Virus record (IMG/VR): IMGVR_UViG_3300037883_000122
Location: 1-64,000 of that record
Reading direction: 5' to 3' (one strand)
DNA: 64,000 bases
DNA from: a virus
Shown: positions 1-64,000 of the stretch, piece by piece
Numbering within the stretch: the first letter of the stretch is position 1
Layout of the letters: the number at the start of each line of letters is the position of its first letter
Made by a program: the position numbers and the translations under genes
The notes under the pieces: model-generated
The model's database searches: none
Told to the model about the DNA's origin: nothing
What the model saw: only the letters and a program-made list of their open reading frames with translations

Positions 1-1910
1 ATCGAGGCGACCATTTCGCGCGACCAGTTCATGATGTCGTTCGAGCGGGTGCTGATGTTCGGCACGCCATTCGTATCGAGGAACACGTTCCAGATCGTGC
101 AAGGATACTTCTGACCCAGTCGTGCAGTCCGAGCCCGAGCCTGCTTGTACTCGTGATCCCGGAAGGGCGAGTTCATGAAGACCGAGGTCGAAGCCATGAT
201 CAGCGGCACAGCGGTCGACAAAGAATCGAACGTTGCCACAAGCGGGTTCAAGTCTTCGTCCTTGGCGAAGCGATCGATGATCGACTTCAGGTCCTTGTTG
301 GTGTCACCGTAGACGAGTAGCGGCTGGTAGCCTTCTTCCTGCAGATACTGGTCACAGCGTTTCACCACTTGCACGTACGACGTGAAGATCACCGTCTTCG
401 ACAGCGAGGCGTCGATCAGCTTAGGCAGACCCACGTACGGCACCATGTCGACGTGACACTGTGCGCGCAGCTTACCCAGCACGCGGCCGAGTGCCTCACC
501 CTGCACCTTCAGGTCCACGTACTTCACCACGGACCGTGCATCCAGGAACGCCACTTTCAGCTCCCGTGGAAGCGTCGGCGCGATTCTGGACTTCTCGTAG
601 TGATTACACCACGCCACCATGTCCTTCATGGTCTTCGGGTCGTAGCCTTGACGAATCGTCGAGATATAACCCTGGTACTTCTTGAAGGCGATGACGTCTT
701 GGCCACCATGCAAGGTCTTCTGGAAGATGCTGAGCGCGTAGAAGTACGTCTTCTCGAACTCCTTGAAGTTCGCCTTGTAGAACGCCATGCGCTCTTCAAT
801 GAACTTACGCATCACGTCCTTGACGTTATCCAACGTGTAAGCTTCCCCGTTGGGCATCTTGATGTCCAGGCGCGGCTCAGCAGGCTCCATGTCCTTGACT
901 GCATCCACCTTGTACATCATCAGACCCAGGCGGTTACGCAGGATGTCGTTCGCCCGGCTCGAGTTCTTACCGAAGATTTCCTGGAAGCGCATGCGGGCAT
1001 CTTCGTCGAAGTCATCACACAGCACCGTGAGAATCGGAATCGCTTCGTTGCCGATCGCTTTAAGCGGTGTGCCCGACATCGGCAGTGTGTGCTGGCAGTT
1101 AATCGTACGGCACAGATCGATCCACAGCCCGGTACGCAGGCTCCCCAGGTCATTCAGGTTGTGGGATTCATCCACGACGATGAACGGCTTACGCATGCCG
1201 TTCTTGTTAGCCTTGAGGAACTCGGTTGCCCGCGCCAGTTGTTCGTAATGGAACACGTAGTGCTTGTAGCCCCACACGAGTGGCTTGTTCGAGGTCGAGG
1301 TCCAGAACGTGTGATCCTGCGGCTTCTTGAAGATGGTACTGAGCGTCTTGCTCCAGACTTCATCAACCGAGTTCTTCGGCACGATGTAGATCTGCACATC
1401 CGCATTCAGTGTCACGCCCAGTGCGATCGAGTTGATCGTCTTACCCGAGCCCGGTGACGCTGCCAAGACGTAGCCCTTCAGGCGCATCCTGGGAACCATC
1501 TTGTTGTAGATCTCCAGGAACGTCTGTTGGTGCGGCAGTAGCGTCAGGTTCAGCTGGTTCAGCGCACCAAAGTCGAGAATCTCGTGATGCTCGTCACTGA
1601 TCGTGTCTTTCAACCAGGTATTCTCGTACATCAGGTCGATGACCTTTTGCAGTGCCCGGTTGTTGTAGTTGCGGCTACGCTGTGCCAGGATCGTCTTCAG
1701 TGTGTAGGCGATGTCCGGGGCAAAGAACGGGTTGAATGCCACGCTCGACTTGTTCATTTGCGTGAACATGAAGTTCGTGATCTTGCTTGTCGACCAGATC
1801 TTCACGATGTCGCGCGCCACCACGTCGGCAGGCAAGCCTTCGACATGGATGAGCTTGGCGTCTTGGGTAACATCGATCTTGCCGATCAGACGCTTCAGGC
1901 CTGAAAACAT
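1..1910 (-). CDS. Superfamily 2 (SNF2/DEAD-like) helicase, 3' end beyond window
   Basis: Not in the ORF track because it runs off the window. Read manually from ATG at 1910 (MFSGLKRLIGK...). Shows motif I AASPGSGKT, motif II IVVDESHN, motif III MSGTP and motif VI-like QARARTARLGQ. Confidence 0.85.
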   Translation of the reverse strand, partial: MFSGLKRLIGKIDVTQDAKLIHVEGLPADVVARDIVKIWSTSKITNFMFTQMNKSSVAFNPFFAPDIAYTLKTILAQRSRNYNNRALQKVIDLMYENTWLKDTISDEHHEILDFGALNQLNLTLLPHQQTFLEIYNKMVPRMRLKGYVLAASPGSGKTINSIALGVTLNADVQIYIVPKNSVDEVWSKTLSTIFKKPQDHTFWTSTSNKPLVWGYKHYVFHYEQLARATEFLKANKNGMRKPFIVVDESHNLNDLGSLRTGLWIDLCRTINCQHTLPMSGTPLKAIGNEAIPILTVLCDDFDEDARMRFQEIFGKNSSRANDILRNRLGLMMYKVDAVKDMEPAEPRLDIKMPNGEAYTLDNVKDVMRKFIEERMAFYKANFKEFEKTYFYALSIFQKTLHGGQDVIAFKKYQGYISTIRQGYDPKTMKDMVAWCNHYEKSRIAPTLPRELKVAFLDARSVVKYVDLKVQGEALGRVLGKLRAQCHVDMVPYVGLPKLIDASLSKTVIFTSYVQVVKRCDQYLQEEGYQPLLVYGDTNKDLKSIIDRFAKDEDLNPLVATFDSLSTAVPLIMASTSVFMNSPFRDHEYKQARARTARLGQKYPCTIWNVFLDTNGVPNISTRSNDIMNWSREMVAS

Positions 1911-1981
1911 GGGGTCCTCTGCGATTTATTAGTAAGGGCCAAAATTGGATTCATAACTATTTCGGCGCTTTGTTTTGTAAT

Positions 1982-2023
1982 ACGGCATAAAGGCCAGCAA
2001 CACCTGGGTTGGTCAGACCCAGG
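1982..2023 (-). terminator. Hairpin with TTTATGCCGT foot, downstream of dnaB
   Basis: CCTGGGT-loop-ACCCAGG stem; ACGGCATAAA at 1982 reads TTTATGCCGT on the minus strand. Confidence 0.55.
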
Positions 2024-2056
2024 CGTCACCGGCAGGCACTACAGGGGAACGGGAAA

Positions 2057-3610
2057 TTACAGTTGAAGAGGATCGTCAAGTGCTGCGAACCACGGCGTTT
2101 CGTCAGTACTGCCAATCGGACCACCACCAACCTTACGGCGAGTCGTGTCCGGACCATTGACGTCGTCCAGGATGCCCCCAATCGGTTGGAAAGGTAGCAC
2201 GCAATACTGGTCGACCAACGGTGTCTGTCCCACAATCCGGTGCTTACCGCGCTGCACCGTCAACCATGACTGACCATTGACGATTTCGATGTGGATGTAC
2301 AACTCCAAGTCGACTTCCTGGTCAATCTGTCGCGACCCGGCGTAGTAGCCCTTGTTCGCGATTTCCTTCACGAAGTCCATCTTGCCATCACGCACCAACT
2401 GCTTGGCTTCAGTCGAGAGCTGGTGTGGTGTGATGAACGTGATCTTGCGCGGGTTGGTGAAGTTACGCATGCGGCGGAACATGTCACGCACATCGTGACC
2501 GGCCGGACCCTGCGAGCAACCCGTGGTCGGTACCATGTAGAGGTAGTCGACGATCAGCGCATGGATTTCGTAACCATCGGCTTCGAACTCGATCAGCTTG
2601 TTGCAGATGTCCATGTACGACCACTTGGTCGGGTCCACCCGCAGCATCTCGATGTGATAGCCGTTGACGCCCATCTTCTCCTTCACGTACGCTGCGATCT
2701 CCTGCGGATCTGCACCTTCCAGTTCCTTGTCGGTCACAGCCACGCCCGTCTCGTTTTCCTTCAGAGACGTGTAGAGGAAACGCATGTTGTTGTTGATGTC
2801 GTCTTCAAACGAAATCCGCAACAGCAGAGGTTTCTTCGTGGGGTCGATCATTTCCGGCACATTGTAGAGTGCCAGGTGTTTAAAGATCGACAGCGTAAAG
2901 CCCGTCTTGTACTTGTGCTGCAGTGCGCCGATGACGACCTGCTCGCCTCGACGGAAGCCACCGCGCAGCATCCGGTTGATACCTTGCCAGCCGGTACGCA
3001 GGATCGAGTTGCCGTTGGACTCCTGCTGAATGTCCTTGAACACCTCGGCCATGCTATCGAGATTGCTGAAGGACACGTGCGAGACAATCGCTGGGTCCTT
3101 GGTCACCGCGTCTTGCTGGTACGGCTCGAGCTCTGCACAGACTTCCGCCACGAACTGTTTCATGTCCGTGATGGATTCGCGGTTGAACTTCACCGCAACG
3201 CCTGCCTTGTGCAAGATCTCCTTGACCTTTTCCTCACGGAAGTAATTCTGCAGCGTGCGCCGAATGTTCAAGCAGGTGCGCTTCAGGGAGTTCTCGACGA
3301 GATCACCCGTGACACCTTGTTCGAACGCTTCGTAAAGCGCCTGGTCTTCCCCGCAGACCACCTTCATGCGCTGCATGACCTCCATCGGCTCGTAGACGTG
3401 ATCCTGAGGTGTGTCACACATGGCCAGCGCCGTGCTCTTCAAACCAGCCAGGATTTCCGTTTCCGGGTCGAGGGTCAACTGCTGCTCTGGTAGCTTGATC
3501 GTCGACACGATGTTACGCACCAGATTCGAGGAGCGCTCCATGGTCGGCGGCAGCTGACTTTCACGATAGAGCAGGGTGATCGCGTTCACCAAAAGAAGTC
3601 GGTTATTCAT
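2057..3610 (-). CDS. dnaB: Replicative DnaB-like helicase (phiKZ gp118-like)
   Basis: LRTGWQGINRMLRGGFRRGE, divergent Walker A GALQHKYKT, LIVDYL, TPHQLS, RGKHR. Divergent from the capsid operon as in phiKZ-like phages. Start taken as ATG 3610 (MNNRLLL). Confidence 0.88.
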   Translation of the reverse strand: MNNRLLLVNAITLLYRESQLPPTMERSSNLVRNIVSTIKLPEQQLTLDPETEILAGLKSTALAMCDTPQDHVYEPMEVMQRMKVVCGEDQALYEAFEQGVTGDLVENSLKRTCLNIRRTLQNYFREEKVKEILHKAGVAVKFNRESITDMKQFVAEVCAELEPYQQDAVTKDPAIVSHVSFSNLDSMAEVFKDIQQESNGNSILRTGWQGINRMLRGGFRRGEQVVIGALQHKYKTGFTLSIFKHLALYNVPEMIDPTKKPLLLRISFEDDINNNMRFLYTSLKENETGVAVTDKELEGADPQEIAAYVKEKMGVNGYHIEMLRVDPTKWSYMDICNKLIEFEADGYEIHALIVDYLYMVPTTGCSQGPAGHDVRDMFRRMRNFTNPRKITFITPHQLSTEAKQLVRDGKMDFVKEIANKGYYAGSRQIDQEVDLELYIHIEIVNGQSWLTVQRGKHRIVGQTPLVDQYCVLPFQPIGGILDDVNGPDTTRRKVGGGPIGSTDETPWFAALDDPLQL

Positions 3611-3825
3611 TTCTGCAGCGGTTGATTGATGTTGTTCTCGAGACTTACCCCGTGCTACACACATTCATCTCTATGAAAATGATTATGTTGTGGAAGAACG
3701 ACTGATCTCGAGCAATGGATTCTTGCGTATGCCTGTTTGTTTGCAGGGCTCTTTTGGTCCCCTGTACATACTCTAGGCAAACGGCAACAAAATTAACACT
3801 GACACCCATACCGGGAGTGGATACC

Positions 3826-4395
3826 GTGGCAGAGAAGAAGATTGTGGTGATCCCCTTCTGGATCGCCGACACGGTTCATCGGAACAAGATGAGCCTGGCA
3901 GATGTGTTGGATTTCGAGAAGATCCGACGCTTCTGCTCACCGGCCGATCTGGCTGGATTTGCTGCTGTGCAGGATTGTGCTACTAATCTTGTAGGCGGTG
4001 ATACACACGCAGGGTCCTGGAGTCTATACCAGGTTTGGCATGAATCACTTCGTACGGAGGATGGAAAGAGCCTATTGGCGAACACGGTAAATCCGCTGAC
4101 ATTCGACGAATCGTTCGTCAAGGACGCGAAAGATCGCTTGTTTGGCGAAGACAGTCGAAACGAGCGCTATAGCGAACCTTTTCATTACTATGACATAGCA
4201 CCTGCCGTTGGCGCGATGGTCATTAGTCCGGGCTTCTATACAGCAATGGCGCCGGAAGAGCTTCATCTCCACACGGTGGAGGCGATTCTGAAAGCATTGT
4301 ATGTGTACGCACCGCTCGACGAGGTGGCTCGATCACCTTGGTTTCGGCGCTGGCTTGAGCTGCTTTCCAAAAAGAAAGTAGCAGTTCCGGCATAA
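3826..4395 (+). CDS. Conserved head-associated protein (phiKZ gp119-like by position)
   Basis: GTG start with GGGAG RBS, in frame with ORF 3715..4395; lies between dnaB and the major capsid gene. Confidence 0.6.
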   Translation: MAEKKIVVIPFWIADTVHRNKMSLADVLDFEKIRRFCSPADLAGFAAVQDCATNLVGGDTHAGSWSLYQVWHESLRTEDGKSLLANTVNPLTFDESFVKDAKDRLFGEDSRNERYSEPFHYYDIAPAVGAMVISPGFYTAMAPEELHLHTVEAILKALYVYAPLDEVARSPWFRRWLELLSKKKVAVPA

Positions 4396-4443
4396 GCGTC
4401 ACAAGCCCCAATAGCAACTTCGTTTAAACTCAAGGGATAGAAA

Positions 4444-6645
4444 ATGTCCAAATTGTATCAAATCGGCAACGGTGGTCAGGACGGTACGATCAACTCGCTG
4501 GTCGCCAAGGTTCAAGGTCACTTCAACCGCGGCCCCGCCGTCGACAAGACCCTCGCTTCGCGCGTCGTCGCGATGGAATCGTTCAGCGACGGCGATGTCC
4601 GTACGCAAGAACTCGACACCTCGATCAAGGGCCTGAAGGCTGCCCTCGAAGGCATCAGCTCGACGTTCGCATCGGAAATGAACCAGAACGACGGCATCGT
4701 CGCTGGCAAGCACACGGCTGCTCAGAAGCAAGCTGGTCTCGTCGCTGCGATCGTCGCAGGCGACATGAAGGGCTTCCTGTCGGCGCCGGTCAGCCGCAAG
4801 ATGTCGCTGGAAGGCTACACCTTCATCCCGGCAGTGGGCAACGGTGCGATGGACAAGCGTCAGTCGAAGGCTCTCGAAGCTTACGACGAACGCGAAACGA
4901 AGGCTGCGACCGTGTACTCGGTGGCGTACAACCTCCAGGCTGCTCGCCAGGACGAATTCGGTGAAGCGTTCTTCCCGACCGTCGTCGTGACGCCGGACCA
5001 GTACGGCTACACCGTCTCGATCCGCCTCGTGCAAGTGTACGACGAAGTTCGCCGCACCATCGACGGCGCGGTCAGCAAGAACTTCGGCAAGAAGAACATC
5101 ATCCAGGCATTGATCGACCCGACGATCCTGCGCAACGACCTGTCGAAGATCATCCCGGTCTTCCGTCCGGAAGCTGCTGCAAACTTCGTGTCGCCGACCC
5201 TGGTTCCGACGCAAACGATCGACCACGAAGGCATCTCGGTCGCGACCGGCCCGCTGGCGATCAACAAGCAGTTCTCGCTGCTCGGCATCTCGCAAACCGA
5301 CGCGCTGCTCGAAACCGGCATGCTGGATTCGACCGACGCGATCGACCCGGCTATCAAGCTGTCGGCTCTGTACCTCCAGGTCGGCACGGGCGGCTCGGCT
5401 GAAGTGATCAAGTTCAAGTCGGTGGCCAACATGCAATCGGGTACCTTCACGTACTCGGTGCAGAACAACTACCGCCTGATGTCGCTGAACTTCATCAGCA
5501 ACGCGCTGGTGATCAACAAGAACACGACGAAGGCCGACGGTACGGCTTCGACGGCTCTGGCGTCGATCGTCACGGGCAACTACGAAGTCAAGTTGTCGAT
5601 GCAAGTGTTCGGTACGGTCAACCTGGAACTGGCAGACACGCAACTGTCCGCTGGCGCTGTGTCGATCTACGAAGTGCGTGACGAAGACGGCAACCTGGTC
5701 GACACGACCACGGGTCCGGGTGCAACGATCGCGACGGCTCTGGCCAACGCGCAAGTCATCGGTTACGACCTCGACGCACGTCGCACGAACACGAACCGTC
5801 GTGAACGTGGTCAGCTGCTCGACCTGACGTTCTACAACATGGTTTACGGCGTGCCGCTCCTGTCGCCGATCACGATTCCGCGTCCGCTGACCCTGGGTGA
5901 CCAGAACGATGCGTCGGACCTGGCTGCGCTGATCACGGCAACGCACATCCGTACGTCGAACGCTGCAGTTGCGAAGCTGCTCGAGGCAGAAGGCGCGCTG
6001 AAGGAACTCGTCACCAGCAATGGCGGCCTGTACCAAGGCGATCCGGAAATCCTCGGCGTGGCACGTTTCCTCGTGACGCCGTTCTACGAGAACCAGCAGT
6101 ACAGCGCACCGGCTGTGGTGGACTCGATCAAGTCGCACGAACGTGCGGCCGACATCCAGGCTTCCCTGGTCAACCTGCTGCGCGACATGGTTTATCGCAT
6201 GTACCGCGACTCGGGCTTCAAGGCTGCTGCTGACGCGCTGGCTGGTGGCGTCGCTGCTACGCCGACCGTGATCATCGGTACCGATCCGGTCATCGCACGT
6301 TACCTGCAAGTGACGGGCGACTTCCGCACGCTGGGCAATGACTTCAACGTCAAGATCGTCTCGACGCTGAACATCAACATGCGTGGCAAGATCCGCTTCT
6401 CGTTCGGCGAGTTCGGTGAAGGCAAGGAAGGCGTGCCGAACCCGATGCACTTCGGCAACATGGCATGGAAGCCGGAACTGACGTTGATTCTCCCGCTGCA
6501 TCGCAATGGCGCGAACAGCAAGGAAATCACCGTGCAGCCTGCGTTCCTGCACGTGGTGAACCTCCCGATCATGGGCTCGATCGATGTCTCCGGCATCGAA
6601 CAAGTCGTGACCGCGAAGGTCGCAGTCAACATGCACTCGGTCTGA
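4444..6645 (+). CDS. Major capsid protein (phiKZ gp120-like)
   Basis: 733 aa with strong codon bias. Motifs QDEFGEAFFPT, RRTNTNRRERG and IGTDPVIARY as in phiKZ-like capsids. N-terminal A/S-x-E protease sites (AME, ALE, SLE, ALE145). Confidence 0.92.
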   Translation: MSKLYQIGNGGQDGTINSLVAKVQGHFNRGPAVDKTLASRVVAMESFSDGDVRTQELDTSIKGLKAALEGISSTFASEMNQNDGIVAGKHTAAQKQAGLVAAIVAGDMKGFLSAPVSRKMSLEGYTFIPAVGNGAMDKRQSKALEAYDERETKAATVYSVAYNLQAARQDEFGEAFFPTVVVTPDQYGYTVSIRLVQVYDEVRRTIDGAVSKNFGKKNIIQALIDPTILRNDLSKIIPVFRPEAAANFVSPTLVPTQTIDHEGISVATGPLAINKQFSLLGISQTDALLETGMLDSTDAIDPAIKLSALYLQVGTGGSAEVIKFKSVANMQSGTFTYSVQNNYRLMSLNFISNALVINKNTTKADGTASTALASIVTGNYEVKLSMQVFGTVNLELADTQLSAGAVSIYEVRDEDGNLVDTTTGPGATIATALANAQVIGYDLDARRTNTNRRERGQLLDLTFYNMVYGVPLLSPITIPRPLTLGDQNDASDLAALITATHIRTSNAAVAKLLEAEGALKELVTSNGGLYQGDPEILGVARFLVTPFYENQQYSAPAVVDSIKSHERAADIQASLVNLLRDMVYRMYRDSGFKAAADALAGGVAATPTVIIGTDPVIARYLQVTGDFRTLGNDFNVKIVSTLNINMRGKIRFSFGEFGEGKEGVPNPMHFGNMAWKPELTLILPLHRNGANSKEITVQPAFLHVVNLPIMGSIDVSGIEQVVTAKVAVNMHSV

Positions 6646-6734
6646 AGGACCCGCTTGGTAGAAGTAACTGACCTGGATGGATTTAACGTCTATCCAGGTT
6701 AACCCGTTGCCAAGGGTGCAGCTGTTGGGGCTGG

Positions 6735-6775
6735 GGCTCCTCCTGGGGAAACCTGGGAGGAGCCTTTTATGCCGT
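6735..6775 (+). terminator. Terminator after the capsid gene
   Basis: GGCTCCTCCTGGG-GAAA-CCTGGGAGGAGCC followed by TTTTATGCCGT. Confidence 0.8.
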
Positions 6776-6963
6776 CGGTTCAGAAGGTGAGTCGGGCCGA
6801 TCAGAATTGCTGGGAGTGAATTCTTACCTGAGTTTGCTAATGTTTTGAGGAGAACCGGCAACGGAACTTCTTGAAGTGCTTCGGTAGGACGGACGTCGCC
6901 TAACCAGCTTCGTCCGCTCCTCGGTTTATGCCGTTCTTCCGAAACGACATGTGAGAAACTGCC

Positions 6964-6999
6964 GTCATAGCGCGAGGCCTAGGCCTCGCTTTTATGCCC
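6964..6999. terminator. Palindromic hairpin with CATA/TATG feet
   Basis: GTCATAG-C-GCGAGGCCTAGGCCTCGC-TTTTATGCCC. Confidence 0.65.
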
Positions 7000-7020
7000 T
7001 TGTATCAAAAGTAGATTCAA

Positions 7021-7036
7021 ACATATATTACTAACT
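7021..7036 (+). promoter_or_regulatory. phiKZ-type early (virion RNAP) promoter, TATATTAC
   Basis: ACATATATTACTAACT. The core matches the phiKZ early consensus TATATTAC; a near-identical copy is at 52321; it precedes the nvRNAP-subunit operon. Confidence 0.75.
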
Positions 7037-7105
7037 TGCGACAGTATGAAAGAGGCAGTCAGGAAATGAAGTACCTGGCTTAACGTTAGCAGTTGGAGTC
7101 CCAGT

Positions 7106-8281
7106 ATGTCCTATTCACCACCGAACAGTCCTACGTTCTTTGGAGATGTGACGTTGGGCTCAGCAATGGGCGAGGCTTGGAGCGATCCGGTCTTCGCTAC
7201 GTGTAGGGTAAGCTTCATTAATGCGACTACGTTTGCGATCACAGTTGTTCAGCGATCCGGCCTGAAGGTGACGATTCCGCCCAAACAATCGTTCCGTAGT
7301 CGTGACTTCATCATCCGTCAAGAGTTCCAAATCGCGGCAGAAGTAAAAGAAAACGTGAGGGCGGTATTAGATGTAGTCGATGACAGCTCTCCTATAGTGT
7401 TGCAAAGACTCAAAGCAGCGCTTGCTGAGGCCGACAAAACGTTCGGGCTTTATGCCCGAGCAAATTTAATACTGGACCACCCCATCACTTTGGATCAACT
7501 GAAACAGCACGGTCAGAGCGTGTATCACCACGAATCTGATACGTTGGTGTCGATGTTAAACCCTGGGTTCGTACCGTTGCATCCGTACAGCGAACAAGGG
7601 CGCAATGCCAAGATGATGGAGGACACTCCTGTTAAGGTAGGCGGGGATAGTTTCGGCTATTGCGTGGAGATTGTCGATAACACTGGCAGGTTTGGTGATC
7701 GATTTGTCAACATTGCGAACCAGGTGTATCGGATTCGCACGAAACGAGACGTAGCACGACGCGATGGGATCTATATTGGTTCGAGTGACCCCGATGAAGG
7801 CGAGCTCTTCACCGGCAGCTATTCGGTCAACCGGATTCCATTGGACGCACCAGATCACGAGAAGTACGGCGTCTTCAAGACATTCGAAGAAGCCAAGACT
7901 CTGGGCGATCTTAGCCAAGCGCAGAAGCGGCAATTGGCTGACGTTGAGTTTGCGACCACCCATCTGAAGCGGGAGTTGGAACAGGAAAAGCTCCGTCACT
8001 CGCGAGAGATGGCGGGTGTCGAGCACGACCTCAAGCTGTCTGAAGCCAGAGCGAAGGAGGCAGAACTCATTCGGGACCGACGCGAGGCGGAACTGAAGGA
8101 GGAGCGCGCGAGAGCCGAGCATCTGTTGGCAATCGAGCGACTCAGGCTGAAGGACAAGTACGAGGAAAGGTCCCTAGATAGAAAGGACCGCAGTGAGATA
8201 GTAAAAATGTTGCCGACGATCATTGTCGGTATCGGGGCGGCCATCCCGATCATCATGAAGCTCATGAAGCCAAATAGTTGA
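7106..8281 (+). CDS. Hypothetical protein with coiled coil and C-terminal membrane anchor
   Basis: GGAG RBS; E/R/K-rich coiled-coil region followed by hydrophobic LPTIIVGIGAAIPIIM at the C-terminus. Confidence 0.75.
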   Translation: MSYSPPNSPTFFGDVTLGSAMGEAWSDPVFATCRVSFINATTFAITVVQRSGLKVTIPPKQSFRSRDFIIRQEFQIAAEVKENVRAVLDVVDDSSPIVLQRLKAALAEADKTFGLYARANLILDHPITLDQLKQHGQSVYHHESDTLVSMLNPGFVPLHPYSEQGRNAKMMEDTPVKVGGDSFGYCVEIVDNTGRFGDRFVNIANQVYRIRTKRDVARRDGIYIGSSDPDEGELFTGSYSVNRIPLDAPDHEKYGVFKTFEEAKTLGDLSQAQKRQLADVEFATTHLKRELEQEKLRHSREMAGVEHDLKLSEARAKEAELIRDRREAELKEERARAEHLLAIERLRLKDKYEERSLDRKDRSEIVKMLPTIIVGIGAAIPIIMKLMKPNS

Positions 8282-8330
8282 TTGGAGATGAGGAAGACTG
8301 TGTAGGAACTTTTAGAGTAGACCAAAGGCA

Positions 8331-10001
8331 ATGGCAGACCGTGAACTTTCTCGGCTAATTGATCTCCACACCCCCAAGCTAAACCCGGATCTCGCAAATG
8401 GACTTGCCCAAAAGCACATGCAGGATGCCGAAGGGTGGGTGAATAGCGTGTTCCGAGCGGTGGCGCAAGGGTTTCCTGATGGATTCACTTACGTAAAGGG
8501 GGAAAGATGTACACCGCAGGAAGAGTTCGACGAGGCAACTCGTAAGAAGAACAACAAGCGAATGTTCGACGTTGCCCGTTCGGACATTTACATGATGAAG
8601 TACCTCTTTCGCCATATCGATCCGAAGACCGGTAAGGTGGAAGAAATCAAACGGTATATGTATCTGCCGTTTGTGTCGGACGCAGGGGTGATCTATCTCG
8701 GCGGGTCGCGCTTTGTGATCTCGCCGATTCTGGCCGACCGAGTGATCTCGAAGGGGGAGTCCTCCATCTTCGTGAAGCTCATCCGGGCAAAGCTGACCTT
8801 CCAGCGCGAGCAGCAGCATTTCCTCGCGAACGATGTTACGGGGCGTGACTTCCGTGAGACCGTTCACGTGGCCTGGTCCTTGGTGTACAACAAGAACCAG
8901 AAGATGCAAAAGCTCAAGCCAGTGATCAAGGCGAACACGACGTTGGTCCATTACTTGCTGTGTAAGTATGGATTTGCGGAAATGTTCCAGCGCTTTGCGG
9001 GCACTGTACCGATCGTGGGAGATGCGAGCACCATCAGCGAGGCAGAGTATCCGCCAAGCGACTGGGTGATCGTGAAGACCAATACCCACACGCGCCCTGC
9101 TCGGACGTACACCCTGAAGTCCTATACGCCCACGACGATACGTCTGGCTATCCGCCGGAGTGAGTACACGCAGCAGGTCAAAAACCTGGTGTGTGGCTTC
9201 TACTATCTCGTCGATCACTTCCCCAATCGGGTGCTGCCGAAGTATATCGGTACCCTTGCGGAACCCAAGCCGCGTGAGCGTGCATTGTGGATGATCTTGA
9301 TGGGCCATCTGCTTTTCTCGAGCAACATCAACGAGGGCAAGCTCGAGGACGATATCGCTGAACACATCCGCAGTCTGGATGAGTACATCGATGAGGTGAT
9401 GAAGATCAAGTTCAAAGACATCGGCATGCCGGTGGAGGACATCTACCAGTTGTTCGGTATTGTTCTCGAGAACTTCCAAGACTGGATTCTGGCGGCTCAG
9501 GATCAGGTCTCGAGCATGTACGACAAGGAGCTGTCGGTCCTCTACTACGTGCTGGATGAAATCACCAAGCAGATCAACAAGTTCTACTTCAAGCTGAAGG
9601 CGGCTTCGAAGAAGGAACTGAACGCGAAAGAAATCACGACCATGATGAACCAGACACTCCGGACCGGTCTGGTGTATTCGATCACCAAGAAGCACGGTGA
9701 GGTTTCGACTATTTCGTGCCCCGGCGACAATAAGGCGTTCAAGACGACCGCCCAGTTGGTGCCACAAACGAGTTCCAGTCGTCAAACGGGGCGGAAGGAC
9801 AACGCGGCAATCAGTGACCCGACCAAGCAGATCCACATCTCGGTGTGTGAAGTCGGTGGCTACGCGAATCTGCCGAAAAGCGATCCTTCCGGACACGCAC
9901 GTCTGAATCCGCATTTGCATACCGATGCGAAAGGCGTGGTGTTACGCGATCCGGGACTCATTGAGTTGCTGGACCAAACGCAGCAGAAGTTGAAGCAGTA
10001 A
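8331..10001 (+). CDS. Non-virion RNA polymerase beta-like subunit (phiKZ gp123-like)
   Basis: YLPF..G.I.LGGSRF.ISPILAD and HISVCEVG...LPKSDPSG.ARLNP motifs; three genes downstream position relative to capsid conserved with phiKZ order. Confidence 0.82.
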   Translation: MADRELSRLIDLHTPKLNPDLANGLAQKHMQDAEGWVNSVFRAVAQGFPDGFTYVKGERCTPQEEFDEATRKKNNKRMFDVARSDIYMMKYLFRHIDPKTGKVEEIKRYMYLPFVSDAGVIYLGGSRFVISPILADRVISKGESSIFVKLIRAKLTFQREQQHFLANDVTGRDFRETVHVAWSLVYNKNQKMQKLKPVIKANTTLVHYLLCKYGFAEMFQRFAGTVPIVGDASTISEAEYPPSDWVIVKTNTHTRPARTYTLKSYTPTTIRLAIRRSEYTQQVKNLVCGFYYLVDHFPNRVLPKYIGTLAEPKPRERALWMILMGHLLFSSNINEGKLEDDIAEHIRSLDEYIDEVMKIKFKDIGMPVEDIYQLFGIVLENFQDWILAAQDQVSSMYDKELSVLYYVLDEITKQINKFYFKLKAASKKELNAKEITTMMNQTLRTGLVYSITKKHGEVSTISCPGDNKAFKTTAQLVPQTSSSRQTGRKDNAAISDPTKQIHISVCEVGGYANLPKSDPSGHARLNPHLHTDAKGVVLRDPGLIELLDQTQQKLKQ

Positions 10002-10095
10002 GGACCTGGCTGGGCCAGCCACTCAAAACAGCAATAATCTTTCAAACTAACCTCGCGGGGACGCTCGCGGGGGAAAAAACAAGGAATCAAACGCC

Positions 10096-12171
10096 ATGGT
10101 GAATTTACAAGGTGGTCAGCTGCCTGCAGACCCGTACAACGCGGAACGGCAGCCTCTGCAGGGTATCTCGATCGGTAATCCCCCATTCGTCCCGCAGTTC
10201 AATGCGCCGGGATTCATGGGTGATCTGATCCCTGTGATTGCTGGTGCAATTGCGACGGACATTCAGGAGAACGCGCTGCGCACGCCCGCGCGCATGTTCA
10301 CGTATAACCTGGTGTCGCGCAACGCCTTCCAGAACGAAATCTTTGCAGGTCTCGTAATCGGAGTGACGGACTGGGTCTGTCTGGCGCTGGCAGATCGTAA
10401 GTTCCAGAACCCAGAACAAGCAGCGCAGGCACTCGTGCCGAAGATGGTCGAGATGTTCGTGGCCATCCAGATTCTGCAGTACCAGGAGTTGCAGAAGGAC
10501 TGCCCGCCGCAAGCGCAGCAGACCGTCGAGAACCTGGGTCGGATCTGGACCGAGTTGCAAAACGAAATCCCGCAGTTCAAGGCATCCAATGTCTACGCGC
10601 AGATGATGCAAGGCGGCTTCGGCGGCGGGAATGTCGGTGGTGGTTGGGTGCAGCAACAGCAAGGCAACCGTTGGGGTGGCGGTGGTCAGGCTGGTGGTCA
10701 GTGGGGTGGAGGCGGTGGTCAGAACCAGGGTGGACGTTGGGGCTCGGGTAACCAGGGCGGTGGCTGGCAGGGCAACCGTCAAGCACCACGTCAATTCACG
10801 GGGATGAACGCCGGTAACACGGGTCTGTTCACGGGCGGTGGCGGCGGCACAGCCGAGGGTAGCAGCTCGGATCGCTTCAACACGGATCGTTTCGCGAGCC
10901 GTGGCGATGCTGCGCAACAACAGCACAAGCCGGACCCCAATTCGTCCTGGGTGCCGAAGAACGCTCCGTCGGAGAAGGTCGACAAGATGACCGTGGCGGC
11001 AACAGCGCCAGTGCAGCAGGTGGAAACGAAACCGGTGCAGAACGAGCCGGAACACATCGACACCACCAAACTGAAGTGGCGTCCGTCGTTGTCCCAGCCG
11101 TATGCGCTGGCGTACAACCCGCGTACGCAACTGATGTATCTGCAACAGCAAGCCGACGGCACTGTTCTCCAGCTCGTGAAAGAAAGGACGGAAATTCCCA
11201 TGGACCGTGAAAAGCATCGCCTACCCACAACCTTCGGTAGCGCACCGAAGAACGTCGATACCAGCAAGTCTGCCGAATCGCTCCAACGCGTGAAGGCTGG
11301 CGTGAAGGAACTGACGGCAGTGGTCGGCGACGGTGAAGCGGGCGAAGAACCGCCGAAGCGTCCGTTGGTGCAGGTGATCGAAGATGCATGGGTGCTGGAA
11401 ACGTCGGAAACCCTGGCGTGGCTGCAAGGTACCCTGAAGTGCATGGCAACGGTGAAGGACTCGCAAGTGCCGGACGTGTTCCGTGTGCGTGCGCAAGTGG
11501 CCGAGCCGTTCGTCGCAGCAGTGGACGAACGTGGTGCGATCCAGTCCTTTGCAGAAGCGAAGTCGTACTCGGAACTGCGCGAGATGATGTTGTCGGTGGA
11601 AGGTGCGATGTCGGCGGCGCTGTATCAGGCCGTCAACCTGCGCATGACCGATGTCATCAATCGCGTGCTGGGCCAGAGCCTGTCGATTCCGGATATCCGC
11701 ATCACGTCGTTCGTCGACGACGCGGAAGATGTGGGTCCGGCGATCGAGCAGTACTACGGTGATGCGTTCTCGAATGCTTTCCTGGGCAACCAGGTGAAGA
11801 ACATTCGCGCAGCGTTTGCCGAGTTCGTCACGGAAGAAGAAGAGGTGCTCCTCACGGAGAACCTGCTGATGGATCGCGAGTATTCGAAGGACAAGGGGCC
11901 GAAGATCACGTATCTCGTCGCCAACTTCACGCTCACGTATCTGAACGTGTCTGCTATCGAGCTCGAGTTGGAACTCGATCCGGCGGACAAGATTGCCTCG
12001 ATGATCACGAGCGATCTGCCGGAGTTGTACGAGCTGGCCCGCAGCATCTTCGAAGCGACGGAAGGCGAGAATTTCCATCGCCATCTGATTCGCACGGCTG
12101 ACGACCATCTGCTGGAAGTCACGCAAGGCCTCATTGGCCAGGACGTGTATCTGATCCGTAAGGTGAAGTAA
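10096..12171 (+). CDS. Conserved hypothetical protein with G/Q/W-rich low-complexity linker
   Basis: 691 aa, AAGGA RBS, host-like codon usage, internal GGW/GGQ repeats. Confidence 0.8.
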   Translation: MVNLQGGQLPADPYNAERQPLQGISIGNPPFVPQFNAPGFMGDLIPVIAGAIATDIQENALRTPARMFTYNLVSRNAFQNEIFAGLVIGVTDWVCLALADRKFQNPEQAAQALVPKMVEMFVAIQILQYQELQKDCPPQAQQTVENLGRIWTELQNEIPQFKASNVYAQMMQGGFGGGNVGGGWVQQQQGNRWGGGGQAGGQWGGGGGQNQGGRWGSGNQGGGWQGNRQAPRQFTGMNAGNTGLFTGGGGGTAEGSSSDRFNTDRFASRGDAAQQQHKPDPNSSWVPKNAPSEKVDKMTVAATAPVQQVETKPVQNEPEHIDTTKLKWRPSLSQPYALAYNPRTQLMYLQQQADGTVLQLVKERTEIPMDREKHRLPTTFGSAPKNVDTSKSAESLQRVKAGVKELTAVVGDGEAGEEPPKRPLVQVIEDAWVLETSETLAWLQGTLKCMATVKDSQVPDVFRVRAQVAEPFVAAVDERGAIQSFAEAKSYSELREMMLSVEGAMSAALYQAVNLRMTDVINRVLGQSLSIPDIRITSFVDDAEDVGPAIEQYYGDAFSNAFLGNQVKNIRAAFAEFVTEEEEVLLTENLLMDREYSKDKGPKITYLVANFTLTYLNVSAIELELELDPADKIASMITSDLPELYELARSIFEATEGENFHRHLIRTADDHLLEVTQGLIGQDVYLIRKVK

Positions 12172-12185
12172 AACGTCCAACGACG

Positions 12186-12225
12186 GGTCTGGGGGGTAAC
12201 TCCCAGACCTTCTTTTTTTATGCCC
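12186..12225 (+). terminator. Intrinsic terminator
   Basis: GGTCTGGG..CCCAGACC stem followed by TTCTTTTTTTATGCCC. Confidence 0.8.
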
Positions 12226-12246
12226 GTGTATGCCTGAGGAGGCGTC

Positions 12247-12690
12247 ATGAATCTCAAGGTCAATGAAGATCTGGAAGCACTGAATGTCCACGATAAGCGG
12301 ATGAACGTGCTGGTGACCGGCGGTAAAGAAGATGATCGCGCTGTTATCCAGGACGTCATCTTCAACGCATTGGAAGGAGCGGGCTTTCGTAGCCTCTATT
12401 ACGAGGCGAACGCTTATAGCGCTGAACCGCCGATGGAAGTCAAGTCGATTCTGGATGCCATGAAGGAACAGAATCCTGCTTTCTTCGACATGCCGATTAC
12501 GATCGAGTCGGCGAATCGCATCTACGATACGGTAGGTGGGACTATTACCGAGGCGTGCGATTTCCCCGAGGAAGTCCCGAACAACGAAGCGTGGCAGCGC
12601 GTAACGGATCGTTTGAATCGCCTCCACGGCAACACCGACCGCGGTCCGCTCGAAATGGAAGTCAACGGCAATATCGTGATTCGCTTCTGA
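12247..12690 (+). CDS. Small paralog family member 1 (degenerate P-loop-like module)
   Basis: GAGGAGG RBS; L..AGF and SILDAMKEQNPAFFDMPITI motifs shared with downstream paralogs. Confidence 0.8.
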   Translation: MNLKVNEDLEALNVHDKRMNVLVTGGKEDDRAVIQDVIFNALEGAGFRSLYYEANAYSAEPPMEVKSILDAMKEQNPAFFDMPITIESANRIYDTVGGTITEACDFPEEVPNNEAWQRVTDRLNRLHGNTDRGPLEMEVNGNIVIRF

Positions 12691-12713
12691 AAGACCAAGG
12701 AAACAAGGAAACC

Positions 12714-13862
12714 ATGAAAGTCATCCCGCAGTACAGCTTGGAACACGCCGAATACTTCGTCGACGGGAAGTTCAATCATGCCGAAAACAAAACGGTCACG
12801 ACAGGTCGCTCCGTTCTCAGTGCCCCGCTCGTCATCGCGAAATCGATTCCGTTTCTCGAACTGGCCAAGACAGATCTACTGCTCGAAGAAAATGTGATTG
12901 ATTCGAAATGGGCGATCGATCCTGAGTACGTGCGGCTGGAATCGGTGGCCATCGAATTCCCTGGCTTGCCCAAGCTCATCAGTTCGCATATCGGTCTGAA
13001 TGTCGAAGAGGCGCTCTTTCGTCCGACCGCGCAACACACACCACACCACCTGCTGATCGTCAAGAAGAAGATCCCGGTGATCGTCGGTTTGTCGGAACTG
13101 GCCGCCTGCAGCAGTTACGACGATCGTGCAGCCCATGCACCGCTGCTGCAATATGCAGCCGAGCAGAACCTGCATCTGGTTTTCTCGATGGAGATCTCGG
13201 GTTCGGTGAACATAGCGACCGGCACGGTTCGTCTTTTGTCGAACTCGTTCGATCTCGTGTCGATTCTGGACCACGCAGGCAGACTGCTTGAAGCCACGAA
13301 CAGTGCAGAAATCAATAAACTGCGCGAGTACGTGAAAGACGCACATCCGCGCGGCTACTCGTTGGATGCGAACTGGCTACAGACGAACGAAGCCCAGACC
13401 TATCAGTTCGAGATGGGTGACCCGAATCCAATCGGTCGCGGCATGGCACTCCTGGTGCGCGGTTATCTGTTGTCGGCTCCTTCGGTCGGCTACGCAGCAG
13501 AGATCACCGAACCCTCGGTGAGCAAGGTCGGTGCCACCAAACTCTACCTACAGCCTGATCGTACCTCGGAACCGGAATGGTACGTGACGATCGAGGAAGG
13601 CTTTGAGTTGTCGCCGGGTGAGTGCAACATCGCGTTCCATGCTCACGGCACGGAATGGGCCAACGTACTGGACGATAACAACGAAACGATCAAGCGCTGG
13701 AAAGAGCTCGGTCGTTGGGAAAGTATCGCACCCGGCGCGTACGGTTTGTGGGTCGAAGCAATCGCGCAATTCCTGCTGGATGGCGAGGAGTATTATTTGA
13801 CGAACACGTTGCCGGATACGATTCCCGAAGGTGTGGGGTATCGCGCAACTGACAACGGTTAA
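12714..13862 (+). CDS. Major-capsid internal-domain paralog fused to an uncharacterised domain
   Basis: ATG 12714 with AAGGA RBS. Residues 1-219 align to capsid residues ~235-445; the C-terminal half resembles ORF 13896..14297. Confidence 0.8.
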   Translation: MKVIPQYSLEHAEYFVDGKFNHAENKTVTTGRSVLSAPLVIAKSIPFLELAKTDLLLEENVIDSKWAIDPEYVRLESVAIEFPGLPKLISSHIGLNVEEALFRPTAQHTPHHLLIVKKKIPVIVGLSELAACSSYDDRAAHAPLLQYAAEQNLHLVFSMEISGSVNIATGTVRLLSNSFDLVSILDHAGRLLEATNSAEINKLREYVKDAHPRGYSLDANWLQTNEAQTYQFEMGDPNPIGRGMALLVRGYLLSAPSVGYAAEITEPSVSKVGATKLYLQPDRTSEPEWYVTIEEGFELSPGECNIAFHAHGTEWANVLDDNNETIKRWKELGRWESIAPGAYGLWVEAIAQFLLDGEEYYLTNTLPDTIPEGVGYRATDNG

Positions 13863-13895
13863 GTCAGAGACCATCCTGAAAGGAGTAAGTGACGC

Positions 13896-14297
13896 ATGAG
13901 CGCCCGTAAGAACCCTGTCCTTCCCGTGACTGTTTCGATGGCTGATAACGTGCCGAATCCGTTCGGTTACGCGATCATGGGAATCCTGCAGGCTAAGCTG
14001 TTAGCAGTGCGTTCGGTATTTCCGAACATCCAGCTGAAAACTATGTACGTGTGTGAGACGCCGGATGAAATGGCCCACACCCAGTTCTGCTTCCTGGATC
14101 TGAATCGCATGGGAGACAAAATCCCCTATGTGACGATGAGTGAGTACCAGGACCCAGACGGTGAAGTCCGCTACGATCTCTGGTTACACCAGGACGGTCG
14201 AGTGGAAGAACTCTTCGTCGAGGCGATTATCGAAGAAGTAGTTGTGGCTGCCAATACCGTCTGGACGCACCTCAAACCGCAGGCGCTCTCGAAGTAA
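13896..14297 (+). CDS. Hypothetical protein, paralogous to the C-terminal domain of 12714..13862
   Basis: AAGGAG RBS; MADNVPNPFGYAIMGILQAKLL compared with MGDPNPIGRGMALLVRGYLL. Confidence 0.7.
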   Translation: MSARKNPVLPVTVSMADNVPNPFGYAIMGILQAKLLAVRSVFPNIQLKTMYVCETPDEMAHTQFCFLDLNRMGDKIPYVTMSEYQDPDGEVRYDLWLHQDGRVEELFVEAIIEEVVVAANTVWTHLKPQALSK

Positions 14298-14368
14298 AAC
14301 TTACGACCCCGAACCATCAGATGGAGAGCGCTCCGGCGTTCTCCGTCTTATGAACCCAGCGAGGAAAG

Positions 14369-14818
14369 ATGAGTCCCGAAGACATCAACATCACCGTCGA
14401 AGCCCAAGGCGCAGAAACACGCCAACTGGTTGCGAGTTTGATCTCCAACCGTCTGACGGAGGCGGGCTTCACGAACGTCGACGTGGGTCTCGCGACCCGC
14501 GAAGACAAAACGAGCACGCCCATCGCCGCGGAAGCGATGCCGTCGTTGCTCGACGCAATCAAAGAAGCCAACCCGGCTGTGTTCGCACGTCCGGTGAGCA
14601 TTCTGGCCATGCCCTTTAGCGACATCATCGACGGCGAGCGGATCGTCCACGTGGCGTTGATGAAGGATCGGTCGGATATGGAAGAAGGTCCGGAGCTGGA
14701 GCCGGGCCAAGGTCGTTTGGAAGACGGCACGATCATCGATCTGGCGACCTATGTGTCACCGGACGGAACGCGACTGGCAGAAGCTCTGATCGAAGTCGGC
14801 GCGGGTCAACACGTCTAA
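14369..14818 (+). CDS. Small paralog family member 2
   Basis: GAGG RBS; LTEAGFTNV...SLLDAIKEANPAVFARPVSI. Confidence 0.8.
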   Translation: MSPEDINITVEAQGAETRQLVASLISNRLTEAGFTNVDVGLATREDKTSTPIAAEAMPSLLDAIKEANPAVFARPVSILAMPFSDIIDGERIVHVALMKDRSDMEEGPELEPGQGRLEDGTIIDLATYVSPDGTRLAEALIEVGAGQHV

Positions 14819-14827
14819 GGAGTACGG

Positions 14828-15439
14828 ATGGCACAGGTATCCGAACGCTTCGCTGCCCAAAAGGAACGCATCCTGGAACGTCTTCAGGAAGGCCCCTTAA
14901 CGGCATTAGAAGCCTTGGAGAATTTGGGTGTCATGCGAATGGCTGCCCGAGTTCACGATCTGCGAGCAGACGGTCATCCGATCGTTTGTGAGACTGTCGT
15001 TGTGCCTAACCGATTCTCGGAAGAAAGTCGGGTGGCACGCTACAGCTTGCAGCCCGAACAACATAATCAACCTACGAAGCAGGGAAGTAACATGAGCGAA
15101 GCACTTGACAACAATCCGACGCAAGCCGCAGGCATCATCATTGCCTCGGACAACATCAACCAGCGTCAAGCTATCTCGGTTGCCGTCAGCAAAGGTCTGA
15201 AGGACGCCGGTTTCACCAACGTCACGGTGGTGGTCGACAAGAGCGACGACCCCAGCCGGATCGACGTCACACCCGAAAATGCGGAATCGCTGCTCGGCTC
15301 GATTAAGGCCCTCAATCCCGGCCTCTTCGACGCGCCGATCAACATCCTCGCCGCAACGGGCGGTGGCGCGGGCGCAGAGCTCGTGCAGGACATCATGGCC
15401 GACGCCCAGGAAGACGGCTCGGCAGTGACCACGTTCTAA
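14828..15439 (+). CDS. Winged HTH (HTH_39-like) domain fused in frame to paralog family member 3 (internal start 15092)
   Basis: QKERILERLQEGPLTALEALENLGVMRMAARVHDLRADGHPI...VARYSL, then LKDAGFTNV...SLLGSIKALNPGLFDAPINI. Confidence 0.75.
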   Translation: MAQVSERFAAQKERILERLQEGPLTALEALENLGVMRMAARVHDLRADGHPIVCETVVVPNRFSEESRVARYSLQPEQHNQPTKQGSNMSEALDNNPTQAAGIIIASDNINQRQAISVAVSKGLKDAGFTNVTVVVDKSDDPSRIDVTPENAESLLGSIKALNPGLFDAPINILAATGGGAGAELVQDIMADAQEDGSAVTTF

Positions 15440-15514
15440 GCAGTAATCGTCACCGGCTTGCCCTGCTTCGGCAGGGCAGCTATGCCTCTTTACAACGGAA
15501 ACAAGGAAAAGATC

Positions 15515-15859
15515 ATGTCTCTGGAAGAGCACGAAGAAGCCGCAGCCAGTATTGTCATCAGTGCACGCAGCAGCGACCTTGCCCAGGCTTTGGGTAAGGT
15601 TGTTGGTCATGCGCTGACGGAAGTGGGCTTCAGCAGTGTCACTGTGACCCACAGTGACGAGGAGGGCGAAGAAGCGGTCGATCAAACCGATCTGGAGCAA
15701 GGCAAGTCTTTGCTGGAAGCCATCGCGGATGCGAACCCGGATACGTTCCGTGGTCCGATTGCGATCCACAGCTTCGGCTTGAGCGATGAGACGGATATGC
15801 TCCCGCCGGAAGAATCAGCACACCTCGCCGAGATCATTGCGGAGAACGACGAGGATTAA
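15515..15859 (+). CDS. Small paralog family member 4
   Basis: AAGGA RBS before ATG 15515; LTEVGFSSV...SLLEAIADANPDTFRGPIAI. Confidence 0.8.
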   Translation: MSLEEHEEAAASIVISARSSDLAQALGKVVGHALTEVGFSSVTVTHSDEEGEEAVDQTDLEQGKSLLEAIADANPDTFRGPIAIHSFGLSDETDMLPPEESAHLAEIIAENDED

Positions 15860-15874
15860 CCCGAGGAGAGTAAG

Positions 15875-16363
15875 ATGGAGACGCCAGTCAACATCTTGGT
15901 GGAATCACCCGATCCGCTCAAGGCGAATCTGGTTGGCAAGGCCATCGCACAGAGCCTGAGGGACAGCTATGGCTTTAACACGGTCATGCATGCCCATGTG
16001 TTGGTCGACACACCGGAGAGCCGTTCCTGGACGGTGTCGACTGCTGAGGAGCAGGAGGAGAGTATTCTGCAGGCCATGGTGAATCTCAATCCAAGCATCA
16101 TGGACACGCCTGTTACTGTCCTGAGCCGCGGCAACGACGACACGTCTGAGCCTGACATCTCCAAGATCGACCAGCTGCAAGGGCATCGTGGGATTCTGCT
16201 TCAAGGCATCGGTGACGAAGCAGTAAGCTTTGATGAGCTGCGGGAAAAGGCGTGGCAGGCGGCTCAGCCCACGCTTCGGCCGATGGTCGAGAAGTTCGCC
16301 CAGGAAATGATTGACATGTTCGATAGCTCGGGCTTGTCGGCCACCGGGGTCAAGAAGTTCTAA
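15875..16363 (+). CDS. Small paralog family member 5
   Basis: GAGGAG RBS; LRDSYGFNTV...SILQAMVNLNPSIMDTPVTV. Confidence 0.78.
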   Translation: METPVNILVESPDPLKANLVGKAIAQSLRDSYGFNTVMHAHVLVDTPESRSWTVSTAEEQEESILQAMVNLNPSIMDTPVTVLSRGNDDTSEPDISKIDQLQGHRGILLQGIGDEAVSFDELREKAWQAAQPTLRPMVEKFAQEMIDMFDSSGLSATGVKKF

Positions 16364-16408
16364 TGCAGTAGCGGGTGGAGCAATCCACCCGTCTTAAGGA
16401 GAGAAAAG

Positions 16409-18370
16409 ATGACGAATCGCTTCAAAGCAGGCGTGCGCGTGACCATCGACGGTCACTGCCATACGGGCAAAACAATCCTGATGCAGGCTTTCGCGGCCTT
16501 TCTGGAACAATGTGGCTTTCCGGCGGAACAGATCGCTCAATTGTGCGACACGCATGAAGGCGCGCGTATGAAAGGCCAGGATGCTATCGATTACCTGAAG
16601 AAGGCGATTGCCGACGGTCTCTGGAAGGACAACCAGCTGGTCTTCCTCGAGCGCATCGTACCGCGTGCCTTCCGAGCCGATCCGGCCAAGCCGATGATTC
16701 TCGAGTGGGATGCCATGCCGGATCTGTCGCAACACGCACTGCCGCACAATCCGGCGTTTGCGCTGCCACATTCGCAGGTGGAGTTCGAGATGACGAATCG
16801 GCCTTCGAAAGCAGACGCGGTCCGTAACAGCCTGCTGGTGATGCTGAAGTTCGCGGGTGTGATGGCCGCCATCAAGAACTCGCTGCCGCAGGGTGTGACT
16901 GTTCCCACGGATGTCGAGGAATGGATCGCGAAGGCCGGGGTCTTCGCAGAACACACTGATCCGGCACGCTTGGATGCTCCGGACGTGATTGCTGAAACGA
17001 ATCGCGACTACTTCAACGTGTGGGCTGCGGGTGGCGACTCAGTCGCAGGACGTGCAGCTCAAAAACGCCTCATGTTCGCCGGAATGGAAGTTCCTGAGAT
17101 CAAGGGTGTGCGTTTTAAGGATTCGTCCAAGCTACTCCAGCCCAAGCGTTTCTGGCAAGCAGGTTCTCCCGGTGCACTGTTGCTCAACGAAGCAGACCCT
17201 GCTGCAGAACTGACAGCCAGTCTGTGTCGTCGTGGTTATCGCGACTTCTTCGAGGAGCACGCGATCGGTAACTTCGACGTCGTCGATCGTGAACGGGCAG
17301 GGTTCTATTACGATCGTGCCCGTGAGGAGCAGGAGCCGAACAATCCGCACCGGGCGATGATGGAAGTGAGTGTCTATCGTAAAGACAGAGTACCCCTGAC
17401 GAAGGAGGCAGTCGAAACCGCTCGTCAGATGCTCTTCCAATACGATCCGCTCATCATCCTGACGGTCAAGCTGCAGAACTCCAGTCTTTCTGGTGCTCAT
17501 GTCTCGGCCAGCAAGCCGTTGTTCAAGAAGCAACCGCGTGGGATGACCTCCGCCATCTTGCATTTCGATGATGCGCCGTTCCAACCGCGCCTGGAAACCT
17601 TGGCGGACATCACCAAGAACCACTTCGCAGTGCGCGCTACGGACGCTCGTCCTTTCACGCCTGAAGGTGGTTGGCCTGCAGACTTTGATGTTGCACCGTA
17701 TCGCCAGCAGATTCATCCGATCACGGGTGAAACGCTGAATCAAATGGCGGATCGCGCTCAACCGTTCATCAAGACGAAGAACCTGGGCGAACATGTCGCA
17801 CTGGACTACTCGGATCTTCCGGCGGATCTGATGTTTGATCCGAAGTGCGGTGTGCGCTGGAAGACGACGGCTGAAATGGCAGAAACGCAGGCTGAAGTGG
17901 ATCGAATCTTCGACGCTGTGCAGGATGGAACCGCACAAATCGTTCGTGATGGTACCGGTGAAGTCATGATGGTGTTTTTGCCGACACCAGCTGATGAAGT
18001 TCGGGTTCTGAATCCGGAACCGAAGCCCGCGTACTTCAGCGGTATTACGGATGATTCTGCGCAGGCATCGGCGGACGTGAAAGACCTGTTCGCTGAAGCG
18101 CCGCCCATCAGCAAAGGCCTTCAGTTGACTCCGGAGCAGTCGCAGCAGTTCGAAGAGCGTCTAGCCAGACCAGCTCCGCCTACCGAAGCAATGAAGAACG
18201 CGCTGGACAAGCTTCGTTTCGGTGCGCCGGTAGTTAACGCAGAGCCGACGGCGTTCAGTGTTCTCGAGGGTGACAAGTCTTCTGTCCAACCAGCACCTAC
18301 CAGCAACCTGACCAAGATCCACGACGGCGGTACGAACGGCAATCGCTTCTTGCCGCCTTCTGACGAGTAA
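16409..18370 (+). CDS. Mosaic protein: N-terminal P-loop module plus antitoxin-like segments
   Basis: AAGGAG RBS; Walker A GHCHTGKT; later segments resemble Phd/YefM and the DUF1778 C-terminal motif. Confidence 0.75.
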   Translation: MTNRFKAGVRVTIDGHCHTGKTILMQAFAAFLEQCGFPAEQIAQLCDTHEGARMKGQDAIDYLKKAIADGLWKDNQLVFLERIVPRAFRADPAKPMILEWDAMPDLSQHALPHNPAFALPHSQVEFEMTNRPSKADAVRNSLLVMLKFAGVMAAIKNSLPQGVTVPTDVEEWIAKAGVFAEHTDPARLDAPDVIAETNRDYFNVWAAGGDSVAGRAAQKRLMFAGMEVPEIKGVRFKDSSKLLQPKRFWQAGSPGALLLNEADPAAELTASLCRRGYRDFFEEHAIGNFDVVDRERAGFYYDRAREEQEPNNPHRAMMEVSVYRKDRVPLTKEAVETARQMLFQYDPLIILTVKLQNSSLSGAHVSASKPLFKKQPRGMTSAILHFDDAPFQPRLETLADITKNHFAVRATDARPFTPEGGWPADFDVAPYRQQIHPITGETLNQMADRAQPFIKTKNLGEHVALDYSDLPADLMFDPKCGVRWKTTAEMAETQAEVDRIFDAVQDGTAQIVRDGTGEVMMVFLPTPADEVRVLNPEPKPAYFSGITDDSAQASADVKDLFAEAPPISKGLQLTPEQSQQFEERLARPAPPTEAMKNALDKLRFGAPVVNAEPTAFSVLEGDKSSVQPAPTSNLTKIHDGGTNGNRFLPPSDE

Positions 18371-18396
18371 CAGTTTTACCATGGCTGTAGTACTTT

Positions 18397-18451
18397 GACG
18401 GCATAGAGCGAGGACCCTAGGGTCCTCGCCTTATGACCGTCTTTTTTTTTT
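18397..18451. terminator. Bidirectional hairpin between convergent genes
   Basis: GACGGCATAG-A-GCGAGGACCC-TA-GGGTCCTCGC-CTTATGACCGTC followed by a T run. Confidence 0.8.
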
Positions 18452-18458
18452 GGTCTAT

Positions 18459-21311
18459 TTAGACCGGTGAAGGTGCTGCACCCATCGCTTCCGGATCTTC
18501 GTCTTCCGGGTTCAACGGCGATTCGCTACCCGAGCCTGTACCAGCACCCGTGTCAGTCCCTCCGGCTTCATCACCGAAGTCACCGAATCCACCACCTCCG
18601 AAGTCTCCCATCCCAAAGTCGTCTGTGCCGCCACCAGAGGCCGCACCAGCGCCTCCCATGTCCATCCCGCCACCCATACCACCTGCAGCGCCACCATTCG
18701 TCTGGTCGGTCTCCTTACGCTTCTGCTCGTTCAGATTCGCCGCATCCTTGATCGGCTTGATGCCGTTCATGAAGTGGTCGAGGACCTTCGTGACGTTACC
18801 GATGTGATCCTGGAACGAATCCCAGAGGTTCAGCAACGGACGGCCGTCATCATCCAGCGTCGTGAGCTCAGCGAGTTCCGGCATGACGCCATTCTCACCC
18901 AGCCACTTACGGATAAAGTGAGCCTTAGCCACTTCCTTGATGGTGCTGATGTAGTTGCTGACGTCGCCACCCACATCGGCGGTGAACCAGTTCGACGAGA
19001 TGTACGAGTCCAGTGCAGCATCGACCGTCTTGGTGTACGTGTCGAGGGCTGCCACTTGGTTCTCCAGCGTGACCGAGTTCGGCTTAGGCAAGGTGACTTC
19101 CATGCCCATCACGAAGTCGTACAGCAACTGCTGGATCACCAACTGCTTCGGCTGGCTGCCGAGGTTGGTCTTGTACGTCGGGTCGTCCTTGTGCGCTTCG
19201 TCACGTGCCTTCAGGCGTTCGATCACCTTGTCCGCATTGGCTTCGAGAATAGCACGCAGATCTCGGATGAGCTCTTCGTCATTCATCATCACCTTGCGGA
19301 TGTGGTCAGCCAGTTGCGGCTCGATCACTTCCTGAATGTTCATCACACGCTTGGAGAGCAGGATGTTGTTGGTGAGCACCGAGGTCGCAAACTCCGCCTC
19401 GAACGCTGCATCCACGGACTGAGGCGTGAGACCCAGACCCATGATCGAGCGCTTACGCAGGTCGTCATCCAGCTCATTGTCGACCTTCGCGTAGTTGGTG
19501 TTCTTCTCACCGAACTCCACCGTCATGTCAGGCAGACCAGGATGGCCTTCCGGCACGAACTCGAAGCCTGCACGCTGCACCCAATCGACGATGTCCATCG
19601 GACTATTCGTACCAACCGGGAACGCCTGTTGACGCGAGCGCAGGATTTCGTGCACCACACGCTCAAAGGTCTTCTGCGGGTCAGGATCGTGCTCGTCCAT
19701 CTTGATCTTGACTTCGGTCCGACCCATCGAGTTCTTGACTGCCGCCATCACGTTGGCAAACAAGAGCATCGAGCGCAGCGAGTTGATGATCTTCAGGTCG
19801 TCCAGCATCGACTTACCCATGCCGTCGCCGTTATAGCGCAGCGCGAAGTACGTCATGAACTCGATCGGCATGAAGAGCAGCTGCGTGTGTTGCTTAGCGA
19901 GTGCCCGTGCAAACATGATGCGGTACACTTCTTCACGCTTAGCCAACGCCACGCCGTTGCCGTAGACACCATTGCGCAGACGAGCCAACAGATCTTGCTC
20001 GATCATCTCACCGTAGACGCGTGCCGAGTAATCCAAGTGCGCGTTGTTGGTGTTATCGAACCCCTGCATGTTCGCCTTGACCTTCTGCAACATCGCAGAC
20101 GGGAACGAACCGCCGGAATTCATCCGAGCATTCAGTTGCTGGTAGTAGTCAACGTCCGCAATGCGCTGGATCGGGTGACCGTCTTCATCGATCAGGATGA
20201 AGAAGCCCACGTGCTGTTCGATGTTACCCGGCACGAACACCGGGATCACGGCTTCCGACGGCAAGTGCATGATCAGCGGGCTGCCTACAGCACGGCGATT
20301 CAACTGCTCTTGCGTCTTGAGCGTCGTGATCGGCTTGTACTGATAGTTGCGATCCCGATAAATCAGGTTCGACAACTCGCGGTCATTGATCTTCTCCTTG
20401 CGCAGGCTGCCGCCAATCTCATGCACCATGGTCGTACCGTGACCATCGGCCCCGTAGGCTTCCATAGCGCGCATGCCGCGCGAACCCATCAAATCCATGA
20501 TCCGTTGTTCACGAATCTTCTGGTTGACCTGCGGGATCTTGAGCAGCGAGTAGTTATCCGTCACCGTCGTGAAGGTTTCCTGACCCTGGCCTTCGAACGC
20601 CAGCTGCAGTCCCATCTGGGTGTCGTATGCCGTATCGAAGCGATAATCCTGCATCGATTCAAACGAGATCGACGAGCCCTTACGCTCTTCGCGCGGCTTG
20701 TTCTTGATGACCGGACCGAGCAGACCGAGCGGCTTGATCTTGCCCTCGCGATCGAAATGCTCCGTGAGTGACTCCATCGTCACCTTGCGCGGACCATTGA
20801 TCACGTCGTCGATTGCATTCTCCGGAATCACTGCAACCGGATAGCTCCCAGTCTCGAACAGAACGTCACGCAGCAGGCGAGGCAAGACCTGCTTTATTTT
20901 ATAGTTCTGTTCAAAATGGACGCGAACACGATTGGTCATTGCCGTGTTCACTTCCGGTGTGACCAAGTTCTCCGGGGCTTTATAAACCAGCTCCACAGTC
21001 ATCATGTCTTTGGGCGAAAGCACCGAGGACACGAGAATCTGTGCAGCCAGTTCCAACTCCGGAAGCGTCTGCATCACGGTCTGAGCATCAGAGATGTTCT
21101 GAACCGTATTGTCCGAAACGTTCTTCAACGCCTGGATCGACGGATTGTCCGTCGTCATGTTCCCGGTGCTGTCGTAGCGGGGAGGCGTTTTGCCGTGCAC
21201 AAGCTTGCTAACAGTGGCGGCCATGCCAGGGTCCGATCGGACCAGCGACATGGCTGAGTAGCGTTTACCACTGCCAGCCAGCGCAATGGCTTCCTTCAAC
21301 GCTTTGGACAT
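18459..21311 (-). CDS. Portal protein (phiKZ gp129-like)
   Basis: 950 aa; LPELELAAQILVSSVLSPKD, HLPSEAVIPV.PG and G.GKSML motifs; N-terminal x-x-E protease sites; acidic Gly-rich tail. Confidence 0.8.
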   Translation of the reverse strand: MSKALKEAIALAGSGKRYSAMSLVRSDPGMAATVSKLVHGKTPPRYDSTGNMTTDNPSIQALKNVSDNTVQNISDAQTVMQTLPELELAAQILVSSVLSPKDMMTVELVYKAPENLVTPEVNTAMTNRVRVHFEQNYKIKQVLPRLLRDVLFETGSYPVAVIPENAIDDVINGPRKVTMESLTEHFDREGKIKPLGLLGPVIKNKPREERKGSSISFESMQDYRFDTAYDTQMGLQLAFEGQGQETFTTVTDNYSLLKIPQVNQKIREQRIMDLMGSRGMRAMEAYGADGHGTTMVHEIGGSLRKEKINDRELSNLIYRDRNYQYKPITTLKTQEQLNRRAVGSPLIMHLPSEAVIPVFVPGNIEQHVGFFILIDEDGHPIQRIADVDYYQQLNARMNSGGSFPSAMLQKVKANMQGFDNTNNAHLDYSARVYGEMIEQDLLARLRNGVYGNGVALAKREEVYRIMFARALAKQHTQLLFMPIEFMTYFALRYNGDGMGKSMLDDLKIINSLRSMLLFANVMAAVKNSMGRTEVKIKMDEHDPDPQKTFERVVHEILRSRQQAFPVGTNSPMDIVDWVQRAGFEFVPEGHPGLPDMTVEFGEKNTNYAKVDNELDDDLRKRSIMGLGLTPQSVDAAFEAEFATSVLTNNILLSKRVMNIQEVIEPQLADHIRKVMMNDEELIRDLRAILEANADKVIERLKARDEAHKDDPTYKTNLGSQPKQLVIQQLLYDFVMGMEVTLPKPNSVTLENQVAALDTYTKTVDAALDSYISSNWFTADVGGDVSNYISTIKEVAKAHFIRKWLGENGVMPELAELTTLDDDGRPLLNLWDSFQDHIGNVTKVLDHFMNGIKPIKDAANLNEQKRKETDQTNGGAAGGMGGGMDMGGAGAASGGGTDDFGMGDFGGGGFGDFGDEAGGTDTGAGTGSGSESPLNPEDEDPEAMGAAPSPV

Positions 21312-21377
21312 TTGAACCTCAACGAATGGAGAGCCCTTTGAAACAGCGAGGGCATGTGTAATAAATAGGGGTGCCGC

Positions 21378-23672
21378 ATGGCCACGACTTCGAACCAGTA
21401 CCAGGTCTACTTGGACAGCGTACTTGCTCTGGCCCGCTACATTGTTATCAAGTCGTCGGACACGGCCGATGCGATTAACAACTATGTTAGTACTAGCCTC
21501 GGTCTACCGGTGGATTCCACCGACCCGACGAGCTGGCGCTACTATATGAATTTAGCGGGCCAGTATCATGCTGCTGACCAACCGATGTATGTCGTCTCGA
21601 TGGACACGCTGGAAACCATCGAGTTTACCGTTGCAAATCTGAAGCTGCACCGGGCGACCGCTAAGGCGTATCAGTTCGGACAGCGTGACTATCTGGCGCT
21701 GGTGGCGCAGTATCCGTTGCAGGTAACACTCATCAACGGGATCTTGAATCCCGTGGACGTGCATGCCGCAATCGCTGCCGCCGATGGACAGATCCTGACG
21801 TACCCGAGCGTGCTCGTCGAGTTTAACGAGTACAGCCTGGTGGATAAGTTGCAGCGCTGGATCTACGGCTACAAGACGCGCTGGGTCAACCGAGCTTACA
21901 CAGTCTCGGACAACATGTACGTGCCCTTCACCATGGGGATCATGTACGCGCTGTTGCCCCAGGTGATCCTGAGTCTGCGTCTGGAAGCCTGTAAGACGAA
22001 CGAGGCACACAGCTTCCACGTGCGTCAGTACCTGCTCAGTCACGGTTTGCTGGACGTGTATCTGGACCAGCTCACCACCAAACAAAGTCTCGAGCTATAT
22101 CGGAACATCAACTACCTGGAGCGTAACGCCGGGCAGTCGGAGATCTTCGATTGGCTCGTGGACCATATCATGACCGAGCGGAACCTGCCGCTGGCTAAGT
22201 ACACGATGAAGCATGACGTGTCGCAGTTGCCAGCCCAGCAGTATCCGACCATCACGTTCACACGTGACCCGGTCAACCTCGGCTACAACACGGACAACAT
22301 CAACCAGATCACTCTGGACCAGATGTTGCAGAAAGAGTGGCCGTTGGCTCGGGACAATGAAGCGTTCCAAAGCGAGTTCGAACCTGAGATTCAGGAGAAG
22401 ATGGAGAACTCGCTGTACAACAAGTTGTCGACCAAGGCGCTCGATTCGTCGATGGTCGACTACACGGGTAGCGTACGGTATCCGCTGGATGAGACGCTCA
22501 TCAATAACTGGTTGTGGTTGAGTAGTTTGGGCTACTACGCAGCAGCAATCCAGTTCACGAATCCGGCCACGGGTGAGACTGTGCCGATGTTTGTGAAGGA
22601 TGCGTTTTGTTTGGCCTGGTACGCACTCAATGCTTCAATCGGGATTACGCTAGATCAGATCCCGCCGATGTACGCCAAGCGTGTGCCGCGTCTTCCTGTG
22701 CCGAGCGTGCAGGACATGGCAGCGCTGTGTGACATGACGCTGGTCGACACCACTACGCTTCAGGAGATTCACGACCTGATGCCGGTGATTCAACCGCCGT
22801 CGACGTTTCTCTCGACCGAAGCGTTCTACGAATTGTGCGTAGACATCTACTCCGCCGCCAATGAGCAAGATGGCATGGTGTCGCTGCAAGAACACATGGA
22901 GACGCGTGGCTACGTGAAGAACGCCACGAATCTGCTGTGGAGCGATAACCTCTGTCTTGTTGCGGATGCGGGGGATAACTACACGAACTGGTTTGCTGAA
23001 CGCAACCTGGACGTGGCAGCGTGGACCGAGTCGCAATGGGGTGAGTTGTACAATCAGATTGTGGCTGCGGCTACGGGGCAAGATCTGATCACGACGCCCA
23101 GTGTTGCGAACATCCAGAAAGCGATGATCGGGATGATGCAGCAGCTCTCGAGCTACTCCATCCAGTTCATGCAGGAGATCAATAACTCGACGATTGTGCC
23201 TAGCGATTGGGCTGCGATCCGAGTCGGCGATAACCAGAATGCTCACCAGTCCAATCATGACGAAGCAACGGACCTGGGCATTCGCGCACTGGATCAACAT
23301 CCTCACTTTTACAACAGTGAGGACAATAAGGTCACGAAGTACACGCCGCTGCATGATCAGCACGTTTCGATGCATGCGCACACCAAGTGGCGCTTGCGCA
23401 AGCTCTTCCACGAGACGACGAGCAACCTCCAGCACAGCTTCTTTAATGCTGGTCGGGTGCGTTTTCGGATCGAGGACTGCAGCTGTGATCTGCCTAATCC
23501 GCTGGGTGCAGTACCAGTACCAGGTCTGTGTGACTGGCTGGGTCTGCCGCCTGCGCAGCAGCAACAGATCACTGACATTTGGGGGAGTGACTTCCAGCCG
23601 AATGTGCCAGGCGCGGTCGAACTGTCGACAGTAATCATGTTCACGGGGCTCGTGTACGTGCCTAACTCGTAA
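21378..23672 (+). CDS. Virion structural protein (baseplate-like)
   Basis: 764 aa; WRYY.NLAG.YH and T.EAHSFH motifs seen in phiKZ-like virion proteins; divergent from the portal. Confidence 0.65.
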   Translation: MATTSNQYQVYLDSVLALARYIVIKSSDTADAINNYVSTSLGLPVDSTDPTSWRYYMNLAGQYHAADQPMYVVSMDTLETIEFTVANLKLHRATAKAYQFGQRDYLALVAQYPLQVTLINGILNPVDVHAAIAAADGQILTYPSVLVEFNEYSLVDKLQRWIYGYKTRWVNRAYTVSDNMYVPFTMGIMYALLPQVILSLRLEACKTNEAHSFHVRQYLLSHGLLDVYLDQLTTKQSLELYRNINYLERNAGQSEIFDWLVDHIMTERNLPLAKYTMKHDVSQLPAQQYPTITFTRDPVNLGYNTDNINQITLDQMLQKEWPLARDNEAFQSEFEPEIQEKMENSLYNKLSTKALDSSMVDYTGSVRYPLDETLINNWLWLSSLGYYAAAIQFTNPATGETVPMFVKDAFCLAWYALNASIGITLDQIPPMYAKRVPRLPVPSVQDMAALCDMTLVDTTTLQEIHDLMPVIQPPSTFLSTEAFYELCVDIYSAANEQDGMVSLQEHMETRGYVKNATNLLWSDNLCLVADAGDNYTNWFAERNLDVAAWTESQWGELYNQIVAAATGQDLITTPSVANIQKAMIGMMQQLSSYSIQFMQEINNSTIVPSDWAAIRVGDNQNAHQSNHDEATDLGIRALDQHPHFYNSEDNKVTKYTPLHDQHVSMHAHTKWRLRKLFHETTSNLQHSFFNAGRVRFRIEDCSCDLPNPLGAVPVPGLCDWLGLPPAQQQQITDIWGSDFQPNVPGAVELSTVIMFTGLVYVPNS

Positions 23673-23717
23673 TCGCCAATAGTGTGATTAAAAACGATTT
23701 CCTTTACGGAGTATCTG

Positions 23718-24599
23718 GTGGATAACATCGTACGTACTGTGTATGGTAGCTATCTGCAATCGTGCCAGCTTTTGGGCTTGCCGTTTGCGCTGGCTGCCAA
23801 TAGCACGCTCAATGAGAAATTTGGTGTGCAAGCCGGGGTCCCGCCTAATAGCGGGGTGCTGCCCAACTGCCGATATTTCGCGATCGGCAATGGCGGCCAC
23901 AAGCTGTCGGTAACGAACGGCTTGTACATTCCTGAACCGATTCAGCACATGACGACGGATGCGGCGCTGTTCAACCATCTGCCGTTTGTGCTGCGTGAGC
24001 CGAGCAACGATCTGACAGCAACCCAGCGCGCGAACTACGCGCTGCGCGTGGCGGAAGTGCACAACGGGATCAACTACGTTGCGTACTACCTGAAACGCAT
24101 CGACTTCACCAACGTGGCTGCTTCGATGCAGTACAAGACGGTGGCGTCCGATGGTTCGGTGACGACCACGCCGTTTGTGCCGACCACGGCCAACCTCAAC
24201 CCGACGCCGCAAACGCTCTCGACCACAGGCGTGAACGTGGTGACGGGCGACTACGTGATGGCGTCGGCTCCCGTGCCCATTACGCTCACCGCAGATGACG
24301 TCGCAGAAATTTTGAACGTTGCGAATATCATCTATGGTGATCCGAATGCCGCTATCGTCTCGGAGATCGCACTGGTGTCTGGGTGCGACAAGGTGATTGC
24401 AGCAGGCGGGTCGGGTTCGACGACGTTCAACTTCAACGAAGTGATCGCTGCACAAGTCGATTCGTTCATCAATACGTTCTACGCGCTGAACTTCAGCCAA
24501 GACGGGGTGGACAACATCGTCGACTGCGGTGCGGTCGAGCCGCTCTACAAACTCGCCGCAGGGTCGGGTACGACTACGGGCATGACGACGGGCAGCTAA
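23718..24599 (+). CDS. Virion structural protein
   Basis: NSTLNEKF, YFAIGNGGH, PFVLR and YYLKRI motifs of a conserved phiKZ-like baseplate protein; GTG start with GGAG RBS. Confidence 0.7.
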   Translation: MDNIVRTVYGSYLQSCQLLGLPFALAANSTLNEKFGVQAGVPPNSGVLPNCRYFAIGNGGHKLSVTNGLYIPEPIQHMTTDAALFNHLPFVLREPSNDLTATQRANYALRVAEVHNGINYVAYYLKRIDFTNVAASMQYKTVASDGSVTTTPFVPTTANLNPTPQTLSTTGVNVVTGDYVMASAPVPITLTADDVAEILNVANIIYGDPNAAIVSEIALVSGCDKVIAAGGSGSTTFNFNEVIAAQVDSFINTFYALNFSQDGVDNIVDCGAVEPLYKLAAGSGTTTGMTTGS

Positions 24600-24601
24600 G
24601 C

Positions 24602-25183
24602 ATGTTAGTAATACCGGAAGGTGCATCCCCTGTGGGGTGCATCGCTGGTATCGATCCGGGCTCCGAGACCTTGGGTTTCGGTGCTCTGAAGGTAGACGTG
24701 GTGTCACTCGAAATCATTGAGTCCACTGCGTCTACCTTCGTCGGTTCGAAACTGGCGGACAGTGAAGGATGGTTTGGTGATGTCCACGGGGCTCGGGCAT
24801 CGCGTATTCAAGCCCATGCGGATAACCTGGTTCAGGTGTTCCGTTTTTACCAGCCCAATATGGTGGCTTCTGAATCTCCGTTTTACAGTCAATTTCGACC
24901 TCAGGCATACGGCGCATTGACAGAGACTGTCGATGCGATCCGGAGTGCCCTATGGCGCTATGACTGTTGGCTCAGCCTGTTCATGATCGATCCACCGACC
25001 GTGAAGAAGGCAGTTGGGGCGAGCTCTCATGCGAAGAAGGATGAAGTCAAGGCAGCACTGATGGCGCTACCTGATTTGAACTATAACGGACCAACGCCTA
25101 TCGAAATGCTGGATGAACACTCGGTCGATGCACTCGCAGTAGCGTACTGCCGACTGAGGATCTTACGGGAGCAGCACAGATGA
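24602..25183 (+). CDS. ruvC: RuvC-like Holliday junction resolvase
   Basis: GIDPGS, ESPF, P.TVKKAVG and HSVDALAVA match the RuvC catalytic D/E/D pattern. Confidence 0.85.
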   Translation: MLVIPEGASPVGCIAGIDPGSETLGFGALKVDVVSLEIIESTASTFVGSKLADSEGWFGDVHGARASRIQAHADNLVQVFRFYQPNMVASESPFYSQFRPQAYGALTETVDAIRSALWRYDCWLSLFMIDPPTVKKAVGASSHAKKDEVKAALMALPDLNYNGPTPIEMLDEHSVDALAVAYCRLRILREQHR

Positions 25184-25716
25184 ATCAAATCTCGCTGGAG
25201 ATAAAGGCGGCGATTGCCGCTGCAGTCCTTGTCGTCTTTGCTTTGGTTGCTTGGTTTGGCTGGCATGAGTACAAAGCTCATCTGGCGGACCAGTCCACCA
25301 TGGGGCAGCAAACGCAAGTGATTGCGGATCAGCACAACACGATCCAAACGCAGGCCTCGTCAGCGGCCGTCACCGATACCGTGGTGGCGTCTTCCGTTCA
25401 AGCCGATCAGGCTGCGCAGGCTACCTCTTCCAAGATCGACGCGTGGATCGCTACTCAGACCTCGCAGATCAACAGCAAGTACGCCAATGGTCCGACCTCG
25501 GTGGTAGCACCGACTCCGGCAAGCGGCACGGCTGTCGCTACGAAACCCGTAGCCCCTGCACCTGCCACCGTTTCGGCAGACCAAGCAGGCGATGTCGTAC
25601 CGACCGGTAAGGAAGCGGAAATCAGCGCAGTTCAGCTCACCGGTAGCTGGATGAAGTACTGTGCTGCCATCGGCGATGCGGACCCGAAGTGCGCTTCGGT
25701 GCCTCAGGCACAATAA
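25180..25716 (+). CDS. Inner-membrane protein, i-spanin-like
   Basis: N-terminal TM helix followed by a helical periplasmic region with C-terminal cysteines; directly followed by a lipoprotein gene. Confidence 0.55.
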   Translation: MNQISLEIKAAIAAAVLVVFALVAWFGWHEYKAHLADQSTMGQQTQVIADQHNTIQTQASSAAVTDTVVASSVQADQAAQATSSKIDAWIATQTSQINSKYANGPTSVVAPTPASGTAVATKPVAPAPATVSADQAGDVVPTGKEAEISAVQLTGSWMKYCAAIGDADPKCASVPQAQ

Positions 25717-25731
25717 AGCGAAGGAAAGACC

Positions 25732-26067
25732 ATGAAGAAGATTCTGATGGCGGCGGTGATCGCCACGGTGTTGGCGGGGTGTGGTGCTCAGCAATGCGTA
25801 CCGGACATCAAGAACAACTATATCGGCCCGCCTGATGCGTTGCTCACGAAAGCGCCGGTCGAAGCTCCTCCTGACCAGTCGAGCTATAACACGTTGAGCT
25901 GGAAGGATCGCAGCACCGTGTGGCAAAGTAAGTACGACTCCCAGACGGCGAACGTGGCGACAGCCAACCGGCGACTGGGCTCCCTGGAAGACTGGAAGCA
26001 GCAGAACAACGCGGTGTTTGCTACTGCGCCGCAGGGGGCGAGCAATGCTAGTGCAGCGCGTCCTTAA
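25732..26067 (+). CDS. Lipoprotein, o-spanin-like
   Basis: Signal peptide II with lipobox VLAG|C, Pro-rich PPDALLTKAPVEAPP segment and a helical tail. Confidence 0.65.
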   Translation: MKKILMAAVIATVLAGCGAQQCVPDIKNNYIGPPDALLTKAPVEAPPDQSSYNTLSWKDRSTVWQSKYDSQTANVATANRRLGSLEDWKQQNNAVFATAPQGASNASAARP

Positions 26068-26551
26068 GGGGATTAGCGACACACGAGCAGTATCGGATCA
26101 CAAGCCGGGTCGTCTTCCTCTGGATGACCTGGTGGATGAATACAACGAGAAGAGTGCTCACGTCGCCGAACTCCCCACTATCGAGCCAACCTCAACCGGC
26201 AAGGAACTGAAGGAGTCCATTGAGAAGATGGACCCGGAGGACCAAGTCTGGCTGCTGTACCGCTATCTGCAGCGCTGCGATGATCTACCCAAGGATCACG
26301 CCCCCAAGGAAGTCAAGACGCTTGATGAGGAAGAAGAAGCCGACCTCGAGCCGCGTGACTTTGCCCGGCTGAAGATCTGGTTGATCAAGGGTATTTTCCT
26401 CGTCTCAGCGGCAGTAGTGTTGATTGTTGTCGGTGCCACGGCGATGGTTGCCTGGCGTGAAGGTCACGCAACTGACAACCCTGCCATGGTCGCCCTTTGG
26501 CATACCGCTAAAGAGATCCTCGGCGTGCTTGTCGGGGGCGGTGAAGAATGA
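26045..26551 (+). CDS. Membrane protein (possibly holin-like)
   Basis: C-terminal TM segment WLIKGIFLVSAAVVLIVVGATAMVAW; adjacent to the spanin-like genes. Confidence 0.5.
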   Translation: MLVQRVLKGISDTRAVSDHKPGRLPLDDLVDEYNEKSAHVAELPTIEPTSTGKELKESIEKMDPEDQVWLLYRYLQRCDDLPKDHAPKEVKTLDEEEEADLEPRDFARLKIWLIKGIFLVSAAVVLIVVGATAMVAWREGHATDNPAMVALWHTAKEILGVLVGGGEE

Positions 26552-26575
26552 AGTAATAACGTGGAGTGAACAAAC

Positions 26576-28537
26576 ATGCGCCGTCATTTGATGCGACTGG
26601 CCCTCGAGAATGCATTCGTCGACGTGAGCAAGCCGTCACCCGAAGACGCTCTGATCATGTCGTTCCGCAAGGAGTTCGGTCATCTGTATCCGACTCCGCC
26701 TGTGGTGATCGAACACAACCCGATTGCACGGCCGTATCTGGTGATGGAAGAAGTCGCCAACGGCCAACCAGTGAAGGAAATCGAGCACACGATCTACGCC
26801 AAGGTCGTGAGCCCGTCGGAGTTGGAGCGCGCTGCTTCCAAGGAGAATCAGGAGCAGTGGGAAATCCGGGTTCCCAAGAGCGATCAGAATGCTGGTAAGG
26901 GTTCGATTCGTGTGCGCAAGACCTGGCAGAACGGTAAGGAAGAAGAAGCCACTTTCGTTCAGACGTTCAAGATTTCGATGAACGAGAATGGGGACAAGAT
27001 TGAAATCCCCATGCCGTCGAACAAGGACATGTTCACCGCCTTTAAGTTCCTGGGTGGTGCAGGCATGCGCAAGGACCGCTTCACGTTCCCGATCATCGGT
27101 ACGGACCTGAAATGGGAAGTCGACATGTTCCCGAAGGCCGACGGTAGCGGCTATCATGAATGGTGCAAGATCGACCTGGAAGTACGGGATCGCAGTCAAC
27201 CGATTCCTGAATTCCCGATCGCGTTGACCGACGTGATTCTGCCCGAAGGCTACGGTCGTCCCCAAGGCGGTAACGAAGAAGGCGCGGTGCGTGATCTGTA
27301 CGATCAGTTCTTCCTGTTGAAGAACCAGTTCCTGCAAAAGCCCTCGACGGAACCTGCGGTCGGTGCGCAGCAGCAAGAGAACGGCGGATTGAATACGTCG
27401 GAACAAGCTGCCCTGCCGAATGATCCGGGTGCAGCTGACACGAGCATGGGTAAGCCCGCGCTGGTGCAGAACAACAGCGACGAGCCGCCTGCCCAAGGCG
27501 TGAGTGAAACCCCGGCTGCACAGTCTTCATCGACGACACCGGACGAGCAACCCGAGCACGAGAAGCTTAACCAGGCACTCACCGAGGGCACACCGGAAAA
27601 CTTGAACCTGCCGCCGCAATCGGATCAAGGTCAGGGTGAAGCCGAGAACCCGACGGACGATCACGGCAACGCGATCCCTGACGAGCCGAACGGTGCTTCG
27701 CCTAACGGTGATGGTGCCACGACGCCGGAGCAAGACGCAGGTAACCAGCAAGACCCTGGTCTCGCTACCAACCCGCAGCAAGGCACCCCGGATCAAGCGG
27801 CTCAGCCCGAACAAGGCGATCAGTCCACTCCGCCTGACGAGCAACAGCAAGCGGATGCCTCGCAGCCTTCGAACGACGACTCGGTAGATGCAACGGGTCC
27901 GGCTGAGAACGAAACGGGCGAGAACGACGAATCCGAAGCTGAGCAGGAAATCGAAGCGAACCAACAGCAGCAAGAAGCCCAGCAGAAACAGACGCTGGAC
28001 CAAACGCAGCTGAAGGTCGACCAGATTCAGAAGGAAAAGCAAGCCGAAGCCCTCAGCCAAGGTAAGCCTGATCCGACTGAAGGTGGTAAGGTGCCGGTGG
28101 ACCTGCTCGATAACCCACAAGGTGATCCGTCTGTCGCGCCGGAGCCGGGTTCGGAAGATCAGTCGACAGACGCCGGTGAAGAAACCACCAATGGCGGTGA
28201 CTCCACCGGTGCAACGGACGGAACCAATCCGGATGACAACGCTGCAGGCACGGGCGATGGTCTCGGTGGTGATCTGGCAGACGGTGCAGGTACCACGGGT
28301 ACTGACGACGGCATGGGCGATGGTCAATTGCCTGATACGACAGCTGATGGTGAGGCTGGTGTCACGGGTGGTGATCAAGCACAAGCCGAAGGCGCTAATG
28401 CCGAAGGGACGGACAACGCTGAAGTGAATGGTGAAGATGCAGCAACAGCCGCCGCTCCTGAAAAGGCTGCGCCGGACGAGTTGCCAGCTGAGAACCAGGA
28501 CCAGCGTCCGAAGAAAGACGAGCAACAGCAGCAGTAA
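26576..28537 (+). CDS. CYTH/triphosphate-tunnel domain protein with long acidic disordered tail
   Basis: KEIEH, SIRVRK, RKDRF, WEVDMF and KIDLEV match the CYTH pattern; about 390 aa D/E/Q/G/P-rich C-terminus. Confidence 0.7.
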   Translation: MRRHLMRLALENAFVDVSKPSPEDALIMSFRKEFGHLYPTPPVVIEHNPIARPYLVMEEVANGQPVKEIEHTIYAKVVSPSELERAASKENQEQWEIRVPKSDQNAGKGSIRVRKTWQNGKEEEATFVQTFKISMNENGDKIEIPMPSNKDMFTAFKFLGGAGMRKDRFTFPIIGTDLKWEVDMFPKADGSGYHEWCKIDLEVRDRSQPIPEFPIALTDVILPEGYGRPQGGNEEGAVRDLYDQFFLLKNQFLQKPSTEPAVGAQQQENGGLNTSEQAALPNDPGAADTSMGKPALVQNNSDEPPAQGVSETPAAQSSSTTPDEQPEHEKLNQALTEGTPENLNLPPQSDQGQGEAENPTDDHGNAIPDEPNGASPNGDGATTPEQDAGNQQDPGLATNPQQGTPDQAAQPEQGDQSTPPDEQQQADASQPSNDDSVDATGPAENETGENDESEAEQEIEANQQQQEAQQKQTLDQTQLKVDQIQKEKQAEALSQGKPDPTEGGKVPVDLLDNPQGDPSVAPEPGSEDQSTDAGEETTNGGDSTGATDGTNPDDNAAGTGDGLGGDLADGAGTTGTDDGMGDGQLPDTTADGEAGVTGGDQAQAEGANAEGTDNAEVNGEDAATAAAPEKAAPDELPAENQDQRPKKDEQQQQ

Positions 28538-28569
28538 CGCGTTTAGAGCCTCTGTAGCGGCCTCGTAGA

Positions 28570-28629
28570 ACGGCATAGGGCCCTTTCCCTACCCCTCGGA
28601 AACGAAGGGCGGGAAAGGCCTCTATGACG
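28570..28629. terminator. Bidirectional hairpin with CATA/TATG feet
   Basis: ACGGCATAG-GGCCCTTTCCC...GGGAAAGGCC-TCTATGACG between convergent genes. Confidence 0.7.
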
Positions 28630-28632
28630 CTT

Positions 28633-29145
28633 TTAAGACGGCTCGTAAGGCGTGAAGCCACTGAGGTCTGGATTGGTGAGCACAACGTCCAACTCCGGAC
28701 CTACAAAGTTCGGAGCCAGACTACCGATATAGCACAGCGCAGTGTCCGCAGCAGCAATCGTGATCGGACCCGACAGACTCTGGTAGGTCACATTCACGAC
28801 GTCGCTCGGCTGTAACTGAATCTGGTACGCAGCGTTGATCGCAGCCAGCAAGTCCGTTGTTTGAAACGGCAGCGTAGGCAAGACAATCGGGTCAGTCGAA
28901 GTCGGCACCAACTCACTGAGGGGAAGTCGCCGGTAAGCAATCTTGGTCGAGCCCGTATACAACTCGGACTCCATCAGATTGTCGGTGATCTCCACTACAG
29001 TGTTAGCCGCCCATGGGGGCGGATTGTCGATAGCCTTAGGCACACCAAAGTCTAGTGTGTCGTACTCGAATGAAATCCCATTGCTGCGCCAGATCAGATC
29101 GATGATGATCTGCGTGGCGGGTTTATTGAGATCGAGACTCATCAC
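28633..29145 (-). CDS. Putative virion (tail/baseplate accessory) protein
   Basis: FGVP, YRRLPL and IN..Y..QL...DV motifs common in jumbo-phage structural proteins; last gene of the tail-fibre operon. Confidence 0.55.
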   Translation of the reverse strand: MMSLDLNKPATQIIIDLIWRSNGISFEYDTLDFGVPKAIDNPPPWAANTVVEITDNLMESELYTGSTKIAYRRLPLSELVPTSTDPIVLPTLPFQTTDLLAAINAAYQIQLQPSDVVNVTYQSLSGPITIAAADTALCYIGSLAPNFVGPELDVVLTNPDLSGFTPYEPS

Positions 29146-29151
29146 GCCCCC

Positions 29152-29661
29152 TTACGGAATAGCCGTGATAAGCACATTGACCCCAACATCGGACGCACCA
29201 CCCCAAGGGTTGTCATCGTTGTAGATGATACACGTCCAGTCATTCCCTGCGTTCGGCGCTTGCTGCAACGTGACGTTAGAACGTCCCGCGTACTTCTGCG
29301 GTGTACAGCTCACGTTACGGTACTGGGCAATGCGGTCAATCGGAGACATCTGTGCGGTGTACCATTCCAAGTGCGGGCCGTGGTCACCATTGAAGCCGTA
29401 CGCATTGTAAGCGCCGGTACGGAAGTTGATACTGATGTAGCCGTTTCGGTCGATGTACATCGCGTACTGTGCGAACAGTGCGTTGTTGTACGTCGGCAGA
29501 TTCGACTTCCCATACCAGTAGCTCCATGCATACGTCTGACCCGAGCCCACACCAGCCAGTTGCGACAGCGTAGGATCACCAGCATCCCACCTCTGTTGTG
29601 CGATATTGCATTCCGCCATCGCTTGAACCATGGAGATCGGACCACTCGATTGCATGGTCAT
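29152..29661 (-). CDS. Tail-fibre-associated protein
   Basis: MTMQSSGPISM N-terminus and YWYGKSN, typical of small genes following S74-chaperone tail fibres. Confidence 0.55.
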   Translation of the reverse strand: MTMQSSGPISMVQAMAECNIAQQRWDAGDPTLSQLAGVGSGQTYAWSYWYGKSNLPTYNNALFAQYAMYIDRNGYISINFRTGAYNAYGFNGDHGPHLEWYTAQMSPIDRIAQYRNVSCTPQKYAGRSNVTLQQAPNAGNDWTCIIYNDDNPWGGASDVGVNVLITAIP

Positions 29662-29664
29662 GGC

Positions 29665-31164
29665 TTAGCCCTCCAGCTGGAGCAGACGCTGTTCGTGATC
29701 CTGCGTTTGCTGATCCAGAGCCTTGATGCCTTCGATGAGCAACGCCACGAGCTTGTCGTACTGAATCGTGATGTAGAACTCACCCGACTTCGACACACCC
29801 GGAATCACTCGACCTTTCTCATCACGTACCTGATCGAACGGAGCCGGACCAACCAGTTGCGGACACACAGCGAAGACCTGCTGAGCCAGCAGACCCATGT
29901 GTTCGATTTCGGTGTCGCAGCCCGTGAGCTCCGCAGCCAGCTGGTTGTGGGTGTACAGAATACCCATCAACTGGCGGATCTTCTCCAGCGGCAATTCGAT
30001 CGCACGGATGTTCTCTTTCAGACGTTCGTCGGACCAGAAGGCCCAAATGTCGTGCGCCGAATAGATAGTTCCGCCAGCCGTAATGTCACCGAAGGATACT
30101 GACTGACCGATGCCCGTGTAAGCAATCGTGTTACCGATCACCACGCGCGCATTGATCTGGTTCTGGAGATTGTTGACGTTGGTCGCCATCTCGTTGTACG
30201 TCACCATCCCGCCCAAGTCGCTCGAGTCGACTTGCAGACGTAGACGCGAGCCGTCCCAGCCCAGATAGATCTTGTTCGTGCCTTGATTGGCCCCGCCGCC
30301 TTGCTGCACCGGCGTGAACGGAATCCGCACTGCAGCCACAGCCGTCGCGATCTTCGAATCGATGGTCGGACCATCGTACGTATTCAACTGAGCAACCGTC
30401 ACTTGGTGAGGATTACTCTTATTGGCCACGTGATTCGTCAACGTAGTGTTGATCGGTCCGGTGATCGCATCCGACTGCTGGGTGGTGTAGGCACCAACCT
30501 GCTGCGCGGTCGTGCGGTGCGGATTACCGAAGTCAGACAAGTGGGCATTCAGTGCGCCGTTACCCGAATCGATCTCGGCTTGCAGCGTGCTCTGGACGTG
30601 ATCGATGTAGGCGTAGATCTGGTCGTACTGCGCCGTGTCACCCACTTCGATCGCATCGCGCACCCGGTCAATGGCGTGGACCAGATACTCGAAGCCATAC
30701 ACGTCGCCGATGTCATGCAAGTGGAAGGCAGGCGGGAATTCGCTCGGTCGATCCAGGATGTCACCCCAGGCAACCGGACGATCGTCCAGACCCAGGTTTG
30801 CAATCTGCTGAATGATCGCTTGCGCGCTCGTGCTGTACGGGCCACCCAAGGCCTGATACTGCAGCGAGACTTGATTGCTCACGGTCGGATCGGTGACCAG
30901 GATGACTGCACAGATCTCTTGACCGTAGCGTGCCGAGGGGAGCTCGTAGAGTTCCGCGGCGTAATACTGGGTACCCGGTGTGAGCACCTGATTGGTGGCG
31001 GTGTCCGTCACAATCAGACTGGCCGTATAGAACGCACCGTACATCGGCGCAATCGCCCGTACGTTCCGGTTAGCCGTCAGATTCTGGATTTCCCCCGTCA
31101 CCAAGTTATTGGTGCTCGTACCCGTCGGATCGAGCGGGTAGCGAATGACAAGTGGCGTCGACAT
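29665..31164 (-). CDS. Tail fibre with C-terminal peptidase S74 intramolecular chaperone
   Basis: YPLDPTG N-terminus, NPH repeats, SDERLKENI cleavage motif, GLLAQQV and YDKLVALLIEGIKAL. Confidence 0.85.
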   Translation of the reverse strand: MSTPLVIRYPLDPTGTSTNNLVTGEIQNLTANRNVRAIAPMYGAFYTASLIVTDTATNQVLTPGTQYYAAELYELPSARYGQEICAVILVTDPTVSNQVSLQYQALGGPYSTSAQAIIQQIANLGLDDRPVAWGDILDRPSEFPPAFHLHDIGDVYGFEYLVHAIDRVRDAIEVGDTAQYDQIYAYIDHVQSTLQAEIDSGNGALNAHLSDFGNPHRTTAQQVGAYTTQQSDAITGPINTTLTNHVANKSNPHQVTVAQLNTYDGPTIDSKIATAVAAVRIPFTPVQQGGGANQGTNKIYLGWDGSRLRLQVDSSDLGGMVTYNEMATNVNNLQNQINARVVIGNTIAYTGIGQSVSFGDITAGGTIYSAHDIWAFWSDERLKENIRAIELPLEKIRQLMGILYTHNQLAAELTGCDTEIEHMGLLAQQVFAVCPQLVGPAPFDQVRDEKGRVIPGVSKSGEFYITIQYDKLVALLIEGIKALDQQTQDHEQRLLQLEG

Positions 31165-31263
31165 TTGTTACTAACTCCTCACACTGAGGTCACGTATTCG
31201 TTATACTGACGACACAAACGCCTCCAACGGGTAGTCCCCGAAGGAGGCGTCTATGATCGTGGC

Positions 31264-33102
31264 TTAGCTGCCGCTGATCTGCGTAGCGAGCGCATTGAAG
31301 GCAGTGGTGAGCGTCTGGATCGCCGCCGTCACTTCCGATTCAAGCGCGAAACGATCGGTCGTCGCGTACGTGATTCCGGCCGGAGCCACAGCCACGCTGG
31401 CGGTACCGGTGATCGTGCCCGAGTCTTGCGACAGACGCGTGATCGACAAAGCGTTCAGGTTTGCACCGCGCTTCATCCACAGGCGAATCGTCGGGACCGA
31501 CGTACCACCGCCATTTACGACGTTTTCGATGGTGTAGCCGAACTGCTCACCCGGATCAGTGACCACGAAGTTCGTGATCGACAGCGCGACTTGAGCGTTG
31601 GACGGGCCACGGACATTCACGTTCATCAGGTACAGACCTGACGTCAGCTGGTTGTTCGAATCACCGCCCGAGATCACCCAGTTCGTATCGTTGTACTGGC
31701 TGAGTTCCGGATCGCTTTCCGAAGGCAGCGGGATCTGGCCGAGTTCCGTCCAGTAAGTCGTGCCTGCTGATTCACCACTGGTCGGATTGACCAGTTTCTG
31801 CGGTGCGAAAGCCGTACCCACGCCCGACGAAGCCTGTGCGATCACTTGCTGCAACGTGTAACCGCCCAGCTCGTTCGAGTTCGCTGCCGGACCGTTGTTG
31901 TTCAACACCCACGCCGCAAAATCAGCAGGCGTCATGTTGTTCAACTTACTGGCGTTCGACGCCGTGCCATTGGCCAGCACCCATGCTGCGTACGTCGGTG
32001 CATCCATGCCATTGAATTCGAACGTGTCCGCGGCCTTACCCGAGAGCGCATCCGAAATCACCTGAGCATACGTACGACCACCCAGTTCGTTGGAGTTTGC
32101 AGCCGTACCACCCAACACCGAGGCCGTGAAAGCCGCAGGCGTCTGACCACCAAACTCCAGCGAGTTGGAAGCCACGCCCGTCGAGAGCGCCCAGTCGCGG
32201 TAGGTCGGCGCATCCATGCCGTTAAACAACAGGGTATTGGCTGCTGCGCCACCGGCAGGCGTATAGCCTGCGAGCAACTGGTCGATTTCCGCTTGCGTGT
32301 ACGTGCCGACTTCATGGGCCGTCGTCGCGTGCGGGTTGTCGGTCCGTGCCGCGTGAGCATTGATGGCAGCAGTCGGACCCGCGTTCATCATCGTCGTGAC
32401 ACCACCCGGCGTCATGTACGTGGTATTGCTCACACCCGAAGCCAGATCAGCAGCTTGAGCGATGCCGAAGTTCTGCACCAGACCCAGACCCACTTGAGTT
32501 GCTGTCACGCGGTGCGGGTTCGTGAAGTCCGCCAAGTGAGCTGCCAGGCCTGTCGAGCCCGTCTGACGCAGCATGTCTTCAATGCCACCGAGTGCCGTGA
32601 CGATGTCCGATGCACCCACGAGATCCACGAGATCCCATTCGTGATCGATCACCGGGAACATGACCGGCTGATCCACCACTTGTTCCCAGGCACTGATCCG
32701 TGGATTCGCCAGTCGATCGGCCAACAGAGCCGAGATCGCCGTCGTATCGAGCGTCCAGATGCCGCCCAGCGTTTGATACTGCAGTTTGATCACGCCCGAC
32801 AACAGCGGGTTGATAAACTGCACGCCACCCCAAATCGGTTTGGCACACGCACGAGAGGCCGAGATAAACTCGAAACACGCGTAGTAGTCTTCCCCCTCGA
32901 CCAGCGTACGTGTGTTGCCCTGCGTGTCCGTCAGCGTCACCACCAGACTGTCGTAGAAGAACGGCGCCCAGCGTGGCACGATAAATTGATAATCGGTCCA
33001 ATTCACCGCCGTGAGGATCTGCTGCTCCCCGGTGATGAGGTTTGACGCCAGCGAACCCGTGGGGTCGAACGGGTAGGCCAGGTCATTCAAATTCAAAGGC
33101 AT
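31264..33102 (-). CDS. Tail fibre / baseplate-attached fibre protein
   Basis: YPFDPTG N-terminal domain paralogous to the downstream fibre gene; NPH repeats; internal ~23-aa repeats. Confidence 0.75.
   Translation of the reverse strand: MPLNLNDLAYPFDPTGSLASNLITGEQQILTAVNWTDYQFIVPRWAPFFYDSLVVTLTDTQGNTRTLVEGEDYYACFEFISASRACAKPIWGGVQFINPLLSGVIKLQYQTLGGIWTLDTTAISALLADRLANPRISAWEQVVDQPVMFPVIDHEWDLVDLVGASDIVTALGGIEDMLRQTGSTGLAAHLADFTNPHRVTATQVGLGLVQNFGIAQAADLASGVSNTTYMTPGGVTTMMNAGPTAAINAHAARTDNPHATTAHEVGTYTQAEIDQLLAGYTPAGGAAANTLLFNGMDAPTYRDWALSTGVASNSLEFGGQTPAAFTASVLGGTAANSNELGGRTYAQVISDALSGKAADTFEFNGMDAPTYAAWVLANGTASNASKLNNMTPADFAAWVLNNNGPAANSNELGGYTLQQVIAQASSGVGTAFAPQKLVNPTSGESAGTTYWTELGQIPLPSESDPELSQYNDTNWVISGGDSNNQLTSGLYLMNVNVRGPSNAQVALSITNFVVTDPGEQFGYTIENVVNGGGTSVPTIRLWMKRGANLNALSITRLSQDSGTITGTASVAVAPAGITYATTDRFALESEVTAAIQTLTTAFNALATQISGS
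31830..32245 (-). repeat. Six ~23-aa tandem coding repeats arranged as 2x3
   Basis: AANTLLFNGMDAPTY / ASNSLEFGGQTPAAF / AANSNELGGRTYAQV / AADTFEFNGMDAPTY / ASNASKLNNMTPADF / AANSNELGGYTLQQV. Confidence 0.75.
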
Positions 33103-33211
33103 TCTTATCTCCCAGCGGGTGAAGGCGATATTCTATAGGTTTTAGTCTGTATCTAAGACTACAACAAGCTACAATCATAGTATTCAGAAAGACTTTTCCC
33201 GGAGCCACGGC

Positions 33212-34477
33212 ATGTATACGCTAGTTTCAGCCATCGGTAAATCGTTCGCCAGTGAAGGCCGCTGGGTAGATGTGGACATCGGCGCTATGCCCCTGTACCA
33301 GATTTACGCGACATACGTGAAGGTCTACGCAGTTCTCACCAATCCATTCGTCGAAGGACAGGTGAGTTTGGACCTCTCACAGATCCAAGCAACCGACGGT
33401 GGTCTGTCGATCACCTTCAACGACTTCCTCGCTCAGAACGGGGATACCGTGTTGCCGACTTCGACCACGGTCCCGACTCTCAGCGCCCGCTACGCTGAGT
33501 ACAAGGATGCCTTCCGGGCGGGTTACAAGGTCCAGCCAGTCAACGCCACTGCTGCCCCGGATGCCCAACTGCCCCTGTCGGACAAGACCTGGCTCTATCT
33601 GACCAAGACAGACCCGCAAGGTAAGTCGATTGACTTTGACCTCTGGTACAAGTCGATGATGGTCACGGTCAATGGTTTCTTCCACCGCATCGATGCGACA
33701 CCCACAGGTGGTTACGTGGTCGATGGGATGCTGAGTAACTTCAAGTGCCATCAGAATCAGATTGGTCTGTTGAACTTCCAGAACCTGGGCAGCCTCACTT
33801 ACGTGCCGATTACCGCCGGGATGATCTACAAGCAGTCCAGTGATCAGCTCTATCGCAACCAGATGTACGTGAACCTCGGTCAGGACATCACGAACAAGAC
33901 GGTGCTGCTTTCGCTGGGTGGTTATCTGACGGTGCTGGATGGCAAGACGATGGCGCGCGTCGGAACCGATACGGTCGCGATCAACTTCAACAACCTGTCA
34001 GTCATCGAGCGCTTTCACGAATCGCTGCCCTATCTGGACTTCTCGGCGCTGCCGTATCAGAAGGACCCGAATGATCCGAGTCTGATTGTGGTAGCGGACT
34101 TCCTCTCGGATGCGAACCTGGTGGCGTATGCGACCATGAGCCAGTCGTTCTTCGTGATCCTGGACAACTCGGAAATCTTCCTCGACTACGAGTATCCGCG
34201 CATTGGCGGGATCACCAACAAGCTGACCTCGTTCCTGGAGCCGAAGTACCCGCTCATCAACGGTATCGGTAAGGTGGCAGACTACTGGTCGGTCTACGAA
34301 GACAAGCAGTGGGCTATCTCGGTGTACGACAACCGGTATCACAACCGGACCTACGACACGATAGATCTGAAGAACTCGATAATGGTCAACAGTGCCCGTC
34401 AATCGCAACAGATCGTGCGGCCTGGTCGCGCTTACTTCCTGAAGATCGGCACGGACTTCGATAGTTCGTCGACCTAA
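33212..34477 (+). CDS. Putative virion structural protein
   Basis: 421 aa; MVTVNGFFH and SQSFFVILDN motifs; GGAG RBS. Confidence 0.6.
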   Translation: MYTLVSAIGKSFASEGRWVDVDIGAMPLYQIYATYVKVYAVLTNPFVEGQVSLDLSQIQATDGGLSITFNDFLAQNGDTVLPTSTTVPTLSARYAEYKDAFRAGYKVQPVNATAAPDAQLPLSDKTWLYLTKTDPQGKSIDFDLWYKSMMVTVNGFFHRIDATPTGGYVVDGMLSNFKCHQNQIGLLNFQNLGSLTYVPITAGMIYKQSSDQLYRNQMYVNLGQDITNKTVLLSLGGYLTVLDGKTMARVGTDTVAINFNNLSVIERFHESLPYLDFSALPYQKDPNDPSLIVVADFLSDANLVAYATMSQSFFVILDNSEIFLDYEYPRIGGITNKLTSFLEPKYPLINGIGKVADYWSVYEDKQWAISVYDNRYHNRTYDTIDLKNSIMVNSARQSQQIVRPGRAYFLKIGTDFDSSST

Positions 34478-34530
34478 CGGCATAAACCCCCAACCTACCC
34501 AAGACATCGGGCGGGTTGGGGGTTATGACG
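34477..34530. terminator. Bidirectional hairpin with CATA/TATG feet
   Basis: ACGGCATAAACCCCCAACC...GGTTGGGGGTTATGACG. Confidence 0.75.
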
Positions 34531-34538
34531 CCGAAGCG

Positions 34539-35459
34539 TTAAGCAGGGGTGTCGCCAGCAGCACGAACGAACGCGAGGAACTGGGCGTGAGCCATGCCCC
34601 AGACCAGTGCGAGTTGATCTTGCGAGAGCGTACGGATGTCAGCGCGCGATTCGAACGGAGCGAACGAAACGTAGATCGGACCATCGCCATGCGGCAGGTT
34701 GGTGACGATCACTTGCGCCTTGCTGTTACGCAGGAACAGTTGACCCAGACGCGTCGATTCGTCGCGGTAGAAACCATTCGGCCACTGGTTCACTTCCAGA
34801 TCGCGCGGCGACATCGTGGTGATGTCTTGCGTGTACTGCTTCAGGCCTGCGTATTCCGGTGCCACGAAGCCACGGCCTTGACCGAACACGGTCGGCGAGA
34901 GGAACTTCGCGAAGATCGAACCCGTGCCGAAGAAGTGACCGAAGTAGTCGACATCGCTCGGGGCGGCGAGCGGAGCACCAGCAGCCGGAGCCGCACCTTC
35001 CACGGTCGGCTTGTTGCGTTGCACACCTGCGTGGATGCCCGAAGCCGACACCGGTGCTTGCGGACGGCTTGCCGAGACGGCGGCCGTGTGCGACTTCATT
35101 TCTTCGAGCAACGGCAGCACTGCCGCGCTGGCGGCAGCAGCAGCTTGTTCGATCGGCGAGATCCGCTTTGCGGGCAGATTCGCTTGACCCACGTCAGCCA
35201 CCTTAGCGATGGTCGGTGCCGTGCGTGCCGGAGCACTCGCGTGCGATGCAGCCTGACGTTCGACAGGCAGATGCGCTTCGATCGCTTCGATGATCGACAG
35301 CGAGTACGAGATGTCGGCCATCACGGCCGACACCAGATTCTGCGTGAGGTTCAGCAGGTTGTGCAGGGCCGCTTGTTGCTTGCCCAGACGATGCTTGAGC
35401 AGATCCAGCGGATTGAGCGTGGCTTCAGCCGGATCGACTTGTGCGTGTTCGTGACTCAT
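34539..35459 (-). CDS. Hypothetical protein with Ala/Pro-rich linker
   Basis: AAGGA RBS; co-oriented downstream of sbcC. Confidence 0.7.
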   Translation of the reverse strand: MSHEHAQVDPAEATLNPLDLLKHRLGKQQAALHNLLNLTQNLVSAVMADISYSLSIIEAIEAHLPVERQAASHASAPARTAPTIAKVADVGQANLPAKRISPIEQAAAAASAAVLPLLEEMKSHTAAVSASRPQAPVSASGIHAGVQRNKPTVEGAAPAAGAPLAAPSDVDYFGHFFGTGSIFAKFLSPTVFGQGRGFVAPEYAGLKQYTQDITTMSPRDLEVNQWPNGFYRDESTRLGQLFLRNSKAQVIVTNLPHGDGPIYVSFAPFESRADIRTLSQDQLALVWGMAHAQFLAFVRAAGDTPA

Positions 35460-35481
35460 AGTCCTTCTTTCCTTTCAGGCG

Positions 35482-37968
35482 TTAATGAATGGTAACGTGT
35501 TCGTTGTACTTCGCCGGAACAGTGATGTTCTTGGCATCCAGCACGCAAGTCTGCGCATTCGTAAATGAGCCGTAACCACTTTCGTAGTGCGAGATCATGT
35601 ACAACTGCGAAAAGCTCTGCGTATCCATCAGGTTCTTGATACAGTTCGATGCCGCGGTGCGGTGCTCCAGGTCAAAGCTCGCGCCAAACTCATCCAGGAG
35701 CAATGGTGCTTCACCTAAACCCAGATACTTCATGGCGACGACCTTGAAGGCCAGATCCACCACCTCTTGCATCCCACTGCTGCCGTTCTTGACGTCATCC
35801 ACAATGTTCGCACGGGACTGCACCATGAGCGGGAACTTGTAGTCCAGCTCTGCCCCACGGTCCGTTGCAACGCCACACGGTTGAATCTCCAGCGGGTACG
35901 TCCAGATCTTCTTGATGAGCAGGTTCATCTGCTTGACAAAGCGACGAATGAAACCCAACAAGCCTTCTGCGATCAGTCCATCGGTCGGTGACATTTCCTT
36001 GACCATCAACTTCAAGGTCTGTTCCCGCAATGCATACTGACGGATCGTATTTTCTAGCTCGGCGATGATGCCCTTCTGAAGCTTCATTTCCTGCAAGGCT
36101 TCACTCTTACGAGCGAGGCTCAGCTGCAACGCATTGATGCAGTTCTGGATCGCCTCACGCCGAATCATCTCCACCAGTTCTTTGGTACAGTCTTCGGCTT
36201 TGTCGATCAGCGCTTCGATCTTCTTACCGGTTTCCTGCACATCCGACATCTGACGTCGATACGCGCTTTTAGAATTGAGGTAGGTGTTCAACCGCTGCAA
36301 CTTAACGGTCAGGTCTTCCACTGTCTTGGTGGTTTCCACCAGCCGCTCGGTCACTTCGTTCAGGTTCGCATCACCCAGCTGTTCAGCCTGCTTGATGAGT
36401 TCCTTGATCTCCGTGATCTCGCCCTCGTACTTGTGGGCTTCAAGCTCCAGCATCAGGTCTTTCTTCAGCTGGTCCAGTTTCATCAAAGCGATCCGCGGTG
36501 CACGCACCACCATCTCTTCGTCGAGCAGGTAATCCCAGAACGGTTGCAGCGCAGGCCAGTTCTTCACACAGCGACTGAAGTCCATGTAGAGGTTCACGTA
36601 CTGGGTGAAGGTCTCCACTTCGTCTTCGAGCAGCTTGATCGCTTCCTGCACTTTGGTGATCTCATCAGTACGTTCCGTAATCGCTGTCTCGTACTTCTTG
36701 ATCACTTCCGGATCGTAACCAATCTTCCACAGGTGGTGACAGTTCGGACACTCGACATTACCGTCGTCCTTGTGCGATTCCATGTGCTGCTTCTTGCCAC
36801 TGAAGAAGTTGATCTCCTTTTGCTTCTGGAGGATCACATCCTTCTGCTGCAGGATCTTGGCCTTGGTCTCGTTGTTCCTCGCCTGACTAAAGCGTCGGTC
36901 CTCATTCTGCGGGATGGCGGAGAACGTTGCGAAGAGCAATTCAAAGATCGACTCCAGCGCATTGTTGGCATTGACTGGATGAAAGCCTTCCAGACCCAAG
37001 GTGCGTTGGCCCAAGACCTGATTGCGTTTCTCCTGAGCCAGATGCAAACGACGCAACAGTGCATCGACACCTTGCGCACCGGTTTTCTTCAGGAGCTCAT
37101 GCTTCTCAGTGAGCTTGCCGTGTTCTTCCGCAGACTTGGCCAAGAGCGCCTGCGTGGCCGCAATCTCCTGCTTGGTCTGATCGATGTCTTCGCTGATCTG
37201 TTCGACCGAGTCATAGCCCTTCCAGCCAAAGAAGGCCGAGCGATGACGCAACAGGTTGTTAGAGATCGTGTAGAGCTCGTCCAGGACCTCTTCTTGCTCG
37301 GTCATGAAGGTAGATACCGGACGAGGCAAAGGCGCCCGCTGGCGCTGCAACTGCTCGATCTCTACGTACAGTTGCTCCACTTCCTTGCCGAGTTTCTTTT
37401 CCTCTTCCTCGGTCGTGAGCTTACCCATCTCGGACACCAGCTTATTCTTCGCCAACTTCAAAGCGTGCGTCGAACCGCTGGCCGCTTCCTTCAGGCGCAT
37501 GTAGAGCCCGATCGCGTAGGTGAAGTCCGAGTCCGACAGCATCGTGAGCCACTTGCGACGATCCGTTGGTCCCATCGAGTGGAACTTCACCAGATTGCGC
37601 AGCAGCTCATGAATGTCGTCAGTAATGCCAAATTCGGTTTGGACCAGCTTGCGCTGAACCGTGATGGTGTGACCATCATTGAGTTCGGTACCGTTCTTGA
37701 TGAAGCTGTGCTTGTTGCCTTCGCTGAACCAGCTTTTCAGAACGTAGGTGCTGCCACGGTGTGTAATCGTTATGGTTTTCGAGCCATCTTTACTGTATTC
37801 TTTCGGCTCAGCAGGAAGAGGCGTCAATTCCTTCATCATCGAGGATTTGCCGCTACCATTCGTGCCGAGGATGAGTTGGATGCGTTCGGCGGGTCGGATG
37901 ACAAAGCGCGTATGGCCGTTCAAGGCGATGCGCTTGTACCCAATCAGCTCAAGTGAAGTTATTAGCAT
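35482..37968 (-). CDS. sbcC: SbcC/Rad50-like ATPase (phiKZ gp165-like)
   Basis: Walker A GTNGSGKS, coiled coils with CPNC zinc hook, SSGMQE signature, Walker B LLLDE, ISH. Confidence 0.92.
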   Translation of the reverse strand: MLITSLELIGYKRIALNGHTRFVIRPAERIQLILGTNGSGKSSMMKELTPLPAEPKEYSKDGSKTITITHRGSTYVLKSWFSEGNKHSFIKNGTELNDGHTITVQRKLVQTEFGITDDIHELLRNLVKFHSMGPTDRRKWLTMLSDSDFTYAIGLYMRLKEAASGSTHALKLAKNKLVSEMGKLTTEEEEKKLGKEVEQLYVEIEQLQRQRAPLPRPVSTFMTEQEEVLDELYTISNNLLRHRSAFFGWKGYDSVEQISEDIDQTKQEIAATQALLAKSAEEHGKLTEKHELLKKTGAQGVDALLRRLHLAQEKRNQVLGQRTLGLEGFHPVNANNALESIFELLFATFSAIPQNEDRRFSQARNNETKAKILQQKDVILQKQKEINFFSGKKQHMESHKDDGNVECPNCHHLWKIGYDPEVIKKYETAITERTDEITKVQEAIKLLEDEVETFTQYVNLYMDFSRCVKNWPALQPFWDYLLDEEMVVRAPRIALMKLDQLKKDLMLELEAHKYEGEITEIKELIKQAEQLGDANLNEVTERLVETTKTVEDLTVKLQRLNTYLNSKSAYRRQMSDVQETGKKIEALIDKAEDCTKELVEMIRREAIQNCINALQLSLARKSEALQEMKLQKGIIAELENTIRQYALREQTLKLMVKEMSPTDGLIAEGLLGFIRRFVKQMNLLIKKIWTYPLEIQPCGVATDRGAELDYKFPLMVQSRANIVDDVKNGSSGMQEVVDLAFKVVAMKYLGLGEAPLLLDEFGASFDLEHRTAASNCIKNLMDTQSFSQLYMISHYESGYGSFTNAQTCVLDAKNITVPAKYNEHVTIH

Positions 37969-38042
37969 TTCTACTCGTTTTCCACAGCGTGATTCTGTCG
38001 TCAGACGATGGAATGGCTGTGTGATTTTTACCAGGACTGAAA

Positions 38043-39065
38043 ATGGAAGAACTTGTCAAAGCTCTCCAGGGGCATGGCTCGCCTGAAGCGAGCATGAGTA
38101 AGCTGCAAGTTTACACGTACGGGACAGCGGCAGAGAACTTGGCGCTTAATTCATACGAGCTGGAAATCACCCCGCTTGAACACACGCCGATGGCGGACGG
38201 GGAACTGACCACCAACGCTCAGACTTCCACGACGCAAGGTATCGATCTCACAGGGGTCCAGTATCAGACCCAGATGACGTCCTCAGGTACGATTCGAGCC
38301 ACTTGGTTACCGTTGGGTCAACCTAACCGCATGACGCCGCCTAACGTGCGTCGGGGTGAAGAAGTGGTGGTGTATCGCTTCGGGGATGTGGATAAGTTCT
38401 ACTGGAATACGGCGCGCAATGACCTGATGTTCCGGCGACTGGAAACCGTGGTGTGGGCAATCAGTGGCGAAGTCATCGAAGGCAAGAAGGTCGATCAGAC
38501 CAACTCGTACTTTGTGGAATTCAGCTCGCACAAGAAAACCATCACGATTTCGACCAGTACGGGTAAAGCCAACGGTGAGAAGGTCTCGTACCAGGTCCTG
38601 CTTGATCCGGGTAATGGGATCTTCTCGATCAAGGACGATCTGGATAACTCGATGTTCTTGGACTCTACTCAGAACCAGTGGCATATCCAGAACGGCGATG
38701 GGTCGTTTCTCGACATCACCAAGAAAGCCATGTCAGGGATGGCGGCGGATTCGATCAGCTGGAAGACCAAAGCCTGGTCGATCGATGCGTCCGACACCAT
38801 CAGCGAGCAGACCACTGCACGCACGATGAAGGCGACCACGGAAACCGTGACGGCCACCACTACCCACAACGGGGACACGATCCACGAAGGCAACATCGGC
38901 CTGAATGGTGACCTGACCACCGCACCGGGTAATGATGGTTCGGGTAAGATCAGCATCAAGGGTGAAGCCGAACTGCTGGGCGATCTGGACGTCAAGGGCA
39001 ATCTCACTGCAGTGACGATTGAGGCCACTGAGTCGATCACGGCGCCGAACCTGCAGTACAACTAA
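38043..39065 (+). CDS. Baseplate central spike / puncturing protein (phiKZ gp164-like)
   Basis: NRMTPPNVRRGE.V OB-fold motif and beta-helix-like C-terminal repeats. Confidence 0.7.
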   Translation: MEELVKALQGHGSPEASMSKLQVYTYGTAAENLALNSYELEITPLEHTPMADGELTTNAQTSTTQGIDLTGVQYQTQMTSSGTIRATWLPLGQPNRMTPPNVRRGEEVVVYRFGDVDKFYWNTARNDLMFRRLETVVWAISGEVIEGKKVDQTNSYFVEFSSHKKTITISTSTGKANGEKVSYQVLLDPGNGIFSIKDDLDNSMFLDSTQNQWHIQNGDGSFLDITKKAMSGMAADSISWKTKAWSIDASDTISEQTTARTMKATTETVTATTTHNGDTIHEGNIGLNGDLTTAPGNDGSGKISIKGEAELLGDLDVKGNLTAVTIEATESITAPNLQYN

Positions 39066-39072
39066 AAAAGTA

Positions 39073-39110
39073 GGGACATAGTGGGGAGGCCTGAGCCTCC
39101 CCTTATGCCC
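39073..39110. terminator. Bidirectional hairpin with CATA/TATG feet
   Basis: GGGACATAGT-GGGGAGGC-CTGA-GCCTCCCC-TTATGCCC. Confidence 0.75.
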
Positions 39111-39115
39111 TCGAT

Positions 39116-40396
39116 TTACGAGGCCGTGTTCCACGGATTGAAGCCCGACGGAATAGCATTGACCCACGCGGTAGCACCAGCGTTGATTGTCAACTCATCG
39201 GTGACCGCATCCAGCGAGACGCCCAGATAGACTGCTTGTGCTACGCCTGCAGCGACGGCCAGCAACGACAGCGTAATGCCGCCTACACCCGTTGCCGGAT
39301 TCTGGTTGGCTACCACATCCCCGTTCCATTGCTGGGTGACAGGATTGTAGAACCAAGCCAGCTTCGCATTCAGATCGATCGCGACCCCAACGGTCTGGCC
39401 TGCTGCCGGTGAGACACCCAGGTCCTGTGCAATCGCACCGTTGTAGCGTACCCCCGCATCCGCCCCACTAGGCAAGGCTTGGATCGAGATGCCATTGGTG
39501 TCACCACCCAACTCACTGGAGGTAAGTTGATTGGCGTTGCAGACACCGAAAGCGACCGAACCAACCAGCGTGTTGATGGTGGCTTCTGCATAGTACTTAC
39601 CTGAGGTGTGCTCCACCGTACCACGAACCGATTCCCAACCTGCTGCCGTACTGGTGGCCGTGAGGTTAGCGTTCGACAGCGTGATGCCTGCCGGAACCAA
39701 GCTGGCGTCCAGTTGATCCGTCGGATTGGCCGGAGGCGTGGTACCGCTCAGCTTGTCGATATTGTCCTGCACGAACTGCTCGAGCGTTGCGTAGGCTTGC
39801 TGCACACTTTGCAATTGCTTGGTGAGCGCAATGACCTGTGCTTCGGGTGTCACCGTATTGGTGATATTCGCCTTACGGGCCGCCTCAGCAAGATTGTGAT
39901 CCGACTGAGACACATTCGTCGTCGGGGACACAATCACCGTCGTGATCGCCACTTGCGTGAGACCAACCGTCGTCTTCACGAGGTTAGCCAGCTGCTGTTT
40001 CAGGAACGTGAGGTCCACGTACTCGGGCAACACCCCGATGTCGATCGCCAGCATCAGTGCCTGATACGGGATACCGCCTGAAGCCGGAAAGCTGGCAATG
40101 AAGGTGGTCGGTACATAGACCACCGCGCCAGAGCTTGACTGCAGCGTGACGATACAGACACCCGCACCCAGGTCAGCTGTGTACTGATCTTTGAGCGAGC
40201 CCGCGTTCTGGCCTTCTTGCGGCACGTAGTACAGGGAGTAAGGATCACCCCCTGCTGCGATAATGCCCTGCAACTGACGGACTTCCAAACACTTGTACGA
40301 CGCGGTCGCGGAGATCAACGCATCGTACGGTGCTGTCAGGCTCCAGACACCGGTGGTACCGACATCTGGAACCAGGCTAGTTGTAATAACAGCCAT
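39116..40396 (-). CDS. Putative virion protein with C-terminal SPRY/B30.2-like domain
   Basis: ITLSNANLTA, SVRGT..TSGKYYAE and GQTVGVAIDLNAKLAWF follow the SPRY pattern. Confidence 0.65.
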   Translation of the reverse strand: MAVITTSLVPDVGTTGVWSLTAPYDALISATASYKCLEVRQLQGIIAAGGDPYSLYYVPQEGQNAGSLKDQYTADLGAGVCIVTLQSSSGAVVYVPTTFIASFPASGGIPYQALMLAIDIGVLPEYVDLTFLKQQLANLVKTTVGLTQVAITTVIVSPTTNVSQSDHNLAEAARKANITNTVTPEAQVIALTKQLQSVQQAYATLEQFVQDNIDKLSGTTPPANPTDQLDASLVPAGITLSNANLTATSTAAGWESVRGTVEHTSGKYYAEATINTLVGSVAFGVCNANQLTSSELGGDTNGISIQALPSGADAGVRYNGAIAQDLGVSPAAGQTVGVAIDLNAKLAWFYNPVTQQWNGDVVANQNPATGVGGITLSLLAVAAGVAQAVYLGVSLDAVTDELTINAGATAWVNAIPSGFNPWNTAS

Positions 40397-40408
40397 GAGG
40401 TGCTCCTA

Positions 40409-41722
40409 TTACGACCCGAACTGCGTGTTCGACTTGGCAGCGACCAGGTAGTCGATCGTGTTGTAGTTGTAGACGATGTACAGGATGCCATTACGCAGGA
40501 GCTTGGTGTAGCCCAACGGAATGCTCGAGTACTGTGTCATCGTCTCAGCCACCTGGATCATCACAGCCAGCGCTTGCAAGAACGTCTGCGTAGCCTGACT
40601 CATGCGGGCGAAGTCCGTCGAGGTCGACGACACGGCGATCAAATCCGGGAAGATCTGTTGCAGTTCAAACAGGTTGTTGCGGTTCTGATCCGAGCAGATC
40701 ACACCAATTTGCAACGACTTATACGGGTGAGCCATCACCGTGCCGTGAGCATTGATATGAGCAGAAGGATAACTAGCGAACTGGGGAAGCAGCGCAAGCG
40801 TTGCCGACAGGTTCGCAATGGGGCTGTATACCGCCGACGCATCGCTGGAGCCACTAGCCCGGCCCGCAATGGCGACGTTCTGCCACAAAGGGACCATCGT
40901 GACCTCCGAACGCTTGAAGATGTCCGGGAAGATCGCGACCCACTCATCACGGGTGTGCGAGCTGTTGGCCAGAATGTAGGCTTCCAGCGCGTCACTGATC
41001 GAGTCGACGTTATCGCCCGCCATCCCGTAGAGGATGATGGTCCAGTTCGTCGGGATCAGATTAGCAGCATTGTTCGGATCGTTCCAGTCGTACACCATCG
41101 TGATGATGTCCGACTCGGGATGACCTGCCTTGGCCGTGTTGACGTTCACCATCAACTGCGGCACCGTCACAGCGTTGACTTCAGCGAGCACCGACGAAGC
41201 AGCCTTAAAGAAATCGTCGAGCGGGGTAATCGGCGGCACGATGACGATCGTGAACTCGTCGTACTGGGACTGGAAACTGCCATCTGCCAACCAGATGCGG
41301 ATGAAGGAACCCGGCGTGGCGAGATCCGTCCAGCTCACCCATTCGGGCACCCAGTGTGTCCCGTCAGTCACCATGGCGCCCGACTGGAACGTGTTGGCAA
41401 TCGTCTGGAACTGGGTCAGTGCACCAGCAAGCAACTGATCCGCGTACAGCTGGCCAGCGTTTTGCAGGGTCTGGTTGTAGAACCAGGCACAGATCTTCAG
41501 TACACGAGTCGCTAGATCGGAATCGACCACTTGGGCCGTTCCATCCGTGGCGCTCAAAAATGAGAGCAGCGTCAGATTCGGCGCGTTGGTTTGGTCAACG
41601 TATTCCCCGACGTCCTGGGAGTACGTGCGCGAGATCGTCGAGATTTCACCAATCGCATTGGTGGTGCCCGGCGTATTGTTTGCGAACAGGCCATGCGTCG
41701 CAAAACCTTTCAGAGTGTACAT
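40409..41722 (-). CDS. Putative virion structural protein
   Basis: MY.LKGF, IGEIS, IWLAD..F..QYDEF and W..IFPDIFK motifs of a conserved phiKZ-like virion family. Confidence 0.65.
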   Translation of the reverse strand: MYTLKGFATHGLFANNTPGTTNAIGEISTISRTYSQDVGEYVDQTNAPNLTLLSFLSATDGTAQVVDSDLATRVLKICAWFYNQTLQNAGQLYADQLLAGALTQFQTIANTFQSGAMVTDGTHWVPEWVSWTDLATPGSFIRIWLADGSFQSQYDEFTIVIVPPITPLDDFFKAASSVLAEVNAVTVPQLMVNVNTAKAGHPESDIITMVYDWNDPNNAANLIPTNWTIILYGMAGDNVDSISDALEAYILANSSHTRDEWVAIFPDIFKRSEVTMVPLWQNVAIAGRASGSSDASAVYSPIANLSATLALLPQFASYPSAHINAHGTVMAHPYKSLQIGVICSDQNRNNLFELQQIFPDLIAVSSTSTDFARMSQATQTFLQALAVMIQVAETMTQYSSIPLGYTKLLRNGILYIVYNYNTIDYLVAAKSNTQFGS

Positions 41723-41826
41723 CGAGGTCTCTCCAGCAAATCACAGGTCGTTGACACAGTGCGTGACAATGTGTCGGAAATCGATTAGAATAAAACTAAG
41801 CATAAAATGAAGCAATAGGGGTTATC

Positions 41827-42264
41827 ATGCTGGCATGGAAAACTGTTACCCTCTTGTGGCCGTTTCTAAAGGAGCTTTTTCTGGGGAAGAAGACGCTCCG
41901 GGAAGCCCTCAAGACAAACAAAGGGCGAGTCTTTGTGATCCTTGGGATCATTGGCTCGGTGATCTTGAACGTTTGGCTGGTCCCCAACATTGTCCGCATC
42001 TCCGCAGACTACGTAGACCTGAAGCACAGATACGATGACTTGAAGAAGTCTGACGATACTAAGCAGCCTGCGCCGCCAACGCCTCCGACCAAGGTGAAGA
42101 CGGACATCGCCGCTGCCAAAGTTACTGACTCACTGCCCGCTGGCTATCGCTCTCCGGCAAGTGCGCCGGAAGTTCCCACGGCGACGGTGCAGCAGTGGTC
42201 CAGTTACGACGACACGCTGTCGCGGTTTAGTGCGATTGCTCAGCGTGAGCGGCATCAACGGTAG
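41827..42264 (+). CDS. Single-pass membrane protein
   Basis: TM segment VFVILGIIGSVILNVWLV followed by a short coiled coil and Pro-rich linker. Confidence 0.65.
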   Translation: MLAWKTVTLLWPFLKELFLGKKTLREALKTNKGRVFVILGIIGSVILNVWLVPNIVRISADYVDLKHRYDDLKKSDDTKQPAPPTPPTKVKTDIAAAKVTDSLPAGYRSPASAPEVPTATVQQWSSYDDTLSRFSAIAQRERHQR

Positions 42265-42274
42265 GTAGAAGAAC

Positions 42275-42730
42275 ATGAGATTTCTCAAATACGCTGTAGT
42301 GCTGGCCATCGGCCTTACGGGGTGCAATAGCTTTAACACGTACGATCAGGCCGCTCAACACCAGGGGCAGGTGAAGAGCACTAAGGATGACAAGGGCTTC
42401 TGGAATAAGATCTTCGGCAGCGATGAGGCTGCCAGCGATCCGACCGTGGTCGAAACTGTCAACCCCAACCCCCTGGTCGCTACACGGGATGAGCGGGGGC
42501 AAACGCTGTGTCCGACGGCTAAGCTGGCAGCAGTCCCTGGGCTGCCGCCTTTGCCAGACGATCAGCTGAAGCAACTCAGCCCGAAAGACAAGGATGCGAT
42601 CATCGCACTGCTGACCAATCACATCGACGAGCTGCGTTCTTACGCCAGCAAAATCCGTGATCAGAAGAACGGTGAACGTGCCCGCTACATGGCTGATTGC
42701 CGCCGCTGGATCATGCAGCATCAGCAGTAA
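42275..42730 (+). CDS. Lipoprotein
   Basis: Lipobox LTG|C, Pro-rich segment, helical C-terminus. Confidence 0.7.
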   Translation: MRFLKYAVVLAIGLTGCNSFNTYDQAAQHQGQVKSTKDDKGFWNKIFGSDEAASDPTVVETVNPNPLVATRDERGQTLCPTAKLAAVPGLPPLPDDQLKQLSPKDKDAIIALLTNHIDELRSYASKIRDQKNGERARYMADCRRWIMQHQQ

Positions 42731-42787
42731 AAAAATGCTTTTTTGACGGGGTAGGGTCATGTTCTGCGACAGACCCGCCCCTTAAAC

Positions 42788-44932
42788 ATGACGACTTCTA
42801 CCATTCAAGATTGGCTTCAATCCAATCTATCGCTTTATGTCCATGGGGATTTACGCAAGCGTATTCCTTTGCCGGGTGTGTATGCGATTTATTTCCCTTT
42901 GACTGATGAAGTCTTCTTCGGGCAGACCAAGCACCTGTACCGAGGTCGTCTTAAACACCTACGTGCTTTGAAACGGGGTGTAGCCGAAAACAAGGGTTTG
43001 CAACGAGCATTTAAGGAAGGTAAGCGAGCCTTTGATTTCTACTACATCAACCTCCCTCAGCAGGTCTCGAAGGAGGTAGCGCAGGACTACATTGGCCTGC
43101 ACCACGATCAACCTTACCTACTGAATGAGGCGAGGGCCGAACGGACTCACAAAGTACATTCTACTGCGCTGGCGGATAGTCTGACGAGTCCGAACAAGTC
43201 TGATTCGGTAAGATTAGAAAAGAAAGGATTACAGCGTATGGCTAGTATCGTTACAGCACAACCGGAAGTTATTCCGGTGATCATCCCCGCGGTCTCAGAC
43301 GAAGAAGCCCCCACGGCTAAAGTCATCAAACAGACACAGATGCTCACGGATGCGCCGTTGGGTGTCGTGTACCACACGGATGGTGGTGCGCGTCCCAATC
43401 CGGGTCCTGGAGGCTGGGGCATCCACGGCTATCTGTACCGTGCCGTGAAACCGAAGAAGGGTTCGGGTAATCCGGACCATGTGTTGACCGTCGACGGGTA
43501 TCACGCCAAGGCGGATTACAACAAGCAGAAGGAACTCGACTGGGGTCCGGAAGATTTCCAATACTGGCTCGACAATCCGTTGGGTCGCAAGAAGTATCTG
43601 GAAGTCATGCCGGTCAACTACGTGGATGGTTACGGCTGGTTTGCCGAACCGGTCACGAACAACATCGCGGAACTGGTCGCTGCGACTGCAGCACTGGAAC
43701 ACGCGGCGCAGTTCGACGTAAAGGTGGTCCAGATTCGAGCGGACAGCCAATACGTCTGCAAGGGCTTGGCTGAGTATGTCCCGGCTTGGATTCGTAACAA
43801 CTGGATCAAGGTCGATGGCTTTCCGGTCAAGAACAGCGAGTACTGGAAGAAGCTGGTAAGTGCTCGTGATGTGCTGGTGAATCGGGGCGTGGTAGTTCGT
43901 GTCGACTGGATCAAAGGTCACAATGACCATCTCGGCAACGAGTTGGCCGATCAGGCAGCAACGATCGGTGTGATGAAGGCCCAGCAGTTGCTCTTTGGTA
44001 AGCCGTGGCAGTTCAATCCCGATGGTCCCGCAGTCGTGGCCTATTCGGATCTCACCACGGACGAAGCCGAGGGCTATTGGAAGTACGACACGGAGAAACA
44101 TCCGTTCATTTCCATGCCGCGGATGTATTTCAACACCTGTGAGGAGTATTGTCTTCCGGGTGTGTACTATCTCGGCAATGGCAAGGAAGAAGAACATCCG
44201 GGTAAGCGAATCTCTGACGGTGCATTCGCTGTGATTAAACTCGCGGAACCGGACAGAGTGCTCGAACTGGTTCGCCGGTATCAGAGCAAACTGGCCGATA
44301 ACGTTATGGCTCTCGCCCAAGCGCGTCTGGACTTTATCTATCGTCCGGACATCCACAAGAAGCTGATCGATCATGGTCCGCTCGTGATGGTTCAAAACGA
44401 CCCGTCGCGACTGGATACCTACGATCTACACAGCCTCGACAAGGACAAGCAGAAGGAGCCGATCACTCGTGAGTTGAGACCGCCGCACTTGGCCATGCGC
44501 GCGGTAGAGAACGTTGAGCTGCTCACACAGAAGCTCAATCAGTATCTGTCGAAGGACCCGGACGTCGTTGTCACGGATCTCACTGACATACTTTATGAGA
44601 AGAGTCAAAAAGTCGTCAAGAAAGAGACGGTCGACATCTGCACGCTAAATCCGAAATACAACGTCGGGTTTGCGGCACTCGAAGTCAATGCCAATTATAA
44701 GACGGACGAGGGTATTTCGTCTGCGCCAGTGATCCTGACACTTGGCATTGACCTCATCGATCGGAACGCTCTGAAGCGGCTCGAGACGTCTCATCCGAAA
44801 GTCAGCCTTATCAGCTGGCTGGAGGCCCCGCACATTTTCCGTTACGCTTCGGTCATTGAGATCGACGGTTGTGTCGGTATCTGGGCGGGACTGTATTCCA
44901 ACGTGCGAATTGTGACACCGCAATCCCGCTAA
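42788..44932 (+). CDS. rnhA: Ribonuclease HI (phiKZ gp155-like) with in-frame N-terminal GIY-YIG-like extension; likely main start 43238
   Basis: TDGGARPNPGPGGWG, TNNIAEL, ADSQYV, WIKGH and GNELAD motifs; AAAGGA RBS before ATG 43238. Confidence 0.88.
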   Translation: MTTSTIQDWLQSNLSLYVHGDLRKRIPLPGVYAIYFPLTDEVFFGQTKHLYRGRLKHLRALKRGVAENKGLQRAFKEGKRAFDFYYINLPQQVSKEVAQDYIGLHHDQPYLLNEARAERTHKVHSTALADSLTSPNKSDSVRLEKKGLQRMASIVTAQPEVIPVIIPAVSDEEAPTAKVIKQTQMLTDAPLGVVYHTDGGARPNPGPGGWGIHGYLYRAVKPKKGSGNPDHVLTVDGYHAKADYNKQKELDWGPEDFQYWLDNPLGRKKYLEVMPVNYVDGYGWFAEPVTNNIAELVAATAALEHAAQFDVKVVQIRADSQYVCKGLAEYVPAWIRNNWIKVDGFPVKNSEYWKKLVSARDVLVNRGVVVRVDWIKGHNDHLGNELADQAATIGVMKAQQLLFGKPWQFNPDGPAVVAYSDLTTDEAEGYWKYDTEKHPFISMPRMYFNTCEEYCLPGVYYLGNGKEEEHPGKRISDGAFAVIKLAEPDRVLELVRRYQSKLADNVMALAQARLDFIYRPDIHKKLIDHGPLVMVQNDPSRLDTYDLHSLDKDKQKEPITRELRPPHLAMRAVENVELLTQKLNQYLSKDPDVVVTDLTDILYEKSQKVVKKETVDICTLNPKYNVGFAALEVNANYKTDEGISSAPVILTLGIDLIDRNALKRLETSHPKVSLISWLEAPHIFRYASVIEIDGCVGIWAGLYSNVRIVTPQSR

Positions 44933-44988
44933 CCTATGAGGGCTGCATCTTTTTACCGTCAAGTGTAGCTCTATTGGAGTTCTGCCCT

Positions 44989-45402
44989 ATGCAACGGTTA
45001 ACTGCACGTCTGAAGTCCGGCGTCGCAAGTCTCCTGGAATCGTCACTGCCTGGTCGTACCAAGCGACTGATCCTGTTCACGTCGCTCGCGGCGCGGGCCA
45101 AGGAGACTCAAGACCTGGACGTCACGACACTTCGCAAGCTCAACAGTCTTATGGATCTGGCGGGCTCGGAGGATGCGATGAAGTGGCCAGCATCGCTTTC
45201 TCGCGCGATTTGGGACGGCAAGCGCTCGGTCGACGCCATTGAAATGCTTGGCAAGGGGGGTCCGCTCCCTGAAGCCACGATCAGAGATCTTGTCCAACAG
45301 ATCAAAGCCTGCATTCCTCGCTGTTTGCGTTACGGCCGAGAAGGTGATCTGGATGCAGATCTCGAGAAGTTCGTGCATCACAAGTCGGAAGTGCTGGGTT
45401 AA
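44989..45402 (+). CDS. Hypothetical protein
   Basis: GGAG RBS before ATG 44989, in frame with ORF 44869..45402. Confidence 0.6.
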   Translation: MQRLTARLKSGVASLLESSLPGRTKRLILFTSLAARAKETQDLDVTTLRKLNSLMDLAGSEDAMKWPASLSRAIWDGKRSVDAIEMLGKGGPLPEATIRDLVQQIKACIPRCLRYGREGDLDADLEKFVHHKSEVLG

Positions 45403-45420
45403 TCCTGGCATCGCGAAGAA

Positions 45421-45476
45421 GGTCATAACCCACTAGCCCGCCCGAACGATTGGGAGAGCTAGTGGGTTTATGCCGT
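45421..45476. terminator. Bidirectional hairpin with CATA/TATG feet
   Basis: GGTCATAACCCACTAGC...GCTAGTGGGTTTATGCCGT. Confidence 0.75.
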
Positions 45477-46300
45477 TACTTCAGGATCTCGGTGATCTTG
45501 TCGACACTGGCGTTCACTGCCGTAGCGTAGGCGAGTACACGGTAGTAGATGACGGAGAAGAACTCGAGCTCGCTGGCGATCTGGAACGCACCTTCGGCGA
45601 GTTCCTGGGCGACTTCGGGTGCGCTCGATTCCAGCTTGCCATCCTTGAGCAGGCTGATGACCTTGTCCATCAACTGACCGGCTTCCTTGACCTTGTGGTT
45701 CAGGGCCGTACGGTCAACGGAGTTCATCTGCTTGGACAGTGCGTCGACTTCGCCGAAGACGATTTCCCAGTCCTTGTTGCGCGAGACGACGTCGCCGTAC
45801 TTGCGCTTGGTCTCGTGGCTGCCAGGTTTGAAGAGCGCGCCCATTTCCTTCAGGATCTGGTCACGTTCCGTTTGCATGCCCTGGTACACCTGGACGCTGT
45901 TCTTCGTCTCGAAGCGCTGGAACTCATTGGTGATGAGCATGGCCAGATACGTGGTGTACGTATTCAGGAGGTCGCGCACCTTCAGCGCATGGTCAGCGGC
46001 TTGATGCAGCACGTTGCCGAGTACGACGAAGTCAGCGTCGAAGCCTTCGGGCACCACCACGGCGAGCGGGCTGATGTCGACGAAGTTGTGTTTCTCGACA
46101 AGCTTGATGAAGTTGCGTTGATCGCGCGAGAGCGGGATCGGTTTGTCGTTGGCCGAGAAGCGCGCCACGAAGTTGCTGAAATGCGATTTGATGTCCGGCA
46201 TGACCTTCTTGAGCATGCTGGTGACATCGAGAGTCTGGACGCTGAAAGTCTCCAGCGCCACGACGTCACGATGGTGACGCAGAGTTTGAAGCGAGTCCAT
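45476..46300 (-). CDS. Internal head protein (phiKZ gp153-like by position)
   Basis: N-terminal VALE protease site, V.VPEGF motif; divergent from uvsX. Confidence 0.6.
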   Translation of the reverse strand: MDSLQTLRHHRDVVALETFSVQTLDVTSMLKKVMPDIKSHFSNFVARFSANDKPIPLSRDQRNFIKLVEKHNFVDISPLAVVVPEGFDADFVVLGNVLHQAADHALKVRDLLNTYTTYLAMLITNEFQRFETKNSVQVYQGMQTERDQILKEMGALFKPGSHETKRKYGDVVSRNKDWEIVFGEVDALSKQMNSVDRTALNHKVKEAGQLMDKVISLLKDGKLESSAPEVAQELAEGAFQIASELEFFSVIYYRVLAYATAVNASVDKITEILK

Positions 46301-46436
46301 AGGTGTCCTTCAGTGTGAAAGAGAACGTGTTTGCCATAACATGCGCGCACGACTTACGCGAGAGTAGTAAATTTCACCGTCAAACGCCATCATTTGTAAG
46401 GCTCTGTTTCCCGTCTCTCTAACAAAAGTCAACGCA

Positions 46437-47867
46437 ATGGAATTTCTCCAACCTAAAATTACTGCTGCGCCGCCGGTCAAGCTGATGATCAACATCGGGG
46501 CGTTGATGGACATCCCGACCGGGACGTATATCGAAGGCCGTCGGGGTGAGCACATCCTGAATGGCGGTCTGGCAACGCTCACGGGGGTCGTGGGTATCGG
46601 TAACAACTTCAAGTCGACGGTGATGCACTACCAGATGCTCACGGCGATGTCACGCTTCGAACGGGGTTCGGCCAGCACGTACGACACCGAAGTCAACATT
46701 CAGGAATGGCACTTGGCGGAAATGATCCGTCGCGTCGAAGGCCTGCACGAAGAAGACGTGCTGCAAACCGGTCGCTGGATTATCACCGACAAGACGATGC
46801 ACACCGGCGATGACTGGTACGCCAAGCAACGCGAGTTCCTGGAAGACAAAGCCAAGAACGCCGCGAAGTGGTCGGTCGATACGCCGTTCTGGAATCGCGA
46901 TCGTTCGGGACCACTCAAGATGATCATCCCGACGTTCAACGAGATCGACTCCTTCACGGAATTCGAAACCTCGGACGTGATGGACATGCAGGACAAGAAC
47001 GATCTGGGCGAGTCGGGTGGTAACACCATCCACATGCGTCAAGGTCTGGCCAAGCTGCGCCTGCTGATGGAAGCACCGCGCTTGAATGGCCAAGCGAACA
47101 ACTACTCGCTGATGACGGCGCACATCGGCAAGGAATCGACGATGCAGAATGCGGGCCCAGCAGGCTCGGTTCCGATCGTCAAGCTCAAGCACTTGAAGAA
47201 CGGCGACAAGATCAAGGGCACCACCGACAAGTTCACCTTCATCACGCACAACTGCTGGCATGCGTACAACGCCAGTCCGTTGATCGCCGCAGACAAGAAC
47301 GGTCCGGAATACCCGCGTGACTCGGACGACAAGATGAAGCTCGACACGGACTTGAACACGGTCCAGTTGCGCAACCTGCGTTCGAAGTCGGGTCCCTCTG
47401 GCATGGCGATCACCCTGATCGTCTCGCAGACCGAAGGCGTGTTGCCGTCATTGACCGAATTCCATCACATCCGTGAACAGGACTACTACGGTCTGGTCGG
47501 CAGCAAGATCAACTACGCACTCGCTATCTACCCGGACGTCAAGCTGGGTCGGACCACGGTACGTTCGAAGATCGACGAAGATCCGAAGCTGCGTCGTGCG
47601 TTGAACATCACATCGGAACTGTGCCAGATGTCGTACATGTGGCATCACCTCGACGACCTGATGTGCACGCCGGAAGAACTATACAACGACCTGAAGGCGA
47701 AGGGTTACGACTGGGACACGCTGCTCAATACGCGCGGCTGGTGGACCACGGATGAAAACCATCCGCTGCCGTTCCTCTCGACCATGGATCTCTTGCGCAT
47801 GCGCAAGGGTCTGTACCATCCGTACTGGTACCCGGTCGCCGTAGATGCACTGAAGGCTGCTGCGTAA
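46437..47867 (+). CDS. uvsX: UvsX/RecA-like recombinase (phiKZ gp152-like)
   Basis: INIGALMDIPTG, Walker A GIGNNFKS, YDTE, EIDS, TAH and RSKSGPSG motifs. Confidence 0.85.
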   Translation: MEFLQPKITAAPPVKLMINIGALMDIPTGTYIEGRRGEHILNGGLATLTGVVGIGNNFKSTVMHYQMLTAMSRFERGSASTYDTEVNIQEWHLAEMIRRVEGLHEEDVLQTGRWIITDKTMHTGDDWYAKQREFLEDKAKNAAKWSVDTPFWNRDRSGPLKMIIPTFNEIDSFTEFETSDVMDMQDKNDLGESGGNTIHMRQGLAKLRLLMEAPRLNGQANNYSLMTAHIGKESTMQNAGPAGSVPIVKLKHLKNGDKIKGTTDKFTFITHNCWHAYNASPLIAADKNGPEYPRDSDDKMKLDTDLNTVQLRNLRSKSGPSGMAITLIVSQTEGVLPSLTEFHHIREQDYYGLVGSKINYALAIYPDVKLGRTTVRSKIDEDPKLRRALNITSELCQMSYMWHHLDDLMCTPEELYNDLKAKGYDWDTLLNTRGWWTTDENHPLPFLSTMDLLRMRKGLYHPYWYPVAVDALKAAA

Positions 47868-48034
47868 TGGCACGCCTGACGCGCTGGATCAAAGAAGCGC
47901 TTTGCAAGCACTCGAAACGCACGATGGTGAAGACCGATCTGGTTCTCGCTCAGCACGTGTGTGACGAGTGCGGCAAGCGGATCGTCGAACCTTACAATGG
48001 CTTCAAAGCCCTGGGTCAGTATGAGCGAAAATAA
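47867..48034 (+). CDS. Small zinc-ribbon-like protein (55 aa)
   Basis: Start overlaps the uvsX stop (TAATG); CKH...CDECG motif. Confidence 0.55.
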   Translation: MARLTRWIKEALCKHSKRTMVKTDLVLAQHVCDECGKRIVEPYNGFKALGQYERK

Positions 48035-48308
48035 GCAAGAAATTCCTGTGGTGTCGCCGGTCAAGTTCATGATCAATGACGTGGTCGAGCACATCAAGTC
48101 TGGCGGCATCTACGTGGTCGCTGGATTGCCGACGGAATACGTGATCGAGGCGACCCGTGAACCGGCCTACGCCTACCGCATGAAAGACGGTCGCGTCTGT
48201 ATTCGCTGTCAGAGCGAGTTCGAAGACGGCCGTTTCGAATATCGTGGCCGGGCCGACGGCTCGACCTATCCCAGAGAAATCATCCGCGGGATTCATCCCC
48301 GCGTGTAG
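48021..48308 (+). CDS. DUF1653-like small protein
   Basis: HIKSGGIYVV...EATREPAYAYR...R...EFEDGRF pattern. Confidence 0.55.
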   Translation: MSENKQEIPVVSPVKFMINDVVEHIKSGGIYVVAGLPTEYVIEATREPAYAYRMKDGRVCIRCQSEFEDGRFEYRGRADGSTYPREIIRGIHPRV

Positions 48309-48318
48309 GAGCACCAAC

Positions 48319-48687
48319 ATGAATACCGGCATTGCCCTGAATCCCGAACAAGCTGCACAAGAAGCACAAGCACCTGCAGCGCCCACGCTCGAAGCCAACC
48401 TGGTCGATTACGTTACCAACCGTCTGAGCGAGAGCGGTCACCCGAATCCGAGCTACTGGCAAGGCGGCCTGCATCCCGATGCGTTTACGACGCACGAGTT
48501 TGGCATTCACCGCTTTCTCGTGAACCGTCAACTGCGTCTGGTCCTGGGCAACCTCCAAGCCAACACGACCCAGGAGCGTTTCTGCCTGGTCGACGGCGGT
48601 ACGGCCGATGACTGGAAGCGCCTCTTCGAGGACAAGATCCTGCCGTGCCTGATCAAAAACGCACCCCAATCGGCTGCCGCGAACTAA
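48319..48687 (+). CDS. Hypothetical protein
   Basis: AGGAG RBS before ATG 48319; typical codon usage. Confidence 0.65.
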   Translation: MNTGIALNPEQAAQEAQAPAAPTLEANLVDYVTNRLSESGHPNPSYWQGGLHPDAFTTHEFGIHRFLVNRQLRLVLGNLQANTTQERFCLVDGGTADDWKRLFEDKILPCLIKNAPQSAAAN

Positions 48688-49196
48688 GGCATCCGCGACT
48701 GACGTACGACGGCAGTGCTGGATGGCAGATTAGTCGAGAGTCCTGCACCACTGACATCTACGATGCGATCATCATCGTAACCGGCAGCTGGAACTTTAAC
48801 GATTACGATTTGTTCTGTGATTGTTTAGAGCGACGGCTGCTCCGAGATGATCTCGTCGACCTGCCTCTGATTTGTTTTGTGTCCTGTAAGGCCAGCAAGG
48901 GCGCTGATGATATGATTATCCGCTGGTGCCAAGAGAACGGCTTCCCGTGGGCAGAGTTTCCTGCCGACCGGAATCAAGGCCGTAGCGCAGAGTTTGCGTG
49001 TAATGCTCAAACGGCACAAGTGGGAACCCATCTCATCGCCTACTGGGACGGAGTGTCACCTGTAACTCGCCATATGTTCAAGCTCTGTGAAAGTCAGGGC
49101 TTAGCTGTGAGCGTGAACCTGGTGGACCCGGACCTGGACTGGCAAGAAAGGACCACGACATCATGGCAGGCAACCGCAAGGCCGCAGAGGCTGTAA
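48688..49196 (+). pseudogene. Degenerate SLOG-family (YspA/DUF2493-like) gene
   Basis: VTGS, GAD, FPAD and AYWDG.S..T.HM are recognisable, but several conserved residues are substituted and there is no clear RBS or start. Confidence 0.55.
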
Positions 49197-49831
49197 TTCT
49201 CGAATGGATCGAGAAATTGATCCCGGACTCGGGTAACCGAGATCTGTACGCGAACCTCTTCGCGGGAATGGATGACGCAGCGTTTGCTGTGTGGATGGAA
49301 AAGCTCGAGCGACAGGAGATTCGGCTGGCAGTGGTTGCGCCGAACCTGGCGAAGTCGTCGCTGGACATCGATCGGAACCTGAAGCTGGCTGACGAACTGG
49401 GCCATAACTTCTTCGAACGGATTCTGATCGACAATGGCAACGATATTCCGCCGTATCTCTCACCGGTTCGCTACTTGGTGGTTGATCTCCCCCTGCGCCG
49501 TCAAGCGCAGCTCCTGGTCAAGAAGATCTCGATTCCTGAGGACACTAAGTCCGTGGATGACTTTACCGGCCAGCCGACCGGCAAGTCCAAGGGCTCGAAG
49601 ATCTCCTATCCAGAGACCCAGATCATGGCTGCACTTAATCTGGATGCCAACCTCACCGAGATGCTTAAGTATCGCGGCGGCGACGAGAAGGGCTTTGACG
49701 CCCTCAACTCCTCCATCAGTAAAACTGGTGGTGTGTCGCTGCAATCGATCGAGAAGCTCGGCACCCAAGTGAAGTCGACGCAGACTCTGTCCATCATCCT
49801 CACTTGCATGCACCTTGAGAACACGTTGTGA
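49163..49831 (+). CDS. Virion RNA polymerase subunit (phiKZ gp149-like)
   Basis: RRQAQLLVKKISIP, TGQPT..SKGSKISYPE and KYRGGD motifs. Confidence 0.8.
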   Translation: MAGNRKAAEAVILEWIEKLIPDSGNRDLYANLFAGMDDAAFAVWMEKLERQEIRLAVVAPNLAKSSLDIDRNLKLADELGHNFFERILIDNGNDIPPYLSPVRYLVVDLPLRRQAQLLVKKISIPEDTKSVDDFTGQPTGKSKGSKISYPETQIMAALNLDANLTEMLKYRGGDEKGFDALNSSISKTGGVSLQSIEKLGTQVKSTQTLSIILTCMHLENTL

Positions 49832-49947
49832 TGGAAGAAGATCCGAACTCTCCGTGGTATGAGGATTCATGCGACCGGGATGATCTGTTTCTCGTCTGTC
49901 TGATCCTCGAGGTCATTCTCATCGGGCTACTGAAAGCCTGGTCTTAG
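49831..49947 (+). CDS. Small membrane peptide (38 aa)
   Basis: TGATG overlap with the upstream stop; hydrophobic LFLVCLILEVILIGLL. Confidence 0.4.
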   Translation: MEEDPNSPWYEDSCDRDDLFLVCLILEVILIGLLKAWS

Positions 49948-49955
49948 GAGCAAAG

Positions 49956-50057
49956 ATGTCCGAAGTTCATAAACGCGTGATGGCACAGATCCGTGCATGG
50001 AAACTCATGTACGACTCCCAGCCCTGTCGCGTCATCGTTACACCGAAACAGCAATGA
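49956..50057 (+). CDS. Small hypothetical peptide (33 aa)
   Basis: AGGAG RBS; ATGA coupling to the next ORF. Confidence 0.4.
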   Translation: MSEVHKRVMAQIRAWKLMYDSQPCRVIVTPKQQ

Positions 50058-50437
50058 ACATCAATGTCGCGTTTGTCGACAAATGGATCACGCTCGAACT
50101 GGCCGCAGTGCTCTCAGCAGAGCCTGCGCCAGTTCAGCCTCTTGATCCACCCAGGAAGGAAATGGGTTTTTATGCCCTGCATTTTCCGGAACATGATTAC
50201 GTGTACTTTGGCGAGGCTGGTGACTTGGCTTTTGCTAAAGCGAATCACCTGTACAAGCTCAGATGCAATAAACATGATCAGCCGGAACTACAACAGGCTT
50301 ATAACGACGATCCGCAGGGCAAGGTCCTCTTCTTCACGATTCCTACGCAAACTCGTGAAACAGGACGGCGGATTCTCGAGCAATTTCTGAAAGCCTACGA
50401 AGGGCAAGAGAAGCTTTTGAATGGGGGTATGAAGTGA
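50054..50437 (+). CDS. Degenerate GIY-YIG-like domain protein
   Basis: GFYALHF...YVYFGEAGDL...H...LR..KH....LQ.AYN. Confidence 0.6.
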   Translation: MNINVAFVDKWITLELAAVLSAEPAPVQPLDPPRKEMGFYALHFPEHDYVYFGEAGDLAFAKANHLYKLRCNKHDQPELQQAYNDDPQGKVLFFTIPTQTRETGRRILEQFLKAYEGQEKLLNGGMK

Positions 50438-51006
50438 ATGGATTAGCACGTAGTCAACGTGAGCAACCGGTGGACCCGACGGTGTTCGTCAATGACGACA
50501 TGGAAACCGTAGCAGGGGCTTTCCAGGAAGCATTCAAGACAGTACTGGCACAGTACCTGAATGAGGAGCAGCTAGTCGCTGTCAAGACCTTTGTGACTAA
50601 GGTCGTGGTGGAAGAGAAGCCCTGGATGTGGTCTTCTCCGGAAGGCGTAGAACACTTGCTGGACCTGGTGATGGTCGACGAGCTGATCCGCGACTTTGTG
50701 ATGACCTTGGCCTTCACGTTTTTCGCACGCTGGGGCGAGGCAAGTGTTAAATTTACTGGGTTGACTGATGCATTGAGCTGGGGTACGTCAGCAGACAATG
50801 ACAACGGTGATGATCGACAGCTGGTTCTCATGCCAGACGTCATCAATTCTCGTTTGACCCAGCAAGCTGATGTGAAAAAATACCTAGCCGCTAATAAGTG
50901 GGTAGTGACTCTTCTGTTGATCAAGTTGTTCGTCATACCACCAGGACCGGACGAACCGCCTGCTCGCAAGAAACAGCCAACCATAACAGGTTTTCAACAA
51001 CAGTAA
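50434..51006 (+). CDS. Hypothetical protein
   Basis: GTGA overlap with the upstream stop; 190 aa ORF. Confidence 0.65.
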   Translation: MNGLARSQREQPVDPTVFVNDDMETVAGAFQEAFKTVLAQYLNEEQLVAVKTFVTKVVVEEKPWMWSSPEGVEHLLDLVMVDELIRDFVMTLAFTFFARWGEASVKFTGLTDALSWGTSADNDNGDDRQLVLMPDVINSRLTQQADVKKYLAANKWVVTLLLIKLFVIPPGPDEPPARKKQPTITGFQQQ

Positions 51007-51047
51007 CCGGGGGTCCAGCCGAATCCGCTAATGGCTGGGCTTGATGA

Positions 51048-51788
51048 ATGAGTCAGAAAGCAGTTGCCGTAGTCTACGCCGAGCTAGACGCTTTGCTAGA
51101 CACGCGTGCAGGAACACTGGCTCGCTTGAGCCAGGAAGTAGCAGCTGAAGTCTTACGCGGTAACTACCACAAACGTGAATCCGACCAATTCGCGGGTGTG
51201 GACATGAAGGCCTACCGGGTCCTTTATGCGAAACGGGATGTCGAAACGCTTAAAGCGTCACGTCCTACCAAGGCGCTGCTCCTCATGAGCGCACTTGTCC
51301 GGTATTTGAAGGAACAGGCGACTGTACGTCCGTACCATGAGACTACGAAAGTCGTCGTCAACACGTTCCCGTACAAGCTGGACAGAGATGAAGAAGCTGA
51401 GTTGGGCACGGTCATTGCGACCTGGATTTCAGGGCTCGCGCCGGTTGAGCTCGTACATATGCGCCCACATGAGCTTACTCCTCTGTACATCAAACAGCAG
51501 TCGTATTCGAGTATGTTGATGTACGAGTACGATGAATGGATGAGTCTGCATTACGCAGCCGACAATAAGCACGCAAAGCCTATCCAAGATGTTGCTATAT
51601 TCGCACCAGCGATATACTTCGCGGAAAAGCCCAGCGATGAAGAAGTTCAGCAAGCGATCGACATTGCAGCCCATCCACTGCAAGCTGTTGAAATCTTGGC
51701 GAGATCCCTCGTGGGTCTCAACTTGATTGATGTCGAATACTTCAGCATCATTCGACCTTCCGGACCGACACAAGGCCCCGTACACTAG
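51048..51788 (+). CDS. Conserved hypothetical protein
   Basis: ELDALLDTR.GT and VNTFPY.L motifs seen in phiKZ-like phages. Confidence 0.7.
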   Translation: MSQKAVAVVYAELDALLDTRAGTLARLSQEVAAEVLRGNYHKRESDQFAGVDMKAYRVLYAKRDVETLKASRPTKALLLMSALVRYLKEQATVRPYHETTKVVVNTFPYKLDRDEEAELGTVIATWISGLAPVELVHMRPHELTPLYIKQQSYSSMLMYEYDEWMSLHYAADNKHAKPIQDVAIFAPAIYFAEKPSDEEVQQAIDIAAHPLQAVEILARSLVGLNLIDVEYFSIIRPSGPTQGPVH

Positions 51789-51845
51789 ACCCCACTTGTG
51801 AGCGGTCTAGTGTATGGAGCACCGTATAGGTCAACGGATCGGGTT

Positions 51846-52295
51846 TCAGCTGGTTGCGTTCTCTTCGGGAGCGAACTGAGCGTGGAACGAATCGAAGTCT
51901 TGCTGAGCGGGGTTGGTAGCAACCTCGCCTTCGACGAGTACAGGATCAGGCACATCGCTTCCAAGCGCAGGTACCTCCCTCGGGACAGGTACAGGAGCTT
52001 GGAAGGTATTGCCGCCAGAGCCCATTTGACGCAGGAGCTCGGCGATGTTCGCCGCCATGCCTTCCTGGTTTTGAGTCTGTTGTTCTTCCACGCGGATCTT
52101 CATCTTGCCCAAGGCCTGACGATCCATGCCGTCGAGCGTTTGGTTCAGCGTGTTGATGACCTTCGGGTCCTGCAGATTCTCCAGATCCTTTACCAGCGAA
52201 GTGACGATCTGTTTACGAATCCCTTGGGTGTAGTCGAGGACGGCTTCGTCAGCATCCTGACGCCCGACCACTTCGACTTCTGTTTGTTGAGACAT
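51846..52295 (-). CDS. Hypothetical protein
   Basis: GAGG RBS before ATG 52295; convergent with the upstream gene at a hairpin (51781-51815). Confidence 0.65.
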   Translation of the reverse strand: MSQQTEVEVVGRQDADEAVLDYTQGIRKQIVTSLVKDLENLQDPKVINTLNQTLDGMDRQALGKMKIRVEEQQTQNQEGMAANIAELLRQMGSGGNTFQAPVPVPREVPALGSDVPDPVLVEGEVATNPAQQDFDSFHAQFAPEENATS

Positions 52296-52320
52296 GATCG
52301 AGTCCTCAGAATAAAAATAG

Positions 52321-52336
52321 ACATATATTACCAACT
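52321..52336 (+). promoter_or_regulatory. phiKZ-type early promoter, TATATTAC
   Basis: ACATATATTACCAACT, 15/16 identical to the copy at 7021. Confidence 0.72.
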
Positions 52337-52445
52337 AAGAAGAATGGTAAATCTGTCCTTATCAGATGCCCCACAAAACGGGGGCGGTGTCATAGTATCC
52401 GGTAAGAATCCACGCACATACGACGTTTTACAACAAGAGGAAACC

Positions 52446-52991
52446 ATGAAGTTGCTCGATTGGTTGTTGGCGCTCTTTGAAGAGAAGGGCGTACTTGGTC
52501 CAAAAGAACACTACGCTGCACTGCAGCTGAAGTATCAGGACCAATCCGTGTTCAAGCCTAACCGCAAGCAATGCGCGGAATTGCTAGGGTTGCTTGATCC
52601 ACAACAGTATCTGAATTACGATCCGCATTACGGGCGTTCGATCACGCTCAGTGCGGAGACCCCTAATCTCGAAGCCTTCACCAAGAAGCTTCAAGATGCC
52701 TCGGCGATGGTGATCCGTGAATACCGGATTCCCAATGACTGGGTGCGCACGGATGAAGTCGTCGTACCGTTTGACAAGCTGTTCATCGGCGTGGATGGTT
52801 GTTACATCACCGACTTCACACAGGCTGTCGCGAAGTTCAAGACAGCAGCCTCTCGACTGTGTGATTTGATGGAAGCCTCGGACGATGCAACGCACGGCAT
52901 CCACGAGCACAACCTGCGCATGCTTTCTCGACTCTTTGTCCAGATGCGCGACTTGACGACCTCGATGTTGGAGGTCTCTTTACAACAGTAG
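52446..52991 (+). CDS. Hypothetical protein
   Basis: GAGG RBS before ATG 52446, in frame with ORF 51798..52991. Confidence 0.65.
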   Translation: MKLLDWLLALFEEKGVLGPKEHYAALQLKYQDQSVFKPNRKQCAELLGLLDPQQYLNYDPHYGRSITLSAETPNLEAFTKKLQDASAMVIREYRIPNDWVRTDEVVVPFDKLFIGVDGCYITDFTQAVAKFKTAASRLCDLMEASDDATHGIHEHNLRMLSRLFVQMRDLTTSMLEVSLQQ

Positions 52992-53031
52992 TTTACAACT
53001 AGCAGTTACAACAGTTACAAGCGAGGCTACA

Positions 53032-53463
53032 ATGGCTAAAAACCAGATGGCGAATATTCTCGCCAAGACAGACAAGGACATTGGCAACACGTCCATGGCG
53101 AACGGGGTCCTCTCGCGTCTGTTCCGTAAGATGCTGATGACGATGAATGTCAACGAGAATCGTTGGAACCTGCTGATGCATGCGTTCCTCAACGATGCGC
53201 GTAACGGTATTCCTCAGACTCGCAAGGATCAGACTAGCATGCGAGGTAACCTCACCAAGGAGTTTGCGCGGCCGCAGATGACTTGGAAGGTATTTTGCAA
53301 GGCCATGATGTTCATGCAGTTTACGCGATTCGAGGTGTGTATCATTGCCCGCACTGCTTCTGGTAAAGAAGTGGCGTTCAGCACTGAGGTGAACCTCGGC
53401 GACCGGAGCAGCGGCAACCTTCAATCCCTGGCCGAGCCCGAGAAAGGAGACAAGGACGAGTGA
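53032..53463 (+). CDS. Conserved hypothetical protein
   Basis: GVLSRLFR, RGNL.KE...P.MTWKVF.K motifs; GAGG RBS. Confidence 0.7.
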   Translation: MAKNQMANILAKTDKDIGNTSMANGVLSRLFRKMLMTMNVNENRWNLLMHAFLNDARNGIPQTRKDQTSMRGNLTKEFARPQMTWKVFCKAMMFMQFTRFEVCIIARTASGKEVAFSTEVNLGDRSSGNLQSLAEPEKGDKDE

Positions 53464-53532
53464 ATACTTGACCGGCTCCTTATTTCCCGAGCTGCTGGAC
53501 TCGGGTGACTAATTTATCGCGAGGAAAGCGAG

Positions 53533-54252
53533 ATGTTGAATGATCGCGAAAAGAAGTTGCGCACGCGTCGCCGCATGGTTAGTGAACAGCACCAGCTGGA
53601 CATTGAGCACGCCCATCCGCGCGAACGCACGAACACTACAACAAAGTCGGGCGCGAAGCCCGCGGAGAAATCCATGAATGCAGTGATTGAGACCAAAGAC
53701 CAGCTTGTGCATGCCCCGACTCACCCCTTGGTCCTGGAAGACGGTGTCAAGCACATTAACATCGACACCTACGCCAAGACGGAACTAGGGAAGATGTTGG
53801 TCCATAAGTACCCGGCACGTTTTGAGCATCCCAAGTTCGGCCGCTTCCGTTCGGTCGAAGGTTTCTGGGGCTTTATTCGTACGGGGGCCCGTGAAGATCG
53901 TTGGCGTTATCTGTCCGGCATGCCTGCCAAGCGCGAAACTCGCAACTTGGACAAGCGCTGGATCAAGAATTTTCACCAGATCATTATGGAGGCCAACTTC
54001 CACAAGGTGAGTCAGAACGAAGAGATCAAGAAGTTGATGTTGGCTTCAGCGCTCCCGTTTGATCACTACTACATCTTCCGCAGTGAGCAGATGAAACCGG
54101 ATGACCCCGGCCTACCGACCCGTCCGCAGATCGCGAGCTGGCTGTGTGAAGGTTTCGAGGAAATCCGTCGCCTGCTGCGCGAAGGTAAGCAACCCGTAGT
54201 CCCTGACTACGAGGATGTGTACCTGGGCGATAACGAAGTCATTAATCGCTAA
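53533..54252 (+). CDS. NADAR-like / T4 gp30.3-like domain protein
   Basis: HINI...T.LGKML, F.HP..G.F.SVEGFW, K..QN..IKKLM..S.LPF.HYY; similarity judged by eye. Confidence 0.5.
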   Translation: MLNDREKKLRTRRRMVSEQHQLDIEHAHPRERTNTTTKSGAKPAEKSMNAVIETKDQLVHAPTHPLVLEDGVKHINIDTYAKTELGKMLVHKYPARFEHPKFGRFRSVEGFWGFIRTGAREDRWRYLSGMPAKRETRNLDKRWIKNFHQIIMEANFHKVSQNEEIKKLMLASALPFDHYYIFRSEQMKPDDPGLPTRPQIASWLCEGFEEIRRLLREGKQPVVPDYEDVYLGDNEVINR

Positions 54253-54264
54253 ACGATGTAGTGC

Positions 54265-54313
54265 GACGCGGGGGGCCTTCGGGCTCCCCGTATGCTCTCT
54301 TCTCTTTTTTTTT
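54265..54313 (+). terminator. Intrinsic terminator
   Basis: CGGGGGGCC-TTCG-GGCTCCCCG-TATGC followed by a pyrimidine/T run. Confidence 0.7.
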
Positions 54314-54328
54314 GCTTTCGAGGTCGAT

Positions 54329-55786
54329 ATGCCGTCAATTACCGATGCTGTACAGAGCGCGACGAACGCAGCGGCCGCCGCATCCAGCGCGGCGTTGACT
54401 GGTGTCAGCGGGTCCGTACAGGCTGCACAAGCCGCTCTCGCACCTAACGTGTGGGTTGGTGCCGCTGATAACAAACTGGCCACTGCAGACCCGTATAACC
54501 CCCCTAATGCGCCGTCTGTTATCACGGATGTCCAGAACCTATTTCAGAAGTTCGACTTCACGATCACGGACGTGCTGCGCGGTGGTAAGTACATCGCTGC
54601 CCAGGCGATCGGGATTGCGCGTGATGTGAAGATGCTCACCTCGGGTGACATCACTGCACGTATTCTGGGCGCATCGCTCTTAACCAAGAGTGCACTCAAT
54701 GCGCTGGGTGCGGTAGGACTTGGCAATGTGGTGGATTCCGTCAATAGCGGTATCTCGATGGCCGAGGGAGCGATTGGCGATGCAGTCGGAACAGTCGCGA
54801 GTGAGGTCTACGCTGATCTGAATGGCGTGGTCCAGCAGGTTTCGTCTGCAGCTGCTCAAGGTCTCTCGGCAGTGGGAGCCTGTATCAATGAGCTCGGCGT
54901 GAATGCGTCGTTCTCCATTGCAGACAGTGGAGCGAAGATCGGTCTGTTCGCAGGATTGATTCAGTCGTCGTGTGGTTACGGCATGCAGGGTTCGTTCGGT
55001 AGCCTGATGGCCAGTGTGACAGATCGCAACATTCTGGGTGCCGTGACGATGCGGGTGATTCCGTCGATCGTGCAAGGCTCCGATGTGAAGAGCCTGCTGC
55101 AGATTGGTCTGACGTTGGGTTCGCGACAAGCCTACGCCTATTCACCGAATATCCTGGCGAACTTCAGCTCGCAGTATTCAACCCCGCTCGGTACCGGTGC
55201 CTCGGGTAACGTGGATTACTCGGGTGCGTTCCAGGACACCATGGCTGCATACAGCGCAGTTGATCCGGACTGGGCCACGTTGAATCGTCAGACGACGATC
55301 ACGGACGAGAATGGCAATGACCTTACGCAAACCGATGCGGCGTTCAATCTGAATGCTGTTGCGAATGGTTCGCAAGACTTCCAGACCATGGTTCAGCAAG
55401 GTGCCATGGCGTCGACCGATCCGAATGACAAGCTGATGTTGCTGGCGAACCAGGTACAGCAGACCACCGTGGCGAGCAAGCTGGCCAGTCAGTTCCCGAA
55501 GACGGTGTTTGACGGTAATAGCCAGATTACGTCGGACACGCAAGATCCGCAAGTCATCGCACTGGGCACCACGACCCCGACTGCACCGTCGGGTTACTCG
55601 AAGGTGGCACCGAACAACAACCAGCCGGTGAACTACGATATCCAGGCCGACGGTATCCACGACATCAAGGACGCCAAGCTGGAGAATGGCATCTATGTGT
55701 GGCCGGACGGTTACTTCCAGGTTGGGGCAACTCACCAGGGTTCCGACGGCGGAGGTTACGTCTCGAAGGGCATCACGTTCAACTAA
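54329..55786 (+). CDS. Putative virion structural protein
   Basis: GAGG RBS before ATG 54329; Ala/Ser/Gly-rich; located next to the tail genes. Confidence 0.6.
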   Translation: MPSITDAVQSATNAAAAASSAALTGVSGSVQAAQAALAPNVWVGAADNKLATADPYNPPNAPSVITDVQNLFQKFDFTITDVLRGGKYIAAQAIGIARDVKMLTSGDITARILGASLLTKSALNALGAVGLGNVVDSVNSGISMAEGAIGDAVGTVASEVYADLNGVVQQVSSAAAQGLSAVGACINELGVNASFSIADSGAKIGLFAGLIQSSCGYGMQGSFGSLMASVTDRNILGAVTMRVIPSIVQGSDVKSLLQIGLTLGSRQAYAYSPNILANFSSQYSTPLGTGASGNVDYSGAFQDTMAAYSAVDPDWATLNRQTTITDENGNDLTQTDAAFNLNAVANGSQDFQTMVQQGAMASTDPNDKLMLLANQVQQTTVASKLASQFPKTVFDGNSQITSDTQDPQVIALGTTTPTAPSGYSKVAPNNNQPVNYDIQADGIHDIKDAKLENGIYVWPDGYFQVGATHQGSDGGGYVSKGITFN

Positions 55787-55799
55787 GGTTTCAACTAAG

Positions 55800-55838
55800 G
55801 TCATAGACGCCCAGGGTCACCCCTGGGCGCTATGCCGT
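55800..55838. terminator. Bidirectional hairpin with CATA/TATG feet
   Basis: GTCATAGA-CGCCCAGGG-TCAC-CCCTGGGCG-CTATGCCGT. Confidence 0.75.
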
Positions 55839-55840
55839 CA

Positions 55841-57949
55841 TTACTGACGTACGGTACCGCGGAAGATTGCCGAGACCACATGGCCTGGCAACGTATCGCC
55901 CATGAAGGAAGCGAAGTGTGATGTGCTATACCACGTCTTCCAGGTCGTCATGGCGCGCGTCAAGTTGAGCTTGAACTTGTTCGCAGAGTAGATCTGATCC
56001 GTTAGACCCATCCCCGAGAGCACCGCCATGTAATCCGTGAACGTGTTGTCATCATCAAACATCGAACCGATGGTCGCCGCTGCATTGCTCGCAGCATCGG
56101 CTACGGAACCCAGCGCACCACCCACTGCGGCACCAGCAGCGGCACCACCGACTGCCGTCACCGGACCACCGCCTGCGCCCACTACTGCGCCTGCGATACC
56201 ACCGATCTCGGAACCGGTCGCTGCACCATTGCTGGTAAAGCCTTGGCTAATCGGCATGGCCAACACGGTCGACATATCGGCGAACGAGATGCTCACCTCA
56301 ATGCCCATTGCGTGACCTTCGCGGTTCCAGCCGGTGTTACCCGTGCCACGCGAGATGGAGATCGACTCCACCATGGCGAGACGTGACTGACAACGACCCC
56401 GGTCAAAGATTTCGCACAGGAACGGACTGGTGTACGACTGCTTACCGGTTGCAATCGGCAAGGACATCGCCAACAGCATCGCGAGTGGCACGTACAGGTT
56501 CAACAGCTGCGAGACGCGATTGCCATACGGGCTGATCAGGTTGATCGTGTACGTCATGCGCGGCAACGACGCTACTGAGTCCTGCCAGTTCCGCGGGATG
56601 TCCACAAAAGCCGAACCCCCCAACGCCGCCAGACCCGAGAGCGACACTGAATCCAGCGCACCCTTGACCAGATCCCCGACTGCTCCGATTGCAGCGCCCA
56701 AGGTCTGACCGGCAACACCGCCCAGGATGTTGCCGTTAGCCAGATCGAATTCAGCCGAGCGAGCCTGCGAGGAGATGCCGTTGATCTTCTGCTTGATCTC
56801 CGAATCCTGGAACGAATTGGAGAAGCTCTCACCGACCTGACCCGTTGCATTGACCCGGAACGACACGAAGGCCGAACCGTCATCCATCTCTGCGCCGAGG
56901 AAGTCAAAGAAGCCCGCGTCGTACGCCTGACTCGGCTGTGTGGTTCCGTTGGAATCGTTGTTCAGGGATTCCGTGGTGGAGCTACTACCATCCGAACCAG
57001 ACGCTTGGGTTTTCGATTGCGAAGAGCCCAGCCACTTTTGCAAGTAGTTGGTCCAGCCACCACCGCCCGTATCCGTCAGCTGTTGGGTATAAGCCCGTTG
57101 AATCGCTTGCGAGAGGTTCAGGTTGTCCGAGTTGTAGACCTGTTCCAGATTCGCATGATGCAGACGATTCAAACGCTGAGCCCGGTTGGCCATCGCATAG
57201 ACGTCGATCGAGCCACCCTGGTTGATGATGTCCGGCAACAGCTGATGCAACTGCGTTTGCGCAGCCGAATCAAACTGGTAGCCATTGGTCAGGGTCTGGG
57301 CCAAGGACGTACCGCCAATCCGAGGCACCACGCCCATGTTCACCGCAATCTGGTTCACGATGGTTTGCACCGCGTTCCAATAGAGCGGCATGGCGGGCTT
57401 CGAGTAGTAGAACTTGCTCGACGGTTTCTGCAGGAAGAAACGCGCGGCATTACCCAGCAGCGTCACAGCCAGCAGTTTCCACGAGAGGATCGATACCACA
57501 AACCCAGCTGCCCGGCCGAGTTCGTAGAATGCCGACGGTGCCCGACCTGTACGCGCCAGTGTCCCTGCACTCGTGTTGTAGAAACCCGAGAAGAAGGTGG
57601 TCAGCGAATTGAAGGACGGTACACCACAACGAATGTTGATGACCTGGGAGTGAGCCTCGATAGCTTCCCCGTAGTAGCGGCCAATACCCACGTTCCCGGC
57701 GCGGTTCTTACCGCCGGTGTCGACCCCGTACGCACTGCGCGGTTTCAGGTCAGCATAGCGGGTGAATTGCGGAGGCGGGTTAATACAGAGACTACCGCCT
57801 GGTGCGGTATCGGTAAAACTAAAACTCACCGGAGTGAAGGTGCGGTTCTCCTGATCGACCGTTTGCAGGTCTTTTACTTGAACCAGGAAAGACTGTCGCA
57901 CCCAACTGGAGTCTTTGTTGAGGTTGTTGACATTATTCTGGGAGCTCAC
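55841..57949 (-). CDS. Tail/baseplate hub-associated virion protein downstream of the tape measure
   Basis: INPPPQFTRYAD, GVP.FNSL..FF, SYTSPF and I.RGTGN.GW motifs; GTG start with AGGAG RBS. Confidence 0.7.
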   Translation of the reverse strand: MSSQNNVNNLNKDSSWVRQSFLVQVKDLQTVDQENRTFTPVSFSFTDTAPGGSLCINPPPQFTRYADLKPRSAYGVDTGGKNRAGNVGIGRYYGEAIEAHSQVINIRCGVPSFNSLTTFFSGFYNTSAGTLARTGRAPSAFYELGRAAGFVVSILSWKLLAVTLLGNAARFFLQKPSSKFYYSKPAMPLYWNAVQTIVNQIAVNMGVVPRIGGTSLAQTLTNGYQFDSAAQTQLHQLLPDIINQGGSIDVYAMANRAQRLNRLHHANLEQVYNSDNLNLSQAIQRAYTQQLTDTGGGGWTNYLQKWLGSSQSKTQASGSDGSSSTTESLNNDSNGTTQPSQAYDAGFFDFLGAEMDDGSAFVSFRVNATGQVGESFSNSFQDSEIKQKINGISSQARSAEFDLANGNILGGVAGQTLGAAIGAVGDLVKGALDSVSLSGLAALGGSAFVDIPRNWQDSVASLPRMTYTINLISPYGNRVSQLLNLYVPLAMLLAMSLPIATGKQSYTSPFLCEIFDRGRCQSRLAMVESISISRGTGNTGWNREGHAMGIEVSISFADMSTVLAMPISQGFTSNGAATGSEIGGIAGAVVGAGGGPVTAVGGAAAGAAVGGALGSVADAASNAAATIGSMFDDDNTFTDYMAVLSGMGLTDQIYSANKFKLNLTRAMTTWKTWYSTSHFASFMGDTLPGHVVSAIFRGTVRQ

Positions 57950-57997
57950 GTCTACTCCTGTAGCGAAATAAGAAGGGGACCCGAAGGCCCCCTCCAG

Positions 57998-60900
57998 TTA
58001 GACCATTTTGCTCATCGACACCGGAGGCGTCGGCATGGACGTCGGGTTCTTGCGTTGCATAGCATCAGGCGAGGCACTGCCGCCAGTCGGTGCAGGTGTG
58101 TTGCTAGGCTTCTGGCCAGATTGGCCGACGCCCATCTTCACGAGCTGCTGCAAGGCTTGAAGCATGCCCTGCTGGACTGTCAACGATTGCTTCAGCACAT
58201 CGGTCACCGGACCCAGCGACTTGGCCAGGCTTTCGGCCTGGTAGTCCCCTTGTGCTGCCAGATCCTTGTTGCGAGTCTGGAAGCCTGTCACGGAAGCCGT
58301 TTGCGAGGCAATCGAATCTGGCTGTGCATTCACTGCAGCCGAGGCATCGCTCGAAGCCGAAGGTGTCGGGGTCGTGCCCTTGGTGGCCGGAGCCGGTCCA
58401 GGGGTTTGATCCGCTACCTTCATCATGCCACCACCGCTCGGCGCAGCACCACCAGCTGACGGAGCAGCACCCGGTGCACCCGTTGCATCAGCTTGCTGCG
58501 CAGCATTCGGATCAGGCTTACCACCCAATGCACCGCTGGCTGCCTGGGACAGGTACGTCTGGAATTTAGCTGCCCGGTCTTGCAAGCCGTTGTAGCCGCC
58601 ATTGATGGCCTTCGTGACTGCTGCCACGTCACCATTCTTAGCTGCCGCTGAGCTCACTCGACTCTTCCAGTACGCAATGGCAATCTTGGCCGCATTGACA
58701 GGATCACTTGCGAGGTCCGGGTTATTCACCAGGTCCAAGCCAGTCAGCTTGCCAAACTTGATGTAGTTGTCCTTACCGGTCAACTGCACCACACCGCGAC
58801 CACGATACTTCCAACCATCGCCCGGATCTTTGTTCCCCATGCGACCACCGTAAATCCGGTTAGCGATTGCTTCCGGACCTTCCGAGGCCACCTGTTGAGC
58901 ATCCTGAGCACCACTGAAGTGTCCCTTGAAGAGACTCATCAGCACCGATGGTCGATAGTTCAGATTTTCCGAGAGCGACTTGAAGCCACCGCTCTCATGG
59001 TCCATCTGCGCCATGAACATGGCCTGCTCCTTCGGGTCACTGATCCCGGCCGTCTTCATCGCAGTGATGAGGGCGTTCTTGATCGCACCTGCCGAAGCTG
59101 AGATCGTTGCACCGATCCGGCCTGCTGCTCCCTTGGCTGCGTTATAGCCCGACTTCAGGGCATCTCCCGCACCCGACACGACACTCCCCACGGCACTGCC
59201 GACTGCCACCCCGGCGTTGACAATCCCGTTGCCGACTGCCGAAGCTGCCGACTTGGTCGCATCCCAAGCTTTGCCTGCAAACGCCTTCGTAGCATCCCAC
59301 GCATTGGACACGCCAGACTTCAGCTTATCCAACCAGCTCGGTTGAGCTGCCGGTTGACCATCCTGACTCGTGTTCTTCGAGTCGTTGGCTGCAGAGGTCT
59401 TCTTTTGGAAGGCCGCCTGCTCAGGCAAAGCCGGGGCTTTCTGCGCTTGCTTCAGGCTCGCCATGTTGCCATCAGTCGACGCCGACTCCTTATTCAACTC
59501 GTAGTTTTCCCACGGTGAAGTCGGAATCTGCCAGACCGACGTTGCCATCCCGTACGCAGTCGTCGATGCACTGACGACTTGTTTAGCGGCGTTGAGCAGA
59601 TCGTCCGGTTTGATAGCCTTCATCGCACTGGTCGGATCTTGCTGGTTCGTCACCGAGCACACAGCAGACACGTAGGTCAGGTAGGTCGGCAAGAAACGCT
59701 TATGGAACCAGGCCATCCAATCGTACGCGCGGTTGCTCCGGTTGCCCGAGAAGCCAAACTGCGGTGCAATCTTGGCGGTCAGATCCGAGACATCGCCACC
59801 CCAGTCGGCTTTACCCTTGGAGACTTTGACGTCCTTTTGTACGAGCGTTTCCAGTTGACGCAAGGAATGGACCTTATCGGTATCCATGTCCTTAAGACCA
59901 TACGTCTTGAAACGAATGGCCTCCATCGCGCCCACTTGAGCGTTGTTCATCGCCGTGATGGCAGCGCCTACAGACGCACCAGCTGCAGCCAATCCACCGC
60001 CCCCAACCTTCGGCATCTGCGGCTGATTCGCCGTGGCTTGCTGGTTAAGCGCAGCAACGGCTGCCCCAGCTGCGGCACCGGCAGCTACCGCCGTACCTGC
60101 ACCCAACTTGGGACCCGTCGCATCCGCAGCCTTACTCAGTGCATCGGTCGGCTTCTTGTCCTTGTCGTCCTTGGCATCCTTATCGATCGACTTCTTTGCG
60201 TCATCAATCGCTGCCTTGACGTCATCCGGACCGGCTGAGAGCTTACCGCCCGGCACCGGTGAGACCATCACGTTGTACGGATCAGACGGCATCTGAATAC
60301 CGCTCAGGTACTTCTGCTTCTCCTGAGCATTCAGCTTGCTATCTACATCCCCCAACGACACGCCTTGCTTGATCCCGTTCAGGACCGTGAGGTGTGTGAT
60401 GAACACCGGTTTGAAGCGCTTCAGATACCACGTCGTAAACGCCGCCACCTGGTCCTGGTCGTGCAGATCCACGCCAAAGCTTTCGACTGCCTTCTTCAGA
60501 TCCACCTTCTTGGGGTCGATCTGTGCCATGCCGCCTTGGTAGACGACACCCGGCATCAGCGTGCTTTCCAGACCAAAGACTTTGCTTACGTAGTCGTTAT
60601 CGTCCGCCTTCCAGCCGTACTGCGCGTAACGGATCTTCGAGAGATCATCCAGCTTGTTACGCGTCAGAAACTTGTAGCCACCGTACAGAGCCGCAGCCCC
60701 TGCTGCCAGACCCAATGCAGGCAGGAGAACAGGTGAAGCAATGATCGCCCCAAGTCCAGAAAGGAGCGCCCCTCCTGCAGCCCCTGCAAGGCCCAGTGCT
60801 CCACCCTCAATACCGAGTAGACCAGCAGCCCCAGAAGCAACAGACCAGCCAGTTGCAGCGTCACCCGCATAATCCAGCCCCTTGCCAATCGTCGTGTGGC

Positions 60901-63900
60901 CCGTCGCGTTCGCAAGTGATCCTGCTGCACCGAGTGCCAAACCCGCACCCAGTCCCTTGCCCCACTTCAGACCGCCCAGCAACCGGCTCCCAATGCCTCG
61001 CTTTGCAGCGCCAGCCACTGCACCTTCTGCAGCTGCGGCACCCCCCTTGCCAAAGAGACGGCCCAGACCAGGTATCTTGCGCAGGTACTTACCGCCCGGA
61101 ATCTTCCCGAGGATGCGTTCCCCAATCGCCTGACCGACACCCGACTCGATGTCGTCCACGATCCCGCCCTTGCCATCACCTTCGTCATCCTTCTTTTTCT
61201 TCTTGCCAAAGAGACCCGAAAGCAGGCTGAGAATCCCGCCCCGCTTCTTGTCCCCCTGATCACCATCCTTGCTACCCTTACGGGCTTCGTCTTCGGCTTC
61301 CTTACGCGCCCGATGTTGATCTTCAATCGAGCCCTTACGGATGTTGTGCGGCTTGGGTAGGCGTTCCTTCAGCAGGTCACGAATCTCACCCACGGTGTCC
61401 ATCAGCTTCTTGCCACCACCGAAGAAGATTCCGTGACGACCAAACATGCCGGAGAGTCCCGAGAGGAAACCCTTGCCCAGACCGAAAGCATTGCCGACGC
61501 CTTGGTTGATGCCACCCGCCAACCACTTGAGTGCACCCACACCAGCGCCCGCAATCTTGCCCACACCCGACAGCAGTCGACTCACGCCCGTCTTCAGGGG
61601 GTCCCCGTTCTTGCTGTAGAGCCCCATCTTGAATTCGTCATCCGTGAGGACTTCGACACCCTTGTAATTGACAACTGCGCCGTCAATGTCCTTGGGGTTC
61701 TTGATAGGGTGATCATTCACAGCCGACTTGTAACCACCTGCGCGCATGGTGCGTGCATCGAGTGCTTTGCGAAGCTTCTTCGGATTGCTGGCGTCATGCA
61801 CATACACGTCTTGCGGACCGTTCATGTACGAAGTGGCAGCCTTGAGCACCATCCCGCCGACACCGGAGACCATCTTCCAGCCACGCGGCAACGCATTGAA
61901 TATACTGCCTCCAATGCCATTACCGATCTTCGCAGCAGTCTTGACGATCGCGCCCATCCCACGCAGAGCCTTCTTGCCCAAGCCTTCACGCACATAGGCA
62001 GTCGCGGCTTGCTCATCCGTCATGACGATGCCGGACTCATCAGCCACGGCGCCCTGAATGTCCTTCCACGTCTTGATCGGCTTGCCGGTCTTGACATCGA
62101 AGTACTCACCCGCTTTCAGGCGTTGACCGTAGAGCAGCACCTTACGACCGGTCCCTTCCGAGTACACGTCCTTAAAGCCACGCATCTTGTCAGCGGCTCG
62201 ACCGAGCTGCCCGCCAATCAGACCGGCACCGAAACGTGCGACACCAAACGACGAACGGATACCACCGCCCACGAGCCAGTTAGCGAATTGGCCGCTCTTA
62301 CGAGCTGCGCCCCACATCCCGCCACCGATGCCCTTTGCGGCATCCTTGATCGAACGGTTCCACCACCAGCCCTTACTCTTCTTGCCGTTGTCAACTGCGG
62401 CCGCCGGGATGTTGCCATCTGCGACATTACCGACCACCATCGTCGGCAGACCCTTTTCCATGCGCTCAGCCATCTCGTTGAGCTTATCCAGCATCTTCGA
62501 GAAAACAGACGGCTTTTGCTCCGGCGAGAACATCATGTCGGAGATATGCATGGTGTTGCGGTCGATGTGCATCGTATCGACGTGGATCGCACCCAGCATC
62601 TTTGCATTCAGGCTGTCGCCCACACCACCCTGACCCGACTTGCCACCCATGAACGGTTGCTTAGACGGACGAGCAGCGCTACGGCGCGGACCGCGACGCT
62701 GACGGGAGCCCTTCAGGCCCATCGGCTGGCCAGTGAAGGTGTGATGACCCGGCGCAGCCGGATTACCACCAGGGTTGTATTCGCTACCGTAGTAATACTC
62801 GAAGAACTTCTCGAGATTGACGCCGTCACCCTTCTCGTTCAGAATGCCCGACTCTTGCAGGAAGTCATTCATCCCCAGGTTGGAGAAGTCCTGCACCGAA
62901 TCACGCGAAGCCGATGCGTACTGACCCAGTGAGTTGTACGCATTGGCAAAGCTGTGCTTCTTGGACGAGTCGTGGTCGTTCCTGAAGTAGTCACGGAAGA
63001 GTTGCGAGAACTGACCCGCATGCTGCTGAGCATCCCCGTCGTAACGCTGCGTCTTGCCCAACACTTCCACACCACCCAGTCGACCCCGTACGTTATTACG
63101 CAGGAGCTGCTGACCCAAGATCCGACGCTGATCCGGTGAGAGGGTCTTCTTGCCATCCACCTCATCGAGCAGCTTCTCAACCTGATCCTTGGTCCACTCT
63201 TTCTGGTCCTTATCGACCAGCGAGCCAAAGGCATTCTTCTTCACGTTCGAATGCGTATCGAAACGATTCTTGGTGAAGTCGTAATGGACCATCTCCGTCT
63301 TGTGGTCACCCGTGCGGATGATCTGCAATTCCTGGAGCATCCGAGCCAGATAGCCCGGAATGATTTCGTTGAGAGTCTTCGCGCTTTGACGGCTGAAGTA
63401 CGACGGCTCGTTCATGCCCTGAACCGTGTCCTTCATCACGCCGGTTTGCAACTTGGAAGCGGAGCGAACGTTCGCCTTCAGGAAACGAATCAGTCCATCA
63501 CTCATACCGCCCGTTTCGTGCTTGTTCGAGCGGGCCCATTGATCCAGGATCTGCGGCAGATTCTCAGCCCCGTACTGAAGCTTGTTGCCCGTTTTCTTGA
63601 TACCGGGGATCTTGTCCAGATGCGGCTTGAGCTTGCCCGCGAGCCAATCCCCCAGTACTGAGGTACCGAGTGCCCCGCCAATCACGCCACCCGTATGGTA
63701 CGGGTCGGTCTTCATGCCCATGGCTTCAGCCAAGTCCATGTCGTCCAGACGTGCATTCACATCTTGCAGCGCACCGCGACCAAAGCCGACGGTGCTCTTC
63801 ACACGACCCACAGCCGTCTTCTTCAAATTCCCCATGAGGGTATTGAGAAAATCGTTGGAGCGACCAAAGATCGTGTTGCCAATCACCGAGCCGATCTGCT

Positions 63901-64000
63901 TCTTGGCCATGTCCTTAAACGTGTCCGAAGCACGGAGCTTGACTTGCTCCGGCAGGGCCGTGTTGTGGACGATGGCTGCAAGCGCCGCCTTCATTTCTGC
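57998..64000 (-). CDS. Tail tape-measure protein (phiKZ gp181-like) with GH19 lysozyme domain; 5' end beyond window
   Basis: At least 2000 aa and Gly/Ala-rich. AQMDHESGGF..ENLNY, GDGWKYRGRG.VQLTGK.NY and INGGYNGL.DR are GH19 motifs. The reading frame is open to the window edge. Confidence 0.85.
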   Translation of the reverse strand, partial: AEMKAALAAIVHNTALPEQVKLRASDTFKDMAKKQIGSVIGNTIFGRSNDFLNTLMGNLKKTAVGRVKSTVGFGRGALQDVNARLDDMDLAEAMGMKTDPYHTGGVIGGALGTSVLGDWLAGKLKPHLDKIPGIKKTGNKLQYGAENLPQILDQWARSNKHETGGMSDGLIRFLKANVRSASKLQTGVMKDTVQGMNEPSYFSRQSAKTLNEIIPGYLARMLQELQIIRTGDHKTEMVHYDFTKNRFDTHSNVKKNAFGSLVDKDQKEWTKDQVEKLLDEVDGKKTLSPDQRRILGQQLLRNNVRGRLGGVEVLGKTQRYDGDAQQHAGQFSQLFRDYFRNDHDSSKKHSFANAYNSLGQYASASRDSVQDFSNLGMNDFLQESGILNEKGDGVNLEKFFEYYYGSEYNPGGNPAAPGHHTFTGQPMGLKGSRQRRGPRRSAARPSKQPFMGGKSGQGGVGDSLNAKMLGAIHVDTMHIDRNTMHISDMMFSPEQKPSVFSKMLDKLNEMAERMEKGLPTMVVGNVADGNIPAAAVDNGKKSKGWWWNRSIKDAAKGIGGGMWGAARKSGQFANWLVGGGIRSSFGVARFGAGLIGGQLGRAADKMRGFKDVYSEGTGRKVLLYGQRLKAGEYFDVKTGKPIKTWKDIQGAVADESGIVMTDEQAATAYVREGLGKKALRGMGAIVKTAAKIGNGIGGSIFNALPRGWKMVSGVGGMVLKAATSYMNGPQDVYVHDASNPKKLRKALDARTMRAGGYKSAVNDHPIKNPKDIDGAVVNYKGVEVLTDDEFKMGLYSKNGDPLKTGVSRLLSGVGKIAGAGVGALKWLAGGINQGVGNAFGLGKGFLSGLSGMFGRHGIFFGGGKKLMDTVGEIRDLLKERLPKPHNIRKGSIEDQHRARKEAEDEARKGSKDGDQGDKKRGGILSLLSGLFGKKKKKDDEGDGKGGIVDDIESGVGQAIGERILGKIPGGKYLRKIPGLGRLFGKGGAAAAEGAVAGAAKRGIGSRLLGGLKWGKGLGAGLALGAAGSLANATGHTTIGKGLDYAGDAATGWSVASGAAGLLGIEGGALGLAGAAGGALLSGLGAIIASPVLLPALGLAAGAAALYGGYKFLTRNKLDDLSKIRYAQYGWKADDNDYVSKVFGLESTLMPGVVYQGGMAQIDPKKVDLKKAVESFGVDLHDQDQVAAFTTWYLKRFKPVFITHLTVLNGIKQGVSLGDVDSKLNAQEKQKYLSGIQMPSDPYNVMVSPVPGGKLSAGPDDVKAAIDDAKKSIDKDAKDDKDKKPTDALSKAADATGPKLGAGTAVAAGAAAGAAVAALNQQATANQPQMPKVGGGGLAAAGASVGAAITAMNNAQVGAMEAIRFKTYGLKDMDTDKVHSLRQLETLVQKDVKVSKGKADWGGDVSDLTAKIAPQFGFSGNRSNRAYDWMAWFHKRFLPTYLTYVSAVCSVTNQQDPTSAMKAIKPDDLLNAAKQVVSASTTAYGMATSVWQIPTSPWENYELNKESASTDGNMASLKQAQKAPALPEQAAFQKKTSAANDSKNTSQDGQPAAQPSWLDKLKSGVSNAWDATKAFAGKAWDATKSAASAVGNGIVNAGVAVGSAVGSVVSGAGDALKSGYNAAKGAAGRIGATISASAGAIKNALITAMKTAGISDPKEQAMFMAQMDHESGGFKSLSENLNYRPSVLMSLFKGHFSGAQDAQQVASEGPEAIANRIYGGRMGNKDPGDGWKYRGRGVVQLTGKDNYIKFGKLTGLDLVNNPDLASDPVNAAKIAIAYWKSRVSSAAAKNGDVAAVTKAINGGYNGLQDRAAKFQTYLSQAASGALGGKPDPNAAQQADATGAPGAAPSAGGAAPSGGGMMKVADQTPGPAPATKGTTPTPSASSDASAAVNAQPDSIASQTASVTGFQTRNKDLAAQGDYQAESLAKSLGPVTDVLKQSLTVQQGMLQALQQLVKMGVGQSGQKPSNTPAPTGGSASPDAMQRKNPTSMPTPPVSMSKMV

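Follow-up and report, generated by a model that had tools for sequence, protein, structure and literature searches.

Why would a large phage carry, side by side, five small genes whose products resemble the start of a P-loop NTPase with a ruined nucleotide-binding loop, next to one gene in which that loop is intact? The question is raised by a locus in the window analysed here (the whole 64,000 nt stretch, positions 1 to 64,000 of IMG/VR record IMGVR_UViG_3300037883_000122), a jumbo phage fragment with a near relative in the Burkholderia phage FLC9. The explanation we favor, at a probability of about 0.55, is that the genes encode P-loop-derived pseudo-NTPase paralogs reused as partner-specific binding modules. 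Their identity as members of an unnamed phage protein family, derived from a P-loop domain and with its motifs lost in the window copies, can be held with much greater confidence.

All five genes are on the + strand and have in common an N-terminal module of about 85 residues. The first, 12247..12690 (147 aa, pI 4.5), has a conserved hydrophobic-IRF C-terminus and falls in a subfamily of 14 rows with a tree support of 98, and the second is 14369..14818 (149 aa, pI 4.3). The third module had been described as an ORF of its own at 15092. Its module content stands, but it is the C-terminal part, starting at the Met at 15092, of a 203 aa gene (14828..15439) in which residues 11–75 form a winged-helix HTH_39 domain (PF14090, E 3.6e-14). 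This fusion is kept in a protein of another phage (P0040, 63% identity), and the HTH part is missing from the FLC9-like relatives. The fourth, 15515..15859 (114 aa, pI 4.05), carries an acidic tail, and the fifth, 15875..16363 (162 aa), ends in KKF and has a one-residue insertion ahead of the GF motif. The modules are acidic (pI 4.05–4.7), and pairwise BLASTP gives 25–36% identity over 73–91 residues (30–50 bits), with one weaker pair (26 bits, 23 residues). Residues L29, G33, F34, S59, L61, N68, P69 and P75 are invariant, and all copies carry the family motifs L..AGF and S[IL]LD...NP..F..P[IV].I between strand 1 and strand 3. They are not recent duplicates, as each falls in its own subfamily (SH-aLRT 98–100).

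An HMM of the family, made from 167 homologs, matched exactly five of the six-frame ORFs of the window, from HMM positions 1–3 to 83–86, with E-values (in gene order) of 3.3e-24, 2.5e-27, 7.1e-21, 9.9e-20 and 5.3e-18. The five-copy array of related small ORFs noticed in the preliminary description is thus real (E 2.5e-27 to 5.3e-18). No further copy was found below E 0.1 in this ORF set, and the whole 98.8-kb record holds no module beyond the five. The family is large and diversified, with 27 cluster representatives among close relatives and 231 among distant ones (clusters at 50% identity). It is not an already characterised structural protein. Pfam has no family for the modules (none of the window copies matched), and the one PHROG concerned, 38013, is of unknown function. 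That group was matched by 10 of 149 members (best E 9.3e-23) and, among the window copies, weakly by 15875 (E 0.0054) and not detectably by the other four; it is part of the same family but represents only a small branch, without annotation. The previously unnamed mini-P-loop module family defined here encompasses it. A relationship to LytR_C (PF13399) was rejected: 14369 alone gave a match, at E 0.12 and 13.8 bits (cut-off 22.2), no member of 149 reached E≤0.01, and the LytR_C feature score in the ESM Atlas (0.76) is under the informative level of the tool itself.

The gene adjoining the array specifies a 653 aa protein in two parts. Its N-terminal domain of about 130–135 residues (16409..16813, + strand) has an intact Walker A motif, GHCHTGKT, and across eight homologs R10, T12, I13, D14, G15, G20, K21, T22, D47, F79, E81, R82, W100 and P104 are invariant. 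The remaining part of about 520 residues (16814..18370, + strand) has no known domain, carries a TacA1-like motif at residues 571–601, and is evolving fast (33% identity to FLC9 gp81). The 29-residue register between the modules and this N-terminus, gap-free in four copies and with one insertion in 15875, was confirmed. The expectation that the N-terminus would score against the family HMM was borne out only in part. The whole-family HMM gave an in-register but non-significant match (4.7 bits, E 1.4), and the HMM of the Walker-A-intact subfamily matched at E 0.0019 (rank 6 among 789 ORFs). Profile–profile comparison by hhalign returned a probability of 93.9% (E 1.7e-7, 77 columns, in register), with a score of 42.1 against a mean of 10.3 (sd 1.9, maximum 16.9) for 60 column shuffles. 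The probability was 92.8% with the P-loop of the template masked, 88% after removal of all G[KR] members, and 74% after removal of those with K or R at the Lys position; the intact subfamily gave 96.9% (E 1.3e-10) with its Glu residues aligned. These comparisons support homology of the modules to the Walker A domain of the larger protein.

At the aligned Walker A positions the five copies read GGKEDDRA, AQGAETRQ, SDNINQRQ, ARSSDLAQ and SPDPLKAN, and GxxxxGK[ST] occurs in none. The Lys position is occupied by Arg in 12247, 14369 and 15092 and by Ala in 15515 and 15875, and only 12247 retains the first glycine, in agreement with the replacement by Arg in three copies and general loss of glycines reported earlier. 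The Walker B-type column after strand 3 is mostly Ala, Ser, Thr or Gly in the non-intact members, window copies included; in the 16409 family it is occupied by the invariant E81. Since both motifs have been replaced, the window modules would be pseudo-NTPases, unable to hydrolyse nucleotides. Elsewhere in the family the motif survives: GxxxxGK[ST] is found exactly in the loop between strand 1 and helix 1 in nine of 167 members, all distant, and about 12 more have GxxxxG[KR]. Overall, the first loop position is Gly in 100 of 167 (60%), and the Lys position holds Arg in 87 (52%) and Lys in 24. The Walker-A-intact members also have an acidic residue after strand 3 (8/9, against 12/158 of the others; Fisher p 8e-8), which in eight of the nine is a Walker-B-like Glu, but as they form one clade in the tree this co-variation is not phylogenetically independent. 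Weak Pfam matches of intact and near-intact members point the same way, about 19 of 22 families being P-loop NTPases aligned at the profile N-terminus (AAA, E 0.0054; AAA_16, 0.015; AAA_18, 0.032; also KTI12, APS_kinase and others). No member reached the gathering score of any P-loop Pfam family, and the five window copies had no P-loop match even below threshold. The 'dead P-loop' reading is nevertheless supported, by the nine intact distant members and the profile link to 16409, and the modules appear to be an expanded and diversified set of small, acidic derivatives of a P-loop domain. The ancestral state would have been a Walker A motif with a Glu after strand 3, surviving in one small clade and in the 16409 N-terminal domain and replaced in the window copies and most of the family. 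Reading the change as a loss and not a gain is a parsimony argument, made with reference to the P-loop superfamily.

The only known families weakly matched in sequence or structure are the nucleotide-kinase-type P-loop NTPases (adenylate, cytidylate and uridine kinase, dNK, APS kinase), with which the phage proteins share strand 1, a Walker A loop and helix 1 at the extreme N-terminus, as well as, in the 16409 family, the motif hh(T)IDG....GKT and an acidic residue after strand 3 (..FVER..). They differ in size, the module having about 85 residues and three predicted strands (about 130 residues in the 16409 domain) with no lid or substrate part, in not reaching Pfam thresholds, and in the loss of Walker A and the acidic residue from the window copies. 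Membership of the NMP or deoxynucleoside kinases was rejected: these have a core of about 170–220 residues with lid and substrate-binding region and reach the gathering score of their Pfam model, whereas the conserved domain stops near residue 130 in 16409 and 85 in the modules, and no kinase Pfam model matched 16409 at E≤1. The predicted layout of the module is strand 1, loop, a helix ending in L..AGF, strand 2, an acidic linker, a helix with S[IL]LD...NP..F, and strand 3 (P[IV].I). AlphaFold2 models (pLDDT 61.5 and 66) contained the helices but no strand pairing in the core, and because they are poor the fold is unconfirmed. With these low-pLDDT queries Foldseek returned nothing at E≤0.001 (E ≥ 2.7) and VIA-align nothing at Z≥4 (Z ≤ 3.1). 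The ESM Atlas neighbours of the module have generic alpha/beta folds (TM 0.4–0.5), and those of the 16409 N-terminus are all P-loop families (TM about 0.5). A shortened P-loop NTPase-type domain is the fold we infer.

The former P-loop is no relic. Across 17 orthologs of the second module it is 94% identical, with QGAETRQ nearly invariant, against 35–74% in other segments, while between the five paralogs it falls to 12%, the lowest value and tied with the tail. No other segment is so well conserved among orthologs or, the tail apart, so poorly conserved between paralogs. One could suppose that purifying selection of this strength preserves a phosphate-loop remnant, and that the modules act as sponges for nucleotides or nucleotide-derived immune signals. 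Such a role would fit a loop of nucleotide-binding ancestry in which Arg fills the Lys position in 52% of the family and the first position is Gly in 60%, and known phage sponges are likewise small, diversified proteins. However, the loops have lost the second glycine and the Ser/Thr, they are dominated by Asp and Glu (x3 = D in 52/167, x5 = E in 53/167) and so should repel phosphates, they differ wholly between paralogs, and the Pfam scan brought up none of the known sponge families (Tad1, Tad2 and Acb2 types), making this a very unlikely role. The most likely one, judged from the sequences, is that of non-catalytic, paralog-specific binding modules. The ex-P-loop and the start of helix 1 would have been re-used as a recognition surface particular to each paralog, so that each copy would be a stoichiometric binding module for a different partner, either a host or a phage protein. 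A second function may reside in the C-terminal tail, which is variable, acidic and mostly disordered, or, in one of the copies, in the winged-helix DNA-binding domain. This detailed mechanism is tentative, with odds somewhat short of even.

The array occupies a well-delimited island. On the left, an intrinsic-terminator hairpin (12185..12224, + strand; 11 bp, 7 GC, with a T-run continuing into TTTATGCC) ends an upstream operon of gp123-like and gp124-like genes. On the right, a strong hairpin followed by T10 (18396..18453, no strand assigned; -44.5 kcal/mol, z -7.5 for a 101-nt stretch) lies between the convergent stops of the 16409 gene and a gp129-like gene. Two island genes lack the module, both on the + strand. 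The 381 aa product of 12717..13862 is capsid-like (PF25620, E 6.8e-17; phrog_3231, E 2.2e-14), its residues 1–225 aligning to positions 147–367 of the PhiKZ major capsid protein profile, and 13896..14297 (133 aa, no family match) is the best conserved of the island genes, with 89% identity to FLC9. Between the window and FLC9 the flanking genes are 93–97% identical, the modules 45–82% and 16409 33%. The genes make up a single accessory operon, terminator-bounded and fast-evolving, in a variable slot flanked by the phiKZ gp124-like gene and the gp129-like (portal-type) virion gene.

Such a setting invites the view that the modules are packaged in the virion, either as internal proteins of the head or as ejected ones. 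Their slot has the capsid-region operon on one side and, on the other, the portal-type gene, whose annotation in many phiKZ-like phages is that of a virion structural protein; the island includes a capsid-protein fragment; its rapid evolution resembles that of the internal-protein loci of other large phages; and the 37 nt preceding 12247 contain two copies of TATG, which forms the core of phiKZ late promoters (PMC4666361). Yet no module matches the phiKZ internal head families, Pfam virion families or any virion PHROG, and the upstream operon encodes a gp123-like subunit of the non-virion RNA polymerase. In 201phi2-1, the virion proteins recorded by mass spectrometry include products of the genes next to the analogous slot but none from its + strand genes (gp205–gp210). 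As single copies in RP12 and FLC9 also lie among nucleotide-metabolism genes, a virion location is improbable.

Eight FLC9-like loci contain the island, and each keeps five modules and one 16409-type gene together. This linkage, and the homology of the modules to the 16409 N-terminus that they adjoin, would suit a hetero-oligomer in which the modules serve as regulatory or structural subunits alongside the intact protein, like the inactive subunits of some NTPase rings; a P-loop fragment of three strands would leave strand 1 with an open edge, where another copy could pair. Against this, 16409 evolves independently and very fast, and modules also occur where it has no counterpart. Arrays of 5–8 copies, with up to nine per genome, occur across jumbo phages, including distant ones, and three distant phages of 221–225 kb have arrays of six to eight in the same gp124-like/gp129-like slot. 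No 16409-family match was found in G003 (224 kb, 100% complete; eight modules), G004 (nine), G005 (seven) or RP12 (one). Association with the intact copy, as put forward in the preliminary description, cannot then be the general mechanism, and is unlikely to be the main one. The island is absent from the homologous site in RP12, RSL2 and one 219-kb relative.

The single copies have other neighbours. ORF184 of RP12 lies beside the gene for dihydrofolate reductase (DHFR), and FLC9 gp269 is three genes from thymidylate synthase, which hints at a role in nucleotide metabolism rather than host interference. The modules might then be accessory parts, NMP- or dNMP-kinase-like remnants that scaffold or regulate the enzymes of precursor synthesis. 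Consistent with this, the 16409 N-terminus has weak PDB and Atlas matches to P-loop kinases only (uridine-kinase-like 1rz3, cytidylate kinase, dNK, APS kinase and thymidylate kinase clusters), and the second match of the module profile is an adenylate-kinase-6-like protein (E 0.24). All kinase matches are under significance, however (E 0.17–0.63 for 1rz3 and cytidylate kinase, in the P-loop region only), all kinases are much longer than this domain, which has neither a lid nor an NMP-binding part, and there are two such neighbourhoods only, the arrays being in a different context; the idea has little to recommend it.

More broadly, this could be a natural, radiating family of minimal P-loop domains (about 80 residues, three strands) whose motif-dead members form a pseudo-enzyme toolkit in some nucleus-forming jumbo phages, each rebuilt loop seizing a different host target, such as a defence or DNA-metabolism protein. 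This is speculative and, on balance, rather doubtful. A parallel exists in the designed P-loop prototypes, short beta-(P-loop)-alpha laboratory polypeptides that bind nucleotides and nucleic acids (bioRxiv 10.1101/2020.07.30.228619, PMC10119929). Like these, the family has a Walker A loop within a beta-alpha-beta-alpha frame of minimal size (about 50–110 residues); unlike them, the phage modules are natural, strongly acidic and mostly without the loop. The intact members (about 100–130 aa, e.g., P0147 and P0118) would be their counterparts in nature, comparable in size, and, should the toolkit idea be correct, those with intact Walker A and B motifs would rank as the smallest P-loop nucleotide binders in nature.

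The five small genes at 12247, 14369, 14828–15439, 15515 and 15875 (all plus strand) encode proteins sharing a domain of ~85 residues (modules m1 to m5, in that order). The family they represent, new to Pfam and without a described function, is, judging from its sequences, a branch of the P-loop superfamily that has become shorter and, for the most part, inactive, with expansion into arrays in some jumbo phages of the nucleus-forming type. Several features reported in the preliminary description were confirmed: the five are related (pairwise identity 25–36% over 73–91 residues), all are acidic (pI 4.05–4.7), they follow a gap-free register of 29 residues with the N-terminus of the neighbouring 653-aa protein at 16409–18370 (the 16409 protein), with one insertion in 15875, and Arg occupies the position of the Walker lysine in three copies. 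What had been taken for a separate ORF at 15092 is the C-terminal part of the 203-aa gene 14828–15439, the product of which begins with a winged-helix HTH_39 domain (E 3.6e-14). This fusion is considered real because P0040, a homolog from another phage, carries it as well, at 63% identity; the HTH part is absent from the FLC9-like relatives. Residues L29, G33, F34, S59, L61, N68, P69 and P75 are invariant in all five modules, and an HMM of 167 homologs matched exactly these five among 789 six-frame ORFs of the window (E 2.5e-27 to 5.3e-18; next E 0.16) and the same five only across the whole source record, a 98.8-kb IMG/VR fragment. The copies are old paralogs, each with its own supported subfamily in a quickly built tree of 98 columns, in which many forks are not resolved.

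Of 50,697 deposited phage genomes, only that of Burkholderia phage FLC9 (321.8 kb) matches region 12000–18400 (82.5% identity, 29% of the query), and gene order there parallels FLC9 gp88 to gp81. The genes around the island (the module genes, two non-module genes and the 16409 gene) have counterparts in phiKZ-like phages. On the left are a 'polymerase' gene of PHROG 2943 (8331–10001, E 2.8e-152), the 201phi2-1 counterpart of which (gp203) has an annotation of similarity to phiKZ gp123, and the counterpart of the phiKZ gp124-like gene (10096–12171). On the right, on the minus strand, is a gene for a conserved virion protein (18459–21311; PHROG 3004, E 4.4e-234), the annotation of which is similarity to phiKZ gp129 or, for some phages, portal protein. 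The island itself is a single compact unit with all genes on the same strand, bordered by a terminator on the left (12185–12216) and by a strong hairpin plus T10 on the right (18396–18453). Within it lies a gene for a free-standing capsid fragment of 381 aa (12717–13862), residues 1–225 of which match the profile of the PhiKZ major capsid protein at positions 147–367 (E 6.8e-17), and which is 60% identical to FLC9 gp87.

A word-seeded search for module relatives recovered 27 proteins, every one labelled 'hypothetical', the longest of their contigs reaching 326 kb; running a 32-sequence profile against all 1.84 billion representatives with HMMER gave 231 clusters at E<=1e-3. Typical members have 85–190 aa and a pI near 4.1, and several are found on 205–259 kb contigs. 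A Pfam scan of the family at E<=0.01 returned no family match beyond scattered single ones; membership of LytR_C or DUF7126 was rejected, these being single matches, all sub-threshold. The sole PHROG matched was 38013 (unknown function), by 10 of 149 members. The giant repeat proteins P0035 (3580 aa, 38 matched stretches) and P0038 (2559 aa) were excluded as unrelated, the match being confined to a short LL..I..ANP.LF..P.TI-like repeat unit; their ~90-residue units contain LYQ.YIDANPDLFSSPATI, like the helix 2–strand 3 motif of the modules, a likeness that is probably convergent.

Derivation of the modules from a P-loop domain, as the preliminary description had proposed, is upheld as their probable origin both by the Walker A motif of distant members and by profile comparison with the 16409 protein. 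The strand 1–helix 1 loop holds an exact GxxxxGK[ST] in nine distant members and GxxxxG[KR] in about a dozen others; among the 167 homologs, 100 have Gly at the first loop position, and at the Lys position 87 have Arg and 24 have Lys. The residue following strand 3 is Glu in eight of the nine intact members as against Glu or Asp in 12 of the 158 others (Fisher p 8e-8); since the intact members all fall in one clade (support 96), the association lacks phylogenetic independence. About 19 of the 22 Pfam families weakly matched by intact or near-intact members are P-loop NTPases (AAA, KTI12, AAA_18, nSTAND3, APS_kinase, Thymidylate_kin and others), with alignments at the profile starts and every score below gathering. 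The intact members come mostly from Logan or ENA assemblies, and no IMG/VR relatives were found for two of them, P0118 and P0147.

The conserved part of the 16409 protein is its first ~130 residues, which define a small family (seven homologs) with invariant R10, T12, I13, D14, G15, G20, K21, T22, D47, F79, E81, R82, W100 and P104. This N-terminus is similar to P-loop kinases alone, and only faintly so: its PDB profile matches are 1rz3 and cytidylate kinase (E 0.17–0.63), and its structural neighbours in the ESM Atlas were P-loop families in 10 of 10 cases, at TM about 0.5. BLASTP gave no link between this protein and the modules. Their proposed kinship held only in part in HMM searches: the whole-family HMM gave the 16409 N-terminus 4.7 bits (E 1.4), though in register, while that of the intact subfamily detected it at E 0.0019, sixth among window ORFs. 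By hhalign, the 167-sequence core matched the 16409 N-terminal alignment with 93.9% probability (E 1.7e-7, 77 columns) in the register first proposed, and the intact subfamily did so with 96.9% (E 1.3e-10), its Glu after strand 3 aligning with E81. The score of 42.1 for the core compares with a mean of 10.3 (sd 1.9, max 16.9) for 60 column shuffles and with 9.2 for the reversed template; together with the HMM E-values, this rules out chance or low-complexity similarity. Deletion and masking controls also rule out that a few members' Walker A motifs alone produce the resemblance to the 16409 protein: the probability was 88% once every member with a loop G[KR] had been taken out, 74% once every member bearing K or R at the Lys position had been, and 92.8% with the template P-loop masked. 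Elsewhere in the 16409 protein, residues 571–601 (window 18119–18211) resemble the C-terminal motif of TacA1/DUF1778-like antitoxins (E 0.04, and 1.1e-4 in a homolog; two of eight family members match), and three family members have weak matches to 'divergent family B DNA polymerase' (E 0.0027).

The five copies themselves are predicted to be incapable of acting as NTPases because both catalytic motifs are missing, and their Asp/Glu-rich loop makes phosphate binding unlikely. P-loop kinases, which rank among the closest known relatives in kind, share the family's N-terminal motifs but are twice the size and active. The ex-P-loop (the loop where Walker A would lie) is nevertheless not a decaying relic: among 17 m2 orthologs its residues 13–20 are the most conserved (mean pairwise identity 94% vs 35–74% elsewhere), whereas between the five paralogs it is the least conserved segment (12%). 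In m1, loop identity is 73% and that of helix 1 is 95%. Conservation within orthologs and divergence between paralogs is the pattern expected of a site that sets paralog-specific function. The best-supported reading is that the modules are putative non-catalytic binders, in which the rebuilt ex-P-loop and helix 1 of each copy would recognise a different partner; a second function may reside in the acidic tails, which are variable, or in the HTH domain. Identity between the window and FLC9 is 93–97% in flanking genes, 45–82% in modules, 60% in the capsid-fragment gene and 33% in 16409. This fast evolution and the position of the island would also suit internal head proteins, an explanation that stays alive but is weakened, as the modules match no virion family and the 201phi2-1 genes in the corresponding slot have non-virion status. 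As for the fold of these putative binders, we infer it from sequence: two AlphaFold2 models of the 14369 protein (32- and 149-row alignments) had mean pLDDT of 61.5 and 66, with helices at 15–31 and 54–73 and a core without paired strands, and a Foldseek search of the PDB and a wide VIA-align search gave nothing above noise.

Among FLC9-like loci, retrieved via the gp129-like gene, all eight carry five modules and one 16409-type gene in conserved order. At this site the island is absent from a 219-kb relative (L009), RP12 and RSL2, where the gp124-like gene nearly adjoins the gp129-like gene. Three much more distant IMG/VR jumbo phages of 221–225 kb, with a gp129-like protein just 41–45% identical and 7–9 module matches per genome, have six to eight consecutive module genes in this very slot, before that gene (L014 8849–12785, L015 8390–12319, L016 9443–13064). 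Their products are of 90–316 aa, with C-terminal extensions of up to about 230 aa and degenerate loops in all, and no 16409-family match was found in these three genomes. The suggestion that the modules are subunits of a hetero-oligomer with the intact copy therefore does not hold generally, since there are arrays that lack an intact large copy altogether. Single copies also occur outside the array slot. RP12 has one module and no detected 16409 homolog, its lone ORF184 (L012 6294–6617) adjoining dihydrofolate reductase (ORF185), and a sixth copy in FLC9, the divergent gp269 (L013 4888–5271), lies three genes away from both thymidylate synthase and an RtcB ligase (gp266, gp272). Searches for family members in 201phi2-1, Xanthomonas phage RTH11 and RSL2 gave no match.

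Jumbo phages are rich in paralog families of unknown function. The module family can now be linked to a specific ancestor and to a specific functional patch. What were 'five hypothetical proteins' thereby become an array in which the conversion of an enzyme to a binder can be tested, the loop that once held phosphate being what selection keeps in each paralog lineage. If the targets are host proteins, such arrays would represent host-interference or counter-defence genes of a new class, in phages on trial as biocontrol of Burkholderia and Ralstonia crop diseases. The Walker-A-intact members, of ~100 residues, would be relevant to research on minimal P-loops and the origin of NTPases, and designed minimal P-loop prototypes (bioRxiv 10.1101/2020.07.30.228619; PMC10119929) are among the closest known things to the family.

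Short motifs in and around the island can be added. An exact TATATTAC at window 7024–7031, upstream of the 7106 gene, the first of the gp123-like/gp124-like operon, presumably resembles the phiKZ early promoter core; it is absent before the island and, with two exact copies in the whole window, is not enriched. TTTATGCC occurs nine times, at window 1984(-), 6766, 6925, 6991, 7449, 12217, 34479(-), 45467 and 50169, against 0.68 expected, and none of 100 shuffles reached nine. It contains TATG, the core of the phiKZ late promoter (PMC4666361), which the TATG-containing motif before 12247 resembles. As proof of late island expression it was set aside, since elsewhere in the window this extended motif lies at terminator ends. 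Seven of the nine copies sit directly 3' of a GC-rich hairpin at gene ends, convergent junctions included, so that TTTATGCC is read as terminator-linked and looks like a phage-specific terminator tail.

The acidic C-terminal tails of the distant members P0152, P0122, P0067 and P0131 (..FDDIPY, ..EDIPY, ..EDAPY or ..PVEPF) resemble the C-terminal tip of bacterial SSB (..DDDIPF). A C-terminal Phe is present in 23 of 167 members, as against 2.9% Phe overall, and a terminal IRF is conserved in the m1 subfamily, 12247 included.

Follow-up and report, generated by a model that had tools for sequence, protein, structure and literature searches.

Jumbo phages carry hundreds of unannotated genes, and the gene block described here represents a compact test case. 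In large myoviruses, the T4 internal protein (IP) genes and the phiKZ PF12699 family encode packaged head proteins, often as tandem, fast-evolving, acidic paralogs, and rapid evolution and mosaicism are also typical of tail fibres. Anti-defence islands of the acr-aca type are accessory, mosaic and variable clusters of small acidic proteins with an HTH partner. In the phiKZ major capsid protein (MCP) gp120, the insertion (I) domain comprises residues 248-472 (PMC11297242), and I domains pair mutually between capsomers in both phiKZ and Goslar (PMC11297242, PMC13742148). The late promoters of phiKZ have the core TATG (PMC4666361). The block studied (12247-18370) lies in a window of 64,000 nt corresponding to positions 1-64,000 of IMGVR_UViG_3300037883_000122, the DNA of a giant Burkholderia-type phage. 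It occupies a variable slot and is accessory and specific to one lineage, the FLC9-like jumbo phages of phiKZ type.

ORF calling bears out the layout given by the sequence-only reading: eight co-oriented plus-strand ORFs, each with an RBS-like sequence, fill the block, which sits between two hairpin terminators (Table 1). The MCP gene is at 4444-6645 and the adjoining portal gene at 18459-21311. That reading had placed the insertion between the nvRNAP operon and the portal. An insertion is indeed evident relative to RP12 and phiKZ, but the immediate upstream neighbor (10096-12171), which follows a gp123-like gene (8331-10001), resembles phiKZ gp124 and is not an established nvRNAP subunit. Signs of a mobile element were looked for and not found: direct repeats do not flank the block, and there is neither an integrase, a tRNA nor an Rfam match.

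Table 1. Genes and boundary elements of the block, in window coordinates
Feature	Position	Strand	Description or source
Upstream boundary	12185-12224	+	GC hairpin 12185-12210, T-run, TTTATGCC motif 12217-12224; terminator scan
g1, 147 aa	12247-12690	+	acidic-domain paralog 1; domain about residues 16-104; pI 4.5
g2, 382 aa	12714-13862	+	free-standing copy of MCP insertion (I) domain, residues 2-226; clade-specific C-terminal ~155 aa
g3, 133 aa	13896-14297	+	most conserved protein of the block; no family match
Hairpin between g3 and g4	14323-14355	+	followed by CTTATGAAC; read off sequence
g4, 149 aa	14369-14818	+	acidic-domain paralog 2; pI 4.3
g5, 203 aa	14828-15439	+	acidic-domain paralog 3; N-terminal HTH_39 winged helix, residues 11-75; acidic domain ~99-192
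Hairpin between g5 and g6	15456-15486	+	followed by TATGCC; read off sequence
g6, 114 aa	15515-15859	+	acidic-domain paralog 4; ATG at 15515; pI 4.05; net charge -23
g7, 162 aa	15875-16363	+	acidic-domain paralog 5
g8, 653 aa	16409-18370	+	N-terminal ~90 aa is sixth version of the domain; remainder modular, highly variable
Downstream boundary	18397-18451	+	long stem 18397-18440 plus T10; inverted repeat I6

The upstream boundary, located 3′ of the gp124-like gene, is kept in FLC9 and in a second relative (L017), and its TTTATGCC motif occurs nine times against 0.68 occurrences expected. A TATG-containing motif stands 3′ of the hairpin, and the combination of hairpin and TTTATGCC was considered as a late promoter. 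As a complete explanation this was rejected, since two copies lie at convergent gene ends with no gene downstream; the combination is better taken to mark a terminator than a promoter. An early-type TATATTAC motif is present at 7024, ahead of the operon immediately upstream, and none was found inside the block. The downstream element is an intrinsic terminator common to the block and the convergent portal gene, with a stem that is conserved in six relatives and shows compensatory changes in three pairs. Internal hairpins, including that in the g3-g4 gap, where TTATGAAC is present at 14348, divide the block into g1-g3, g4-g5, g6-g7 and g8.

The sequence-only reading had proposed a comparison of synteny and copy number with related jumbo phages. 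The same gene order is found in the Burkholderia phage FLC9 and in seven IMG/VR contigs, for nine genomes in all, and the block is absent from the same slot in phiKZ, RP12 and a 219-kb relative (L024), where gp125-127, one small ORF and a NUMOD4 ORF are found, respectively. Viral contigs scanned with the individual proteins g2, g8 and P0007 gave zero matches, as did genome contigs scanned with P0009. The varied contents of the slot might reflect a permissive insertion site whose unrelated passengers are merely co-inherited among close relatives, and the division of the block by internal hairpins fits such an arrangement, as does the gain and loss of g2 and of an extra 167-aa gene (present in L017-L023) independently of each other. 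We nevertheless regard this explanation as rather improbable, because one domain recurs in six of the eight genes when the head of g8 is counted, a pattern that points to a single origin and probably to a partner in common, and because all five paralogs bearing it are kept in nine of nine genomes despite heavy recombination. The claim of a coherent island rather than unrelated morons thus holds insofar as this is one inherited block whose order is preserved. The portals of the compared syntenic phages are 83-98% identical, such that synteny is expected by descent alone and is therefore no proof of functional coherence.

Values of dN/dS are 0.13-0.36 in the block versus 0.04-0.14 in its flanks, indicating that all eight genes are under purifying selection. 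Divergence from FLC9 at four-fold sites is 0.53-0.62 for g1, g2, g6, g7 and g8, compared with 0.28-0.33 for the flanks, g3 and g4, and nucleotide identity falls sharply at both terminators. Within these ranges, g1, g2, g6 and g8 stand at about 0.59 and the flanks at about 0.30. The tree of g6 places it with L017 and not with FLC9 (support 96/89), in conflict with the backbone, and modules of g8 are shuffled between relatives. The block is a recombination mosaic: alleles and modules are swapped in it far more than in the backbone, with clear signs of an exchange of alleles between lineages that the backbone does not show.

The product of g2 matches the PhiKZ_MCP family PF25620 (E 4.7e-17; 61.8 bits against a Pfam gathering cut-off of 27), and its residues 2-219 align to residues 235-445 of the MCP of the same phage (BLASTP, E 2e-11), which confirms the proposed copy of a capsid domain. 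Precomputed annotations assign PF25620 to g2 orthologs as well. The region of likeness corresponds to the I domain of phiKZ gp120 (PDB 8y6v). Because matches are confined to profile positions 146-367 of 635 and to the MCP segment given above, the full HK97-type shell architecture is not present; g2 differs from gp120 in having no N-arm, P domain or A domain, and hence is no HK97-fold shell protein. It differs further in its fused C-terminal domain, which is found only among g2 orthologs, and in its absence from L017, where it is dispensable. The g2 gene thus arose by capture of a copy of the I domain, which lies on the surface of the capsid protein, and its fusion to a clade-specific domain, a rare case of a capsid surface domain acquiring a gene of its own. 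The neighboring g3 protein is 69-89% identical across relatives (dN/dS 0.13) and has no match in Pfam, PHROG or NCBIfam and no informative match in the ESM Atlas, where g4 and g3 gave sub-threshold leads only (LytR_C at 0.76 and unnamed viral clusters at 0.82). The duplicated PNP.G domain of the sequence-only reading found no support, as comparison of g3 with the g2 C-terminus gave an hhalign probability of 7.9% and the motif is not kept in g2 orthologs.

Five further proteins (g1, g4, g5, g6 and g7) share an acidic domain of ~80 aa (pairwise BLASTP E down to 4e-12; profile E 1e-19 to 1e-26). Each forms its own supported orthologous clade (97-100), with values of 97/99 for g1, which is 56% identical to FLC9 gp88, 100/99 for g4 and 99/98 for g7. 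The paralogs arose by an old five-fold tandem amplification of this small, very acidic domain, and every copy has been retained. Given these separate clades and the dN/dS values, the genes are maintained; the term relics, which had been applied to the five copies, is therefore inappropriate for what are old orthologous lineages under purifying selection. The wider family is uniformly acidic (median pI 4.05, net charge -15) and includes 153 representative proteins (E<=1e-3), mostly of 85-170 aa, with sampled members on contigs of up to 200-326 kb. P0011-type large repetitive matches in the profile search were discarded as spurious, being due to an 'NP.L' repeat. This is an undescribed family, seemingly confined to very large phage genomes, with no Pfam family. 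Its closest counterpart, PHROG 38013, is matched by 11 of 85 family members (best E 1.3e-19) and weakly by g7, and has neither an assigned function nor a Pfam counterpart; the arrangement of the domain in a tandem array of five, and its Walker-A form in g8, are peculiar to FLC9-like phages. Complete FLC9-like genomes carry five copies in the block, compared with one in RP12 and two in FLC1-1B. The domain was not found in RSL2, 201phi2-1, PhiPA3, SPN3US or EL, and phiKZ gave a weak partial match (E 0.003). An AF2 model of g4 (pLDDT 72.7) found no fold match in the PDB (best Foldseek E 0.13, best VIA Z 3.5).

The HTH_39 domain reported earlier is confirmed on g5 (PF14090; E 3.6e-14; 52.8 bits against a gathering cut-off of 21.3), which also matches phrog_4973. 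The HTH is absent from the g5 orthologs of FLC9 (gp84) and L017-L023 and present in a metagenomic relative (P0013).

In g8, the N-terminal head contains a Walker A sequence, GHCHTGKT (16451-16474), and LVFLER, and the C-terminal part carries a conserved NLTK..D.G.NG..PP..E motif. Among 12 g8 orthologs, which range from 362 to 858 aa, GxxxxGKT and FxER are invariant, including G15, G20, K21 and T22; g8 as a whole is 33% identical to FLC9 gp81. The acidic family aligns to this head with an hhalign probability of 92.6% (E 4.6e-7), and the loop position in the paralogs departs from GxxxxGK[ST], reading GGKEDDRA in g1, AQGAETRQ in g4, SDNINQRQ in g5, ARSSDLAQ in g6 and SPDPLKAN in g7. With P-loop NTPases, the head thus shares an invariant GxxxxGKT followed ~55 residues later by hhhhER, and the paralogs align with a degenerate loop. 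It differs in being only ~80 aa long and in its confident AF2 model (pLDDT 90-98 over residues 10-85), which found no fold match in the PDB (Foldseek E no better than 4.1; VIA Z at most 3.4, with rmsd 5.1 over 48 aligned residues). When this model was examined for the three-layer alpha/beta architecture built on a central parallel sheet, DSSP assigned it zero strands despite the high pLDDT. No P-loop Pfam family reaches threshold for the acidic domain or the g8 head. Thus, of the five P-loop-like relics of the sequence-only reading, the five paralogs stand, and their P-loop likeness extends to the motif and not to a fold or Pfam match. Antitoxin-like segments fared less well: in the g8 C-terminus, the TacA/DUF1778 family (PF08681) gave TacA1 at E 0.04 and 14.3 bits against a cut-off of 21, with no stretch passing alone and no PDB sequence match. 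This segment is not a conserved part of g8 among orthologs, and neither the block nor the scanned flanking genes contain a GNAT or other toxin family.

Overall, the earlier picture is sound in layout, in the capsid copy, the paralogs and the HTH_39 domain, and much of the block did arise by duplication or domain capture once the antitoxin and PNP.G pieces are set aside. In its strictest form, that picture makes each gene a molecular mimic or decoy, with a capsid decoy aimed at defences that sense capsids, dead P-loops that poison host NTPase defences and an orphan antitoxin motif directed against a host toxin. In its favor, the I-domain copy is real, as are the Walker-A-less paralogs beside an intact Walker A; the pattern of evolution is consistent with an arms race, and known protein mimics of DNA are as acidic as this family. 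Set against these points are the sub-threshold and unconserved antitoxin-like match, the unsupported PNP.G duplication, a lack of likeness to host proteins or PADLOC families, and a P-loop fold that was not recovered, so that a dead NTPase depends on one motif position; moreover, if a capsid domain is what a defence senses, a free-standing copy should set the sensor off rather than blunt it. We consider this strict form very unlikely.

We tentatively prefer the explanation that the products are binding proteins without catalytic activity that would act on the host side, serving takeover or counter-defence. A role as a defence decoy is possible. It is the pattern of evolution alone that makes a role in host interaction or counter-defence plausible: the block evolves faster than its flanks, is mosaic, shows deeper synonymous divergence, gains and loses genes and shuffles modules, as would fit a host-interaction locus. 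The domains of the five paralogs, which lack Walker A, and the head of g8 would share one fold and would probably associate mutually or compete for one partner, with the variable tails, and the HTH on g5, conferring specificity on each product. The free I domain of g2 may bind whatever recognizes the capsid I domain, whether another capsid I domain or a host factor. A bolder version, which we think has little chance of being correct, holds that the paralogs and g8 head form a hetero-oligomeric 'pseudo-NTPase' that, together with the free I domain, would intercept host immune sensors of phage capsid or NTPase proteins, the whole locus being dedicated to decoy action and its diversity maintained by recombination.

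The block proteins have no homology to known anti-defence, defence or takeover proteins in Pfam, PHROGs, PADLOC or NCBIfam. PADLOC families gave zero matches at E<=0.01 for all eight proteins, NCBIfam a sub-threshold match to the g5 HTH only, and Pfam and PHROGs only the MCP I domain, the g5 HTH and PHROGs of unknown function. The block resembles acr-aca islands in its accessory, mosaic character, its variable content of small acidic proteins and the presence of an HTH, and differs from them in this lack of anti-defence homology and in an HTH fused to a paralog, here and in one metagenomic relative only. If the products are counter-defence or takeover factors, the known repertoire of nucleus-forming phages would be extended; such phages are under development for biocontrol of rice and wilt pathogens.

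Against the host-side reading, the block contains no early-type TATATTAC motif; the location of the block among head genes and its capsid-domain copy fit a virion role equally well, and fast evolution and mosaicism are likewise characteristic of internal virion proteins. Late products could decorate the capsid or be packaged, with g2 docking through the I-I contacts that I domains form between capsomers and the small acidic paralogs and g8 being internal or ejected, as with T4 internal proteins or the phiKZ inner-body paralogs; this would define a new type of capsid accessory. The TATG-containing motif after the upstream hairpin is consistent with late expression of this kind, and, like the T4 and PF12699 loci, the block has small acidic paralogs that lie in tandem close to head genes and diverge quickly. 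The block differs from those loci in having no sequence match to them, to PF12699 or to another virion-protein family, and no recognizable capsid-targeting leader. The dispensability of g2 in L017, the terminator-like distribution of hairpin and TTTATGCC and the early-type motif ahead of the adjoining operon also weigh against packaging, which we judge to be unlikely, albeit worth serious consideration. Finally, the lone acidic-domain relatives in RP12 and FLC1-1B adjoin not head genes but genes of DNA and nucleotide metabolism (DHFR, ligase, RNR), a setting that suggests a function in the replication phase and not in the evasion of defences.

Flanked by a gp124-like gene on one side and the portal gene on the other, eight genes of this contig, g1 to g8, form an island, and the comparisons below provide good support for its being a clade-specific, functional accessory block, freely recombining and made through duplications and the capture of domains. 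The contig, an IMG/VR viral sequence of 98.8 kb with an estimated completeness of 31%, contributes its first 64 kb as the window. Nucleotide comparison identified a single related isolate, Burkholderia phage FLC9, whose genome is 321.8 kb long. Gene order around the island is of the phiKZ type, including the genes corresponding to the portal (gp129) and the wedge (gp128) (PMC13250141). As the sequence-only reading had stated, the interval is filled by eight co-oriented genes and carries terminators on both sides; the genes are on the plus strand. The upstream one, a hairpin followed by a T-run, was returned by a terminator scan and is kept in FLC9 and the related contig L017. The downstream one, a long stem (GACGGCATAG...CTTATGACCGTC) followed directly by T10, is kept in six relatives, among which the inner stem sequence changes with its pairs preserved. 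Neither G+C content nor skew distinguishes the island from its surroundings.

Coordinates of the island, its neighbors and the associated sequence elements
Feature	Sequence	Position	Strand	Remark
DnaB-like helicase	window			before major capsid protein gene
Major capsid protein	window			after helicase; PF25620, E 3.6e-193
gp123-like non-virion RNA polymerase subunit	window	8331-10001		30% identity to phiKZ gp123, E 2e-79
Weakly gp124-like protein	window	10096-12171		
Upstream hairpin	window	12185-12210		
Island	window	12247-18370	+	
g1	window	12247-12690	+	
g2	window	12714-13862	+	
g3	window	13896-14297	+	
g4	window	14369-14818	+	
g5	window	14828-15439	+	
g6	window	15515-15859	+	
g7	window	15875-16363	+	
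g8	window	16409-18370	+	
Downstream stem	window	18397-18440		
gp129-like portal	window	18459-21311	-	3′ of island; E 9e-113
gp128-like baseplate wedge	window			beyond island
Hairpin+TTTATGCC sites	window	1984(-), 6766, 6925, 6991, 7449, 12217, 34479(-), 45467, 50169		
TATATTAC sites	window	7024-7031; 52324-52331		
17-nt segment, gp124-like gene	window	12165-12181		spans stop codon
17-nt segment, g3	window	14291-14307		spans stop codon
Extra 167-aa gene	L017	14068-14571	-	
Extra 167-aa gene	L019	14478-14981	-	
Extra 167-aa gene	L020	15052-15555	-	
NUMOD4-motif ORF	L024	13318-13965	-	
Weak acidic-domain match	FLC9	208151-208270		outside island
Weak acidic-domain match	G003	195207-195581		outside island
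Weak acidic-domain match	G001	78102-78440		outside island

Relatives were sampled by a portal scan of viral contigs, which returned eight loci. The genes, earlier read as one coherent locus, keep the order g1-(g2)-g3-g4-g5-g6-g7-(extra 167-aa gene)-g8 in FLC9 and in seven of these loci (portal identity 83-92%). The island is absent from this slot in RP12 and in the 219-kb complete relative L024 (portal identity 50%). Within the order there is variation: g2 is missing from L017, and the extra gene, for which no Pfam match was found, lies between g7 and g8 in L017-L023 and is missing from the window and FLC9. Orthologs of g8 range from 362 to 858 aa and differ in module order. In L024, the interval from the gp124-like gene to the portal gene contains an ORF with a NUMOD4 motif, possibly a homing-endonuclease-type gene.

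Between the window and FLC9, the pair used for rate comparisons, protein identity is 85-97% for flanking genes and 33-89% for island genes, and the corresponding dN/dS values (NG86) of 0.04-0.14 and 0.13-0.36 show that the island is under purifying selection that is more relaxed than in the flanks. Since dS reaches saturation in the genes that diverge most, the comparison relied on differences at four-fold sites of identical residues, yielding 0.28-0.33 in the flanks as well as in g3 and g4, 0.47 in g5, and 0.53-0.62 in g1, g2, g6, g7 and g8. From these synonymous-site figures, several island alleles split long before their backbones. Nucleotide identity (78-93% in the flanks, 31-72% in the island) drops exactly at both terminators, and inside the island reaches the backbone level, about 90%, only in g3 and the start of g4. 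For g6, the window sequence clusters with that of L017 and not with that of FLC9, in conflict with the backbone order. The island is a recombination mosaic.

An acidic domain of ~80 aa makes paralogs of five island genes, g1, g4, g6, g7 and, through its C-terminal half, g5 (pairwise BLASTP down to 4e-12). A profile search of the contig scored these copies at E 1e-19 to 1e-26 and found no additional one. The earlier description of five P-loop-like relics is borne out in part. By hhalign, the N-terminus of g8 matches the family with a probability of 92.6% and E 4.6e-7; it bears the motifs GHCHTGKT and LVFLER, both invariant in 12 orthologs whose sequence outside them is very variable. The five small paralogs are without a Walker A motif, such that the domain occurs on six of the eight island genes with Walker A intact in the g8 copy only. 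The g8 head was modeled by AF2 with pLDDT 90-98 over residues 10-85 (this model and that of g4 were built from modest alignments) and has no significant PDB neighbor, nor was any P-loop Pfam family matched, and the link to NTPases is therefore confined to the motifs. A domain common to six of eight genes suggests a shared partner or a mixed assembly. In P0017, a 452-aa metagenomic protein, two g8-type N-domains lie in tandem; Walker A is degenerate in the first (GQMDGSDKT), intact in the second (GGCYTGKT).

Each paralog forms its own clade (support 97-100, maximum-likelihood tree), so the amplification is older than the FLC9-like group, and no genome examined has lost a paralog. In complete FLC9-like genomes the strong copies number exactly five and are confined to the island; a single weak match outside it may represent a further, diverged copy. 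A search of 1.84 billion representative proteins with a profile built from the window's six copies recovered 153 at E<=1e-3, most of them 85-170 aa long and covering the whole domain. No member examined has a Pfam family, and 11 of 85 match phrog_38013 (function not known). Several of ten members looked up sit, where recorded, on contigs of 200-326 kb. RP12 has one copy, adjoining DHFR, and of the two copies in FLC1-1B one is close to genes for ligase and RNR; the domain was not found in RSL2, 201phi2-1, PhiPA3, SPN3US or EL, and phiKZ gives a weak partial match only (E 0.003). The family is acidic throughout (median pI 4.05, net charge -15), with acidic tails at many C-termini.

Borrowed domains are also found. 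The HTH_39 domain reported on g5 is present there and in one metagenomic relative, P0013, and is missing from the FLC9 and L017-L023 orthologs. The evolutionary pattern, strong acidity and variable fusions would fit proteins that meet host factors, and we tentatively regard a takeover or counter-defence role as possible. That the genes are unrelated passengers we consider unlikely, and the strict decoy model of the sequence-only reading highly unlikely. Two pieces named in that reading are unsupported: the antitoxin-like segment scored 14.3 bits against TacA1 (cut-off 21), with no toxin gene adjacent and no PDB match, and the duplicated PNP.G domain, relating the g2 C-terminus to g3, received an hhalign probability of 7.9%, the motif not being kept in more distant g2 orthologs.

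The capsid domain copy in g2 was confirmed and could be delimited to residues 2-226, which correspond to profile positions 146-367 of PF25620 (E 4.7e-17) and align at 25% identity with residues 235-445 of the contig's own major capsid protein (BLASTP E 2e-11). Judged by the phiKZ structure, where the insertion (I) domain of gp120 spans residues 248-472 (PMC11297242), this part of g2 corresponds to the I domain, which in phiKZ and Goslar pairs with the I domain of the adjacent capsomer (PMC11297242, PMC13742148). The I-domain copy and the nearby head genes favor a virion-associated role for island products, which we nonetheless consider somewhat unlikely. The C-terminal ~155 residues of g2 were found in g2 orthologs only.

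The window has only two copies of TATATTAC (0.11 expected), presumably the phiKZ early-promoter motif, one of them just 5′ of the operon containing the gp123-like gene. Nine GC-rich hairpins have TTTATGCC directly after them, versus 0.68 expected. Since two of the nine fall where convergent genes end, this combination looks like a phage-specific terminator signature containing TATG, the core of phiKZ late promoters (PMC4666361). The g3/g4 and g5/g6 gaps each contain a weaker hairpin with (T)TATG(C/A)C after it, and the g7/g8 gap has a hairpin without this motif. The stop-codon-spanning 17 nt of the gp124-like gene and g3 are 82% alike (GAAGTAAAAC...), each followed by a hairpin and a TTATG motif, which may reflect a duplicated terminator module or chance. 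By tblastn with one segment kept per locus, residues ~230-691 of the gp124-like protein align at 65-88% in FLC9-like loci, and the N-terminal ~230 residues (window 10096-10800) lie outside the match in all of them, so the variable zone may begin upstream of the island.

Follow-up and report, generated by a model that had tools for sequence, protein, structure and literature searches.

Gene content of the locus

The window analyzed here covers positions 1 to 64,000 of an IMG/VR record of 98.8 kb, which is estimated to be 31% complete. The nearest isolate is the Burkholderia glumae phage FLC9 (322 kb), which has the same gene order. DNA of the window is present in soil metagenomes, and none of the public runs found to contain it is an RNA data set. 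The gene under study, which we refer to as P0001, starts with an ATG at 12714 and runs as a 382-codon frame to 13862 (Table 1). An earlier note on this DNA had placed the end of the open reading frame at 13370; that position marks the end of similarity to the major capsid protein (MCP), and the frame continues to 13862. The note had also credited the gene with its own ribosome-binding site and, indeed, a tandem AAGGAAAC AAGGAAAC precedes the start codon, the second AAGGA of which (12705-12709) forms a Shine-Dalgarno-like site 4 nt before the ATG. Only 23 nt separate the P0001 start from the stop of the preceding 147-aa gene, and the two genes are probably co-transcribed.

Table 1. Features of the P0001 locus and of the coat-protein gene from which its N-terminal domain derives (window coordinates).
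Feature	Position	Strand	Evidence
MCP gene, 733 aa, parent of the copied domain	4444..6645	+	PF25620 E 3.6e-193; PDB relatives
MCP residues 235-450, insertion (I) domain matched by the copy	5146..5793	+	BLASTP, PMC11297242 limits, VIA, I-domain HMM
11-bp GC-rich hairpin, T-run and TTATGCC; boundary between core operon and accessory island	12185..12224	+	Terminator scan, intergenic listing, motif count
147-aa gene 5' of P0001, 56% identity to FLC9	12247..12690	+	Gene list, tblastn vs FLC9
Tandem AAGGAAAC AAGGAAAC just 5' of P0001	12697..12712	+	Read from sequence
P0001, whole gene, 382 aa: I-like domain, linker and C-terminal domain	12714..13862	+	ORF list, translation
P0001 residues 1-226, diverged copy of the phiKZ-type MCP I domain	12714..13391	+	BLASTP, PF25620, VIA
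P0001 residues 227-238, inter-domain linker with family-invariant Glu233	13392..13427	+	pLDDT <50 over 226-238; ortholog alignment
P0001 residues 239-382, acidic alpha/beta C-terminal domain	13428..13862	+	AF2 model of the domain alone

The genes around P0001 are non-structural and accessory, and most phiKZ-like phages lack P0001. Its placement in an accessory block, as previously proposed, is well founded, with the gene residing in a mosaic island behind a strong terminator; the island opens directly after the hairpin at 12185-12224. Searches with PADLOC returned no defence-system match for P0001 or its seven neighbors. Further GC-rich hairpins, each with a T-run and TATG(C/A)C after it, are found at gene-block borders at 6646-7105 (three copies), 14318-14356 and 18397-18437. 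This hairpin-TATG signal recurs in intergenic DNA throughout the window, in which TTATGMC was seen 14 times vs 7.5 +/- 2.8 expected. The elements may represent terminators, phage-RNA-polymerase start sites, or both.

Several neighboring genes deserve a brief description. Judging by cross-matches in tblastn against FLC9, five small genes (12247, 14369, the C-terminal half of 14828, 15458 and 15875) are mutually paralogous, and P0001 and a 133-aa gene at 13896 are inserted within this array (12247-16363). The 203-aa protein encoded at 14828-15439 carries an N-terminal winged-helix HTH_39 domain (E 3.6e-14) that its FLC9 ortholog, which matches residues 89-203 only, does not have. Upstream of the island, the 691-aa protein encoded at 10096-12171 has a Gly/Gln/Asn-rich low-complexity middle (approximately residues 160-260); it is 85% identical to FLC9 gp89 and its PHROG matches are all of unknown function.

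The N-terminal domain corresponds to the insertion domain of the coat protein

The MCP encoded in the window has solved relatives that include phiKZ gp120 (8Y6V) and phiKp24 (8BFL). In BLASTP, residues 2-219 of P0001 align with residues 235-445 of this MCP at 25% identity (E 2e-11), and the four matching blocks listed in the earlier note are all present in the alignment. The Pfam profile PF25620 (PhiKZ_MCP) scores 61.8 bits on P0001 against a gathering cut-off of 27 (E 4.7e-17), with the match confined to profile positions 146-367 of 635, and PHROG 3231 'major head protein' matches the same segment (E 1.4e-14). We also built our own I-domain HMM from the equivalent segment of 22 MCPs, and it matches P0001 over model positions 5-221 of 225 (E 8e-22). 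At the level of structure, we used an AlphaFold2 model of P0001 computed from a nine-row alignment, three rows of which were MCP-derived, without templates (mean pLDDT 78). Foldseek matched the model to 8Y6V and 8BFL (E 2e-13), and VIA-align superposed its residues 1-226 on gp120 251-467 with a Z of 19.1 and an rmsd of 3.5 A over 210 residues. The capsid paralogy claimed in the earlier note thus holds by BLASTP, Pfam, PHROG, our own HMM and predicted fold.

The published layout of phiKZ gp120 consists of an N-arm (164-204), the I domain (248-472) with its two linkers (205-247 and 473-484), and then the P and A domains (PMC11297242). The I domain is an elaboration of the HK97 E-loop that rests on the A/P junction of the neighboring subunit, while I-domain dimers bridge capsomer borders (PMC11297242); the Goslar structure paper presents the same picture (PMC13742148). 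Contact between coat-protein subunits is the only documented activity of the domain (PMC11297242; PMC13742148), which is also the outermost part of the coat protein. Since the P0001 model superposes on gp120 251-467, within the published limits of 248-472, the copied piece is, according to the predicted fold, the I domain proper, with ends that fall just short of the two linkers. Whether MCP residues 235-445 constitute the insertion domain had been raised as a check, and the VIA overlay on gp120 together with the published limits (PMC11297242) answers it in the affirmative.

It was further proposed that a discrete domain had been excised without the propeptide or the rest of the shell, and this description is accurate: P0001 contains the I domain only, without propeptide, linkers or HK97 core. 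Homology begins at P0001 residue 2, and the mature MCP chain starts near residue 146, which leaves P0001 with no counterpart of the propeptide. A complete HK97 core (N-arm, P and A domains) is likewise lacking, the PF25620 match spanning 146-367 only, and the remaining ~150 aa have another predicted fold with no capsid match at Z >= 8. The term "stand-alone", on the other hand, had to be abandoned, as the region of homology (to ~13391) is the N-terminal domain of a two-domain protein in which a conserved C-terminal domain of ~145 aa is fused to it.

The C-terminal domain

When modeled alone with AF2, the C-terminal domain is predicted to form one helix, a five-strand antiparallel sheet and two helices (pLDDT 81, pTM 0.80). 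It is acidic (pI 4.4, net charge approximately -13), a property seen in most family members. Among PDB structures, the best match reached a Z of 6.9 and none reached 8. The middling matches (Z 5.5-6.9) are mutually unrelated and comprise Mediator Med17, PsiB, the TriTu immunity protein, CapZ and AcrIIA11; we therefore draw no function from them. Nothing was found at E <= 0.001 among BFVD viral models, there was no usable match in the ESM Atlas, and a full HMMER pass over 1.84 billion representatives recovered orthologs only and no outside relatives. The domain has no Pfam or PADLOC match. Likewise, neither Pfam nor PDB sequence searches detected a Tad1/Acb2-like sponge domain in P0001, and PF24729 has no match in the 98.8-kb record. 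An [S/A/G]-x-Glu head-protease motif is not conserved in or near the linker among the six orthologs, bearing in mind that this protease specificity is itself presumed for the phage group.

Selection and divergence in the mosaic island

Relative to FLC9, genes flanking the island are 85-97% identical (MCP 94%, nvRNAP-like gene 97%, 764-aa gene 93%) and genes within 12247-18370 are 33-89% identical, with P0001 at 60%. Within P0001, the I-like domain is 51% and the C-terminal domain 75% identical, compared with 91% for the I domain of the MCP. The same division is apparent at synonymous sites: dS against FLC9 is 0.24-0.57 for core genes and 1.6-1.8 for P0001 and two neighbors, the latter values being near saturation and rough. 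The three island genes measured (12247, 12714 and 15875) exceed the flanking core genes in dS by a factor of three to seven, and this points to alleles having been exchanged with more distant phages, not to a local speed-up. Because dS is high in island genes and low in the core, the comparison indicates that the island alleles are much older than the core, consistent with exchange among related phages and not merely with fast protein evolution. A second case agrees: in what is apparently one contig of 326,614 bp, the length listed for both proteins, the MCP is 94% identical to that of the window and the P0001 ortholog 56% identical.

The dN/dS ratio of P0001 is 0.17 overall; the I-like domain has a ratio of 0.25 and the C-terminal domain one of 0.09. 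Judging from these two ratios, both parts of the protein are under purifying selection. The possibility that P0001 is a pseudogene or an MCP fragment was ruled out by the intact frame in six genomes, the overall dN/dS and the conserved C-terminal domain.

A rare family with its own conserved residues

The P0001 family is rare, with six full-length members including FLC9 gp87 (60% identity to P0001). The other full-length orthologs are two JGI proteins (83% and 56%) and two metagenomic proteins (36% each). Profile searches of metagenomes added a single C-terminal fragment (L004), while IMG/VR searches with the family alignment (A1), P0011, P0013 and P0014, the last three being metagenomic proteins described below, gave no match. 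The same was true of a genome-contig profile search with P0013. We discarded P0010 (2166 aa, with repeats) as a relative, its match being a false one driven by the repeats.

Across the six full-length proteins, 66 positions are invariant, and Tyr7, Trp66, Arg74, Pro104, Pro121, Glu128, Arg190 and Trp221 are invariant residues of the family's own. We compared these with 38 MCPs. Asp298 (numbering of the window MCP), invariant among the MCPs, aligns with the family-invariant Trp66. An Asn-Tyr-Arg loop that is nearly invariant in the MCPs, and whose counterpart in phiKZ reportedly contacts the I-domain dimer, is lost in the P0001 family, where the loop Arg is replaced by His, Trp or Lys; the same Arg is kept in all five other I-domain-only proteins covering that column. 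The published salt-bridge positions of the phiKZ I-domain dimer are not conserved among MCPs, although the numbering used for this comparison reproduced only 1 of the 4 named residues.

Other phages carry I-domain-only genes

A survey for similar partial capsid paralogs had been suggested at the outset, and it revealed more I-domain-only genes in phiKZ-like phages. We searched 50,697 phage genomes with the MCP I domain and found few records with extra I-domain matches. FLC9 gp132 (L016 6689-7441) is a 250-aa protein and the third PF25620 match in FLC9; it lies 44 kb away within a series of small genes, a position that falls outside the 98.8-kb record of the window. Pseudomonas phage Phabio gp274 (L017 5665-6612) is 315 aa long and adjoins small hypothetical genes. 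It is labeled 'major head protein' in RefSeq though it consists only of a 108-aa N-terminal extension and the I domain. Xanthomonas phage RTH11 carries a partial version of 179 aa (L018 5212-5751). All three genes are situated among small accessory genes. A match in Bacillus phage AgentSmith was rejected as an I-domain-only gene, being that phage's 716-aa MCP-type gene.

Among metagenomic proteins, P0011 combines a 180-aa extension and P0013 a 113-aa extension with the I domain. In P0014, encoded on a Logan contig of 8.1 kb, the I domain is fused to a gp184/Tad1-like domain of 100 C-terminal residues, with homology to phiKZ gp184 at E 7e-17 and to Tad1 at E 1.5e-7. In phiKZ, gp184 is an inner minor capsid protein, and it is reported to be the anti-Thoeris sponge Tad1, with an N-terminus wedged in the capsid and a C-terminus that the head protease releases for injection (bioRxiv 10.1101/2025.11.23.690004). 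P0001, P0011, P0013, P0014 and Phabio gp274 share the same I-domain HMM limits of approximately 5 to 220; in FLC9 gp132 and the RTH11 gene, the match does not start until model position 27. A separate PHROG of unknown function, phrog_36436 (229 positions), has matches in the MCP I domain (E 5e-7 to 3e-9), P0013, P0014 and Phabio gp274 but not in P0001 and, by these profile matches, probably represents another set of I-domain-only proteins.

When I domains were placed in a maximum-likelihood tree, the six P0001-type proteins grouped as a clade with 100/100 support on a stem of 2.19 changes per column, and Phabio gp274 falls within the Pseudomonas-phage MCPs (96/91). A single clade of all I-domain-only proteins was not rejected by the AU test (p 0.131). 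Given the nesting of Phabio gp274 and the outcome of this test, the I-domain-only proteins may stem from one excision event or from several.

Possible functions of P0001

We considered four readings of P0001, which in decreasing order of probability describe it as an accessory factor directed at the MCP, an exapted fold, an immune decoy and an agent of inter-phage interference. Our tentative preference, held with less than even confidence, is for the MCP-directed accessory factor. Because coat-protein contact is the known job of the I domain, the simplest assumption would be that the I-like domain of P0001 still recognizes coat protein. As we infer from the published lattice (PMC11297242), the docking sites would all be filled in a finished shell, and a free copy would act on coat protein that offers free sites, be it in subunits not yet assembled, at the edges of a growing procapsid or at the portal vertex. 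The last of these is a candidate since penton partners are missing there. Because every I-domain site is occupied in the closed lattice, a role in assembly or loading would be expected rather than general decoration. Once docked, the I-like domain would place the C-terminal domain at that coat-protein site. P0001 would then either modulate head assembly, without being essential, or be associated with the head as cargo or adaptor.

An accessory factor of this kind is consistent with the identity of the domain, which is backed by sequence, profile and fold, and with the exact I-domain limits (HMM ~5 to 220) that recur in independent architectures. It also agrees with P0014, which puts an I domain where gp184/Tad1 has its capsid-wedging N-terminus, and with a functional gene, as reflected in the 66 invariant positions of the six orthologs and the dN/dS of 0.17. 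The residues lost from the domain are harder to reconcile with it, as Asp298 has become an invariant Trp and the Asn-Tyr-Arg loop is gone together with its Arg. Identity to FLC9 of 51% for the I-like domain, against 94% for the MCPs, is not what one would expect of a fixed interface, the linker shows no conserved [S/A/G]-x-Glu motif, and the gene has a non-structural neighborhood and is missing from most phiKZ-like phages. A complex prediction for MCP residues 146-733 with P0001, run with an alignment for each and without controls, scored 0.00 and speaks neither for nor against this reading. An exapted fold is a possible but doubtful reading, in which the I-like domain would have given up any dealings with capsids. 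It would provide the variable, target-binding part of a protein for host interaction or counter-defence, and the conserved acidic C-terminal domain would be the effector. The I-like domain evolves faster than the C-terminal domain (dN/dS 0.25 vs 0.09; identity to FLC9 51% vs 75%), the family has invariant residues of its own where MCP-invariant ones went, the stem branch is long (2.19 changes per column), and the island is mosaic and accessory, with a dS of 1.6-1.8 vs 0.24-0.57 in the core. Nevertheless, no partner or activity can be named for such a protein, its C-terminal domain having no relatives and no Pfam or PADLOC match, and paralogs of structural proteins usually go on acting on the parent structure.

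The earlier note had suggested, among other options, a soluble capsid mimic acting as an immune decoy, and coat proteins are known to trigger the defence systems CapRel-SJ46 and Lit. A soluble look-alike of the exposed capsid domain could bind a host coat-protein sensor and stop it from firing, and the outermost position of the I domain, the accessory island with its deep allelic diversity, as would suit a counter-defence locus, and the Tad1-like anti-defence domain carried by one I-domain-only protein, P0014, are all compatible with this. We nonetheless regard a decoy as unlikely. The copy is only 25% identical to the I domain of its own MCP and does not track it (between window and FLC9, the copies are 51% and the MCP I domains 91% identical), MCP-invariant surface residues have been exchanged for others, and a sensor-binding look-alike would be expected to trigger the sensor unless specially disabled. 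Because a decoy should follow the surface that it imitates, these sequence differences weaken it even more than they weaken faithful contact mimicry, and the literature searched contained no capsid-fragment decoy. Least probable of the four, in our judgment, is that P0001 caps the coat protein of a related jumbo phage in the same cell and disrupts head assembly of that competitor, while the MCP of the phage that encodes P0001 is insensitive. Capsid or scaffold look-alikes that redirect assembly are exemplified by the SaPI proteins Ccm and CpmB, and divergent P0001 alleles are exchanged among related phages. On the published contacts (PMC11297242), a free I domain should also compete for the docking site on unassembled subunits. 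However, the MCPs of the relatives known to carry the gene differ little (94% identity), so that self and non-self could hardly be told apart.

Duplicated coat-protein genes that encode whole proteins are known, T4 gp24 being one example, and P0001 belongs to this wider theme of capsid-gene paralogs. The I-domain-only kind is undescribed, in that the literature searched contained no account of such a paralog maintained by selection as a gene of its own. The I-domain-only pattern recurs in several phiKZ-like phages with varied fusion partners, one of them anti-defence, and this recurrence with different partners suggests that the I domain serves, as a portable module, some purpose away from the shell. 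A bolder and rather improbable extension would have the I domain serve as a reusable 'capsid address' or look-alike module that jumbo phages fuse to varied effectors, such as the Tad1-like anti-Thoeris sponge of P0014 and the acidic domain of P0001, loading heads or blunting capsid-sensing immunity, in which case P0001 would be a new head-associated or capsid-mimicking counter-defence protein. Since FLC9 is cultured and has two I-domain-only genes (gp87 and gp132), the role of a free capsid domain is directly testable.

Comparison with known systems

Both insertion domains and decoration proteins are regarded as lattice stabilizers. Decoration or cement proteins such as lambda gpD, T4 Soc and phiKZ gp35 and gp244 would be functional analogues of P0001 if it sits on the capsid, yet P0001 has no sequence or fold relation to them. 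The T4 vertex protein gp24, a paralog of the MCP gp23, has the full-length HK97 fold and builds pentons. Like P0001, it is a second gene derived from the coat-protein gene in the same phage; in contrast to gp24, P0001 has the accessory insertion domain only and cannot form a shell.

The I domain of phiKZ gp120 (8Y6V 248-472; PF25620) has the same fold and the same limits as the N-terminal domain of P0001. P0001 differs in being a separate gene product that lacks the N-arm, linkers, P and A domains and propeptide, in its 25% identity to its own MCP with several MCP-invariant residues replaced, and in the unrelated C-terminal domain fused to it. The other I-domain-only genes share the same excised domain and carry N-terminal extensions of ~110 or ~180 aa, no partner at all, or a Tad1/gp184-like C-terminal domain. 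They keep the loop Arg, whereas the P0001 family has lost it and forms its own clade on a long branch. Finally, although the C-terminal domain of P0001 shows no similarity to Tad1/Acb2 and its linker no protease motif, gp184/Tad1 has a two-part logic comparable to that proposed for P0001, with a capsid-associating N-terminal part joined to a C-terminal effector.
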